In this document: piece after piece, positions 1 to 64,000 of the stretch
Layout of the letters: the number at the start of each line of letters is the position of its first letter
Numbering within the stretch: position 1 is the stretch's first letter
Source: Cetorhinus maximus
Taxonomy: Eukaryota
Assembly (NCBI RefSeq): GCF_964194155.1
Contig: NC_135901.1
Span: 27,280,001-27,344,000, forward strand
Direction: 5' to 3'
DNA: 64,000 bases
Made by a program: the position numbers and the translations under genes
Notes under the pieces: model-generated
The model's database searches: none
The model's input: the letters and a program-made list of their open reading frames with translations, nothing else
What the model was told of the DNA's origin: nothing

Positions 1-119
1 TGACAAATTCCACCCCAGCAGCAGAGACAATCCACAACATTCGAAAACAATCAGCATTAGAAATAAAGCAAACTACAACAATCGAAAAGAAAAGGTCGAC
101 TCTCCCGATCTCCCAATGT

Positions 120-312
120 GTACGGATCCCTTCAAAAATTCCAGGATTCGGATCCTCACCAAAAACAAATCAGTTCTTCCGTGGGCCATATCCAGTCGGC
201 GTACTGAGTTTTGTTAAAATCCATCCATTAGTTTGGGAGATAAATTGTTTACAGACAAACAGAATAACAGGGATGAAAACATTATCTCCGCCCATCTTCA
301 GTGGCAGAGGTA
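120..312 (+). mobile_element. 3' end of a probable non-autonomous Helentron/Helitron2-type element
   Basis: aaaatccatccattagttt...acagacaaacaga...gaaaacattatctccgcc...ggcagaggta resembles the subterminal hairpin-bearing end of fish Helentron-associated elements; recognised from memory only. Confidence 0.4.
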
Positions 313-564
313 CTTTCAGTACATTGAGCAGCCCCGATGTCTATTCTCAGCCAGCATTGCACAGGGGGAAAAGGGCTGGATTCTCAGACCAGCAAGTCAA
401 GGCACCCTCTTTAAATGGCCACTTCCCGCAATGGATTTAGTGGCCTCTGAAGAGAAGCAGCCTCGGTCCACACTGGGAGTTCTTGTGCCCCCCCAGTCAG
501 CTGGCTCATGCTGATTCATGGTCCTGCTGGACAATCTGCCTGGAAGGATAGGAGCGGGTCCATG

Positions 565-960
565 TAAAAAGAAACTTGCTTTCATATAGGGCCTTTAACC
601 ACCTCAGGGCACGTCAATGCGTTTCACTGCCAATGCAGCTCTTTCTCACGTGTAGTCATTGTCGCAAAACTGGCAGCCAATGTTTGCACAGCAAGCTCCC
701 ACCGTCGCCAATGTGACAATGACCAGATCATCTGTTCTTACTGATGTTGACTGAGGGATAAATATCGGGCCCCAGGACACCGGGGGTGAACTCCTCCCCT
801 TCCTGCTCTCCTTTCAATTGTGGCCTTCAATTCAGTCTTGTACATCCACCTGTGAGGGCAGATGGGACCCTCGAGTTAATGACTTACTCGAAAGATGCTC
901 TCCCTCAGTATTGGGACTGGGAGTGTGGGCCCTGGAGTATGGGGGCTCGAGTCTCTGAAG
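565..960 (-). mobile_element. DeuSINE (SacSINE1-like), diverged
   Basis: Reverse complement of the SINE at 54896-55360 (caggacaccggg, gggataaatat, cacagcaagctcccac, tail aagaaacttgc). Confidence 0.75.
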
Positions 961-2145
961 AATGTGTGTGCATCTCAGTGCTTTTCCAGTCACGCTGATG
1001 TTAAAAACCTATTGAATCAGATAGAACAGCCAAACATTTCTCCTTCTAAATTCAAAGGCCAATGAAGTTCAGGTCCTGATGAATCGAGTGACTCTGTCAG
1101 AACTTGATGTGATGTTTGGTTTGAGGTTTCTGTCTACAAATCCTCCCCTTCTGTTATCCTGTAAAAGGAGTTTACAAAAGTCATCACTGTCAGTTCAGAA
1201 CCAACAATTCTAGTTTCTATGGAACATTCTTTCCTGTCTCATTCCCCAAAAGCTGTAAATCACCATCCCACACACCCTCCCTCCATTCTCATTCTATTGC
1301 CGAATGGGCTCCTTCTGTGCCATGATGAGTCTATGACTGGAAATATATTACGTAGCTAATGTACTATTTTACAGGACTAGAAATAATAATAAATGTACTT
1401 TATTACAGAACCATAAATAATATATCTAATATGTACCATATAACAACACGAGACATATCTCTGTTCTTACAATCCCTGTGGAGGCCGATAACCTTAAATT
1501 AAACAAATTTCCAAACAACCCCAATGGAATAAACTGAAGGACAAGGTTTCACTTTTTAAAACCTTTACTATAACAATCAAACTAAAACCCACATAAATGA
1601 AGCATGCATTAAGAGGCAAATCGTATTTGAACAGACAAGATAAATTTGACTTTTAACAGCTCATACAATAAAAACAGATTCCACAAAATCCCCAGCATTT
1701 CCCCCCTCAGCACTAATTCCAGTTACAGAGTCCCACACCTCTCTGTATTTCCCAGGGGGAGGGGAAAGAAAGTGTTTTACTCACAGATGTTGGACACAGG
1801 AGGAAGTGTTAGTCTGTGTGTGAAGCTAAAAACAAAAGCTGTGCTGTTTAAAAGCAAACTGGGAAGAAAATGAAGGGAAGACATTTTGCCAAGTCCCCTC
1901 CCCTCCCCCACTCCCTCAGCTGGCAGCCCAGCACACAGGCGCAGAGAGCGCTGCTGAGCCGAGCTGTCCAGAGCAGGCGCAGTGCGGCTGCTGCCAGTGG
2001 TCACTCTGCATCTTTTTTTGGACCAGCCAGCCACCATAGAAAGGGAGAGGCGGAGTTTTCCGAGCGGCTTCTGGCTCTGGCTGGGGCTGTCAGCCGGTTG
2101 CCTGGAAACCTTGGCTCGAGGAGGTGGAGGGGGAACAATGGATGA
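961..2145 (-). pseudogene. Relic of a ninth ZNF paralog (promoter fragment, exon 1, 5' part of exon 2; fingers missing)
   Basis: 961-1200 matches the exon-2 5' region with ttttacag acceptor near 1160; 1755-1826 matches exon 1 and its gtgagt donor; 2045-2145 matches the promoter at 9040-9135; truncated by the SINE. Confidence 0.75.
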
Positions 2146-2312
2146 GGGTGGGTCTGGCTAGGCCAGCATTTATTGCCCATCCTTAATTGCCCTTCAGAAG
2201 GTGGTGATGAGCCACCTTCTTGAACTGCTGCAGTCACCTGGTGTAGGTGCAACCACAGTGCTGTTAGGGAGGGAGTTCCAGAATTTTGATGCAGCGACAT
2301 TGAAGGAATGAT

Positions 2313-2394
2313 GATTTATTCACAGAGTGAAACAGTACAGGTATATACCTCCTGACTCCATTCCACCCTATGTCAGTAAGTGTGGCTTCATCTG
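2313..2394 (-). mobile_element. Fragment of GalEa-like copia LTR
   Basis: Reverse complement of about 50770-50850 (caggtatatacctcctgactc, tgtcagtaag). Confidence 0.8.
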
Positions 2395-2580
2395 CTCTTT
2401 TAAAGGAAACTAAACCAATGAAATAAACTGACAAAAGGTAGTGACAGCCCCTGGTGGGACACTGTGACATAAACAAACCTTTAATTTAATTCTGCAAGTT
2501 TCCTTTTAAAGTGTGGTACCCGGGGCTGACAATGCACTCCAGCCCCCGCGGTGCCCACAGGTCACAGAAGGCCTCGATCT
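2395..2580 (-). mobile_element. Tx1-like LINE 3' end, copy 1
   Basis: Minus-strand translation EAFCDLWAPRGLECIV, homologous to ETFRDRWAPRGLGCII of ORF 3055-3330; 3' UTR ends aaaagag. Confidence 0.65.
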
Positions 2581-2651
2581 TATGAGGGGAGATTGAGGAA
2601 AGTGGGCCTGTAATCTATAGAGCTTCGAGGACTGAGCGGCGATCTCACTGA

Positions 2652-2748
2652 AACTGAAGAAGGGTCTTAGGGAAACGTTAACTCTGTTTCTCTCTCCACA
2701 GATGCTGTCAGACCTGCTGAGCTTTTTTCCAGCATTTTCTGTTTTTAT
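2652..2748 (+). mobile_element. Penelope-like element terminal fragment with degenerate minimal hammerhead motif
   Basis: CTGAAGA-agggtcttagg-GAAACGTT followed by cacagatgctgtcagacctgctgag, same tail as 46360-46480 in reverse. Confidence 0.6.
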
Positions 2749-2749
2749 T

Positions 2750-2853
2750 GGAGCCAATCTATACTTGGTTTAAATTTATTCACAGAATGAAACATTACAG
2801 GTATATACCTCCTGACTCCATTCCACTCCATGTCAGTTAAGTGTCTCTTTATA
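2750..2853 (-). mobile_element. 3' part of GalEa-like copia LTR (5' part lies at 7431-7514)
   Basis: Reverse complement of about 50772-50875. Confidence 0.8.
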
Positions 2854-4030
2854 CTCTTTTGAGGAAAACAGAACCAACCAATTAGCACAAAGAATAAATG
2901 AAGAAACTAACCAAATTGTTTCCCCATGATAACAAATAAAACGAGAACCAATTGACAAATCAACAGAAAGGTCAAATTAACAAATTAAAGAGGGTAATCC
3001 CTTAAAGGGACACTGTAACTAAAAGCAAAAAATCATAAAGGAAACTTGTCTAATTCAAATTAAAACGTGGTTCTTGGGGGGGGGGGGTGCGTTAATGATG
3101 CACCCCAGCCCCCGTGGTGCCCACCGGTCACGGAAGGTCTCCAGCATGCCTCTCCAGGGACACCCGGCCGGGAACATAGCCGGGGAAGAGGGGCAGACAG
3201 TCGGGATGGACGACCCCTCGACTGCCCACTGCTGGGACCTGTTAATGGCCAGCTCGGCCAGGCTCAGGGGCAGGCTTACAAGGAGGTCCTCCTCCCTCTT
3301 CACCCTCCCCACTCCATACCAGGTGCCCAAAGATCAGGAGCGTGGGGCTGAAGTGCAACCAAAAATTAAGAAAAAGCCCCTTAAGAAAACTGAAAAGGGG
3401 CTGTAATAATCTACTACAACTAACACAGACGTGGTCCATGGACTCCACCAAGCTGTAAAAAACGCAGGCATCTTGAGAGTCTGTGAACCCCCTTAACCTG
3501 CGGTTGTCTGGGACTGCTGCGTGCAACACCCTCCACCCCAGGTCCCCGATGGAAAGGGGAAGGACCCCATGTAGAGAGCCCCCCGCAACTGGGGACCTCC
3601 GCCCCCAAATGGTAAGAGAACACACCAAGGCGTGTCTGGCCGGTGGGCGAAGACAAGGAGTTGAAGGGTGTGCAGCAGCAGCCCAGACAGGAAACCCCTC
3701 CGTGCCGAGCTAAAAGGCACGGAGCGCATTTCCACGAGGCAGCTCAGGCTGTGGGGCCCAGGCTCCCGAGAGAGGGTTTGGGTCTTGGGGCCAATATGGA
3801 ATTCCGTCCGAGCAGGGGTACACTCAGACGGGAACCACCGAGCACCTGAGTGTCCTCTAAGCCACGTGTGCCGTTGGGGCTGAACACCACTGTTTGAAGC
3901 TGCTGGATGACATCGGCCGCGAGCTGGACACCCACTGACGCGCAATGCACCAGTTCAAAGGTCATCCAGCCCACTCCTCCCCCACCCAGCAAATAGAGGG
4001 GGGGGCGGGTTCTGGAGAGGGGACACATAG
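2854..4030 (-). mobile_element. Tx1-like LINE, 3' ~1.2 kb (ORF2 C-terminus and 3' UTR), copy 2
   Basis: Frameshifted ORF2 pieces: LGDLGWRVLHAAVPDNRRL..C, ESMDHVCVSCSRLLQPLF, EEDLLVSLPLSLAELAINRS, FRDRWAPRG; typical of L1/Tx1 C-terminal zinc-knuckle region. Confidence 0.75.
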
Positions 4031-7000
4031 GCTTACAAAGCTAAAGGATATGGCAGTATTGCAGGGCAGCTATTTAGGTAATGATTCCCAGAGTGTGACA
4101 GGAAGGGACAGAGTGTACACACATAAAAAACAGCAGCAAATATGGTCAAAGGTGGGAAAAAAACGGTAAAAGGGCAAAATTAATGGCTCTTTACTTAAAT
4201 GCTCCTAGTGTTCAGAACAAGATAAATGAATTAACGGTAAAAATAGAGGTTAATGGATCTGATCTTATAACCATTGCGGAGACATGGTTACAAGGAGATC
4301 AAAGCTGGGAAGTAAATATTCAGGGGTATGTTACTTTTCGAAAGGACAGGCAGGAAGGAAAGGGTGGTGGGGTAGCTTTGTACAAGAGTAAATAAGTGCA
4401 AGAGCAAGAAATGATCTTGGACTGGAAGATGTAGAATCCATATGGGTGGAGGTAAGAAATAGCAAGGGGAAGAAGACACTGGTGGGAGTGGTCTATAGTC
4501 CCCTCACAGTAGCTCTACTATAGGGTAGAGAATAAATCAGGAGATAATGAAGGCATGTAAAAAAGCCAGTACATTAATCATGGGTGACTTTAATCTTCAT
4601 GTAGATTGGGAAAATCAAATTGGCCGAGGTAGCCACGAGCAAGAATTCCTTCAGGACAGTTTCCTAGAACAATATGTTGTGAATCCAACCAGGGATCAGG
4701 CTATTTTGGATGTGGTAATGGGTAATGAGGCAGGTTTAATAAATGACCTCAGAGTAAAAGATCCCCTTGGAAACAATGGCGATAACATGGTAGAATTTAG
4801 CATTCAGTTTGAGAGTGAGAAACTTGGGTCGGAAACAGCTGTGCTAAACTTAAATAAGGGAATTTCAAGGGAATGAGGGCAGAGTTGACTGGAGTGGACT
4901 GGGGAAGGAGTTTAGCAGAAAAGATGGTTGATGAACAATGGCAGACGTTTAAGAAAATAGTTCATGGCTCACAACAAAGATACATCCCAGTGAGGAAGAA
5001 GGATTCTAGGAAGGGGATAAACCAACCATGGTTAACCAAGGCAGTTCAGAATAGTATCAAATTGAAAGAAAAAACATACAATGTGGCAAAGATTAGTGGT
5101 AAGCCAGAAGATTGGGAAAGTTGTAAAAACTAACAAAAGATTACCAAAAAAAAAGGGAGAAAATAAACTGTGAGGGTAAACTAGTAAGTAATATAAAGAC
5201 GGACAGTAAGAGCTTCTTTAAGTATATAAAAAGGAAGAGAGAGGGAAAAGTGAACAGAGGCCCCTTAGAGAATGAGACTTGGGAGATAATAATGAGGAAC
5301 CAGGAAATGGCAGAGGAGTTGAATACATACTTTGCCTCAGTCTTCACGGTAGAAGACACTAACAGCATTCCAAAAATACTAAATCATCAAGGGGCAAAGC
5401 CGGCGGGGGGAGTGGTGTTGGGGGAGGAAATAAATACAAAAACTATCACCAGAGAAAAAGTACTAGGGGAACTAACGGGGCTAAAGGCCGATAAGTCCCC
5501 TGGACCTGATGGGTTGCATCCTAGGATATTAAAGGAAGTAGCTACAGAGATAGTGGATGCAGTGGTAGTGATCTTCCAAGAATTCTCAGATTCTGGAAAA
5601 GTCCCAAAGGATTAGAAAATTGCCAATGTAACACCCTTATTCAAAATGGGAGGGAGACAAAAAAAAGGTAACTATTTGTTTAACATCTGTCATTGGGAAA
5701 ATATTAGAGTCTATTATAAAGGATGTAATAGCAGAGCATTTAGAAATTCATTATATAATCAAGCAGAGTCATTATGGCTTCATGAAGGGGAAATCATGCC
5801 TGACAAATTTATTTGAATTCTTTGAAGAGCTAACAAGCAGGATAGATAAAGGGGAGCCAGTAGATGTAATATATTTGAATTTCCAAAAGATAAGGTACGG
5901 CACATAAGGCTAATTAATAAGATAAGAGCCCATGGTGTTGGCATGGATAGAGGATTGGGTAACTAATAAAAGACAGAGAGTTGGGATAAGGGGGGCATTT
6001 TCAGCATGGCAACTTGTAACTAATGGGGCACCAAAGGGATTGGTGCCACAATTATTTACAACATATATTAATGACTTGGATGAGGGAAGTGAATGTACTA
6101 TTGCCAAGTTTGCGGATGACACAAAAATAGGTGGGAAGGCAATTGGTGAGGATGACACAAAGAGTCTACAGAGGGATATAGACAGGTTAGATGAGTGGGC
6201 AAAAACTTGGCAGATGGAATATAATGTGGGAAAATGTGAGGTAATACACTTTGGCAGGAAGAATAAAGGAGTTGGAATATTATTTAAACGTAGAAAGACA
6301 ACAGAAAGCTGCAGCACAGAGGGATTTGGGGATCCTCATGTATGAATCACAAAAAGCTTACATACAAGGTCAACAGGTAATAGGGAAGGCAAATGGAATG
6401 TTGGCCTTTATTTCAAAGGGAATGGAGTATAAAAATAGGGAAGTCTTGCTAAAACTAGACAAGACGCTTGTTAGACCACACCTAGAATACTGTGAATAGT
6501 TTTGGTCCCCTTATCTAAGGAAAGATATACTGGCATTGGATTCAGTCCAGAGAATCATTAGGTTGATTCCGGGTATGGAGGGATTTTCTTATGAGGAGAG
6601 GTTTAGTCGGTTGGGCCTGTACTCATTGGAGTTTAGAAGAATGAGAGGTGACCTTATTGAAACATATAAGATTCTTTGGGGACTTGACAGGGTAGATGCT
6701 GAGAGGTTGTTTCCCTTTGCGGGAGAGCCCAGGACTAGAGGGCACAATCCTAGAGTAAGGGGTCGTCCATTTAAGACAGAGATGAGGAGGAATTTCTTCT
6801 CTTAGAGGGTAGTGAATCTGTGGAATTCTTTACCGGAGTGGGCTGCAGAGGCTGGGTCATTAAATATATTCAGGGCTGAGATAGACAGATTTTTAATCAG
6901 TAAGGGAATCAAGGGTTATGGGGGAAAAGGCAGGAAAGTGCAGTTGAGGATTACCAGATCAGTCATGATCTCATTGAAATGCGGAGCAGACCCGATGGGC

Positions 7001-7035
7001 CGAATGGCCTACTTCTGCTCCTATGTCTTAAGTCT
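4030..7035 (+). mobile_element. CR1-clade LINE, near-complete degenerate ORF2 (APE endonuclease + RT) and 3' UTR
   Basis: ORF pieces IAETWL, IMGDFN, KSPGPDGLHPRILKE, KFADDTKIGG, VRPHLEYC, RRMRGDLIETYK; tail ctcctatgtctta. Confidence 0.93.
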
Positions 7036-7055
7036 CCAATTAGTGTGGCTTTATA

Positions 7056-7428
7056 CTCTTTTGATTAAACTAAATTAACAAATCAGGAACAAAGTGAAAA
7101 GCAGCCCCTTAAAGGGATACTGCAAAAAGAAAAACTAACCTTAAAGGAAACTTACAACCTCAAATTAAAATGTGATTTGAGAGATCAACAAAGCATCCCA
7201 GTCCCCACTGTGCCCACCGGGCATGGAAGGCCTCGATGGTGCCGGCGGACACCGCGTCTCCCTCTCCAGGGACACCCGGCCGCGAACGTAGCCACGGAAA
7301 AGAGGCAAACAGGCCATACGACCCCCTCAGTCGCCCGCTGCCTGGACCTGTTGATGACCACCTTAGCCAGGCCCTGCAGCAGGATTATGAGGAGGTCCTC
7401 CTCCCTCCTCACCCTCCTCCACACCGCA
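7056..7428 (-). mobile_element. Tx1-like LINE 3' end, copy 3, flanked by imperfect target duplication
   Basis: ORF 7185-7424 EEDLLIILLQGLAKVVINRSRQRA; flanks agtgtggctttata (7042-7055) and agtgtcactttata (7431-7444). Confidence 0.75.
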
Positions 7429-7430
7429 TG

Positions 7431-7514
7431 AGTGTCACTTTATATGTGCTCAAGTAAGCATCTAATCAATGCCCTCCACCTGTATATGCTTAACCTCAAT
7501 TGATACAATTAACA
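7431..7514 (-). mobile_element. 5' part of GalEa-like copia LTR inserted at the 3' end of ZNF-1
   Basis: Reverse complement reads tgttaattgtatcaattgaggttaag...gagcacatataaag, as at 50702-50778. Confidence 0.85.
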
Positions 7515-8544
7515 GCCACAGTCTGAACAGAAGGCTCTCTAATCGGAGTGACTGCCAAGTTGTCTCAGTCGGTTAGATGACTCTGTGAATCCCTTTCCAC
7601 ACTCACAGCAGGCGAACGGCCTCTCTCCTCCGTGTGTACTTGCCTGTGCTTCTGCAACCTTGATGAATCTGCGAATCCCTTCCCAAACTCAAGAGCAGGT
7701 GAACGACCTCTCCCCAGTGTGAACTCGCTCATGTCTCCCGAGGCTGGAAATACCTTCCCACACTTGGAGCAGGTGAACGGCCTTTCTCCACTGTGAACTC
7801 GTTGGTGTGTCAGCAGATTGGTTGACCGTGTAAATCGTTTTCCACACACGGAACAGGGGAATGGTCTCTCTCCGGTGTGAACCGCCTGGTGTCACAGCAG
7901 GGTTGATAACTGAACGAATCCCTTCCCACACAAGGAACAGGTGAATGGTCTCTTCCCAGTGTGAACTCTCTCGTGCGCCAGCAGGTTGGATGAATGACTG
8001 AATCCCTTCCCACACTCAGAGCAGGTGAACAGCTTCTCCCTCGTGTGTATTCGCTGGTGTCTCCACAGGTTGGATGAAAGAGTGAATCCCTTTCCACAAA
8101 GGAAACATTGGAATGACCTCACCCCAGTATGAACTCGCTGGTGTCTCGCGAGGCTGGATGAATCGCCGAATCCCTTCCCACACACAGAGCAGGTGAATGG
8201 CCTCTCCCTGGTGTGAACTCGCTGGTGTGTCAGCAGACTGGATGATCGAGTAAATCCCTTACCACATTCAGAGCAGGTGAATGGCCTCCCTCCAGTGTGA
8301 ACTGCCTGGTGTCGCAGCAGGGTTGATAACTGAGTGAATCCCTTCCCACAAATGGAGCAGGTGAATGGCCCCTCCCCGGTATAAACCTGCTCGTGCGCCA
8401 GCAAGTTGGATGAGTAAGTGAATCCCTTCCCACACTCGCAGCAGGTGAACGGCCTCTCCCCGGTGTGAGTGCATCAAGTGTTTCGAGTTTAGATGGTGCT
8501 TTGAATCCCTTCCCGCAGTCCCCACATTTCCAGGGTTTCTCCAT
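7515..8544 (-). pseudogene. ZNF-1: C2H2 zinc-finger pseudogene (about 11-12 fingers, frameshifted, LTR-truncated)
   Basis: Starts [14 protein letters not shown]; fingers spread over ORFs 8230-8544, 7892-8404, 7565-7849; most of intron 1 and the acceptor deleted at about 8714. Confidence 0.88.
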
Positions 8545-8865
8545 GGTGCGCGTGTCCTTGTGTCTCTTTAGGTTCTACAATCAAATGAAGTCTCGTCCAC
8601 ACAGAACATGTGCACGGTCTCCCCTCACTGTGCATGGTGATGTTTTTTCAGGCTGTGTAACTGGTTAAAGCTCTTTCCACAGTCAGTGCACTGGAAACAC
8701 TCTCACTCGGGTGTCACAATGTCTTTAAGAGAGAGACCTGGGCCAACCTTTCCAGAGTCTGCACCCTCCCTGGATTCACTTCCTTTCCCTTCAGTTCCTG
8801 CAAGTCAACAATTTGCCCCCAGATTGAGAAAAGAAATGGAAAGGGGGAAACATTGATTTCCTCAC

Positions 8866-9322
8866 AGATGTTGCCCAGAGGAGGAAGTTTCAGTCTGAAG
8901 CTCATTGTCCAACTTCCGCATTGTGACGTCCACAATGGAACCCTGCCTGCATCAGCCAATTGGAATCACTCTGCTCCGCGGTGACGTCCTCTGGTTCCAG
9001 TCTGCAGGCCAGGAGCGCGGACAAGGGAGCCCCGCCCCCACCCATTGTTCCCACTCCCCTTCCACCTCCTCGAGCCAAGGTTTCCAGGCAACCGGCTGAC
9101 GGCACCGGCCAGAGCGAGAAGCCGCTCGGAGAACGCGGGAGAGGGGATGCTGCGCATGTGCGGGGCAGAGCCCGCCCCTACCCGTCATGCTGAGGAGTTG
9201 ACCAATGGGGAAAGTTGGAGGACCGGAAGGACTATGGTCCTCCAGCCAATCAGAGCGCGGGTTTTGTGAAAATGAAGATTGAGCTTCACACAGACTGAAA
9301 CTTCCTCCTGTGTCCAACATCT
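8866..9322. promoter_or_regulatory. Compact bidirectional promoter with divergent non-coding first exons for ZNF-1 and ZNF-2
   Basis: Outward-facing caacatct|gtgag donors at 8865 (-) and 9323 (+); CCAAT boxes (about 8957, 9202, 9246), TGACGTC x2, GC boxes, RFX-like GTTTCCAGGCAAC 9080-9092, NRF1-like TGCGCATGTGC 9151-9161, ETS-like ACCGGAAG; CpG-rich. Confidence 0.7.
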
Positions 9323-9699
9323 GTGAGTAAAACACTTTCTTTTCCCCCCCTTTCCATTTCTTTTCTCATTCTGGGGGGAAATTGTTGACTTACAGGAACT
9401 GAAGGGAAAGGAAGTGAATAAATTTAAAGGAGAATCACATTTGTTTTGAAAATGCTTGTTTTTTTTAGACCCCAAGGGGATCAATGTTGGGTCTCTGGTA
9501 TCTGCCCGGGTGGGGGGAGGGGCATCAGACCTGGCCTCAGTGCCACAGGAGGCAAAGCCGGGGTTCCTGCTCCTCACAGTGATCCCCCGGCTGGGAGGGA
9601 GCCTGGGGTCTTATTCATCAAGAATATGCCCCCCTCACGTCGGTCCCAGAGGGTCATTCGGCAAATGGTGGAGCCAGCGTGCAGCCAGTGCCAGGGTGC

Positions 9700-10305
9700 A
9701 CGTTGAGAGGCTGTTTCCTCCGGCTGGGGAATCTAGAACACGGGGGCACAGTCTCTGGATAAGGGGCCGATCATTTCAGACTGAGATGAGGAGAAATTTC
9801 TGCACTCAGAGGCTTGTGAATCTTTGGAATTCTCTTATCCATCTGGTTCACCAAAGCCTTTCAGGGAAGGAAATCTGCCGCTCTTACCTGGTCTGACCTA
9901 CATGTGAATCTGGACCCACAGGGATGTGGCTGACCCTTAACTGCCCTCAGAAATGGCCGAGCAAGACACTCAGTTAGACCAAACCGCGACAGAAAAGTCA
10001 CTCCTGATGGACTGCAGAGACTCACAAGGTGGCTCAGCCCCAACTTCTCAAGGGCAACTAGGGAGGGGCAACAACTATTGGCCTTGCCAGTCACACCTAC
10101 ATTACATGAAAGGATAATAAAAATCCCAGAGTGTTGTGGGTCCTCAGTCACTGAGTATATTTGAGCGAGACAATGATAGATTTTTGAATATTATAGGATG
10201 AAAGGATTTGGGGACAGTGCAGGTCAGGCATGATCTTACTGAATGACAAAATAGGCTTGAGGGGCTGAATGGCTTCTTCCTGCTCCTATTTCTTATGTTC
10301 TTATG
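9700..10305 (+). mobile_element. CR1 3' fragment interrupted by a partial SINE (about 9840-10110), in ZNF-2 intron
   Basis: RTRGHSLWIRGRSFQTEMRRNF, CR1 tail cttatgttcttatg; SINE body gggaaggaaatctgccg. Confidence 0.75.
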
Positions 10306-10869
10306 TTACCAAAATCATCAGGAGAGAATGGGAATAATTAAAATGTCGAATAATCATTGAGGACAGAAGGAGGGAGGGCAGTGAGTGTGGGTGGGTGGAT
10401 GGGTGGGGAGGATTTACGGATGAGATGGACAAACAATTGAATCCAATCTGTTCTGAATTTGTATTCTGTACTCACAGTGATGTATTTTGTAAACTCCTTT
10501 TACAGGACATTAGAAGGGGAGGACTTACAGACAGAAATTTCAAATGAAACGTGACCTCAGGATCTGATAGAATCACTCAATTCATCGGGACCTGAATATC
10601 ATCGGCCTTTGAATCTAGAAGGAGAAATGTTTGTCTGTTCTGCCTCCTTCAAAAGATTTTAAAAATAAGTGTCACTGGAAAAGCACCGAAACACACACAC
10701 CCGAGTGAAAATGTTTCCAATGCACTGACTGTGGAAAGAGCTTTAACCAGTTACATAGACTGAAAAACATCACACCATTCACAGCGGAGAGAAACCTCTC
10801 ATGCATTCGCTGTGAGGATGAGGTATGAACTGATCGTCAAATCTGGAGAGACACAAGGATACTCACACC

Positions 10870-11544
10870 ATGGAAAAATCGTGGAAATGTGGGGACTGTG
10901 GGAAGGGATTCAAAGTCCCATCTGAGCTGGAAACTCATCGGCGAGTTCACACCGGGGAGAGGCCATTCACCTGCTCTGAGTGGGGGAAGGGATTCACACA
11001 GTTATCCCACCTGCCGATACACCAGCAAGTTCACACTGGAGAGAGGCCATTCACCTGCTCTGGGTGTGGGAAAGGATTCACTAATTCATCCAACCTCCTG
11101 ACACACCAGCGAGTTCACACTGGGGAGAGGCCGTTCACCTGCTCTGAGTGTGGAAAGGGATTCACACAGTTATCCCACCTGCCGATACACCAGCGAGTTC
11201 ACACTGGAGAGAGGCCATTCACCTGCTCTGGGTGTGGGAAAGGATTCACTAATTCATCCAACCTCCTGACACACCAGCGAGTTCACACTGGGGAGAGGCC
11301 GTTCGCCTGCTCTGAGTGTGGAAAGGGATTCACTCAGTTATCCAACCCGTGGAAGCACCAGCGACTGCACACCGGGGAAAGGCCGTACACCTGCTCTGAG
11401 TGTGGGAAGGGATTCAGTGATTTATCCAACCTGCTGGCACATGAGCGAGTTCACACTGGAGAGAGGCCGTTCACCTGCCCTGTGTGGGGGAAGAGATTCA
11501 CTCAGTCATGCCACCTGCTGAGACACCAGCGAGTTCACAAGTGA
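10870..11544 (+). CDS. ZNF-2: C2H2 zinc-finger-only protein, 224 aa, 8 fingers (fingers 2 and 8 have C>W)
   Basis: Open ORF, TGERPF linkers; exon-2 acceptor ttttacag ending 10505; conserved 3' UTR follows. Confidence 0.88.
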
Positions 11545-11943
11545 TTCCAGAGGTTGGATTCTGCTGTTAATCACATCCAGGGCTGAACCATGTTCATTCT
11601 GACAGTTGGTGAAGTGGGAGGGTTGGAGGGTTTCTTTCTGCTGGACTGGCCGGTCTCACGACTTTGCTTCCAGTGGCTGATGCTCTTTGAGCCTGGGAGT
11701 GCACATTTCCACTGAAATGATCCACAAAAGCTGATGAAAGACATTTATTTCATCCTGGGTAGTAAATAGTGTTTTTTCCTACCACTACAGGTAGATTTCA
11801 AATAAATACATCTGTGAGAAATGAGACATTGAATGAATGATATTTTTCAGCATAGATATAGAATTCTTACAGAATTTGTTGTGTTACATAACTCTGAATT
11901 TAAAAACACATAAATCGTCTTTAGAAACAGGCTCAGGTTCGAT

Positions 11944-12310
11944 GAGATGATAGTGTAGTGGTAATGTCACTGGATCCGGAGGCCCAGCCTAATGCTCTGG
12001 GGACATGGGTTCAAATCCCACTGTAGCCCGTTATGTGAATTTGATTAATTATATTTGGAATATAAAACTAGTCTCAGTCATGGTGACCATGAAAGTATCA
12101 TTGGTTGTTGTAAAAACCCATCTGGTTCACTAATGTCCTTTAGGGAAGGAAATCTGCCGTCCTTATGTGGTCTGGTCTGTCTGTGACGACAAAGCCATAG
12201 CAATGTGGCTGAGCCTTTACTGTCCTCTGTAATACTGTATCCAGGAGGTATTAGGAATGAACAACAAATGCTGTCCTTGTCAGCAACACCCACATCCCAT
12301 GAACGAATTT
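11944..12310 (+). mobile_element. tRNA-head SINE with LINE-derived tail
   Basis: A-box-like tagtgtagtgg, B-box gggttcaaatccc, tail cccacatcccatgaacgaat; related copies at 20505-20820 (-) and 39855-40175 (+). Confidence 0.7.
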
Positions 12311-12469
12311 TTGACGGGTCCCTGGAAAAGTCGAGATCTCCTGTTTCAGGTTTCCATGTCGACATTGCTCAGTGGATAGGACAGCGTCTTGTTGCCTCTT
12401 CTCTGTACAAGTGGCTGGGAAGAGCTAACAAATGGCCCTCAGCAGGAGATAAACTCCAAGTGTTGCTGA

Positions 12470-13500
12470 AAAGAGAGACATGTCGAAGCTTTTCGTCTGG
12501 CACTCAGCAACATTTGAGCAGCAGCTGAAGCTCGCTGTTTCATGCTGCTGCTATGCAGTAACAACATGAGTGGTATTCACCATTAACAGGATGCTGCCGC
12601 CAAACCAAAAAGGCATTCTGCCTATCAGACAAATGTGTAATGTGGGACATGAATTTTAGTGCCAGTGTGATGCTAGTGCTAAGAAATAGAGATAGTTTAA
12701 GAAAATTATATTTGTATTCGTGGGTGTTAGGAATGAGTTTTAGCTTTAATGTTTAAGTTTGATTTGTATTTCTGTATCTGTGTATTAAGAAAGGTCAAAT
12801 TGAGGTTTAGCTTTACTCTAAAAGGTGCCTGTGTTTTTCATGAGTTTTATGACTCCTAAAGGGAAGTTAAGCAAACACAAGAGTCGAAAAAACAGTGCTT
12901 CTGCCTAGCAACAGGGGCCCAAAGAGACAGGTCCCTCCCACAGCTTCCAGTACGAGTAAGTGAGTCACACTGCGAGACCAGCTGATAATCTTAAATTGAT
13001 TGTCAGTTTAATTCTTAGCACAATCAGGATTGCTTAGCAAGTGCTGTCCAATCACGGAATCACATCTCACGTTGGACACTATGTTTTGAGTTTTGCAAGC
13101 ACGGGCTGGTTGGGTACAGTCAGTACTTTACCTGTTGTGAACAGCTGAAGGGACATCCTGTTTGATATGACCCGCCAGTTGAGACATATGACCTACATAC
13201 CTGGCATCGCACTGGCACTGAAATTCATATACCAGTCACTCACTTGTGTGATAGGCGGAATGTCTTTTTGCCTTGACAGCAGCATCCTGTTAGTGGGGAA
13301 TACCACTCATGTTGCTACTGAATAGTTCTGTCCTACCAAATGACTATTTGCTCCTATTTCCTTTTTCTACATGGAGGTCACAAATGTTAACAGTACACCC
13401 AGTGAAGTCGAAGTATGGAACGAATCAGGTGAAGCATAACTTGCCTGCTTTTCAAATCTTTCCTTTTCAGAATGAACACTTCTATGGACACCTCACTCAC
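12470..13500 (-). mobile_element. Penelope-like element relic (GIY-YIG region 12960-13500; hammerhead-bearing tail near 12481-12512), interrupted by unrelated sequence
   Basis: Minus-strand translation YEFQCQCDARYVG...CDSVIGQHLLSNPDC, homologous to ORF 62758-63021. Confidence 0.7.
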
Positions 13501-13506
13501 TGAAGC

Positions 13507-15560
13507 TAATAACGAAAACCCCAGTATAAATGACGTTTTTAACTGAAAAATGTTGAAGTTTTGGTTTTTGCGCCACAAGTTTCAACTTCCCATTTGAGCC
13601 TCCAGCACCTTTCTGTCTCTCTATTGCTGGTGTCAATGACAGCCAGGCGACGGAGCTGAGGGCTGAATTTAGCTGAGAATAACGGGGCCTGTGCCCCCGT
13701 TGGGAAACTGCCTATCAGTTGCACTGATAGAGAGACAGGAAGGTGCTGGAGAACTGACTGAAAAATGGGCCTCCAACCAATCGAGGCACGGGAGGGGGTG
13801 ACCGGGGCTGACGGTGACACAATCCCCGGGGTTCAGTGCCCCTGTGTCCAAAGCGGGGAGTCACAGAAACAGGGTACAGAGGAGCCAAAGAGAAACCATT
13901 TGGGTCCAGAATATTGTGCACATCCTTTTACTCTGGTTCTCTTCGATCCTCAAGTAATTTTCTGTTTTTTTAACCATGTTCTGTTTCATTAATAAACTTT
14001 TATGAGTAAAAGTATTTGATTTTTCTGGACTTTTCATGATTAGATTTCTGCACTTCAGGGAAAGTGGGTGAGAGGGGTTGGCAGGCACTTTAACAGAAAG
14101 TGAGTCCCTCTAAGGTAATTGGCAAAGGAGCCAGAGGGGGAGATGAGATTTTATTTTTGACACAACGATGTTAGAAAATGGGTTTCAGGGAACCAATTAA
14201 CCCTTTATCCCCTTTTCCCAAACTCTGAAATGATTCACAGTGATAACCCTTATTGGTGACAGTGGTTAGATTTTATTCAGTATAAATAAGACCTGACACA
14301 TGCTCATGTCTGAGCAGTAGTATCAAAGTGCAGCAGCATTACCATTACACTCTGGGTAGAAGCACCATCTCCACGTAAATGCTCCCTGGTCTGTCCCAGA
14401 TGCCATGGCACCAGTCAATGCAATATGTAAAACCTCTACAAATCTCTGTGCTCAGGGAATCCCTTCTGATACTTTTTTACATCACAAAGTCTATGGAGAC
14501 TGATTTTACCCAATCATTGCTGAGCTAACATTTGAACGGACCAATTACAAAACCCGTCATTGAACCATCTGTACCCGCCCAAGCCACGTCAAACTTTCAA
14601 ACAATTGGCTTCCCATGCTCCGTCTCCAGTACAGGGAGTCAGCATTCCCATGCCAAGCAGTGAAAACATGGTGGCCTTGATGCCCAGGTGTCGTCTAGGA
14701 TTCAAGGCACTCTTGTTTTCTCTGTCCTCTGGGAGCTGTTCATCTCCCTGTTCCCACATAGCAAGTCGTCTGTTCTCAGCTCTGCCAGATTTCTGCTGAA
14801 GTTTGGCCCTTTTTACACCTTTCGGATCAATAAAACATTTGGTCAATGAAGACCCAAACCACAATTTCCCATCCTGTCACCTGTCAACCATCCTCAGCCA
14901 GAGAGTAATCACAACAGGAATTAAAACAGGAGAAGTGTAACAATCAAATTAAAAATAAATACACAGCCAGTCATAGTTTTTAATTAAATGTTCACTAATT
15001 AGCAAGAAAACCCGAAGTAGGGGGTCCCCCAGGATTCTTACAGTCCACACCTTGAGGACGAGGAGAACTCTCTCTCCGACCCCTCACTCAATTTCACTGC
15101 ATTATTTTCCAGTTCTGTTCTGGCCCCGCCTGGGGTAACATCTACTCGATCTTTTCTCCTGAAAGAACGCCATGAGTTCTAGGTTACTAGTACATAAGGA
15201 CATATGCTTCAAACAACAGATTAAGCATGGATGTAAAAGATTCTCCAGCTCTCTCCTTACCCCTGTCCAACTTGTGGAGTGTTTTCACTCAGTATTATTT
15301 CTCCCAAGCCCTTAATTAATCCAATCCAAATGTTTATCTCTGTTACTTCAATTTTACTCATTTTGTGACCATGACCAGTGTGTTTAATACTATACTGATT
15401 GTTTTAAAGTCAGTTTCTCTCTGGAGTATGTGTCAATACCTTGATAATGTCAAAATGTTGTCTCATTCACCTGGTCACATTAACCATTTCATGTCATGTT
15501 GTTTGTCAAGTAGCTGGGTATGTTTGGGACCCAGTCTTCAGTCCACTTCACCATGAATTA
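13507..15560 (+). repeat. Unit X copy 1 (unidentified ~2 kb segment repeated three times)
   Basis: Closely similar to 28878-29517 plus 33936-35300 and to the reverse complement of about 52780-54835. Confidence 0.9.
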
Positions 15561-16490
15561 AGGTGGACAAAGAAAATCTGTTCCCATTCGCTGATGGTAC
15601 AAGGAGGAGGGGGACACAGATCTAAGGTTTTGGGCAGGAGATGCAGGGGGGATGTGAGGGGGAATATTTTCACACAGCGAGTGGTAATGACCTGAAACTG
15701 GCTGCCAATGAGGGGGGTGGAAGCAGAGACGATTCACAATTGGATGGACACTTGACAGAATATGGACTTGATGGGCTGAATGGTCCCCTTGTATGTCCTA
15801 ATGACCCCATGTTCCAAAGAGAGAAATTTCAGCTGCTGCAGTGTCTCCAACCAACTGAAGTCCCTCATCCCTGGTGCCATTCTCGTCAATCTCCTCTGCT
15901 CCCTCTCTAAGAACTTCACATCTTTCCTTAAGTGTGGGGCCCAGAAATAAGGTTCCATTCTCGAGGGATAGAATTGAAAAGCAGGGAGGTTATGTTCAAC
16001 TTGTTTCGAACCATGGTGAGACTACACTGGGAGTACTGTCAACATCTGTGATCTCCATTTAGGAAAAGGAAATAGAGGCACTGGAGAAGGGGCAACAAAG
16101 ATTCACAAGAATAATACCAGAACTGAGAGCATTTAACCCTCAGGAAAGGCTGGGGCTGCTTTTCTCTAGAAAAGAGAAGACTGAAGGGTGACCTGATGGA
16201 AGTCTTTAAGATGTTGAAGGGGTTCAATAATTCAATAGGGATTTCATGAGAAACCTCTTTACCCAGCGAGTGCTGTGAATATGGAACTCACTACCACAGC
16301 GAGTGGTTGAGATGAATAGCATGAATACATTTAAGGGGAAGCTAGATAAATACATGAGGGAGAAAGGAATAGAAGGATATGCTGATGGGGGGAGATGAAG
16401 AGGGGCGGGTGGAGGCTCATGTGGAGCATAAATACTGACAGAGACCAATTGAACCGACTGGCCTGGCCCTGTGCTGTAGACTCAATGGAA
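15560..16490 (+). mobile_element. Mosaic of old CR1 3' fragments, duplicated with the cluster
   Basis: RRCRGDVRGNIFTQRVV, FWAPHLRKDV; matches 35830-36860, 56860-57290 and, inverted, 63480-64000. Confidence 0.75.
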
Positions 16491-16778
16491 CAGAGACAAA
16501 TGTACTTACTTCAGATATACCTCCAGTCTTAAGAAAAGCATTATTTACTATCTAGGTTAAAATAAATGTCCTTCATCAGCTTTTGTGGATTATTTCAGTG
16601 GAAATATGCACTCCCAGGCTCAAAGAGCATCAGCCCACTGGAAGCAAAGTTGTGAGACCGGCCAGTCCAGCAGAAAGAAACCCTCCGACCCTCCCACTTC
16701 ACCAAGTGTCAGAATGAACATGGTTCAGTCCTGCATGTGGTTAACAGCAGCAATAACAGCAGAATCCAACCCCTGGAA

Positions 16779-17369
16779 TCACTTGTGAACTCGCTTGTGT
16801 CTCAGGAGGTTACTTGACTGAGTGAAGCCCTTCCCACACACAGGGCAGATGAACGGCCTTTCCCCTGTGTGAACTCGCTGGTGAGTCAGCAGGCTGGATG
16901 AATCTCTGAATCCCTTCTCACACTCAGAGCAGGTGAACGGCCTCTCCCCAGTGTGAACTCGCTGATGTGTCCGCAGGCCAGATGAATCACTGAATGCCTT
17001 CCCACAGTCGGAGCAGGTGAATGGCCTCTCCCCAGTGTGAACTCGCCAGTGTGTCTGCAGGTTTGATAACTGAGTGAATCCCTTCCCACACTCAGAGCAG
17101 GTGAATGGCCTCTCCCCGGTGTGAGTGCGTCTGTGAATCTTCAGCTTAGATGGGGATCTGAATCCCTTCCCACACTCAGAGCAGGTGAACGGTCTCTCAC
17201 CGGTGTGAACTAGTTTGTGTGACATTATATTGGATAAATGACTGAAACCCTTTCCACACACAGAGCAGGTGAACGGTCTCTCCCCAGTGTGACTGCGTCT
17301 ATGGATTTCCAGCTGAGATGGGCGCCTGAATCCCTTCCCACAGTCCCCACATTTCCACGGTTTCTCCAT
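16779..17369 (-). CDS. ZNF-3: C2H2 zinc-finger-only protein, 196 aa, 7 intact fingers
   Basis: Open ORF from ATG at 17369 ([10 protein letters not shown]) to HKRVHK-stop; exon 1 at about 18582-18640. Confidence 0.92.
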
Positions 17370-18574
17370 GGTGCAGGTGTATTTGTGTCTCTCCAGGTCC
17401 AACGGTCAGTTAAAGCCTCCTCCACGCACAGAACATGTACAATGTCTCTCCTCACTGTGAATGGTGATGTTTTTTCAGTCTGTGTCGCTGGGAACCGTCA
17501 GTGCACTGGAAACACTCTTACTCGGGTGTGTGTGTCTCGGTGCTTTTCCAGTCACACAGACGTTTAAAACTGATTGAGGCAGACAGAAAAGACAAACATT
17601 TCTCCTTCTGGATTCAAAGGCTAGTGATATTCAGGTCCTGATGAAATGGGTTGCTCTATCAGATCTTGATGTGATGTTTACATTGAGATTCTGTCTGCAA
17701 ATCCTCCCCTTCTGATATACTGTAAAAGGCGTTTACAAAATTCATCACTGTCAGTACAGGACAGAAATTCAGAAACAACAATTCTAGTTTGTATGGAGCA
17801 TTCTTTCCTCTCTCATTCCCCAAAAGCTGTAAATCTCCCTCCATTCTCACCCTGCTGCACCTGATGTGCACCCTCCCAATTCTCCTGAAGGTGCCGATTC
17901 ATGCTCATCAAAAGACGCATGCTCACCGATTCCTGTCCAAGACTTGAAAATCTTCATAGGAGTATACTTACTGGTGAGAGCTACAGGGAGAATGCGAGGA
18001 AGAACTTTATTTCGGCAGCGCATGGTCACAATCTTGGACTCAAGTCGCCAAATGGACTCTTTCTATGCTGTAATGAATGTAAGGTTGGAAATATATAACG
18101 GAGCTACAGTACTATATCACAAGACTAGAAATAATAATAAATGAGCTTGATTACACAGCCAAAAATATATTGAATATGTAAGTACCTACATGTATTAAAA
18201 GACTAGAAATAATAATAAAAGTACTTTATTCCTGAACCATAAATAATATGTACCATATAACAACATTGGACATATCTCTGTCCTATATTAATTTACTGTG
18301 CCCTTAAATGTCAGCCATCTCCTAGGGAAATCACCCCTTTAATTGTGAACATTAGGAAAGAGACCATCCTTTTAGCCAGACAAATAAATGTGTCAAGCTG
18401 AGGGAGCAAAGGATGTCAATGTCTTTAAGAGAGAGAGAGAGAGAGAGACCTGGGCCAACCTTTCCAGAGTCTGCACCCTCCCTGGATTCACTTCCTTTCC
18501 CTTCAGTTCCTGCAAGTCAACAATTTCCCCCCAGAATGAGAAAAGAAATGGAAAGGGGGAGAAAAGAAAGTGTT

Positions 18575-18830
18575 TTACTCACAGATGTTGGACCTGGAGG
18601 AAGTTTTAGTCTGTGTGAAGCTCAATCTTCACTTACACAAAGCCCGCGCTCTGATTGGCTGGAGGACCAGAGTCCTTCCGGTCCTCCAATGCTCGCCATT
18701 GGTCAATCCCCGGCATGAACACAATGGGGCAGCGGAAGCATTCGTGACGATGGGAAACACTTTGACCCTATGTCGCAACAACTGCTGGCCAATGGGGAAC
18801 GCCGCTCTCCGCACATGCGCAGCGTCCACT
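18575..18830 (-). promoter_or_regulatory. Promoter and non-coding exon 1 of ZNF-3
   Basis: tactcacagatgttgg donor, ctgattggctggaggacc CCAAT module, gcacatgcgca NRF1-like site. Confidence 0.7.
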
Positions 18831-19084
18831 CTTGTGCACACGGGCTCTGATCGAAAGGAGTTTGCGTACACTCGGACTCTGATCGAACGGGGTTTGCATA
18901 CACACAGACCCTGATCTAAAGGGGTTTGCGTACACAAAGACGTTGAACTAAAAGAGTTTTCAGACACACAGACCTTGAACTAAAGGGGTTTGAATACACA
19001 AAGACCATGAACTAAAGAGGTGTGCGTATACACAGACATTGAGCTGAAGGGCTTTTCATACGCACAGACCCTGAGCAATAGAGG
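18830..19084. repeat. Minisatellite, 8 x 32 bp, approximate consensus TTTGCRTACACACAGACCCTGAACTAAAGGGG
   Basis: Units start at about 18830, then 18861, 18893, 18925, 18957, 18989, 19021, 19053. Confidence 0.92.
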
Positions 19085-19586
19085 TCCAAGTCAGGATGGT
19101 GTGCCACTCGGAGGGGAATCTCAACTGGTGCTGTCCCCAAGTGTCTGTTGCTGTTCGAGATGGTAGAGATAGTGGAGTTGAAGGTGATGTTCCATGAGCC
19201 TTGGTGAGTCAATGCAGTGCATTGCACACTGCAGCCACTGTACGTCACTGGTGGAGGGAGTGAATATTGAAGGTGGCGGATGGGGTGCCATTAACGTGGG
19301 CTGCGTTGTCCTGGATGAAACAGACTCTCTCTCCAATTTGAAAAAGTCTGGCTGTTAAATCATAATTGCTTTAGGAAATGACTGGGGCCCAGTAAATTTA
19401 AATAGTTTCAGTCCATTTTCAAAAGATCTGCTCTTCAAAGTTTTATTGGAACAAATCACATGAGATGTTTGTAGTTGAATTGAATGCCTTGGTTCCTCAC
19501 TCGGATACCTGGCTGACAAGAGGCAGTGATTGGACAATAGCTGGAAGCAATGAGCTGAAATGTTCTTCTGTGAGTTAAACTGTTTC

Positions 19587-20417
19587 CCTTTAACCCAGAA
19601 TGGACAATGTCAGAGTTAAAGGCAATACCAGACTCAAATACATTGAATATACAGCACACAAACAGGCCATTCAGCCCACCCCATCCATGCCAATGTTTAT
19701 ACTTCACTTGAGCCTCCTCTCATTCTTTCTTATCTCACTCTCAGTGAATCCTTCTGTTCATTTCTCCCCCATGTGTTTACCCAGCTTCCCCTTAAATGTA
19801 TCTATGTTATTCACCTCCACCACTCCCTGTGGCGGCGAGTTCCATGTTCTCACCACTTTCTGGTAAAGAAGTTTCTCCTGAATTCCCGATTTGATTTAGA
19901 AATCACTGTCTTATGTTGGTGGCCTCTAGTTTTGCTCTTCCTCCTACAAGTGGAAACATTTTCTGTGTCTATCATAACCTTTCAGAATTTTATAAACCTC
20001 CATTAGCCCTCAGCCTTGTCTTTCCAAAAGTGAAGTGACCCAGCCTATTCATCGTCTCCTGGTGCATTAAACCTTTCAGAGTGAAAATCTGAAGACAAAA
20101 ATGTTTTGTTCACACCTGAACTCAGCACAGTGAGAGAGGAGGGACAGAGTCACAAGGAAGCCTGAGAAGAGGAGATTCACTGAGATTGGCTGGGCTGGGC
20201 TGGCCTATGCTGTGATCGTTGATCAGACTGTTCATTATAGGGGTCTTGGAGTTAGGGGGCAGTGAGGGAGTTCAAGTGGCAGCCTTCAATAAAGCAACAA
20301 CCTGTATTTATACAGCACCTTTACTGTAACAAAACGTCCTGTTTCTGTGCTGTATTTTCAATGTAATTGTGCCCAGTATGGTCTTGAACTCTGACATAGT
20401 CCATTGCGGGTTCAAGG
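19587..20417. repeat. Inverted repeat (arms about 19587-19666 and 20338-20417) at the centre of the ZNF-3/ZNF-4 pair
   Basis: aatggacaatgtcagagtt...cattgaatatacagcacacaaacagg versus cctgtttctgtgctgtattttcaatg...aactctgacatagtccatt. Confidence 0.85.
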
Positions 20418-20849
20418 TCAAGGTCCCAAGGAGCATTTTGAAACAGAAGTTGACAAAAGCTGATAAAGTTGTCTATGTCATAGAACATCCCACTCCCTTT
20501 TTCTCATTCGTTTCTGGGATGCGGGTGGATTGTCCCAAATTGCCCTTGTTCAGAGGCCATGTAAGGGTCAACCGCATTGCTGTGGGTCTGGAGTTACATG
20601 TAGGCCAGACTGGGTAAGGACGGCAGATTTCCTTATGGAATCAGAAGGATTTTTGCAACAATTGGCAATGGTTTCACTGTCATAATGAAACCTTAAGCTC
20701 CAGGTATTCATTGAATTCAAATTTTGCCAGCTGCTATGGTGGCGAACTCGGTTCCCCAGAGAATCACCCGGGGTCTCTGGAATACCAGCCCAGTGACAAT
20801 GCCACTATCCCACCACCTCTCGAGCTATAAATCTCTGCGCCCCAGACAT

Positions 20850-21433
20850 TCCCTCCTCCTTATTGTTTGTAACTAATTCATCCTACTATTCTCCTCCTGC
20901 TTTTTCCCCAATTCTCCTCCCCTGAAGGTGCTGACTCTCGGGTTCAGTTTCACACTCACCGATTGCCCTGCCCAATATGTCACCCAGGTGTCTAAATCTT
21001 TACACCTGAAGTTAACAAACTGTTTTGCTAAGGGGCGTCACAATCAAATCCAGTACTTTGTGTCAGGGCGGGGTCACTGCGCCCCCCACACCCACTTTCC
21101 ATCCCAGTCCCAGGAGTTTGGAGACTGGGCTTCGGATTAGTAATGGCGGCGGCAGCTCCCACAATCCACAGCGCCGGGGAAACCGCTCTATCCGCCGCGT
21201 GGGCGGGCGGCCCGGGACTACGCATGTCCGAGGGAGAGGGGAAGCTGCGCATGTGCAGGGAGAACCCCCACCCCCCCCAACCCCCAACCTTCCCGTCATG
21301 CTGAGCGGTTGACGAATGGGAAGAGTCGGAGGACCGGAAGGACTCTGGTCCTCCAGTCAATCAGAGCGCGGGCTTTGTGTGAATGAAGATTGAGCTTCAC
21401 ACAGACTAAAACTTCCTCCTGTGTCCAACATCT
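20850..21433 (+). promoter_or_regulatory. Promoter and non-coding exon 1 of ZNF-4
   Basis: CpG-rich, GC boxes, tgcgcatgtgca, accggaag, gaagattgagcttcacacag...caacatct|gtgagt. Confidence 0.7.
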
Positions 21434-21989
21434 GTGAGTAAAACACTTTCTTTTCTCCCCCCTTTCCATTTCTTTTCTCATTCTGGGGGGAAATTGTTGA
21501 CTTGCAGGAACTGAAGGGAAAGGAAGTGAATCCAGGGAGGGTGCAGACTCTGGAAAGGTTGGCCCAGGTCTCTCTCTCTCTCTCTTAAAGACATTGACAT
21601 CCTTTGCTCCCTCAGCTTGACACATTTATTTGTCTGGCTAAAAGGATGGTCTCTTTCCTAGTGTTCACAATTAAAGGGGTGGTTTCCCCTGGAGATGGTT
21701 GACATTTAAGGGGACAATAAATTAATATAGGACAGAGATATGTCCAGTGTTGTTATGTTAGATATATTACTTGTGGTTCTGTGAAAAAATACATTTATTA
21801 TTATTTATAGTCTTGTAAAATAGTATTGTATCTACGTTATATATTTCCAGTTCCGGGATCATTATTGCACAGATGGAGTCTATTCAGAAACTTGAGTCCA
21901 TGCCGACTCTCTGTGGAGTAAAAAACAAAAAGCTAAAAGCTACTGCGGATGCTGGAAATCCAAAACTCTGTGGAGTAATCCAGTCAGTC

Positions 21990-22715
21990 TGGTGAAACTT
22001 CTCTGAACTGCTTCCAATGCAAGTATATCCCTCCTTAAAGAAGGAGCCCACAACTGTATAAGTACTCTAGGTGTGGTCTCACCAATACCCTGTACAGCTG
22101 CAGTAAGACTTCCCTACTTTATACTCCATCCTCCTTGCAATAAAGGCTTACATTCCAATTGCCTTCCTCATTACCTGCTATACCTGCAGACTGACGTTTT
22201 GTGATTCATGTGCAAGGACACCCAGATCCCTATGTACTGCAGCATTCTGCAGTCTCTCTCCATTTAAATAATATTCTGCTTTTCCATTCTTCCTGCCAAA
22301 GTGGACGACCTCACATTTTCACACATTATACTCCATCTGCCAATACTTTCCCCCCACACTAAACCTATTGCTATCCCTTTGTGGACTCTTTGTAAAGTCC
22401 TCACAACTTGCTTCCCTACCTATTGTTGTATCATCAGCAAATTTGTCTACAATACAGTCAGTTCCTTCATCCAAGTCATTAATATGGATTGTAAATAGTT
22501 GGAGCCCCAGTTGTGATCCCTGCAGGACCTTGGAGGCCCCAGGATAAATATATTCAAGACAGAGATTGATAGGTTTTAGATATTGAAGATATTAAGGGTT
22601 TTTGGGGATAGTTCAGGAAAATGGCGCTGAGGCAGATCAGCCATAATCTCATTCAATGGTGGAGCAGGCTTGATGGACCAAATGGCCTACTCCTGCTCAT
22701 ATTTCTTATGATCTC
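21990..22715 (-). mobile_element. CR1 RT fragment (-) and CR1 tail (+) in ZNF-4 intron; paralogous copy at 41200-41920
   Basis: Reverse-strand INDLDEG/KFADD/RPHLEY motifs. Confidence 0.8.
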
Positions 22716-23310
22716 TGTGTCCTGGACAGGAAGTGGTGAGCATGGATCTGTCGATCAGCATGAACCTTCAGGAGAATTGGGAGGGTGTATGTTAGGTACA
22801 GCAGAGTGAGAATGGAGAGAGTGTGTGTGTGACGGAGATTCAAAGCTTTTGTGGAATGAGAGGGGAAAGAATGTTCCTTAGAAACTGGAATTGTCTGTTC
22901 TGAATTTCTATCCTGTACTGACAGTGATGTCTGTTGTGAATTCCTTTTACAGGACACTAGAAGGGGAGGATTTGCAGACAGAAGGCTGAAATCAAAGGTT
23001 AAGGTCAGACAGAGTCACTTGGTTTATCGGAACTTGAATCTGATCAGCTTTTGAATCTAGAAGGAGAAATGTTTCTGTGTTCTGTCTGCTTCAAAATGTT
23101 CTACACGACAGGGGGACTGGAAAAGGCCCGAGACCACCACACCCGAGTGAGAGTGTTTCCAGTGCACTGATTTGGAAAGAGCTTTCACCAGTTACACAGC
23201 TTGAGAAAAACGTCACCATTCACAGTGAGGAGAGACATTATACATGTTCTGTGTGAGCACAAGGCTTCAACTGACCGTCAGACCTGGAGAGGGACACGGA
23301 CACGTGCACC

Positions 23311-24066
23311 ATGGAGAAACCATGGAAATGTGGGGACTGTGGGAAGGGATTCAAAACCCCATCGAAGCTGGAGACTCATCGACGCAGTCACACCGGGGAG
23401 AGGCCATTCACCTGCTTTGAGTGTGGGAAGGGGTTCGCTCAGCTACACCACCTGCAGTCACACCAGCAGGTTCACACCGGGGAGAGGCCATTCACCTGCT
23501 CCGTGTGTGGGAAGGGATTCGCTCGGTTATACAACCTGCAGACACACCAGCGAGTTCACACCGGGGAGAAGCCGTTCACCTGCTCTCAGTGTGGGAAGGG
23601 ATTCACTCAGTCATCCAACCTGCAGACACACCAGCGGGTTCACAACAGGGAGAGACTGTTCACCTGCTCCGTGTGTGGGAAGGGATTCACTCGGTCATCC
23701 AACCTGCTGACACACCAGCGGGTTCACACTGAGAGGCAGTTCGCCTGCTCTGAGTGTGGGAAAGGATTCACTGAGTTATACAGACTGCAGGTGCACCAGC
23801 GAGTTCACACTGGGGAGAGGCCATTCACCTGCTCTCAGTGTGAGAAGGGATTTGCTCGGTTACACCACCTGCAGTCACACCAGCAGGTTCACACTGGGGA
23901 GAGGCCATTCACCTGCTCCACGTGTGGGAAGGGATTCGCTCGGTTATACAACCTGCAGACACACCAGCGAGTTCACACCGGGGAGAAGCCGTTCACCTGC
24001 TCTCAGTGTGGGAAGGGATTCACTCAGTCGTCCCACCTGCAGACACACCAGCGAGTTCACAAGTGA
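23311..24066 (+). CDS. ZNF-4: C2H2 zinc-finger-only protein, 251 aa, 9 fingers
   Basis: Open ORF, all C/H ligands present, acceptor ttttacag near 22952. Confidence 0.92.
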
Positions 24067-24904
24067 TTGCAGGGTTTGGATTCTGCTGTTTTTTCCGCTG
24101 ATAATCACATCCAGGAATGAACCATGTTCTGACAGTTGGTAAATTGGGAGGGTCAGAGGGTTTCTTTCTGCTGGACTGACCAGTCCCACGACTTTGTCCC
24201 CAGTGGCTGATTCTCTTTGAGCCTTGTTACAAATATCCAATTTCATATTTCACAAAAATCACAGAATGAATGGGTGTTTGGAATGTAAAAGATATTCAGT
24301 TTGCATTTCTGTTTGGAACCCCCCAAAAGATGCCATGTTGCCATGGAGATGGGCTGTGCTGGTTAGATGGTTCTTTTGTATCCTTATTCTGGGTGTTTCT
24401 CACAGAAGAAAACTATCACAGTTTGAGGGTCAAGTTGGCTGTGGTAGATTGGGAAACTACATGAAAAGTTATGACGGTAGACAGGCAATAGCTAACCTTG
24501 AAGGAATTATTACACATTTACAACAAATATAGATCCCTTTAAGGAACATAAACCCAACAGGAAAAGTGATGCAACCGTGGCTAACAAGAGAAGTTGAAGA
24601 TTGAATTAGGTCTCCATAAGTAGTAAGCCTGAGGATTGGAGCGTTTTTTAGAATTCAGGAAAGGAGGACCAAGAAACTGATGAAGAAAGAGAAAATCGAA
24701 CATGAGAGCAAACTGGCGAGAAACATAAAAAGCGAATGTAAAAGCTTCTATTGGTATGTGAAAAGGAAAAGATTAGCAAAGAGAAATGTGGGTCCATTCC
24801 AGGCAGAGACAGGAGAATTTATAATGGGGAATAAGGAATTGGCAGAGAAACTAAACAATGTGTGTCTGTCCTCACAGAGGAAGATACAGAAATCATCCCA
24901 AAAA

Positions 24905-27900
24905 TACTTTTACTCCTTGCTTATCAAGAATCTATCTCGCTCTGCCTTAAAAATATTCAAAGACTCTGCTTCCCCCACCCTTTGTGGAAGAGAGTTCCAA
25001 AGACTCACTACTTTCTGAGAGAAAAAAGCTCTCCTCTGTCTTAAAGGGGTGATCTATTACTTTTAAACCCCAATTTCCAGATTCTCCCACAAGAGGAAAC
25101 ATCATTTCCACATCCACCCTATCGAAGCCCCTCAATCAAGTCACCTCTTACTCTTCTAAACTGCAGCAGATACAAGCCCAGCCTGTCCACCCTTTCCTCA
25201 TAAGACAACCTGCCCATTCCAGGTATTAGTCCAGTAAACCTTCTCTGAACTGCTTCCAACACATTTACATCCTTCCTTAAATAAGGAGACCAATACTGTA
25301 CACGGTACTCCAGATGCGGTCTCACCAATGCCCTGTATAACTGAAGCATAACCTTCCTACTTCTAACGACAACATTCTGTTAGCTTTCCTAATTACTTGG
25401 TGTACCTGAATAATTAGCTTTTATGATTCATGCACAAGGACACCCAGATCCCTCTGCATCTCAGAGCTCTGCAATCTCCCACCATTTCAGTAATATGCTT
25501 CGTTTTTATTCTTCCTGCCAAAATGGACAATTTTACATTTTCCCACATTACGCTCCATTTGCCAGATCTTTGCCCATTCACTTAACTTGTCTATATCCTT
25601 TAGTAGTCTCCTTTTGTCCTCTTCACAACTTACTTTTCTACCTGTCTTTATGTCATCAGAAAATTTAGCAACCATACCTTAGGTCCCTTCATCCAATTCA
25701 TTTATGTAAATTGTCAAAAAGGTTGAGGCCCCAGCACTGATCTCTGTGCACTCCATTCGTTATATCTTGCCAACCAGAAAATGACCCATTTATGCTTACT
25801 CTCTTTCCTGTTAGCTAGCCAATCTTCTATCCATGCAAATATGTTACCTCCCACAGAATGAGCCTTTGTTTTCCACAATAACCTTTGATGTGGCACCTCA
25901 TCAAATACCTTCTGGAAATCTAAGTTAGTGTTCCACCTGCTCCCCTTTATCATCAGCACATGTTACTTCTTCAAAGAACTCCAATAAACTGGTTAAACGT
26001 GATTTCCCTCTCACAAAACCATGTTGACTCTGCCTGATTACCCTGAATTTATCTACGTGCCCTGTTATAACGTCTTTAATAATAGCTTCTCACGTTGTCC
26101 CTCTGACAGATGTTAAGCTAACTGGCCTGCTTTCTGTCTCCCTTTTTGAATGGAGGAGTTGCACTCACTATGTTCCAATCTAATGGAACCTTCCTGAATC
26201 TAGGAAATTTTGGACAATTTCAACCCACGCATCAAGTTTCTCACTAGCTACTTCTTTTAAGACCCTGGGATGATGTCCATCAGGAGCTGGGTTCTTGTCA
26301 GCCCAAAGCACCAACAATTTGGTGATTGCAATTTTCCTGAGTCCCTCCCTCCCTTCCATTTCCTGTTTTACAGCTATTTCTGGGATGTTACTTGTAACCA
26401 CTGTAGTGAAGACCGATGCAAAATACCAGTTCAATTCATCTGCCTCCTCCTTATTTTCCATTATTAATTCCCCAGACTCACTTCCAAAAGACCAATGCTC
26501 ACTTTGTCTCTTTTCTTTTTTAAACATCAGTTTCCAGCTAGCTTTCTCTCATACTCTAATTTTTCCCTGCTTATTAATCTTTTAGTCATTCTTTGTTTTT
26601 TTTTATATTCTTTCCAATCTTCTGACCTGTCAACCATCCTTGTGCAATTACATGCTTTTTCTTTGAGTTCGATGCTATCTTTAACTTTTGTAGTTAACCA
26701 CTGATGGCCAGTCCTCCACTTCATTTTATTCTTTCTTGTTGGAATGTATCTATTCCGTTTGTTCTGAAATATCCCCTTAAATGTCTGCCACTCCATCTCT
26801 ATTGGCCAATCCCATAACCTAAATCATCAGTTCACTTTAGCTCTGCTTTCATGCCCTCATAATTTCCCTACTTTAGTTTAAAATACTAGTCTTGGACCCA
26901 CTCTTCTCTCCCTCCAACTGAATGTAAAATTCAACCATATTGTGTTCAATGCTACCTAGGGGCGTCTTCACTATGAGGTCATTAATGAATCTCATCTTGT
27001 TGCACAATGTTGGCATTTATTTCGAGAGGACTAGAATATAAAAGCAGGGATGTGCTGCTGAGGCTTTATAAGGCTCTGGTCAGACCACATTTAGAATATT
27101 GTGAGCAGTTTTGGGCTCCGTATCTCAGGAAGGATGTGCTGGCCCTGGAGAGGGTCCAGAGGAGGTTTACAAGAATGATCCCAGGAATGAAAGGTTTAAC
27201 ATATGAGGAACGTTTGAGGACTCTGGGTCTATACTCGATGGAGTTTAGAAGGATGAAGGGGTATCTGATTGAGACTTACAGAATACTGAAAGGCCTGGAT
27301 AGAGTGGACGTGGGGAAGATGTTTCCATTAGTAGGAGAGACTAGGACCTGAGGGCACAGCCTCAGAATAAAGGGAAGACCTTTTAGAACAGAGATGAGGA
27401 GAAACTTCTTTAGCCAGAGAGTGGTGAATCAATGGAATTCATTGCCACAGAAGGCTGTGGAGGCCAGGTCATTGAGTGTATTTAAGACTGAGATAGATAG
27501 GTTCTTGATTGGTAAGGGGATCAAAGGTTACGGGGAGAAGGTGGGAGAATGGGGTTGAGAAACTTATCAGCCATGATTGAATGGCAGAGCAAACTCGATG
27601 GACCAAATGGCCTAATTTCTGCTCCTATGTCTTATGGTCTTATAATACCAGGTCCAGTAGATCCTGCTCTCTGTCTCCAGAACATGCTGTTCTAGAAAAC
27701 CATCACAAAAATATTCGATGAACTCCCCATCAAGGCTACCTTTGTGTATCTGACTTTTTCAGTGTATATGTAGATAAAATTCCCCATAATTATTGCCGTA
27801 CCTTTCTGAAAAGCTCCCATGATTTTTCCCCTTATACCCCATCCTACCATGTGGTTACTGTTAGGGGGCCTGTACACCACTCCCACAAGTGGCTTTATCA

Positions 27901-28060
27901 TTTCTCATCTCTACCCAAACTGCTTCTACATCCTGGTTTCCTGAACTTAGGTCACCTCTCTCTATTGCGCTAATGCCATCATTAATTAACAGTGCCACCC
28001 CTTCACATTTTCCTAGTTTCCTGTCATTCCTAAATGTTATGCATCTTTCAATATTCAGTT
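24905..28060 (-). mobile_element. Degenerate CR1 LINE (-) with a younger CR1 3' end (+, 27007-27643) nested inside
   Basis: Minus ORFs VGVVYRPPNS, HPRVLKE, LDFQKVFD, KFSDD, RPHLEY; plus ORF 27007-27351; host resumes aataccagg after the ttatggtctt tail. Confidence 0.9.
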
Positions 28061-28090
28061 AGTCTGTTCATCTCCAAAGTCCCAGGAAGG

Positions 28091-28875
28091 TGTTAAAAAT
28101 GTCAGATTTTGTAAATGGCTATACTTGAATTTTCTATTAAATTTCAAGATAGAATGAAGTTGGGAGTCTAAAAGGTAACTAATCAGCATGTCTACCTGGA
28201 TACAAGGCTCATGTGATTCACATTGCCATAGAGATGGGTTTTAATAGGGGAAGGATCCATGGGAAGCCATTGTAGGATCAAGGTTGGAAAGTTCTCTTAA
28301 AAGCCATCCCTGAATTCCACAGACAGATCAGTCTGCCAGGATCCAAGAGAGAGAGAGAGCTGATAGAGGCAGCAAGTCTGTTTCACCACGCGGGAATGTG
28401 GATGGGACATTGTGCTCACGTTGAAAAGACCAATTTCATTACGATTTAAGGAGAGACTGGAAGATTTGCCTCGCTTGAGTTAGAGGGATGACCCAGGAGA
28501 ACCCTCACAGTGAAAGACAGTTCTGATGTTAAAGGTTGCTCGACTGGGAAAGGAAAAGAATGGAAGTAAACCCTTGGGAGTGAAGAATCACTTTGGACAG
28601 GTTCCAGGAGAATTGAGTGTCTATTTTAAGGACAGAGTAAAATATGACCGTGGAGAGGGATTTTTGATTATGTTCAAAGTAAAATGGTAAATTTCTGTTT
28701 GATAGTTTAAGGTATATGTTGCCAACAAAAATGGTGTTTAGTCAAAGTTGCTCCTAGATTGTTTGTTGCAGTAAAAGTCACAAAACTTGAAGTCTTGTCA
28801 TGTGAACCTTTAATTTGTTCAATGGAAATTTGAATTTAACTTTAGAAGTTACCAGTCTTTACAGAGATCCTAACA
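28091..28875. mobile_element. Probable solo LTR
   Basis: TGTTA...TAACA termini, 785 bp, no ORF; no target duplication seen. Confidence 0.45.
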
Positions 28876-29514
28876 TTTGGATTAGAGCCACAAGTTTCAA
28901 CTTCCCATTTGAGCCTCCAGCACCTTTCTGTCTCTCTACTGCCCGTGTCAATGACAGCCAGGCGACGGAGCTGAGGGCTGAATTTAGCTGAGAATAACGG
29001 GGCCTGCGCCCCAGTTGGGAAACTGCCATGGGCGTCGTACTGATAGAGAGACAGGAAGGTGCTGGAGGACTTATTGGGAAATCGGCCTCCAATGGGGCGC
29101 AGGAGGGGGTGACCATGGCTGATGGTGACATGACCTCCGGGGTTCAGTGCCCCTCTGTCCAAAGTGGGAGTTGCTGGAACAGGGTACAGAGGAGCTGAAG
29201 AGAAACCATTTGGGTCCAGACCATTGTGCACATCCTTTTACTCTGGTTGTCTTTGATCCTCAAGTAATTTTCTGTTTGTTTTTTTTTAAACCACGTCCTG
29301 TTTCATTAATAAACTTTTAGCGGTCAAAATATTTGGTTGTTCTGGACATTTCATGATTAGATTTCAGCACTTTAGGGAAAGTGGGTGTGAGGGGTTGGCA
29401 GGCTTTTTAACAGAAAGTGAGTCCCTCTAAGGTAATTGGCAAAGGAGACAGAGGGGGAGATGAGGTTTTATTTTTCTTTTGACACAATGTTAGAAAATGG
29501 GGTTCAGGGAGTCC

Positions 29515-32500
29515 ATTGTGATTTACTAATTTATCCAAGTTCTTTGAGGAAGTAACAAGAAATGTGGATAAAGGGGAACCTGTAGATGTGGTTTACTTAG
29601 ATTTCCAGACGGCATTTCACAAGGTGCCACATCAAAGGTTACTACACAAAATAAGAACTAGTGGTGGACAGGGTAACATATTAGCATGGGTAGAGGATTG
29701 ATGAGCTAACTGGAAACAGAACGTAGGCATAAATGGATCATAGAGACATTGAAACATAGAGAGCAGGAGGAGGCCATTCAGCCCTTTGAGCCTGCACCAC
29801 CATTCATTATGATCATAGCTGATCATCCAACTCCTGCTTTCTCTCCACATCCTTTGATCCCTTTCGCCCCAAGAGCTATATATAACTCCTTCTTGAAAGC
29901 AATGTTTTGGCCTCAACTACTTTCTGTGGTAACGAATTCCACAGGCTCACCAGTCTGGGTGAAGAAATATTTCCTCATCTCAGTCCTAAATGGTCTACCC
30001 CGTATCCTCAGACTGTGACCCCTGGTTCTGGACTCCCCCACCACAGGGAACATCCTTCCTGCATCTACCCTGTCTAGTCCTGTTAGAATTTTATAGGTTT
30101 CTATGAGATCCACCCTCATCCTTCTGAACTCCAGCGAATATAATCCTAACCGACTCAATCTCTCCTCATATGTCAGACCCACCATCCCAGAAATCAGTCT
30201 GATAAACCTTCGCTGCACTCCCTCTATAGCAAGAACATCCTTCCTCAGATAAGGAGACCAAAACTGCACACCATATTCCAGATGTGGTCTCACCAAGGCC
30301 CTGTACAATTGCAGCAAGACATCCCTGTTCCTGTACTCTGGCTATGAAGGCCAACATACCATTTGCCTTCTTTACCACCTGCTGCACCTGTATGCTTACC
30401 TTCAGCGACTGGTGTACAAGGACACCCAAGTCATGTTGCACATTCCCCTCTCTCAATTTATAGCCATTCAGATAATGATCTGCCTTCCTGTTTTTGCTAC
30501 CAAAATGGATAACCTCACATTTATCCACATTATACTGCATCTGCCATGCATTTGCCCACTCACTCAGCTTGTCCAAATCACATTGAAGCATCTCTGCATC
30601 CTCCTCACAGCTGATCCTCCCACCCAGCTTTGTGTCATCTGCAAATTTGGAGATATTACATTTAATTCCCTCATCTAAATCATTAATATATATTGTGAAT
30701 AACTGGGGTCCCAGCACTGATCCCTGCAGTGCCCCACTAGTCACTGCCTGCCATTTGGAAAAAGACCCATTTATTCCTACTCTTTGTTTCCTGTCTGCCA
30801 ACCATTTTTCTATCCATCTCAATACACTAACCCCCAATCCCATGTGCTTTAATTTTACACGCCAATCTCTTATGTGGGACTTTGTCGAAAGCCTTCTGAA
30901 AGTCTAAGTAAACCACATCCACTGGCTCCCCCTCATCAACTCTACTGGTTACATCCTCGAAAAATTCCAGTAGATTTGTCAAGCATGATTTCCCTTTCAT
31001 AAATCCATGCTGACTCTGTCTGATTCTGCCACTGTTTTCCACATGCTCAGCTATTAAATCTTTTATAATGGACTCTCGAATTTTCCCCACGACCGACGTC
31101 AGGCTGACTGGTCTATAATTCCCTGTTTTCTCTCTGCCTCCGTTTTTAAATAGTGGGGTTACATTAGCTACCCTCCAACCTGTAGGAACTGCTCCAAAGT
31201 CTATAGAATCTCGGAAGATGACCACCAATGCATCCACTATTTCTAGGGCCACTTCCTTAAGTACTTTGGGATGTAGATTATCAGGGCCTGAGGATTTATC
31301 GCCCTTCAATCCCATCAATTTTCCTACTAATACTGATTTATTTCAGTTCCTCCCTCTCACTAAACCCTGTGTTCCCCAACATATCTGGTATGTTATTAGT
31401 GTCCTCCTTTGTGAAGACAGAACCAAAGTATGTATTTAGTTGGTCAGCCAGTTCCTTGTTCCCCATTATAAATTCCCCTGTTTCTGATTGTAAGGGACCG
31501 ACATTTGTCTTCACCAATCGTTTTCTCTTCACATAGCTATAGAAACTTTTACAGTCAGTTTCTATGTTCCCCGCAAGCTTACTCTCGTACTCTATTTTCC
31601 CCTTCTTAATCAATCCCTTGGTCCTCCTTTGCTGAATTCTAAACTGCTCCCAATCCTCAGGTCTGTTTTTTTTTCTGACCAATTTGTATGCCTCTTCCTT
31701 GCATCTAATACTATCTCTAATTTCCCTTGTAAGCCATTGTTTGGCCACCTTTCCTATTTTACTTTTGCGCTAGACAGGAATAAACAATTGTTGCAGTTCA
31801 CCCATGCGCTCTTTGAATGTTTGCCATTGCCTATTCACCATCATCCCTTTAAGTAATGTTTCTCAATCCATCATAGCCAACTCGCGTCTCATATCATCGT
31901 AGTTTCCTTTATTGAGATTCAGGACACTAGTCTCAGAATCAACTACGTCACTCTCCATCTTGATGAAGAATTCTATCATATTATGGTCGCTCATCCCCAA
32001 GGATGATAGCACAACTAGATTTCCAATTATTCCTTTCTCATTATATAATGCATCCATAATTGCAGATGTTCCTTTATCGCATGCGTCTCTAATTTCTTGT
32101 TTAATGCCATTCCCAACATCATCACTACAGTTTGGGGGTCTATATATAACCCCCACTAACGTTTTTTGCCTCTTAATGTTTCTCAGCTCTACCCATACAG
32201 ATTCCACATTGTCGGAGCTAATATCTTTCCTCACTATTGCGTTAATTTCCTCTTTAACCAACAATGCAACTCCACTACCTTTTCCTTTTTGTCTGTCCTT
32301 CCTAAATACTGAATACCCCTGGATGTTCAGTTCCCATCCCTGGTCACCCTGAAGCCATGTCTCCGTAATCCTGACTATATCATACCTGTTTACATCTATT
32401 TGCGCATTTAATTCACCAATTTATTGCAAATTCTCCTCGTGTTAAGGCACAAAGCCTTAAGGCTTGTCTTTTTAACATTACTTGTCCCATTCCCACTATT

Positions 32501-33935
32501 TTTCACTGAGGCCCTGTTTTGATTCTTGCCCTTGATTTCTCTGCCTATCACTTTTCTTATTCCCCTTTCTGTCTTTTGTTTTTGTCCTTGATTCCCCTTC
32601 CTTTGACTCCTGGCATAGGTTCCCATCCCCCTACCATTTTAGTTTAAACCCTCCCCAACCACTCTAGCAAATATTCCCCCCAGGACATCAGTGTCCCAAT
32701 GTCCCAGGAATCTGAAACCCTCCCCCTCACACCATCTCTTCAGCCACATATTTATCCGATATATGATGCTATTTCTACTCTGACGAGAATGTGGCACTGG
32801 TAGTAATCCTGAGAGCACTACCTTTGAGGTCCTACTTTTCAGCTTATTTCCTAACTCCCCATATTCTGTTTTTCGGACCTCATCCCTTTCATTTTCGGGT
32901 TGGTAAGATGGGACAAGTGGAGTGCCACAGGAGATCAGTGCTGGGCCCTCAACCATTTGCAATCTATCTCAATGACTTGGATGACGGGATCAAATGTATG
33001 GTGGCTAAATTTGCTGATGACATAGATACGTAGGAAAATAATTTGTGAAGAGGATTTAAGGAGCCTGCAAAGGGATATGGATGGTTAAGTGAATGGGCAA
33101 AAATTTGGCAGATGGAGTATAATGTGGGAAAATGTGAACTTGTCCACTTTGGCAGAAAGAATAAAAAAACACAGCATATTATTAAAATGGAGACAGATTG
33201 CAGAACTCTGAGGTACAGAAGGATCTGGGTGTCCTGGTACATGAACCACAAAATGTGAGTCTGCAGGTACAGCAAGTGATTAGGAAGGCAAATGGCATGT
33301 TGTCGTTTATTGCAAGGGGAATGGAATATAAAAGTAGGGATGTTTTCCTGCAGCTGTACAGGGCCTTGGTGAGACTACATCTGGAATACTGTGTACAGTT
33401 TTGGTCTCCTTATTTAACAAGTGGCATAACTGCATTCGAAGCAGTTCAGAGAAGGTTCACTCACCTGATTCCTGGAATGAGGGGGTTATCCTCTGAGGAA
33501 AGGTTGGACAGGTTAGGCCTGTATCCATTGGAGTTCAGAAGAATGAGAGGTGATCTTATTGCAACTTATAAGATCCTGAGAGGGCTTGACAGGGTGGATG
33601 CTGAAAGGATGTTTCCCCTTGTCAGAGAGAATAGAATTGGGAACACAGTTTAAAAATAAGGGGGTCTCCCATTTAGGACAGAGATGAGAAGAATTTTTTT
33701 CTCTAAGGGGGTTGTGGGTCTGTGGAACTCCCTTCCCCAGAGAGCGGTGGAGGCCGGGTCACTGAATAGTTTTAAGGCTGAGTTTGATAGATTCTTGTTT
33801 GACAAGGGAGTGAAAGGGTTTCGTGGGTGGGAAGGAAAGTGGATTGAGACCACAATCAGATCAGCCATGACATTATTGAATGGAGGAGCAGGCTGGAGGG
33901 GCCGACTGGCCTACTCCTGCTCCTAATTTGTATAT
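29515..33935 (+). mobile_element. CR1 RT 3' half (+), interrupted at 29741-32890
   Basis: DVVYLDFQTAFHKVPH before the break, KFADD and RRMRGDLI after; tcat repeated at both junctions. Confidence 0.88.
29741..32890 (-). mobile_element. CR1 LINE (-): end of esterase-type ORF1 plus degenerate ORF2
   Basis: TSKVVLSGLLPVP...INMWLKRWCEGEGFRFLGHWD; VGVIYRPPN; NYRPVSLTSVVGK; QHGF; KFADDTKLGG. Confidence 0.93.
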
Positions 33936-36900
33936 ATTAACCCTTTATCCCCTTTCCCAAACTCTGAAATGATTCACTGTGATAACCCTTATTGGTGACA
34001 GTGGTTAGATTTTGTTCAGTATAAATAAGACCTGACACAAGCTCATGTCTGAGCAGTAGTATCAAAGTGCAGCAGCATTACCATTACACTCTGGGTAGAA
34101 GCACCATCTCCACGTAAATGCTCCCTGGTCTGCCCCAGATGCCATGGCACCAGTCAATGCAATATGTAAAACCTCTACAAATCTCTGTGCTCGGGGAATC
34201 CCTTCTGATACTTTTTTACATCACAAGGTCCATGGAGACTGATTTAACCCAATCATTGCCGAGCTAACGTTTGAACTGACCAATTACAAAACCTGTCATT
34301 GAACCATCTGTACCTGCCCAAGCCACGTCAAACTCTCAAACAATTGGCTTCCCACGCTCCGTCCCTGGTACAGGGAGTCAGCATTCCCAAGTCAAGCAGT
34401 GAAAACATGGTGGCCTTGACACCCAGGAGTTTTCTAGGATTCAAGGCACTCTTGTTTTCTCTGTCCTCTGGGAGCTGTTCATCTCCCTGTTCCCACATAG
34501 CAAGTCATCTGTTCTCAGCTCTGCCAGATTTCTGCTGAAGTTTGGCCCCTTTTACACCTTTCGGATCAATAAAACATTTGGTCAATGAAGACCCAAACCA
34601 CAATTTCCCATCCTGTCATCTGTCAACCATCCTCACCCAGATAGTAATCACAACAGCAATAAAAACAGGAGAAGTGTAACAATCAAGTTAAAAATAAATG
34701 CACAGCCTGTCATAGTTTTTAATTTAGTTTTCACTAATTAGCAAGAAAACCCGAAGTAGGAAGTCCCCCAGGATTCTTACAGTCCACATCTTGAGGGGGA
34801 GGAGAACTCTCTCTCCAACCCCTCACTCAATTTCACTCTGTTATTTTCCAGTTCTGTTCTGGCCCCGTCAGGGGTAACATCTACTCGATTTTTTCTTCTC
34901 CTGAAGGAGCGCCGTGAGTTCTAGGTTACTAGTACATAAGGACATATGCTTCAAGCAACAGATCAAGCATGGATGTAAAAAATTCTCCAGCTCTCTCCTT
35001 ACCCCTGTCCAACTTGTGGACAGTTCTCACTCAGTATTATTTCTCCCAAGCCCTTAATTGACCCAATCCAAATGTTTATCTCTGTTCGTTCAATTTTAGT
35101 CACTTTTTGACCATGACCAGTGTGTTTAATTCTATACTGATTGTTTTAAAGTCAGTTTCCCTCTGGAGTATGTGTCAATGCTTTGATGATGTCAAAATAT
35201 TGTCTCATTCTCATTATATTAACCCTTTCATGTCATGTTGTTTGTCAAGTAGCTGTGTATGTTTGGGACCCATTCCTCGGTCCACTTCACCATGAATTTA
35301 CGCGTGCTATTGATTTCACATGTAACAAATCACATTTGCACACTCACACCGGTATCCCAATGTCAGGCCACATATTCTGAACTTTCAGGTGCGCATAGCA
35401 AAAGATCAAAGTGAGTGTCTGTCTTTGCTTATCTCCCCCTGTTATGGTCCTGATATTTCAGGTGGTGGCCAGGCTGTCAAATGTGGTTTTCTTTAAAACA
35501 AAATTCATAGGTAAGGATGTAAATATCCCCCAGAGAAATCTATCAACTTATTCATCTCATCTACACCTCCCTGACTTTCACTAGAATGTAGGTGGATACC
35601 AGATTGATACATTCCACTGATCACCCGGGTGAGTTACTCCAATTCCTTCACTGTGCAATACAATATATTCATCATATCTTTAAAAAAGAAATCAAATTCC
35701 CAATTGATTTCAGGCATTAACATATTGTTTTATTTATTTTAGATGTCAGACTGGGGTTGTTTTCCTTGAATCCGGGAGGTTGAGGGGAGATTTGATAGAG
35801 GTGTACAAGATTATGACAGGTTTAGATAAGGTGGACAAAGAAAAGCTGTTCCCATTCGCTGGTGGTACAAGGACGAGGGGGACACAGATTTCAGGTTTTG
35901 GGCAGGAGATGCAGGGAGGATGTGAGGAGGAATATTTTTACACAGCGAGTGGTAATGACCTGGAACTCGCTGCCTATGAGGGGGTTGGGAAGCAGAGATG
36001 ATGAACAATTTCAAAAGGTAATTGGATGGACAGTTGAGGGAAATAAACTTTCAGGGATTCAGTGATAGAATGGGGGAATGGGATTGACTGGATTGCTCTA
36101 CAGAGAACTAGCATGGAATTGATGGGCTGAATAGTTTCCTTGTATATCTTAATGACTCCATGATCCAAAGAGAGAAATTTCAGCTGCCCCAATCTCTCCA
36201 ACTAACTGAAGTCTCTCATCCCTGGTGCCATTGTCGTCAATCTCCTCTGCTCCCTAAGAACTTCACATCTTTCCTAAAGTGTGGGGCCCAGATACAGGGT
36301 TCCATTCTAGAGGGATAGAATTGAAAAGCAGGGAGGTTATGTTCAACTTTTTTCGAACCATGGTTAGACTACACTGGGGGTACTGTCAACATTTCTGATC
36401 TCCATTTCAAAAAAGGAAATAGAGGCATTGGAGAAGGGACAACAAAGATTCACAAGAATAATACCAGAACTGAGAGCATTTAACCTTCAGGAAAGGCTGG
36501 GGCTGCTTTTCTCTAGAAAAGAGAAGACTGAAGGGTGACCTGATGGAAGACTTTAAGATGATGAAAGGGTTCAATAATCCAATAGGGATTTCATGAGAAA
36601 CCTCTTTACCCAGCGAGTAGTGAGAATGTGGAACTCGCTACCACAGCGAGTGGTTGAGGTGAATAGCTTGAATATATTTAAGGGGAAGCTAGATACATAC
36701 ATGAGGTAGAAAGGAATAGAAGGATATGCTGATGGAGAGAGATGAAGAGAGGTGGGGAGAGATGAAGAGGGGTGGGTGGAGGTTCATGAGGAGCATAAAT
36801 ACTGACATAGACCAATTGAGCCGCCTGGCCTGGCCCTGTGCTATAGACTCAATGGAACAGAGACAAATGTATTTATTTTAGATCTACCTGTAGTGGTAGG

Positions 36901-37145
36901 AAAAACACTATTTACTATCCAGGATAAAATAAATGTCCTTCATCAGCTTTTGTGGACCATTTCTGTGGAAATGTGCACTCCCAGGCTCAAAGAGCATCAG
37001 CCCACTGGAAGCAAAGACGTGAGAACGGCCAGTCCAGCAGAAAGAAACCCTCCGACCCTCCCACTTCACCAAGTGTCAGAATGAACATGGTTCAGTCCTG
37101 GATGTGATTAACAGCAGCAATAACAGCAGAATCCAACCCCTGGAA

Positions 37146-37904
37146 TCACTTGTGAACTCGCTGGTGTCTCAGCAGGTGGAATGACTGAGTGAATCCCTTC
37201 CCACATGTGGAGCACGTGAAAGGCTTCTCCCTGGTGTGAACTCGCTGATATGTCAGCAGGCTGGATGTATCTGTGAATCCCTTCCCACACACAGAGCAAG
37301 TTAATGGCCTCTCCCCAGTGTGAACCCGCTGGTGTATCAGCAGCTTGGATAACTGAACGAATCCCTTTCCACATTCAGAACGAGTGAATGGCCTCTCGCC
37401 ATTGTGAACTGGCTGGTGTGTCAGCAGGTGGGATAACTGATTAAATGCCTTGCCACACTCAGAGCAGCTGAAAGGCCTCTCCCCGGTGTGAACTCGCTTG
37501 TGTTTGTGCAGATTGGATGAATTAGTAAATCCCTTCTTACACTCAGAACAGATTAATGGTCGTTCCCCGGTGTGAACTCGCTGGTGTGTCTGCAAATGGG
37601 ATAACAGAGTGAATGCCTTCCCACACTCAGAGCAAGTGAATGACTGCTCCCCGTTGTGAACTCACTGATGTGTCTGCAAGTTGGATAACCGAATGAATCC
37701 CTTCCCGCACTCAGAGCAGGTGTATAGTCTTTCCCCAGTGTGAACTCGCTGGTGCATCAGCAGGGTAGATGAATCACTGAATCCCTTCCCACACTCAGGG
37801 TAGGTGAACGGCCTCTCCTTGGTGTGACTGCGTCGATGAATCTCCAGCTCAGACGGGGCTTTGAATCCCTTCCCACCGTCCTGACATTTCCATGGTTTCT
37901 CCAT
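37146..37904 (-). pseudogene. ZNF-5: 9-finger C2H2 gene with one in-frame TGA at codon 81 (37662-37664)
   Basis: ORFs 37662-37937 and 37146-37595 are in the same frame; CAT CAG TGA GTT CAC; fingers 1 and 7 also lack a Cys. Confidence 0.85.
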
Positions 37905-39234
37905 GGTGCGCATGTCCTTGTGTCTCTCCAGATTCAACGATCAAAGGCAGTTTGATCCACACACAAAAGACACATGCAGTCTCTCCCCACTGTGAATGGG
38001 GCAATGATTTTACAGCCTGTATGTCTGGTTAAAGCTCTTTCCACAGTCAGTGCACTGGAACACCCTCATTCGGGTGTGTGTGTCTCGGTGCTTTTCCAAT
38101 CACAATGAGGCTTAAAACCTTTTGAAGCAGACAGAACAGACAAACATTTTCCTGCTTGGATCAAAGCGCCAATGATATTCAAGACCCAATTAATCAAATG
38201 AGTCTGTCAGATCGTGAAGTGAATCTTGTTTTGAGATTTCTGTCTGATATCCTTTAAAAGGAATTTACAAAAAACATCACTGTCAGTACAGGGTAGAAAT
38301 TAAGAGACAAATCTAGTTTGTATGGAACATTCTTTCCCCTCTCATTCTCCAAAAGCTGTAAATCTCCATCCCACACACTCTCCCTCCATTCTCACTCTGT
38401 TGTACCAAATACACACCTTCCCAATTGTCCTGAAGGTGCCGATTCATGCTGGTTGACAGATCCAGTGTCACTGTTTCCTGTCCTGGACACAGAGACCTGA
38501 AAATCTTCAGACAGGCTACTAACCCAAAAATCTATATCTATATATATGTATATTGACTGATTAGCAATACAGAGTGGATGAGGTGAAACTTTAATTCTGC
38601 AGAAAGTGTTAACGGCCTGAAACTCACTGCCGATGAGGATGGTGGAAGCAGAGACAATCACTGATTCCAAAATGAAACAGAATGGGGCACCTGAAGGAAA
38701 TAAACTTGCAGAGGAACTGGGATGGAGAAGGGAATGGGACTGACTGGATTGCTCCTCAGTGACTCAGCATGGACTCGAGTTGCTGAATATAACCTTTCTC
38801 TAATATAATGACTCTGGCTGGAAATATATAACTGTAGGTACGATACTATATTATAAACCAACAAATAAGAATAAATGAAGTTTATAAAGCCTTAAATAAT
38901 ATATGGACAAGGCATCATGTAACAACTAGACATATCTCCGTCTTATATTCATTTACTGCCCCATTAAATGTCAGCCATCTCCTGGGGAAACCACCCCTTT
39001 AATTGTGAACATTAGGAAAGAGACCATCCTTTAAGCCAGACAAATAAATGTGTCAAACTGAGGGAGCAAAGGATGCCAATGTCTTTAAGAGAGAGAGAGA
39101 GAGAGACCTGGGCCAACCTTTCCAGAGTCTGCACCCTCCCTGGATTCACTTCCTTTCCCTTCAGTTCCTGCAAGTCAACAATTTGCCCCCAGAATGAGAA
39201 AAGAAATGGAAAGGGGGAGAAAAGAAAGTGTTTT

Positions 39235-39850
39235 ACTCACAGATGTTGGACACAGGAGGAGGTTTTAGTCTGTGTGAAGCTCAATCTTCATTCACACAAA
39301 GCCCGCGCTCTGATTGCCTGGAGGACCAGAGTCCTTTCGGTCCTCCAGCTCTTCCCATTGGTCAATCCTTCATCATAAAGGGAAGGGGTGGGCTCTCCCC
39401 TGCACACGCGCAATTTCCCATCTCCCTTGGACATGCGCAGTTCCGGGGCGCCCGCCTGCGCGGCGGATAGAGCGATTTCCCCAACAAGGGGGATTGTGGG
39501 CGCTGTGGCCGCCATTACTAATCCGGAGCCCAGTCTCTAAACTCCTGGGACTGGGATGGAAAGCTGGGGGGGGGGGGGGCGCAGTGCCCCCGCCCTGACA
39601 CAAAGTACATGTGGGTAGTCACTGGATTTGATTGTGAAGCCCCCTTAGCAAAACAGTTTGTTAACTTCAGGTGTAAAGATTTAGACACCTGGGTGACAGA
39701 TTGGGGAGGGCAATTGGTGAGTGTGAATCTGAACCCGAGAGTCAGCACCTTCAGGGGAGGAGAACTTGGGAAAAAGCAGGCGAGATAAGTCGGATGAATT
39801 AGTTACAATCAATAGAGAGGAGGGAATGTCTCAGGCGCAGAGATTTATAG
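39235..39850 (-). promoter_or_regulatory. Promoter and non-coding exon 1 of ZNF-5 (inverted paralog of 20830-21440)
   Basis: 38940-40180 is the reverse complement of about 20505-21750. Confidence 0.72.
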
Positions 39851-40188
39851 CTCGAGAGGCAGTGTGATAGTGGCATTGTCAGTGGGCTGGTATTCCAGAG
39901 GCCCCAGGTATTTCTCTGGGGACCCGAGTTCGAATGTCACCACGGCAGTTGGCAAAACTTGAATTCAATGAATACCTGGAGTTTAAGGTTTGACGATGAC
40001 AGTGGAACCATTGCCGATTGTTGCAAAAACGCTTCTGATTCCATAAGGAAATCTGCCGTCCTTACTCAGTCTGGCCTACATGTGACACCAGACCCCAGCA
40101 ACATGGTTGACTCTTAGATGCCCTCTGAGCAAGGGCAATTTGGGATGAATCACCCACATCCCAGAAACGACTGAGAAAAATCTGTTAT

Positions 40189-41063
40189 CAAAATGCTCAT
40201 TGGGATCTTGACCTTGAACCTGCAATGGACTATGTCAGAGTTAAAGGCCATACTGGTCTCAATTACATTGAAAATATAGCACAGAAACATGCCATTCAGC
40301 CCACCTTATCCAAGCCAGTGTTTATACTTCGTTTGAGCCTCCTCCCATTCTTTCTCATCTCACTCTCAGTGAATCCTTCTGTTCATTTCTCCCCCATGTG
40401 TTTATCCGGGTTCCCCTTAAATGTACCGGTGTCATTCACCTCCACCACTCGCTGCGGTAGTGAGTTCCACATTTTCACCACTCTCAGGTAAAGAAGTTTC
40501 TCCTGAATTCCCGATTAGATTTATCAGTCACTACCTTATGTTGGTGGCCTCTAGTTTTGCTCTGTCTCCTACAAGTGGAAACATTCTCTGTGTCTATCAA
40601 AACCTTTCAGAATTTAAAAAACTTCCATTAGCCCTGAACCTTGTCTTTCTAAGAGAGAAGTGACCCAGCCTATTCATCGTCTCCTGATGTATTAAACCTC
40701 TCAGAGTAAAAATCTGAAGACAAAAATGCTTTGTTCATACCTGAGCTCAGCACAATGAGAGAGCAGGGACAGAATCACAAGGGAGACTGAGAACAAGAGC
40801 TTCACTGAGAATGGCTGGGCTGGGCTGGGCTATGATGTGGGAATGAGACCGTCGATCAGACTGTTCAGCATAGGGCTCTTGGAGTTGGGGACAGTGAGGG
40901 AGTTCAAGTGGCAGCCTTCAATAAAGCAACAACCTGTATTTATATAACGTAACAAAACGTCCTGCTTCTGTGCTGTATATTCAATGTAATTGAGCCTGGT
41001 ATTGGCTTTGGCTCTGATTTAGTCCATTGCGTGTTCAAGGTCAAGGTCCCAAGGAGCATTTTG
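40189..41063. repeat. Inverted repeat (arms about 40189-40291 and 40961-41063) at the centre of the ZNF-5/ZNF-6 pair
   Basis: caaaatgctcattgggatcttgaccttgaac versus gttcaaggtcaaggtcccaaggagcattttg; spacer is a direct copy of 19667-20337. Confidence 0.85.
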
Positions 41064-42482
41064 GAACAGAATTTGACAAAAGTTGATAAAGTTGTTCGAG
41101 ATTATATCATATCCAGTTCTAGAATCATTATGGCACAGATGGAGTCCATTTGGAAACTTGAGTCCATGCCGACTCACTTTAGAGTAACCCAGTCAGTCTG
41201 GTGAACCTTCTCTGAACTGTTTCCGATGCAAGTATATCCCTCCTTAAAGAAGGAGCCCACAACTATACATAGTACTCGAGGTGTGGTCTCACCGATAACC
41301 TGTACAGCTGCAGTAAGACTTCCCTACTTCTATATTCCATCCTCCTTGCAATAAAGGTTGACATTCCACTTGCCTTCCTCATTACTTGCTGCACTGAGAG
41401 ACTGACTTTTTGTGATTCATGTACAAGGGCATCCAGATCCCTCTGTACGGCAGCATTCTGCAGTCTCTCTCCATTTAAATAATATTCTACTTTTCTATTC
41501 TCCCTGCCAAGATGGACAACCTCACATTTTCATACATTATACTCCATCTGCCAATATTTTCCTCCCTCATTAAATCTATCGCTATCCCTCTGTGGACTCT
41601 TTGTAAAGTCCTCACAACTTGCTTCCCAACCTATTATATCATCGGCAAATTTATCAACAATACAGTCAGTTCCTTCATCCAAGTCATTAATATGGATTGT
41701 AAATAGTTGGAGCCCCAGTACTGATCCGTACAGGACCAAGGAGGCCCCAGGTTAAATATATTCAAAACAGAGATTGATAGGTTTTAGATATTGAAGATAT
41801 TAAGGGTTTTTGGGGATAGTTCAGGAAAATGGCACTGAGGCAGATCAGCTATAATCTCATTCAATGGCGGAGCAGGCTTGATGAGCCGCATGGCCTACTC
41901 CTGCTCATATTATGATTTCTGTGTCCTGGGCAGGGAGTGGTGAGCGTGGATCTGTCGATCAGCATGAACCTTCAGGAGAATTGGGAGGTTTTATGTTAGG
42001 TACAGCAGAGTGTGAATGGAGAGAGAGAATGTGTGTGTTATGGAGATTCACAGCTTTAGTGGAATGAGAGAGGAAAGAATGTTCCATAGAACACTCCAGT
42101 GATGTCTGTTGTGAATTTCTTTTAAAGGAGACTAGAAGGGGAGGATTCACAGACAGAAATCTGGAATCAAAGGTTAAGATCTCACAGAGTCACTCGATTT
42201 ATCGGAACGTGAACATGATCAGCTTTTGAATTTAGAAGGAGAAAAATTTGTCTGTTTTGTCTGCTTGATAAGATTTTAAGCATCAGTGTGACTGGAAAGG
42301 CCCGAGACACACGCACCTGAGTGAGAGTGTTCCAGTGCACTGACTGTGGAAAGAGCTTTAACCAGTTACACAGCCTGAAAAAACATCACCATTACAGTGA
42401 GGAGAGACATTTTACATGTTCTGTGTGTGGACAAGGCTTCAACTGACTGTCAGACCTGGAGAGACACAAGGACACCCGCACC

Positions 42483-43069
42483 ATGGAGAAACCATGGAAA
42501 TATGGAGACTGTGGGAAGGGATTCAAAACCCCATCGAAGCTGGGGACTCATCGACGCAGCCACACTGGAGAGAGACCGTTCACCTGCTTTGAGTGTGGGA
42601 ATGGGTTTGCTCGGTTACTCCACCTGCAGTCACACCAGCAGGTTCACACTGGGGAGAGGCCATTCACCTGCTCTGTGTGTGGGAAGGGATTTACTCAGTT
42701 ACCCAACCTACTCACTCACCAATGAGTTCACACTGGGGAAAGACCATTCACTTGCTCTGAGTGTGGGAAGGGATTCATTCGGTCATCGAACCTGCTGACA
42801 CACCAACGAGTCCACGCTGAGAGGCCGTTCCCCTGCTCTAAGTGTGGGAAAGGATTCACCGAGTTATACAGACTGCAGGTGCACCAGCGAGTTCACACTG
42901 GGGAGAGGCCGTTCACCTGTTCTCAGTGTGGGAAGGGATTCGCTCGGTTACACCACCTACAGTCACACCAGCAGGTTCACTCTGGGGTGAGGCCATTCAC
43001 CTGCTCCATGTGTGGAAGGGATTCGCTCGTTTATAGAACCTCCAGACACACCAGTGAGTTCACAAGTGA
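42483..43069 (+). pseudogene. ZNF-6: promoterless paralog of ZNF-4, 7 fingers, TGA at codon 81 and a frameshift near 43015
   Basis: ORF 42483-42725 ends HQ-stop; later fingers continue in frame then shift. Confidence 0.88.
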
Positions 43070-43534
43070 TTGCAGGGTTTGGATTCTGCTGATTATTGCT
43101 GCCGTTAATCACATCCAGGACTGAACCATGTTCATTCTGACACTTGGTGAAGTGGGAGGGTCGGAGGGTTTCTTTCTGCTGGACTGACCAGTCCCACGAC
43201 TTTGTCCCCAGTGGCTGGTGCTCTTTGAGCCTTGTTACGAATATCTAGTTTCATATTTCACAAGGATCACAGAATGAAAAGGTGTTTGGAATGTAGAAGG
43301 TATTTCGTTTGCCTTTCTGTTTGGAACCCCCCAAATCATGCCATGTTGCCATGGAGATGGGCTGTGCTGGTTAGATGTTTCTTTTGTTTCATTTATCTGG
43401 GTGTTTCTCACAGAGAAAAACTATCACAGTTTGAGGGTCAAGTTGGCTGTGGTAGATTGGGAAACTACATGAAAAGTTATGACGGTAGACAAGCAAAAGC
43501 GAGCATTGCAGGAATTATTACATATTTGCAACAA

Positions 43535-45115
43535 ATATAGATCCCTTTAAGGATCAAAAACCCAACAGGAAAAGTGATGCAACCGTGGCTAACAAGAGAA
43601 GTTGAAGATTGAATTAGGTCCTAATAAGGAGTAAGCCTGAGGATTGGAGCATTTTTTAGAATTCAGCAAATGAGGACCAAGAAACTAATAAAGAAAGAAA
43701 AAATCGAACTTGAGAGCAAACATAAAAAGCGACTGTAAAAGCTTCTATAGGGATGTGAAAAGGAAAAGATTATCAAAGAGAAATGTGGGTCCATTCCAGG
43801 CAGAGACATGAGAATTTATAATGAGGAATAAGGAATTGGCAGAGAAACTAAACAATGTGTTTCTGTCCTCACAGAGGAAGATACAGAAATCGCCCCAAAC
43901 ATACTAGAGAACCAAGGGACTAGTGAGCATGAGGAACAGATAGAGATTAGTATTGGTAAAAAAGTAGCACTGGAGAAATGAATGGGGTTGAAAGTTGTTA
44001 AATCCCCTGGACCTGGTGATCTACATCCCAGAGTGTTGAAGGAGGTGGCTGTAGAGATAGTGGATGCATTGGTGATCATCCACCAAAATTCTATAGATTC
44101 TGGAATGGTTCCTGCAAATTGGAAGGTGGCAAATGTCACCCACTATTTAAGGAGGGAGAGAGAAAATGAGGAACTACAGACCTGTTAACCTGACATCAGT
44201 AGTAGGGGAACTGCTAGAATCCATTATAAAGGATGTGATAACAGAGGAACATATGAATTAGGAGCAGGAGTAGACACTCGGCCCCTCGAGCCTGCTCCGC
44301 ATTCAATATGTTCCTGGCAGATCTGATTGTAACCTCAGCTTCACATTCCCACCTACCCCCCAATAACCTTTTACTTCTTGCTTATCAAGAATCTATCTAG
44401 CTCTGCTTTAAAATATTCAAAGACTCTGCTTTGAGGAAGAGAGTTCCAAAGACTCATTATCGTCTGAGAGAAAAATTTTCTCCTCTGTCTTAAAGGGGCG
44501 ACCCATTACTTTTAAACCGTGATCCCAATTTTCAGATTCTCCCGCAAGAGGAAACATTCTCTCCACATCCACCCTGTCGAGGCCCCTCAGGATCTTATAT
44601 GTTTCAATCAAGTCACCTCTTACTCTTCTAAACTCCAGCAGATACAAGCCCAGCCTGTCCAACCTTTCCTCATAAGACATCCCACCCATCCCAGGTATTA
44701 GTCCAGTAAACCTTCTCTGAACTGCTTCCAACACATTTACGACCTTCCTTAAATAAGGAGACCAATACTGTACACTGTATTCCAGATATGGTCTCACCAA
44801 TGCCCTGTATAACGGAAGCATAACCTTCCTACTTCTAATGATAACCTTCTGTGGTTAGCTTTCCTAATTACTTGGTGTACCTGAATAATTAGCTTTTGCA
44901 ATTCCTGCACAAGGACACCCAGATCCCTCTGCATCTCAGAGCTCTGCAATCTCTCACTGTATGCTTATTTTTTATTCTTCCTGCCAAAGTGGATATGCTC
45001 CATTTGCTTGACCTTTCCCCACTCACTTAACCTGTCAATATCCCTTTGTAGCCTCCTTATGTCCTCTTCACAACTTACTTTACTACTTACCTTTAGTGTC
45101 ATCTGCAAATTTAGC
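43535..45115. mobile_element. CR1 fragments: + (43535-44245) and - (44245-45115)
   Basis: KSPGPGDLHPRVLKE (+); RPYLEYSVQYWSP, RRVRGDLIETYK (-); paralogous to 24525-25680. Confidence 0.85.
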
Positions 45116-45174
45116 CTCTCTTTAAAACAGAAATCAAACATTCCCAATTGATTTCAGGCACTAACATCTTTTGT

Positions 45175-46035
45175 CTCTCTCTCTCTCTCTCTTAAAGACA
45201 TTGACATCCTTTGCCTCCTCAGCTTGACACATTTATTTGTCTAACTAAAACGATGGTCTCTCTCCTAATGTTCACAATTAAAGGGGTAGTTTCCCCAAGT
45301 GATGGCTGGCATTTAAGGGGTCAATTTCAGGGTGATTAACTGTCATGTATTTTAAGGGATTCCTCCTTATTTTGTCTTTTTGCCTGTGTTTTTAGGACAG
45401 CCTGTGGGAAACTGATCCCAGAGTCTCCAGGGTGAGTTTGAGTGATTTGAGTGGGACGGCAAGTGAGTGAGTCGGCCAGCAAATAGATGATGATGTTGTG
45501 ACTGAACAAGAAACGTTGTAAGTTTTCGTTGATTTTAAACCCCACCCTCCCACTATTATTGTCTCAAGACACCTCCTCCCCATCACCTCTCATATTGAAA
45601 CCCAAACACCCCCAACCTGCTCTCACAGTCACAAGCATCTCAGCCCCACCCATGCCTCCCCCACGGCTTAAGTGTCCATTATTTTATTTTCTATTACATG
45701 ATTAGAGATATATGATGCTGTGGGAATGACCTTTATTTCAACAGCCAGTGGTGATGTCCTGGAACCCACTGCCTATGAGGGTGGTGGTTCCAGAGACGAT
45801 CAATAATTTCTAAATGAAATTGAATTGACACTTGAAGGAAATGAACATGCAGGGGAACGGTGGTATAGAAGGGGAATGGGATTGACTGGATCGCTCTACA
45901 GAGAGTTGGTATGGACTCGAGTTGTCAAATGGACTCCTTCTGTGTCAGAATTACTCCAACATTGGAAATATATTAAGTAGCTACAGTACTCTCCTCCAAG
46001 ACTAGAAGGATAACAAATTAACTTTATGACAAAAC
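45175..46035. repeat. Rearranged orphan copy of ZNF-7 intron 1
   Basis: 45175-45690 is a direct copy of 48470-49000; 45690-46035 is the reverse complement of about 49085-49440. Confidence 0.8.
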
Positions 46036-46046
46036 TAGATTAGGCT

Positions 46047-48339
46047 AATTGCCTGGAGGACCAACGTCCTTCCGGTCCTCCAACTCTTCCCATTGGTCAA
46101 CTCCTCAGCATGAAGGGAAGGGGCGGGCTCTCCCCCGCACATGCGCAGCCTCCCCTCTCCCGAGTTCTCCGAGCGGCTTCTCGCTCTGGCCGGAGCCGTC
46201 AGTCGGTTGCCTGGAAACCTTGGCTCGAGGAGGTGGAGGGGGAGGGGGAACAATGGGTGGGGGCGGGGCTCCCGTGTCCGCGCGGGTGGGGGGGCGGGGC
46301 TCCCGTGTCCGCGCGCCTGGCCTGCAGACTGGGACCCGAGGATAAAAACAAAAAACTGCGGATGCTGGAAATCCAAAACAAAAACAAAATTAAAAATACC
46401 TGGAAAAACTCAGCAGGTCTGACAGCATCTGCGGAGAGGAACAGTTAACGTTTCAAGTCCGAATGACTCTTCAACAGAACTAAGGAAAAATAGAATATAG
46501 GTGAAATATAAGCTGGTTTAAGGGGGGGTGGGACAGGTAGAGCTGGATAGAGGGTCAGTGATAGGTGGAGAAAACCAAAAGATGTCACAGACAAAAGGAC
46601 AAAGAGGTGTTGAAGGTGGTGATATTATCTAAAGGAATGTGATCATTAAGGGTAGAAAGCAGGACGAGCAAGGTACAGATAACCCTGGGGGAAGGGATTG
46701 AAAAAGGCTAAAAGGTAGAGATTAAACAATGGATGGAAATTCATTTAAAAATAATGGAAATAGGTGGGAAAATAAAAATCTATATAAATTATTGGAAAAA
46801 AGGGGGATCGGAAAGGGGGTGGGGATGGAGGAGAGAGTTCATGATCTAAAGTTGTTGAACTCAATATTCAGTCCGGAAGGCTGTAAAGTGCCTAGTCGGA
46901 AGATGAGGTGCTGTTCCTCCAGTTTGCGTTGAGCTTCACTGGAACAATGCAGCAAGCCAAGGACGGACATGTGGGCATGAGAGCAGGGTGGGGCATTGAA
47001 ATGGTAAGCGACAGGGAGGACTGGGTCATGCTTGCGGACAGACCGAAGGTGTTCCGCGAAGCGGTCACCCATTCTGCGTTTGGTCTCTCCAATGTAGAGG
47101 AAACTGCATTAGGAGCAGCGAATGCAGTAGACTAAATTGAGGGAAGTGCAAGTGAAATGCTGCTTCACTTGAAAGGAGTGTTTGGGCCCTTGGACGGTGA
47201 GGAGGGGGGAAGTAAAGGGGCAGGTGTTGCACCTTCTGCGGTTGCATGGGAAGGTGCCATGGGAGGGGGTGATGGAAGAGTGGACCAGGGTGTTCCGGAG
47301 GGATCGATCCCTGCGGAATGCTGCCGGGGGGGTGAAGGGAAGATGTGTTTGGTGGTGGCATCATGCTGGAGTTGGCGGAAATGGCAGAGGATGATCCTTT
47401 GAATGCGGAGGCTGGTGGAGTGATAAGTGAGGACAAGGGGGACCCTATCATGGTTCTGGGAGGGAGAGGAAGGTGTGAGAGCGGATGCGCGGGAGATGGG
47501 CTGGACACGGTTGAGGGCCCTGTCAACCACCGTGGGTGGAAAACCTCGGTTAAGGAAGAAGGAAGACATGTCAGAGGAACCGTTTTTGAAAGTGGCATCA
47601 TCAGAACAGATGTGACGGAGGCGAAGGAACTGAGAGAATGGGATGGAGTCCTTACAGGAAGCGGGGTGTGAGGAACTGTAGTCAAGGTAGCTGTGGGAGT
47701 CAGTAGGCTTGTAATGAATATCGGTGGACAGTCTATCACCAGAAATTGAGACTGAGAGGTCAAGGAAGGGAAGGGAAGTGTTAGTGGTGGACCACGTGAA
47801 AATGATGGAGAGGTGGAAATTGGAAGCAAAATTAATAAATTTTTCCAGGTCCAGACGAGAGCCTGGAGCAGCACCGAAGCAGTCAATGATGTACCGGAGA
47901 AAGAGTTGTGGGAGGGGGCCGGAGTAGGACTGGAACAAGGAATGTTCCACATACCCCATAAAGAGACAGGCATAACTGGGGCCCATGCGGGTACCCACAG
48001 CCATACCTGTTATTTGTAGGAAGTGAGAGAAGCTTAAGGAGAAATTGTTCAGTGAGAGAACAAGTTCAGCCAGACGGAGGAGAGTAGTGGTGGATGGGGA
48101 TTGTTTGGGCCTCTGTTTGAGGAAGAAGCAGAGAGCCTTCAGACCATCCCGGTGGGGGATGGAGGTGTAGAGGGATTGGACATCCATGGTGAAGAGGAGA
48201 CGGTTGGAACCCGAGGACGTCAATGTGCAGCAGAGTGATTCCTATTGGCTGGTTCGGGAAGGGTTCCATTGTGGACGTTAGAATGAGGAAGTTGGACAAT
48301 GACCTTCAGACTAAAACTTCCTCCTCTGGGCAACATCTG
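46047..48339. promoter_or_regulatory. Inverted paralog of the 8866-9250 bidirectional promoter, split by a Penelope insertion; ZNF-7 exon 1 ends near 48338
   Basis: 46047-46342 and 48205-48340 join to give the reverse complement of 8865-9250. Confidence 0.75.
46343..48204 (-). mobile_element. Penelope-like element (probably Neptune-type), 5'-truncated: RT, GIY-YIG endonuclease, hammerhead-motif tail
   Basis: LFTMDVQSLYTSIP, QITGMAVGTRMGPSYACLFM, FLRYIID, LPFLD, YKPTD; RFAEH...VAYHFN...LGTLQPSGLN; flanked by a 13-bp direct repeat. Confidence 0.92.
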
Positions 48340-50010
48340 TGAGGAAATCAATGTTTCCCCCTTTCCATTTCTTTTCTCATCCTGGGGGCAAATTGTTAAC
48401 TTGCAGGAACTGAAGGGAAAGGAAGTGAATCCAGGAAGGGTGCAGACTCTGGAAAGGTTGGCCCAGGTCTCTCTCTCTCTCTTAAAGACATTGACATGCT
48501 TTGCTCCCTCAGCTTGACACATTTATTTGTCTGGCTAAAAGGATGGGCTGTTTCCTAATGTTCACAATTAAAGGGGTGGTTTCCCCAGGAGATGGCTGAC
48601 ATTTAAGGAGACAATTTCAGGGTGGTTAACTGTCCTGTATTTTAAGGGATTGCTCCTTATTTTGCCTTTTGTCCTGTATTTCTAGGACAGCCTGTGGGAA
48701 ACTGATCCCAGGAATCTCCAGGGTGAGTTTGAGTGATTCGAGTGGGACTGCAAGTGAGTGAGTCAGCCAGCAGAGAGATGAAGATGTTGTGACTGAACAA
48801 GATAAGTTGTAAGTTTTAGTTTATTTTAAACCCCACCATCCCTCCCACTATTATTGTCTCAAGACCCCTCCTCCTCATCCCCTCTCATATTGAAACCCAA
48901 ACCCCCATCCAGCCTGCTCTCACGGTCACCAGCATCCCACCACCACCCACTCACCCACCCATGTCTCCAACCCCACGGCTGAAGTGTCCGTTATTTTATT
49001 TTGAAAGACTTCTGCTCCTGGACAATATAGTAATAAAGGACAAAGATATGTCTAATGTTGTCATCGGGAACCCTTTAGATATATTATTTATAGTTCTGTA
49101 ATTAAGTTCATTTATTATCCTTTCTAGTCTTGGAGGAGAGTACTGCAGGTACTTAACATATTTCCAGTGATAGTCATTATGACACAGAAGGAGTCCATTT
49201 GATAACTTGACTCCAGACTGACTCTCTGTAGAGTGACCCAGGCAGTCCCATTCCCCCTTCTATATCCCCATTCCCCTGCATGTTCCTTTCCTTCAAATGT
49301 CAATTCAATTTCATTTTGAAATTATTGATCGTTTCTGGAACCACCACCCTCATAGGCTGTGGCTTCCAGGACATCACCACTGGCTGTTGAAATAAAGTTC
49401 TTCCCCACAGCATCATGTGTCTCTAATCATGTAATAGAGTCCTGTGTATTACACACATTTTTAGTGCAGTACTATTGGGTGTATATGAGGTACAGCAGGG
49501 TGAGAATGGAGTGAGCATGTGTGGGATGGAGGTTTTCAGCTTTTGGGGAGCGAGAGAGGAAAGAATGTTCCATAGAAACGAGAATTGTCTGTTCTGAATT
49601 TCTATCCTGTACTGACAGTGATGACTTTTGTAAACTCCTTTAACAGGATATTCGAAAGGGAGGATTTGCAGCCAGAAATCTCAAACTAAACTTCACATCA
49701 AGATCTGACAGAGTCACCCCATTCATCGGGAGCTGAATATGATTGGCTTTTGAATCTGGAAGGAGAAATTTTTGTCTGTTCTGTCTGCTTGCAAAGGTTT
49801 CCAACATCAGTGTGATTGGAAAAGGACCAAGACACACACACACTCGAGTGAGAGTGTTCCAGAGCACTGACTCTGGAAAGAGCTTTAACCAGTTACACAG
49901 CCTGAAAAAACATCACCATTCACAGTGGGGAGAGGCCATATACGTGTTCTGTGTGTGGACGAGGCTTCAACTGATCGTCGAACCTGGAGAGACATAAGGA
50001 CACGCGCACA

Positions 50011-50701
50011 ATGGAGAAACCGTGGAAATGTGGGGACTGTGGGAAGGGATTCAAAGCCCTGTCTGAGCTGGAAACTCATCGGTGCACTCACACCGGGGAG
50101 AGGCCGCTCACCTGCTCCGAGCGTGGGAAGGGATTCACTGATTTATCCGCCCTGCAGATGCATCGGCGAGTTCACACCGGGGAGGGACCCTTCACCTGCT
50201 CTGAGTGTGGGAAGGGATTCATTCTGTCGTCTCACCTGCAGACACACCAGCGAGTTCACACCAGGGAAAGGCCATTCACCTGCTCTGCGAGTGGAAGGGA
50301 GTCACTCGGTCATCCTACCTGCTGTCACACCAGCGAGTTCACACCGGGGACTGGCTGATCTGCTCAGAATGTGGGAAGAGATTCACTCGGTTGTGTGTCC
50401 TGCTGCCACACCAGCTGGGGAGAGGCCGTTCACCTGCTCTGAGTGTGGGAAGGGATTCACTCGGTCATCCCACCTGCTGACACACCAGCGAGTTCACACC
50501 GGGGAGAAGCCGTTCACCTGCTCCAAGTGTGGGAAGGGATTCAGTGATTCATCCACCCTGCTGAGACACCAGCAAATTCATACCAGGGAGAGGCTGTTCA
50601 CCTGCTCTGAGTGTGGGAATGGATTCACTTGTTCATCCGAGCTGCTGAGACACCAGACAGTTCACACTGATTAGAGTCCTTTTAGATGCTCTGACTGTGG
50701 G
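50011..50701 (+). pseudogene. ZNF-7: frameshifted C2H2 gene truncated by LTR insertion
   Basis: Fingers distributed over three frames; ends RCSDCG then LTR. Confidence 0.88.
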
Positions 50702-51400
50702 TGTTAATTGTATCAATTGAGGTTAAGTATATACAGGTGGGTGTCATGGATTGCATAGTTACTTGAGCACATATAAAGAGACTCTTACTGACATAGAGTG
50801 GAGCCGAGTCAGGAGGTATATACCTGTAATGTTTCACTCAGTGAATAAATCTATACCAAGTAAAGACTGGCTCCAGTTTCCTCCTTCCCCATCAGGCTGT
50901 TAGGATTATAACATGGTAACAGAGAATGCTTGTCTAATGGTGAAGGTTGGAAACTAAAGGAAAATAAAATTTCAGACAGAAACTTACAATCTGAATAGTT
51001 TTTGTGAGAAATGGCTGAAAGCAAGTGGGAATTGTCAGGGTCTGATTACCCGCCGATGTTCTCGGAGTCTGAGCCACACGACCAGTGGAAGAATGAAGTG
51101 GATATGTGGACACGGGTTACGTCTCTACCAAGGAGGAAACAAGGTCTGGTCTTGGCATCGTCACTTCTCAACAAAAGTAAATCAGAGGCAAAGTATTTAG
51201 TGAGCTGGATGCCTGTCAGTTGGATACTGATGAAGGTTTGGATCTTCTGTTCAGGTTCATTGATGAGATTTACAAGAAAGATATTCTAGTGGATGCCTAT
51301 GAAGCACAGTTGGACTTTGACAGGTTTTGAATGAGGGCAAAAGCATCTGTAGCAGATCTGGATATCACAACAAAAGACAGGATTAGAACAGCACCAATCG
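50702..51400 (+). mobile_element. GalEa-like Ty1/copia LTR retrotransposon 5' end: 212-bp LTR, tRNA-Met PBS, gag start
   Basis: LTR TGTTA(50702)...TAACA(50913) with TATAAA 50772-50777 and AATAAA 50844-50849; PBS tggtaacagagaatg similar to TGGTAGCAGAGGATG; ORF 51011-51289 YPPMF...DQWKNEVDMWTRVTSLPRRKQGLVLA. Confidence 0.72.
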
Positions 51401-51447
51401 GTGAATGAACCCCAGGGATGACCAGGGAACAGTTAACAGGTGTTTCA

Positions 51448-51548
51448 GAACAAAAATAAAAATAACTGGAAAAACTCAGCAGGTCTGGCAGCATCTGCGG
51501 AGAGGAACACAGTTAATGTTTCGAGTCCGTATGACTCTTCAACAGAAC
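51448..51548 (-). mobile_element. Penelope tail with minimal hammerhead motif
   Basis: Near-identical to 46385-46480. Confidence 0.75.
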
Positions 51549-52399
51549 AGTTGCAAAATAACTGGAGTCAGCCTCTTTATCAGTGTTAACTGTTAGACTT
51601 CACCTCGATGACACATTTGTGTAATTAATAAGGCTTATATTACCAAATTGTACTGTATGTAAGCTTAACGATGAACAGTCTTCAATTGCCTGTCTCTTTC
51701 AGTTCCAGATACTGTAATGTAGCTTTAAGGAAAATAAAACTGGTGTTAAGGTCAGGAAGGGGTCAGAGCACCAGGTGTTCCAGGACACCCTGTTTAGATA
51801 CAAGTTATAGTTCACAGTTAGAAGGGACTCCAAGCTGATTGGCTCAATTTGTTGTGGGGAAATGAGGAACACTTTTCCCATTGGTCAAGAGTCACAAATA
51901 TTTGTTTAAGAAGTTGTTAGTTTTGTTGAACAGCTGCACCAACATGGGTTAAATGTTACAAAGTTACCTTCAAAAAGGTCCATTTGGTACCTCGAGTCCA
52001 TGCCAACTCTGTAGAGCGCTCCAGTCAGTCCCATTCCCCCTCTATATCCCCGTATCCCTGCAAGTTTATTGCCTTCAAGTGCCCATTCAATTTTCTTTTG
52101 AAATCGTTCATCATCTCTGATTGCACCACCTCATAGGCAGCGAGTTCCAGGTCATTCTCACTCGCTGTGTAAAAAAAACTTCTTCCTCACATCCCCCCCA
52201 CATCTCTCACTTAAAACCTTCAACCTGTGACCCCTTGTCCTTGGCGGGAACAGCTTTTCTTTGTCCAGCTGATGTAAACCTGTCATAATCTTTAACACCT
52301 CTATCAAATCTCCCCTCAACCTCCTTTGCTCCAGGAGAACAGTCCCAGCCAGAAGAAAGAAACAAGATATGTTCATGCCTGGAATAAAATGGGAATGTT

Positions 52400-54835
52400 T
52401 ACAATTCCACTGGGCAGTGAAGGAATTGGAATAACTCACCTTGGGTGTAGTTGAATGGAATAGATCAATCTGGTATCCATGTACATTCGAGTGAAATTCA
52501 GGGAAGTGTAGACAAGATGAATAAGTCGATAGCTTTCTCTCGGAAATGTTTATATCATTTGCCTCTGAACCCTTTTTTAAAAGAAAACCACAGTTGAAAT
52601 CCTGGCCACTACCTGAAATATTGGGACTGCAGACAGAGAGATCAGCAAAGCTCTTCAGGCAGACCCACCGCCCCCATGAACTTTAGATAAATTAACATGA
52701 AAGTCAACAAATGTCTGTCATCCTATTGGGATACCAGTGTACGTGCAGATGTGATTTGTTAGATGTTAAGCAACTAATAGAAGGAAATTCATGGTGAAAT
52801 ACATGGAAGAGTCCCAAACATACACAGTGACTTGACAAACAGTATGACATGGAATGGTTAATGTGGCCAGAGGAATGAGACAACATTTTGATGTGATCAA
52901 GGCATTGACACACTCTCTAGAGAGAAACTGACTTTAAAATAGTCAGGATGGAATTAAAGACACCAGTCATGGTTGAAAAGTGAGTAAAACTAAGCTGAAA
53001 GTGATAGAAAATTATGGATTTGGACAATGAAGGGCTTGGGAGAAATAATACTGAGTGACAACTCTCCACAAGTTGGTCAGGGGTAAGGAGAGAGCTGGAG
53101 AATCTTTTACATCCAGGCTTGATCTGCTGCTTTCAGCATAGATCCTTGTGTACTAGTAACCTAGCACTCACAGCGCTCCTTCAGGGGAAGAAAAGATTGA
53201 GTAGATGTTACCCCAGGCAGGGCCAGGACAGAACTGGAAAATAATGGAGTGAAATTGAGTGAGGGGTCAGAGACAGTTCTCCTCCCCCTCAAGGTGTGGA
53301 CTGTAAGAATCCTGGAGTAACCCCTACTTCAGGATTTGTTGCTAATTAGTGAACATTTAATTAAAAACTATGACTGGCTGTGCATTTATTTTTAATTTGA
53401 TTGTTACACTTCTCCTGTTTTAATTCCTGTTGTGATTACTCTCTGGGTGAGGATGGTTGACAGGTGACAGGATGGGAAATTGTGGTTTGGGTCTTCATTG
53501 ACCAAATGTTTTATTGATCCGAAAGGTGTAAAAGAGGCCAAACTTCAGCAGACATCTGGCAGAGCTGAGAACAGACGACTTGCTATGTGGGAACAGGGAG
53601 ATGAACAGCTCCCAGAGAACAGAGAAAACAAGAGTGCCTTGAATCCTAGATGACACCTGGGTGTCAAGGCCACCATGTTTTCACTGCTTGGCATGGGAAT
53701 GCTGACTCCCTGTACTGGGGACGGAGCATGGGAAGCCAATTGTTTGAGAGTTTGACGTGGCTTGGGCGGGTACAGATGGTTCAATGACAGGTTTTTTAAT
53801 TGGTCCGTTCAAATGTTAGCTCGGCAATGATTGGGTAAATCAGTCTCCATAGACTTTGTGCTGTAAAAAAGTATCAGAAGGGATTCCCCGAGCACAGAGA
53901 TTTGTAGAGGTTTTACATATGGCATTGACTGGTGCCATGGCATCTGGGGCAGAGCAGGGAGCATTTACGTGGAGATGGTGCTTCTACCCAGAGTGTAATG
54001 GTAATGCTGCTGCACTTTGATACTACTGCTCAGACATGAGCATGTGTCAGGTCTTATTTATACTGAATAAAATCTAACCACTGTCACCAATAAGGGTTAT
54101 CACTGTGAATCATTTCAGAGTTTGGGATAAGGGGATAAACGGTTAATTGACTCCCTGAACCACATTTTCTAACATCGCTGTGTCAAAAATAAAACCTCAT
54201 CTCCCCCTCTGGCTCCTTTGCCAATTACCTTAGAGGGACTCACTTTCTGTTAAAGAGCCTGCCAACCCCTCACCCACTTTCCCTAAAGTGCAGAAATCTA
54301 ATCATGAAGAGTCCAGAAAAATCAAATGTTTTTACTGATAAATGTTTATTAACGAAACAAAACATGGTTAAAACAAAGCAGAAAATTAATTGAGGGTCAG
54401 AGACAACCAGAGTAAAAGGATGTGCACAATGTTCTGGACCCAAATGGTTTCTCTTCGGTTCCTCTATAACCTGTTCCCATGACTCCCCGCTTTGGACACA
54501 GGGGCACTGAACCCCGGAGGTCAGGTCACCATCAGCCACGTTCACCCCCTCCTGCGCTTTGATTGGTTGGAGGCCCATTTCCCAGTCAGTCCTCTAGCAC
54601 CTTCCTGTCTCTCTATCAGTGCGACGCCCATGGCAGTTTCCCAATTGGGGCGCAGGCCCTGTTATTCTCAGCTAAATTCAGCCCTCAGCTCCGTCGCCTG
54701 GCTGTCATTGACATGAGCAATAGAGAGACAGAAAGGTGCTGGAGGCTCAAATGGGAAGTCGAAACTTGTGGCTCTGAACCAACACTTCAACATTTGTCAG
54801 TCAAACACTCGTTATTTATACTGGGGTTGTTATTA
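52400..54835 (-). repeat. Unit X copy 3 (inverted)
   Basis: Reverse complement of 13507-15560 and of 35300-35650. Confidence 0.9.
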
Positions 54836-54895
54836 TGAGATTTAGACACTGGAGGCAAAGGGTAACTTTACATTTCTAACTTTGTATTGTCTATA

Positions 54896-55360
54896 GTGTC
54901 AGCCGTGGCTCAGTGGGTAACACTCTCACCTTTGGGTCAGGAGGCTGTTGGTTCAAATCCCACATTTGGGACCTGACAACAAAAATCAAAGCCAACATTC
55001 CCAGTGCCAGCACTGAGGGTGTGCTGCACTGTCAGAGTAGCCATCTTTCGAATGAGATGTTAAACTGCCAGCCCTGTCTACCCTCAGGTGGATGCGAAAG
55101 ATCCCATGGCCACTATTTCAAAGAAGGGCTGGGGAGTTATCCCCGGTGTCCTGGTCAACATCCATCCCTCAATCAACATCACTAAAAACAGATCATCTGC
55201 TCATGATCACATTGCTGTTTGTGGGATCTTGCTGTGTGTAAATTGGCTGCCGCGTTTCCTACATTACAACAGTGACTATGCCTCAAAAGTACTTCATTGG
55301 CTGTAAAGTGCTTTGGGACGTCCTGTGGTCGTGAAAGGCGCTATAGAAATGCAAGTCCTT
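54896..55360 (+). mobile_element. Full-length DeuSINE (SacSINE1-like)
   Basis: A box tggctcagtgg, B box ggttcaaatcc, Deu-domain gatgagatgttaaac...aaagatcccatggc...ccccggtgtcctgg, tail gaaaggcgctatagaaatgcaag. Confidence 0.82.
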
Positions 55361-55849
55361 GTTTAATTGTCGGCAAACTTGGATATATTACATTCGGTCC
55401 CTCATCGAAATCATTCATAGAGGTTGAGAGCTCATTTTGTGTGTGTGAACCTCCTGTTTGACATCTTTCCAAACGCATTTTGAAAATCCAAACACACCAC
55501 ATCCAAGATGAGGAATTTTTTTGTTTTAAAAATCACAGTGAGTTGTTGTGATTTGGAATTCACTGCCTGAAAACACGCTGGAAGCAAATTCAACTGTATC
55601 TTTCAGAAGGGAATGGGAGATTCTTGAAAGGAAATGAAAATTGCAGGTTGATGGGATTAATTGGACAGCTCTTTCAAAGAGCCAGCAGAAGCACGATGGG
55701 CCGAATGGCCTCCTTCTGTGCTCTATGGGCCTCGTGTGCATTTAAAGGGAGGGGATAATCTTCATTGTGGGTGACATATTAAAGAAAGCAGTGTCTCCTC
55801 TTCTCTCTATGTTTAGTTTAACACTTAAATCTCCCCATAACATTCTCTG

Positions 55850-56830
55850 AGGTGGCAGATGGAATTTAATACAGAGAAGTGTGAGGTGATGTGATTTGGC
55901 AGAGGGGATAGGGAGAGGAAATACAGACTTAATGGCCCAGTTCTAAAGAGTGAGCAGGGGCAGAGGGACCTGGGGACTCATGTGCAGAGATCATTGAAGG
56001 TGGCAGGACAGAGTGAGAGAGGAATTAGCAAAGCACCTGGGATCTTGGGCTTCAAAAATAGAGGGATTGAGAACAAAAGCAGGGAGGTTTTGCCGAACCT
56101 TTATAAAGCTCTGGTTAGGCCACAACTAGAGTATTGAGTCCAGTTCTGGTCACCACACTTTAGGAAGGATGTGAGGGCCCCTGAGAGGGTGGAGAGGAGA
56201 TTTACCAGAATGGTTCCAGGGATGAGGGATTTTAACCACAAGGTTAGGTTGGAGAAGCTAGGGTTGTTCTCCTTGGAGTAAAGGAGGTTGAGGGGAGATT
56301 TGATAGAGATGTACAAGATTATGACAGGTTTAGATAAGGTGGACAAAGAAAAGCTGTTCCCATCAGCTGATGGTACAAGGATGAGGGGGACACAAGTTTT
56401 GTACAGGAGATATATCTACATCACTGTTCCCTCACTGGCACTGGGTCAAATCCTGGAACTCCCTCCCTAACAGCACTATGGGTGTACCAACACCACATGG
56501 ACTGCAGCGGTTCAAGAAGCCAACTCAACACCATCTTCTCAAGGGCAATTAGGGATGGGCAATAAATGCTGGCCTATCCAGAGACACCCACATCCCATGA
56601 AAGAATGAAAATGAAAAGATATGGGGGGAAATTAGGAGGAACGTTTTTACACAGTGAGTGGTGATGACCTGGAACTCGCTGTCTGCAAGGTGGGTGGAAG
56701 CAGAGACAGTGAACGGTTTCGAAAGGAAATTGGATGGGTACTTGAGGGAAATAAATTTTCAGGGCAACAGGGATAGAATGAGGAAATGGGACTAACTGGT
56801 TTGCTCTGCAGTGAGCCAACATTGACAGGT
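55850..56830 (+). mobile_element. CR1 3' fragment interrupted by another LINE tail (about 56418-56615)
   Basis: RGDLIEMYKIMTGLDKVD; tail gggcaattagggatgggcaataaatg. Confidence 0.78.
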
Positions 56831-57560
56831 GAATGGCCTCCTTTGCCCCAATGACTTAGTGATCTCCATTTAGAAAAAGGAAATAGAGACACTGGAGAAA
56901 GTGCCACACAGATTCACAAGAATAATACCAGAACTGAGAGCATTTGACCCTCAGGAAAGGCTGGGGCAGCTTTTCTCTAGAAAAGAGAAGACTGAAGGGT
57001 GACCTGATGGAAGTCTTCAAAATGATGAAAGGGTTCAATAATCCAATAGGGATTTCATGAGAAACAAGTGGTGAGAATGTGGAACTCGCTACCACAGTGA
57101 GTGGTTGAGGTGAATAGCATGAATACATTTAAGGGGAAGCTAGATACATACATGAGGGAGAAAGGAATAGAAGGATATGCTGATGGGGGAGATGAAGAGG
57201 GGTGGGTGGAGGCTCATGTGGAGCATAAATACTGACAGAGACCAACTGAGCCAACTGGCCTGGCCCTGTGCTGTAGACTCAGTGGAACAGAGACAAATAT
57301 ATTTATATTAGATCAACCTGTCGTGTTGGAAAAACACTATTTACTCTCCAGGATAAAAGAAATGGACTTGATCAGCTCTGCTGAACATGTGCACTCCCAG
57401 GCTCAAAGAGCATCAGCCACTGGAAGCAAAGTCGTGAGACCGGCCAGTCCAGCAGAAAGAAACCCGCCGACCCTCCCACTTCACCAAGTGTCAGAATGAA
57501 CATGGTTCAGTCCTGGATGTGATCAACAGCAGCAACAACAGCAGAATCCAATCCCTGGAA

Positions 57561-58319
57561 TCAGTTATGAACTCGCTGGTGTTTCTGCATGTTGGATGAA
57601 TCACTGAATCCCTTCCCACACTCAGAGCAGGTGAATGGTCTCTCTCCAGTGTGAACTCGCTGGTGTGACTGAAGGCTGGATGACGTTCCAAAGCTCCTTG
57701 TGCAGTGAGAGCAGCTGAACGGTCTCTCCTCAGTGTGAATGCGCTGATGGGCCATCAGAACCACAGCACTTTTGAAGCCACACCCACAGTCAGAGCATTT
57801 AAAGGGTCTCTCATTGCTGTGACTGGCATGGTGTCTCAGCAGGCTGGATGACTGAGTGAATCGCTGCCCACACACGGTGCAGGTGAATGGCCTCTCTCCG
57901 GTGTGAACTCGGTGGTGTGTCAATAAGTTGGATGAATCACTGAATCCCTTCCCACACTCAAAGCAGGTGAACGGCCTCTCCCTGGTGTGAACTTGCTGGT
58001 GTGTCAACAGGTGGTATAACCGAGTGAATCCCTTCCCACACACAGAGCAGGGGAATGGTCTCTCCCCGGTGTGAACTTGCTGGTGTGTCTGCAGATGGGA
58101 TGACTGAGTAAATCCTTTCCCACACACAGAGCACATGTACGGCCTCTCTCCGGTGTGAACTTGCTGGTGTGTTTGCAGATGGGATGACTGAATGAATCCT
58201 TTCCCACACTCGGAGCAGGTGAATGGCCTTTCCCCAGTGTGACTGCGTCGATGGGTTTCCAGCTTAGATGGGGATCTGAATCCCTTCCCACAGTCCCCAC
58301 ATTTCCACAGTTTCTCCAT
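57561..58319 (-). CDS. ZNF-8: C2H2 zinc-finger-only protein, 252 aa, 9 fingers
   Basis: Open ORF from ATG 58319 (MEKLWKCGDC); includes atypical fingers FKCSDCGCGFKSAVVLMAH and FSCSHCTRSF. Confidence 0.92.
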   Translation of the reverse strand: MEKLWKCGDCGKGFRSPSKLETHRRSHTGERPFTCSECGKGFIQSSHLQTHQQVHTGERPYMCSVCGKGFTQSSHLQTHQQVHTGERPFPCSVCGKGFTRLYHLLTHQQVHTRERPFTCFECGKGFSDSSNLLTHHRVHTGERPFTCTVCGQRFTQSSSLLRHHASHSNERPFKCSDCGCGFKSAVVLMAHQRIHTEERPFSCSHCTRSFGTSSSLQSHQRVHTGERPFTCSECGKGFSDSSNMQKHQRVHN

Positions 58320-59754
58320 GGTGCTGATGTCCTTGGGTCTCTGCAGGTGGGACAATTAGTTGAAGCATCGAACACACAGAACACGTGTAGAGTCTCTCAC
58401 CACTGTGGATGGTGCAACGATTTTTCAGTCTGTGTAACTGGTCAAAGCGTTTTCCAAAGTAAGTGCACATCAACACTCTAACTTGGGTGTGTGTGTCTCG
58501 GTGCTTTTCCAGTCACACTGATGTTTAAAATCTTTTGAAGCAGACAGAAGAGACAAAGATTTCAAATGGTAGATTCAAATGCCGACAATATTCTGGTCCC
58601 AATGAATGAAATGATTGTCAGATCTTGACATGATGTTTGGTTTGAGATTTTTGTCTGAAAATCCTTCCCTTCTAATATCCTGTAAAAGGAGTTTACAAAA
58701 GTCATTACTGTCAGGACAGGGTCAAAATTCAGAACAGACAATTGCACTTGTTATGGAACATTCTTTCCTCTCCCGTTCCACACACTCTCCCTCCATTCTC
58801 ACTCTGCTGGACCTAAAATACACCCTCCCAATTCTCCTGAAGGTGCCGATTCATGCTGATCATCAGATCGATGCACACCATTTCTGCTCCTGGATACAAA
58901 GACCTGAAAATCTTCATGCAGCTCGCTCGGCTACATCTTTATTTAGTGGACTAAAATGTGTTTAATATACAGTGTTTAATATACATCGATTCGAGATAGA
59001 GGGTGGATGTGAGCAAGACCTTTTATTAGGTACCGAGCGGTCTTGACCTGGAAGTCGCTGCCTACGAGGGTGATGGAAGTGGAGAAGATCATGAATTTGA
59101 AAATGGAATTGGATGGGCAGCTGAAGGAAATAAACTTACAGAGGAACAGGGATACAGAGGGGGACTGAGTGGATTGCTCTACAGAGAGTTGGCATGGACT
59201 CGAGTTGCTGAATGGACTCCTTCTGTACTGCAATGAGTCTTATATTAATTCATGGGATGTGGGCATCACTGTCGAGTCCAGAACTTATTGCCCATCCCTA
59301 ACTGCCCTTGAAAAGATGCTGGTGAGCTGCTGCTGCTGGAAATGACTGGAAATATACACAGTACTATATTAAAAAGGTAGAAATAATAATAAATGGATTC
59401 TATTCTTAACCAGAAATATTATATTTAATGTGTACCATATAACAGCACTGGACATATCTCTGTCCCATATTAATTTACTGTCCCCTTAAATGTCAGCCAT
59501 CTCCTGGGGAAACCACCCCTTTAATTGTGAACAGTAGGAAAGGGACCATCCTTTTAGCCAGACAAATAAATGTGTCAAGCTGAGGGAGCAAAGGATGTCA
59601 ATGTCTTTAAGAGAGAGAGAGAGAGACATGGGCCAACCTTTCCAGAGTCTGCACCCTCCCTGGATTCACTTCCTTTCCCTTCAGTTCCTGCAAGTCAACA
59701 ATTTCCCCCCAGAATGAGAAAAGAAATGGAAAGGGGGAGAAAAGAAAGTGTTTT

Positions 59755-60220
59755 ACTCACAGATGTTGGACACAGGAGGAAGTTTTGGTCTGTGCGAAGC
59801 TCAATCTTCAGTCACACAAAGCCCGCACTCTGATTGGCTGGAGGACAAGAGTCCTTCCGGTCCTCCAAGCATTCCCACTGGTGTATCCCCCGGCAGCGGG
59901 AGCCTTCGCGGAGTAGGGAGAACCTTTGACCCACGTGACGGAAAAGCGGTTAGCCAATGGGAAAAGCCAGTCTCCGCACAGGCGCATCTTCCCCTCTCCC
60001 TTAGACATGTGCAGTCCCGGGCCGCGGATAGAGCGGTTTCTCCAGCGCGGTGTATTCTGGGAGCTCCGGCCGCCATTATTCATCCGGAGCCCAGTCTCCA
60101 AACACCTGGGACTGGGATGGAAAGTGGGGGTGGAGGGCGCAGTGACCCCACCCTGACACAAAGTACATGTGGGTAGTCACTGGGTTTGATTGTGACGCCC
60201 CCTTCAGGGGAGGAGAATTA
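59755..60220 (-). promoter_or_regulatory. Promoter and non-coding exon 1 of ZNF-8
   Basis: tactcacagatgttgg donor, ctgattggctggaggac module, CACGTG E-box near 59932, CpG-rich. Confidence 0.7.
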
Positions 60221-61237
60221 GGGAAAAATCAGGAGGACCATAGGATTAATTAAGGTTGCAATCATTAGTCTGGAGAGAATGTGTGGGGGACGGAGATTTA
60301 TAGGTTCAGAGGGAGGATGATTCTCTCTCACATAATCTATGACAACTAACATGATGAGTTCTGAATTTCTATCCTGTTCAGACACTGATAACATGATGAT
60401 GTAAAGCTTGTTGCCTCCCTTCGTAATCTTAAAGTCCTCGATCAAGTCAGTCATCAGCCTTCCCTTTCAAGAGAGTAAAGCACCAGTCTGTTCAATCTTT
60501 ACTGTAACTTAAACACTCTCAATACTGCTCTTGTCCTTGGGAATCTTTCCTGCACATTCTCGAGTTCCCCTCTGTCCTTATTATAATGATGGAGACCCAG
60601 ACCTGTTCACACTATTCCAAGTCTGGTCCAACCAAGGCTCAATGCAAGTTTAACATGACTTCTCTGCTTTTCAATGCTATTTCTCGAGAAATTAACCCCA
60701 TTTTTAGGCCTTGGAAAGAGTGCAGGGATTGAGTGCGGTGACAGGAATGAGGAACTTTAGTTATGTGAACACACTGGAGAGGTTGTTCTCCTTAGAACAG
60801 CGAAGGCTGAGAGGAGATGTGATAGAGGTGTTCAAGATCGTCAATGATTTCCATCAAGTAAATAAAGACCAATTGTTTCCATTGACAAAAGGTTGTTAAC
60901 CAGAGGACACAGATTGAAGGTGATTGACATAAAAGCCAGAGGGGAAATGAGGAAGATAAATCTTTACACAGTGGTGTTGTGATCTGGAATGCACTGCCTG
61001 AAAGGCTGGTGGAAGCAGATTCAACAAAGGGAATTGGATAAATCTTGGAAGGGGACCAGTTTTCAGGGCTCATGTGGAAAGGGGAGGATAGTGGGACTAA
61101 TTGAGTAGCTCTTTCAAAAAGCCAGCACAGGTATGATGGGCTGAATGGCCTCAATGGCAACAAAGGATATTGGATAAATACTGGAAGGGGACTAGTTTGA
61201 CAGTAACTTTCCCTATCAAACCTTGTATTGCCTTAAA

Positions 61238-61692
61238 GTGTCAGCCATGGCTCAGTGGATCGCTCTTTCACCTCTGAGTCAGGAGGCTGCTCGTTCAAGT
61301 CCCAGTCCAGGGACCTGAAAGCAAAAATCACATCCAACATTCCAAGTGTCAGCATGGAGGAAGTGCTGCACTGTCAGAGTTGCTATCTTTGGATGAGATA
61401 CAAACCAAGGGCCCTGTCTGCAATCTTGGGTGGATTTATAAGTTCCCATGACAACTATTTCGAAGAAGAGGGGAGTTATCCCCAGTAACCTGGCTAATAT
61501 TTATCAATCAACATCAATAAAAACATATCATCTGTTCATTCTCACATTGCAGTTCGTGGGATCTTGCTGTGTGTAAATTAGCTGCAGCCTTTCCTACATT
61601 AGAACGGTGACTACATTTCAAAAGTACTTTATTGTCTGTAAAGCACTTTGGGGTGTTATGTGGTCAGGAAAGGCACTATAGAAATGCAAGTT
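61238..61692 (+). mobile_element. DeuSINE (SacSINE1-like), diverged
   Basis: Colinear with 54896-55360. Confidence 0.8.
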
Positions 61693-62489
61693 TTTAAATT
61701 TAAGATTTATATATTCTTGTCATCTGAAACTTAATTGATTTCAGCCACCCGCAACTTGCCATTTAATAAATTCACCTCGGTTCAGACAAGACTTTAACCA
61801 ATTAAAGCAAAGGCAGAATTCTCTGGATAGTAAATTTAAAAAGAAGTTTATTAAGTTTACTTAATAACTTAAAACATTGACTTTTACAACTTCATGTGGG
61901 TGATCAGCCTGTAGAAGTGTAACCCTCTCTGGCTCCTTCTTTAACAGAAATTGTTGTGGAATTCACCCTCGGGAGTCTGGCTCCTTCTCTGACAGTAATT
62001 TCCTTGGAACTCGGCCTCGGGAGTCTTCAGTACTTGGCTAGCAAGGGAGACCTTCAGAACCTCTACTTTTATCCCCAAGGTGACCATGACCTCACGTCAG
62101 AGTTATGCCTATTGTAACATGACAATTGGTCAATTTGATGATTAGATTAATTTAATTGGATCCCTAATTACTTACACCACTTTCTCTCATTATCTTAGAC
62201 AGGAATACAATAGAACTGTTTCATACTATCTTTATCTGATTCTATACCATCCCTTATTCAGATTCAAATTTTGAGGCTAATCAGAGTTTGACGATCTCTC
62301 TTACCAATACATTTATCTTCATTGCACATTCTTTACATACACAGAAATTAAGGTTTTACATTTTTACACCAAAAAACACTCACACTTTTAGAATAACTTC
62401 TGATTCATTAACTGTCGCTCAATTAAGGCTCACTACTTATTCAATCATCTGCTGCTGACTGGTTGTTAATTAAAACAGGAATTTCTGAA

Positions 62490-63000
62490 AAAAGAGAGAT
62501 GTCACAGCTTTTCATCTTGCACTCATCAGGACATTCGCAAGAATACCAAATGTAAAGGGAACAACAATTTATACTTCATGAGAAGAGAGTGCTGATTGGT
62601 TGGAAAGTGGACACTGACTGGTAAAAACTTTGCCATGGAGAATGCAGCAGTCAACTGATGAGTGACAGTTAACCGCCAAGCTTTCTTTAAGTTCAAACCA
62701 GGCATGTTGACTGATTGGTCAAGGCATTCACCTGGGGAATGAACCAGGGAACAGTTGTCATCTGTTTTGTTCAGTTGAAACAGGCAAAAGTGTGTCCATG
62801 TTCTGTCTGCAAAGAGCAGGGCCCTGTCTATTAATATATGTCGCTTCCAGTACACGTGAGTGTGTCACAGTGCGAGCCCAACTGACAATCTTAAACTGGT
62901 TGTCAGCACAAATCTCAGAACATTCAGGATTGTTTAGCAAATGTTGTCCAATCGCGGAATCACATCTAATGTTGGTCACTGTGTCTTGAGTTTTGTAAAA
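62490..63000 (-). mobile_element. Penelope-like element 3' end (GIY-YIG C-terminus and hammerhead-motif tail)
   Basis: CDSAIGQHLLNNPEC...FKIVS...VLEATYI...PALCRQ; tgtcCTGATGAgtgcaagatGAAAagct at 62500-62533. Confidence 0.8.
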
Positions 63001-64000
63001 CCCAGTATAACTGAATTTCATGACTTAATGATTATCTGTTTCATCACTGGGCTTTTAATACAAGATCAATATATTGTTAATGAAGAAAAGTTATAGGGTG
63101 TGAAACAGCTGCAGGAAGTCTTCTGTGAGAGTTAAAATGGATTCCTTGACCTTGTTACTTATAACAGTGAATACAGTGTGAAAGTGATGGATTTTTTAAA
63201 TTAAATGTGATTACCCATCCCTACCTCCAATTTCCTACATTACAACAGTGACTACACTTCAAAAGTGCTTCATCGGCTGTAAAACGCTTTAGGAGGTCAT
63301 GAGAGGTGCTATAGGAATGCATTTTTTTTGCCAATTATCCACAAATTTGGATATATTACACTCGGTCCCCACATCAACATCATTAATAAAAATGGAGTCT
63401 TAATTTTGTGGAATAACCATGTCTTTCACATAATTTCAAATACTCTGTGAAAATCCAAACACACTATATCCTGACTATAGTCTAACCATGATTCGAAACA
63501 AGTTGAACATAACCTCACTGGTTTTCAATTCTATCCCTCTAGAATGGAACCCTATATCTGGGCCCCACACTTTAGGAAAAATGTGAAGTTCTTATAGAGG
63601 GTGCAGAGGAGATTTACGAGAATGGCACCAGGGATGAAGGATTTCAGTCAATTGGAGAGACTGGAGCAGCTGAAATTTCTCTCTTTCGACCAAAGAGTCA
63701 TTCGACAGAGAAGGAGGCCATTCAGCCCATCGAATTAATGCCCACTCTCTGTAGAACAAACCAGTCAGTCCCACAGCTCCCTTCTATCCCCATAGCCCTG
63801 CAAGTCTATTTCCCTCAATTACCCAACCAATTCTATTTTGAAATCATTCATTGTCTCTACATCCACCACCCTCATAGACAGTGAGTTCCAGGTCACTGTG
63901 TAAAAATATTCTTCCTCACATGCCCCTGCATCTCCTGCCCAAAACCTTAAATTTATGTCCCCCTCGTCCTTGTACCATCAGCTGATGGGAACAGCTTTTC

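Follow-up and report, generated by a model that had tools for sequence, protein, structure and literature searches.

This locus raises the question of why three LINE fragments should each end at the same few nucleotides of an LTR retrotransposon. Within the window (the whole 64,000-nt stretch analysed, positions 27,280,001 to 27,344,000 of Cetorhinus maximus contig NC_135901.1), the initial annotation had placed Tx1/LTR junctions at 2394/2395, 2853/2854 and 7055/7056 and an imperfect 14-bp duplication at 7042–7055 and 7431–7444; all three junctions were found there, as was the duplication, after which the LTR resumes to 7514. The plus-strand motif CTCTTTT occurs four times in the window, three of the occurrences being these junctions. 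The features are listed below, where the label 'TATA-like box' is given on the basis of sequence and position.

2313..2394, minus strand: 3′ part of a first LTR copy, from the TATA-like box to the polyA-signal region (86.6 % against 50770–50851)
2395..2580, minus strand: Tx1 copy 1, a 5′-truncated 3′ end of the copy-1 type (junction alignment, tree and two other C24 paralogues)
2583..2748, plus strand: presumably a CR1-like fragment and another common repeat, between the two LTR copies (labels assigned by eye)
2749..2853, minus strand: second LTR copy, its 3′ part up to the TATA-like box (88.6 % against 50772–50875)
2854..3991, minus strand: Tx1 copy 2, comprising the 3′ UTR and a C-terminal remnant of ORF2 (43 % against Tx1L ORF2)
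3992..7030, plus strand: a LINE remnant between copy 2 and the spacer, which we take to be CR1-like (matches other repeats of the window)
7042..7055, minus strand: target-site duplicate on the 3′ side of copy 3, including the TATA-like box (junction alignment, paralogues)
7056..7430, minus strand: Tx1 copy 3, 5′-truncated, copy-3 type (junction alignment, paralogues, tree, Tx1L match)
7431..7444, minus strand: target-site duplicate on the 5′ side of copy 3 (junction alignment, paralogues)
7445..7514, minus strand: 5′ part of the LTR upstream of the TATA-like box, with TG start (86.9 % against 50702–50785)
50702..50913, plus strand: uninterrupted 5′ LTR of 212 bp from a truncated copia-type element, with TATAAAG at position 71 and AATAAA at position 143 of the LTR
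50914..51330, plus strand: primer-binding site (PBS) of the copia-type element, with a broken remnant of its gag (sequence reading)

The LTR copy that holds copy 1 differs from that of copies 2 and 3, and copy 1 has no 5′ duplication within the window. Homology of copy 2 to longer copies ends at ~3991, which marks its 5′ end, while the repeat block at 2583..2748 is missing in 7/10 paralogues. The spacer before copy 3 differs from the flank of copy 2 at 2/14 places and is separated from the 5′ end of copy 2 by the ~3-kb CR1-like remnant, so the pairing of spacer and copy 2 is uncertain; recombination between CR1 copies may have brought copies 2 and 3 together. One of the two mismatches in the window's duplication is likely a later CpG decay, since most paralogues read ..TCGCTT.. 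in the 5′ duplicate.

The assignment of the LINEs to Tx1 held up, as copy 2 matches aa 1108–1210 of Xenopus Tx1L ORF2 (43 %, E value 1e-17) and copy 3 matches aa 1212–1242 (52 %); copy 2 also returned a weak zf-RVT match (E value 0.0016, under the curated cutoff). Pairwise identities of 128/211, 121/188 and 266/390 (61–68 %) indicate that the three copies belong to different Tx1 subfamilies, and they fall in three parts of a short-sequence tree, used for coarse grouping only because strong support is limited to a few branches (4 starred of 110); both results support the claim of three separate insertions. Long copies 68–75 % alike to copy 2 carry an APE endonuclease (Pfam Exo_endo_phos, E value 2e-6, copy L299) and an RT (RVT_1, E value 1e-14, copy L293) in ORF2. 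The 211-aa RT piece is 55 % identical over 97 % of its length to Tx1L ORF2 (YTX2_XENLA), human L1 ORF2 reaches no better than E value 6e-12 on the endonuclease piece, and similarity, rather than a reference tree, thus appears to place the RT nearer Tx1L than other LINE clades. No endonuclease of the copy-1 or copy-2 types was recovered, and in the literature searched for the Tx1-Mar/Keno group, accession BAC82605.1 could be linked to no family name. All 20 long loci have broken reading frames; therefore, what follows concerns a fossil record and not a demonstrated active system.

The interrupted sequence is a real copia-type LTR, as had been proposed, given the uninterrupted copy at 50702–50913 with a PBS and gag remnant behind it. 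In its C24 paralogues, a PBS followed by gag, protease and integrase motifs can be read by eye, and the element received Atlas scores of 0.94 for GAG-pre-integrase and 0.90 for rve; Pfam searches with short gag, protease and integrase pieces returned no relevant family, and a homologue search with the integrase piece gave no match at E 1e-10. The element shares with GalEa-like Ty1/copia elements (PMC3587641) the PBS TGGTAGCAGAG, a TGTTA start, an LTR of ~212–217 bp and an integrase directly behind the protease. Integrase-first order also occurs in Gmr1-like gypsy elements, and no RT was recovered here, 4/4 of the copia-type paralogues read ending after the integrase. No run that contains the LTR is recorded as RNA; contigs from four putative RNA runs cover the LTR, these contigs carrying no start, end or strand information.

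Could the junctions be a by-product, with the LTR lying within the LINE 3′ end or transduced by it, or with a single insertion that spread as the surrounding LTR element or gene cluster was amplified? The window unit has indeed been copied along with a zinc-finger gene cluster on C24, where it is present 3 to 12 times: copy 3 is common to 12 C24 loci with identical flanks and almost identical truncation, copy 2 to 10 and copy 1 to 3, and C24 supplies every one of the best 40 LTR matches. As they were duplicated later with the cluster, these copies are not independent. However, dispersed loci differ in subfamily, truncation point and LTR family, and the window copies themselves occupy separate parts of the tree, which speaks against local duplication of one insertion. 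Nor is the LTR flank the LINE's own, because interrupted solo LTRs retain their own 5-bp duplication: an exact duplication spans both halves in 5/36 Tx1-interrupted LTRs (families B, C and D) versus 0.8 % of mismatched pairs, and in the LTR-anchored sample of 68 loci, 6 TG..CA LTRs show an exact 5-bp duplication. The LTR demonstrably predates the LINE insertion, and a by-product origin is extremely improbable.

Best-match searches with the LTR, copy 2 or copy 3 return the C24 paralogues first; these were left out of the independent counts, and sampling was then repeated off C24 using exact motifs listed by position. Flanks were labelled automatically (some wrongly, in both directions) against an LTR library taken partly from the sampled flanks and applied leave-one-out, and on this basis an LTR half adjoins 57/76 copies of the copy-1 and copy-2 types (copy-2 type, 37/49; copy-1 type, 20/27), compared with 7/70 sampled 10-nt-core sites that lie in LTRs (odds ratio 27, p 3e-16). 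The predicted enrichment of TATA–LTR junctions was borne out, as was the shared orientation, since none of 157 junctions has an LTR match of opposite orientation nearby. Of the left-half junctions, 23/33 fall within 2 nt of one site, and in the LTR-anchored sample, read by eye, Tx1 interrupts 10/68 LTRs, always at the TATA site, whereas other insertions spread along the LTR. At least five divergent LTR families carry Tx1 at their TATA-like box, families C, D and E among them serving as targets without the AGT(G/C)TC extension.

The copy-3 type is looser, with 19/50 copies in LTRs and 24/50 outside any recognised target, and in a close sister lineage 17/30 flanks are a Harbinger transposon. All these LTR and Harbinger fractions exceed the >20 % of flanks of one sequence type that Kojima (2015) requires of a target-specific Tx1. 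The proposal of one family specific for the LTR TATA box thus stands as to the site preference but not as to the single family, as several subfamilies and LTR families are involved and the copy-3 type is lax; similarly, the reservation that most flanks might be unrelated does not apply to the copy-1 and copy-2 types, whereas the copy-3 type comes close to it.

Insertion duplicates the TATA-like box instead of destroying it. Among 57 loci with a duplication-like match (about five of them spurious), lengths of 14 and 15 nt are commonest; the duplication spans the entire box and lies between stacked copies, so Tx1 copies stack, in agreement with the suggestion that the target is regenerated at each insertion. 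We think it probable that these are truncated copies of old Tx1 subfamilies set in sense orientation in copia-type LTRs, at their TATA-like box, by an endonuclease nick and priming at that spot. The endonuclease would nick the antisense strand, at the box's 5′ edge (putative first nick ..TTTAT/A/TG), prime reverse transcription there and make a second cut about 14 nt downstream. Recognition would extend beyond a 10–12 nt core to about 14–19 nt, made up of a pyrimidine tract, TATA and TGTG in that order, and the site would be rebuilt on both sides each time, allowing later subfamilies to re-insert and stack. A dispensable landing site in many copies would be the likely benefit. The Tx1L endonuclease is sequence-specific in vitro, according to the available text of PMC1950540.

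A strict long-motif reading nevertheless fits poorly with the off-target copies: those flanked by clean duplications share no more than a short TATA/TTTA or T^G core with the target. The use of LTR families C, D and E, with no AGT(G/C)TC extension, also counts against it. Such degenerate off-target sites would suit an endonuclease that recognises only a short TA-rich core, with context, either TBP/TFIID-bent DNA or chromatin open at LTRs active in the germ line, directing it to LTR promoters. The LTR families, with their differing flanks, are targeted at one and the same functional position, and among perfect cores of 10 and 12 nt, those outside LTRs are occupied in 0/83 cases versus 3/13 for LTR sites (p 0.002). 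In favour of the nick-and-priming reading, non-LTR sites carry no Tx1 at 10-mers (0/62), 12-mers (0/21) or 14-mers (0/6, a small control of six sites only), and 24/30 sampled 14-mer sites are themselves LTR boxes or spacers within stacks, so the bias could be explained by a long motif. Spacers severed from the upstream LTR are re-used. Stacks (4/10) exceed the 8 % expected from a simple Poisson rate (p 0.005), but the excess is not significant once target doubling is allowed for (p 0.055). The sister lineage, moreover, is as precise at a non-promoter site. On balance, guidance by context is unlikely, and so, to a slightly greater degree, is the broader idea that the lineage tracks LTR core promoters as such, duplicating the TATA of unrelated copia families and sitting sense behind the upstream copy, with full-length elements borrowing promoter and polyA signal and the LTR cut off from its start site.

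RNA-assisted homing with promoter capture would go further: the upstream TATA duplicate would transcribe a full-length copy, with read-through to the LTR AATAAA about 72 nt on, and the LTR-derived tail would base-pair with new LTRs on the strand that had been nicked. The geometry fits (sense orientation, 5′ junction about 14 nt past the TATA start, polyA signal 72 nt downstream), there is no A-tail (a T-run is absent before 140/157 junctions, the longest being 3) and the LINE 3′ end AAAAGAG resembles the target TAAAGAG. Yet off-target copies have ≤1 extra base and no LTR tail, no full-length LTR-type copy was present among the 20 long loci, and 30 loci from a 5′-end query gave an LTR match in none and a Harbinger flank match in 26. 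Harbinger-type sisters, furthermore, have their own long 5′ UTR and lie antisense to the host gene, at the stop codon of an internal Harbinger ORF. We regard this scenario as improbable.

Under the nick-and-priming reading, related subfamilies would have moved their preference to another LTR family, to the Harbinger gene end or to looser sites. The hairpin-loop region does not explain this shift, because it is similar in an LTR-site copy and in Harbinger-type copies.

Targeting of other transposons is known for Tx1, and the available text of Kojima (2015; PMC4494074) describes families with a preference for LTR elements, Harbinger or Mariner, but we did not find the exact TATA-like LTR site described; a literature search, whose coverage mostly excluded subscription papers and Repbase Reports, returned no paper on Tx1 at an LTR TATA box. 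Xenopus laevis Tx1L likewise combines an APE–RT ORF2 (38–45 % identity across the long copies) with a fixed site in another transposon; however, its target is the single DNA transposon Tx1D and not a copia-type LTR box in several families, and here the hairpin loop is shorter, without the RDGH tip, and specificity is leaky. The crocodilian Tx1-8_Crp and Tx1-4_AMi also prefer LTR retrotransposons, although their descriptions in the available text, our only basis of comparison, mention neither a position inside the LTR element nor a TATA box (PMC4494074). Tx1-9_AMi targets Harbinger as the sister lineage does, but ~300 bp from the Harbinger 5′ end, according to the same portion of that source.

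Sister lineages with nearly identical 3′ ends but different targets (LTR boxes, a Harbinger stop codon, loose sites) in one genome offer a natural series for how APE-type retrotransposons acquire specificity and change it. Should the box act as a promoter, 5′ LTRs would also lose their link to the genes behind them through the insertions, one transposon curbing another; were core-promoter tracking true, the lineage would be a transposon hyperparasite and a natural TATA-directed integrase.

Finally, a SINE-like head received no tRNA call from ARAGORN or Rfam, and the Tx1-Mar/SINEU pair, a SINE sharing its LINE's target in the available text of PMC4494074, has a counterpart here.

Three 5′-truncated Tx1 3′ ends and one uninterrupted copia-type LTR, used here as the reference, lie in the window as follows:

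2395..2580 (-), Tx1 copy 1
2854..3991 (-), Tx1 copy 2
7056..7430 (-), Tx1 copy 3
50702..50913 (+), 212-bp copia-type 5′ LTR

A sequence check placed all three LINE/LTR junctions, as well as the duplication flanking copy 3, where the initial annotation had described them. Copy 2 and a short piece of copy 3 match Xenopus Tx1L ORF2 (43 and 52 %, respectively); long relatives of the copies carry APE and RT domains (RT piece of one: 55 % identity to Tx1L ORF2), and among named proteins the LINE is most similar to one from a shark (64 %). As the copies are mutually 61–68 % alike and occupy three different regions of a weakly supported 113-row tree, they represent separate insertions, as originally argued. 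The window belongs to a C2H2 zinc-finger repeat cluster (labelled by eye) on contig C24 of this 4.0-Gb genome, and its unit was later duplicated with that cluster, the same flanks recurring at paralogues (copy 3 at 12 C24 loci, copy 2 at 10 and copy 1 at 3); these paralogues were left out of all counts. The flank of copy 1 (2380–2394) and the spacer before copy 3 (7042–7055) share a GTGTGGCTT variant that is absent from the flank of copy 2, which hints at a rearranged history of the window stack.

The target is a genuine LTR. One 21-mer taken from it has 200 exact occurrences in the genome, and 70 of the first 71 places (interrupted locus L073 left out), minus one duplicate and one non-LTR, gave 68 LTR-anchored loci, six of them surrounded by an exact 5-bp duplication. 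In families A, A2, B and C the LTR is followed by a PBS identical to that of GalEa (PMC3587641). In four C24 paralogues, motifs of gag, protease and integrase follow one another as in copia (Atlas support), and no RT was recovered from these four. The LTR carries TATAAAG at position 71, a putative working TATA box by its sequence and position, and AATAAA at 143. The copia 5′ LTR immediately follows C2H2 zinc-finger reading frames and runs in their direction (window 7431–7514 and 50702–50913; C24 ~27–31 Mb) and has been amplified with the cluster, with 39 of its top 40 matches within 26.9–31.2 Mb; it could supply these frames with a polyA signal.

Inspection by eye placed Tx1 in 10/68 LTR copies, every time at the TATA site. 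Other repeats break the LTR at scattered positions (about 86 to 184); the count does not include two unrelated breaks and a SINE-like pair that are likewise located at the TATA site or close to it. From the LINE side, four samples were drawn with anchors confined to LINE-internal sequence: set A (the first 30 of 798 matches), set B (copy-2 type; 50 of 200 matches, one place left out, giving 49 loci), set C (copy-3 type; 50 of 113 matches, two places left out) and set E (the 27 loci outside the cluster that matched copy 1 best). Five loci were shared between sets, none of them between B and E. Leave-one-out BLAST against natural LTR halves assigned flanks as LTR 37 and none 12 in set B, LTR 20 and none 7 in set E, LTR 19, Harbinger 7 and none 24 in set C, and LTR 1, Harbinger 17 and none 12 in set A; about six of the loci classed as 'none' proved on inspection by eye to have an LTR half, and two of the labels are weak. 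Tx1-bearing LTRs belong to families A, A2, B, C, D, E and possibly F; 23/33 junctions with an adjacent left LTR half agree within 2 nt, and an LTR in opposite orientation was found near the junction at 0/157 Tx1 loci.

That the LTR flank is part of the LINE's own sequence was rejected, since the LTR's 5-bp duplication bounds both halves of interrupted LTRs (exact in 5/36, compared with 0.8 % of mismatched pairs). Truncation points vary by locus, and off-target Tx1 copies carry no LTR sequence. Such copies occur at TATA-like words inside CR1-like repeats (labelled by eye) at L147, L316, L178 and L282, with clean duplications of 11–17 nt.

Motif abundance was assessed in samples taken, for all three motifs, from the start of contig C1. 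The 10-mer TCTCTTTATA occurs 14,744 times, without enrichment over its reversed control; among the first 70 sites, 7 lay in LTRs and 1 was a spacer separating Tx1 copies, and at the 62 sites of neither kind no Tx1 was inserted (0/62). LTR junctions were enriched at Tx1 3′ ends, at 57/76 loci (sets B and E) versus 7/70 motif sites (odds ratio 27, p 3e-16). A 12-mer that extends across the proposed nick has 1,960 sites; 9/30 sampled lay in LTRs, 2 of these 9 being Tx1-adjacent, and Tx1 was found at 0/21 of the remainder. A 10–12 nt core is insufficient for targeting, because core sites outside LTRs were not hit. The 14-mer occurs at 1,373 sites versus 156 for its control; 24/30 sampled were LTR boxes or stack spacers, and 0/6 others had Tx1. 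In families A, A2 and B a longer motif could be enough; LTR context fits the same numbers equally.

The Tx1 3′ end is AAAAGAG without an A-tail, with one extra T in the copy-3/Harbinger lineage. The simplest reading would be target-primed reverse transcription in which the antisense strand is nicked at the 5′ edge of TATA and a second cut falls about 14 nt downstream; a TATA copy would be left on each side, so that later elements could re-insert. Stacking through target duplication, as first proposed, agrees with the data: duplications are mostly 14–15 nt and include the whole box (57 loci scored, about five spurious), and spacers separate the copies in stacks, which are common (e.g. L073, L211, L249 and L257). 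At least two Tx1 copies were present in 4/10 hit LTRs (p 0.005 against a Poisson model, rising to 0.055 once target doubling is taken into account). Promoter capture by the LINE would be geometrically possible, because the upstream TATA copy faces its 5′ end; the downstream copy is cut off from its upstream sequence. No full-length LTR-type Tx1 copy was found among the long loci and 5′-end-query loci examined. Very short insertions (about 20–80 bp) occur at L183, L246, L250 and L224, three with full target duplications. Unrelated loci L155, L283, L285, L271 and L286 have a doubled short 3′ end, two CT(A/C)TTTTGA units 12–20 nt apart, which may reflect either a subfamily tail or repeated priming.

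Tx1 insertion at the TATA-like box of the LTR is well supported as a real case of a known strategy. In crocodilians, Tx1 families have been reported with a preference for Mariner, for Harbinger or for 'specific groups of LTR retrotransposons' (Kojima 2015, PMC4494074), the text consulted naming no site within the LTR element; the Tx1L endonuclease is sequence-specific in vitro (PMC1950540). No TATA-box target for such a LINE was found among the papers listed by the literature searches. What distinguishes this case is the insertion site and its unusual spread over several LTR families.

A sister Tx1 lineage inserts into a Harbinger-type element (DDE_Tnp_4 beside L302, E 2e-13), at the stop codon of an ORF whose end reads ..RVRKVKKM* and antisense to that ORF; the lineage has its own 5′ UTR and is found at dispersed loci (L099–L119, L161–L180, L279 and L441–L470). 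Besides the 17/30 loci of set A, 26/30 from a 5′-end query have the Harbinger flank, and these copies group together in the tree, with 5 changes as against 19.5 after shuffling. Finally, a SINE-like repeat of ~150 bp, in which A/B-box-like motifs were recognised by eye, shares the GAAAGAG(T) tail of Tx1. Its insertions carry target duplications and either follow GTAA or fall on the TATA site (L192, L220, L240, L172, L258, L284, L456, L467 and L501), and it is likely a passenger of the Tx1 LINE.
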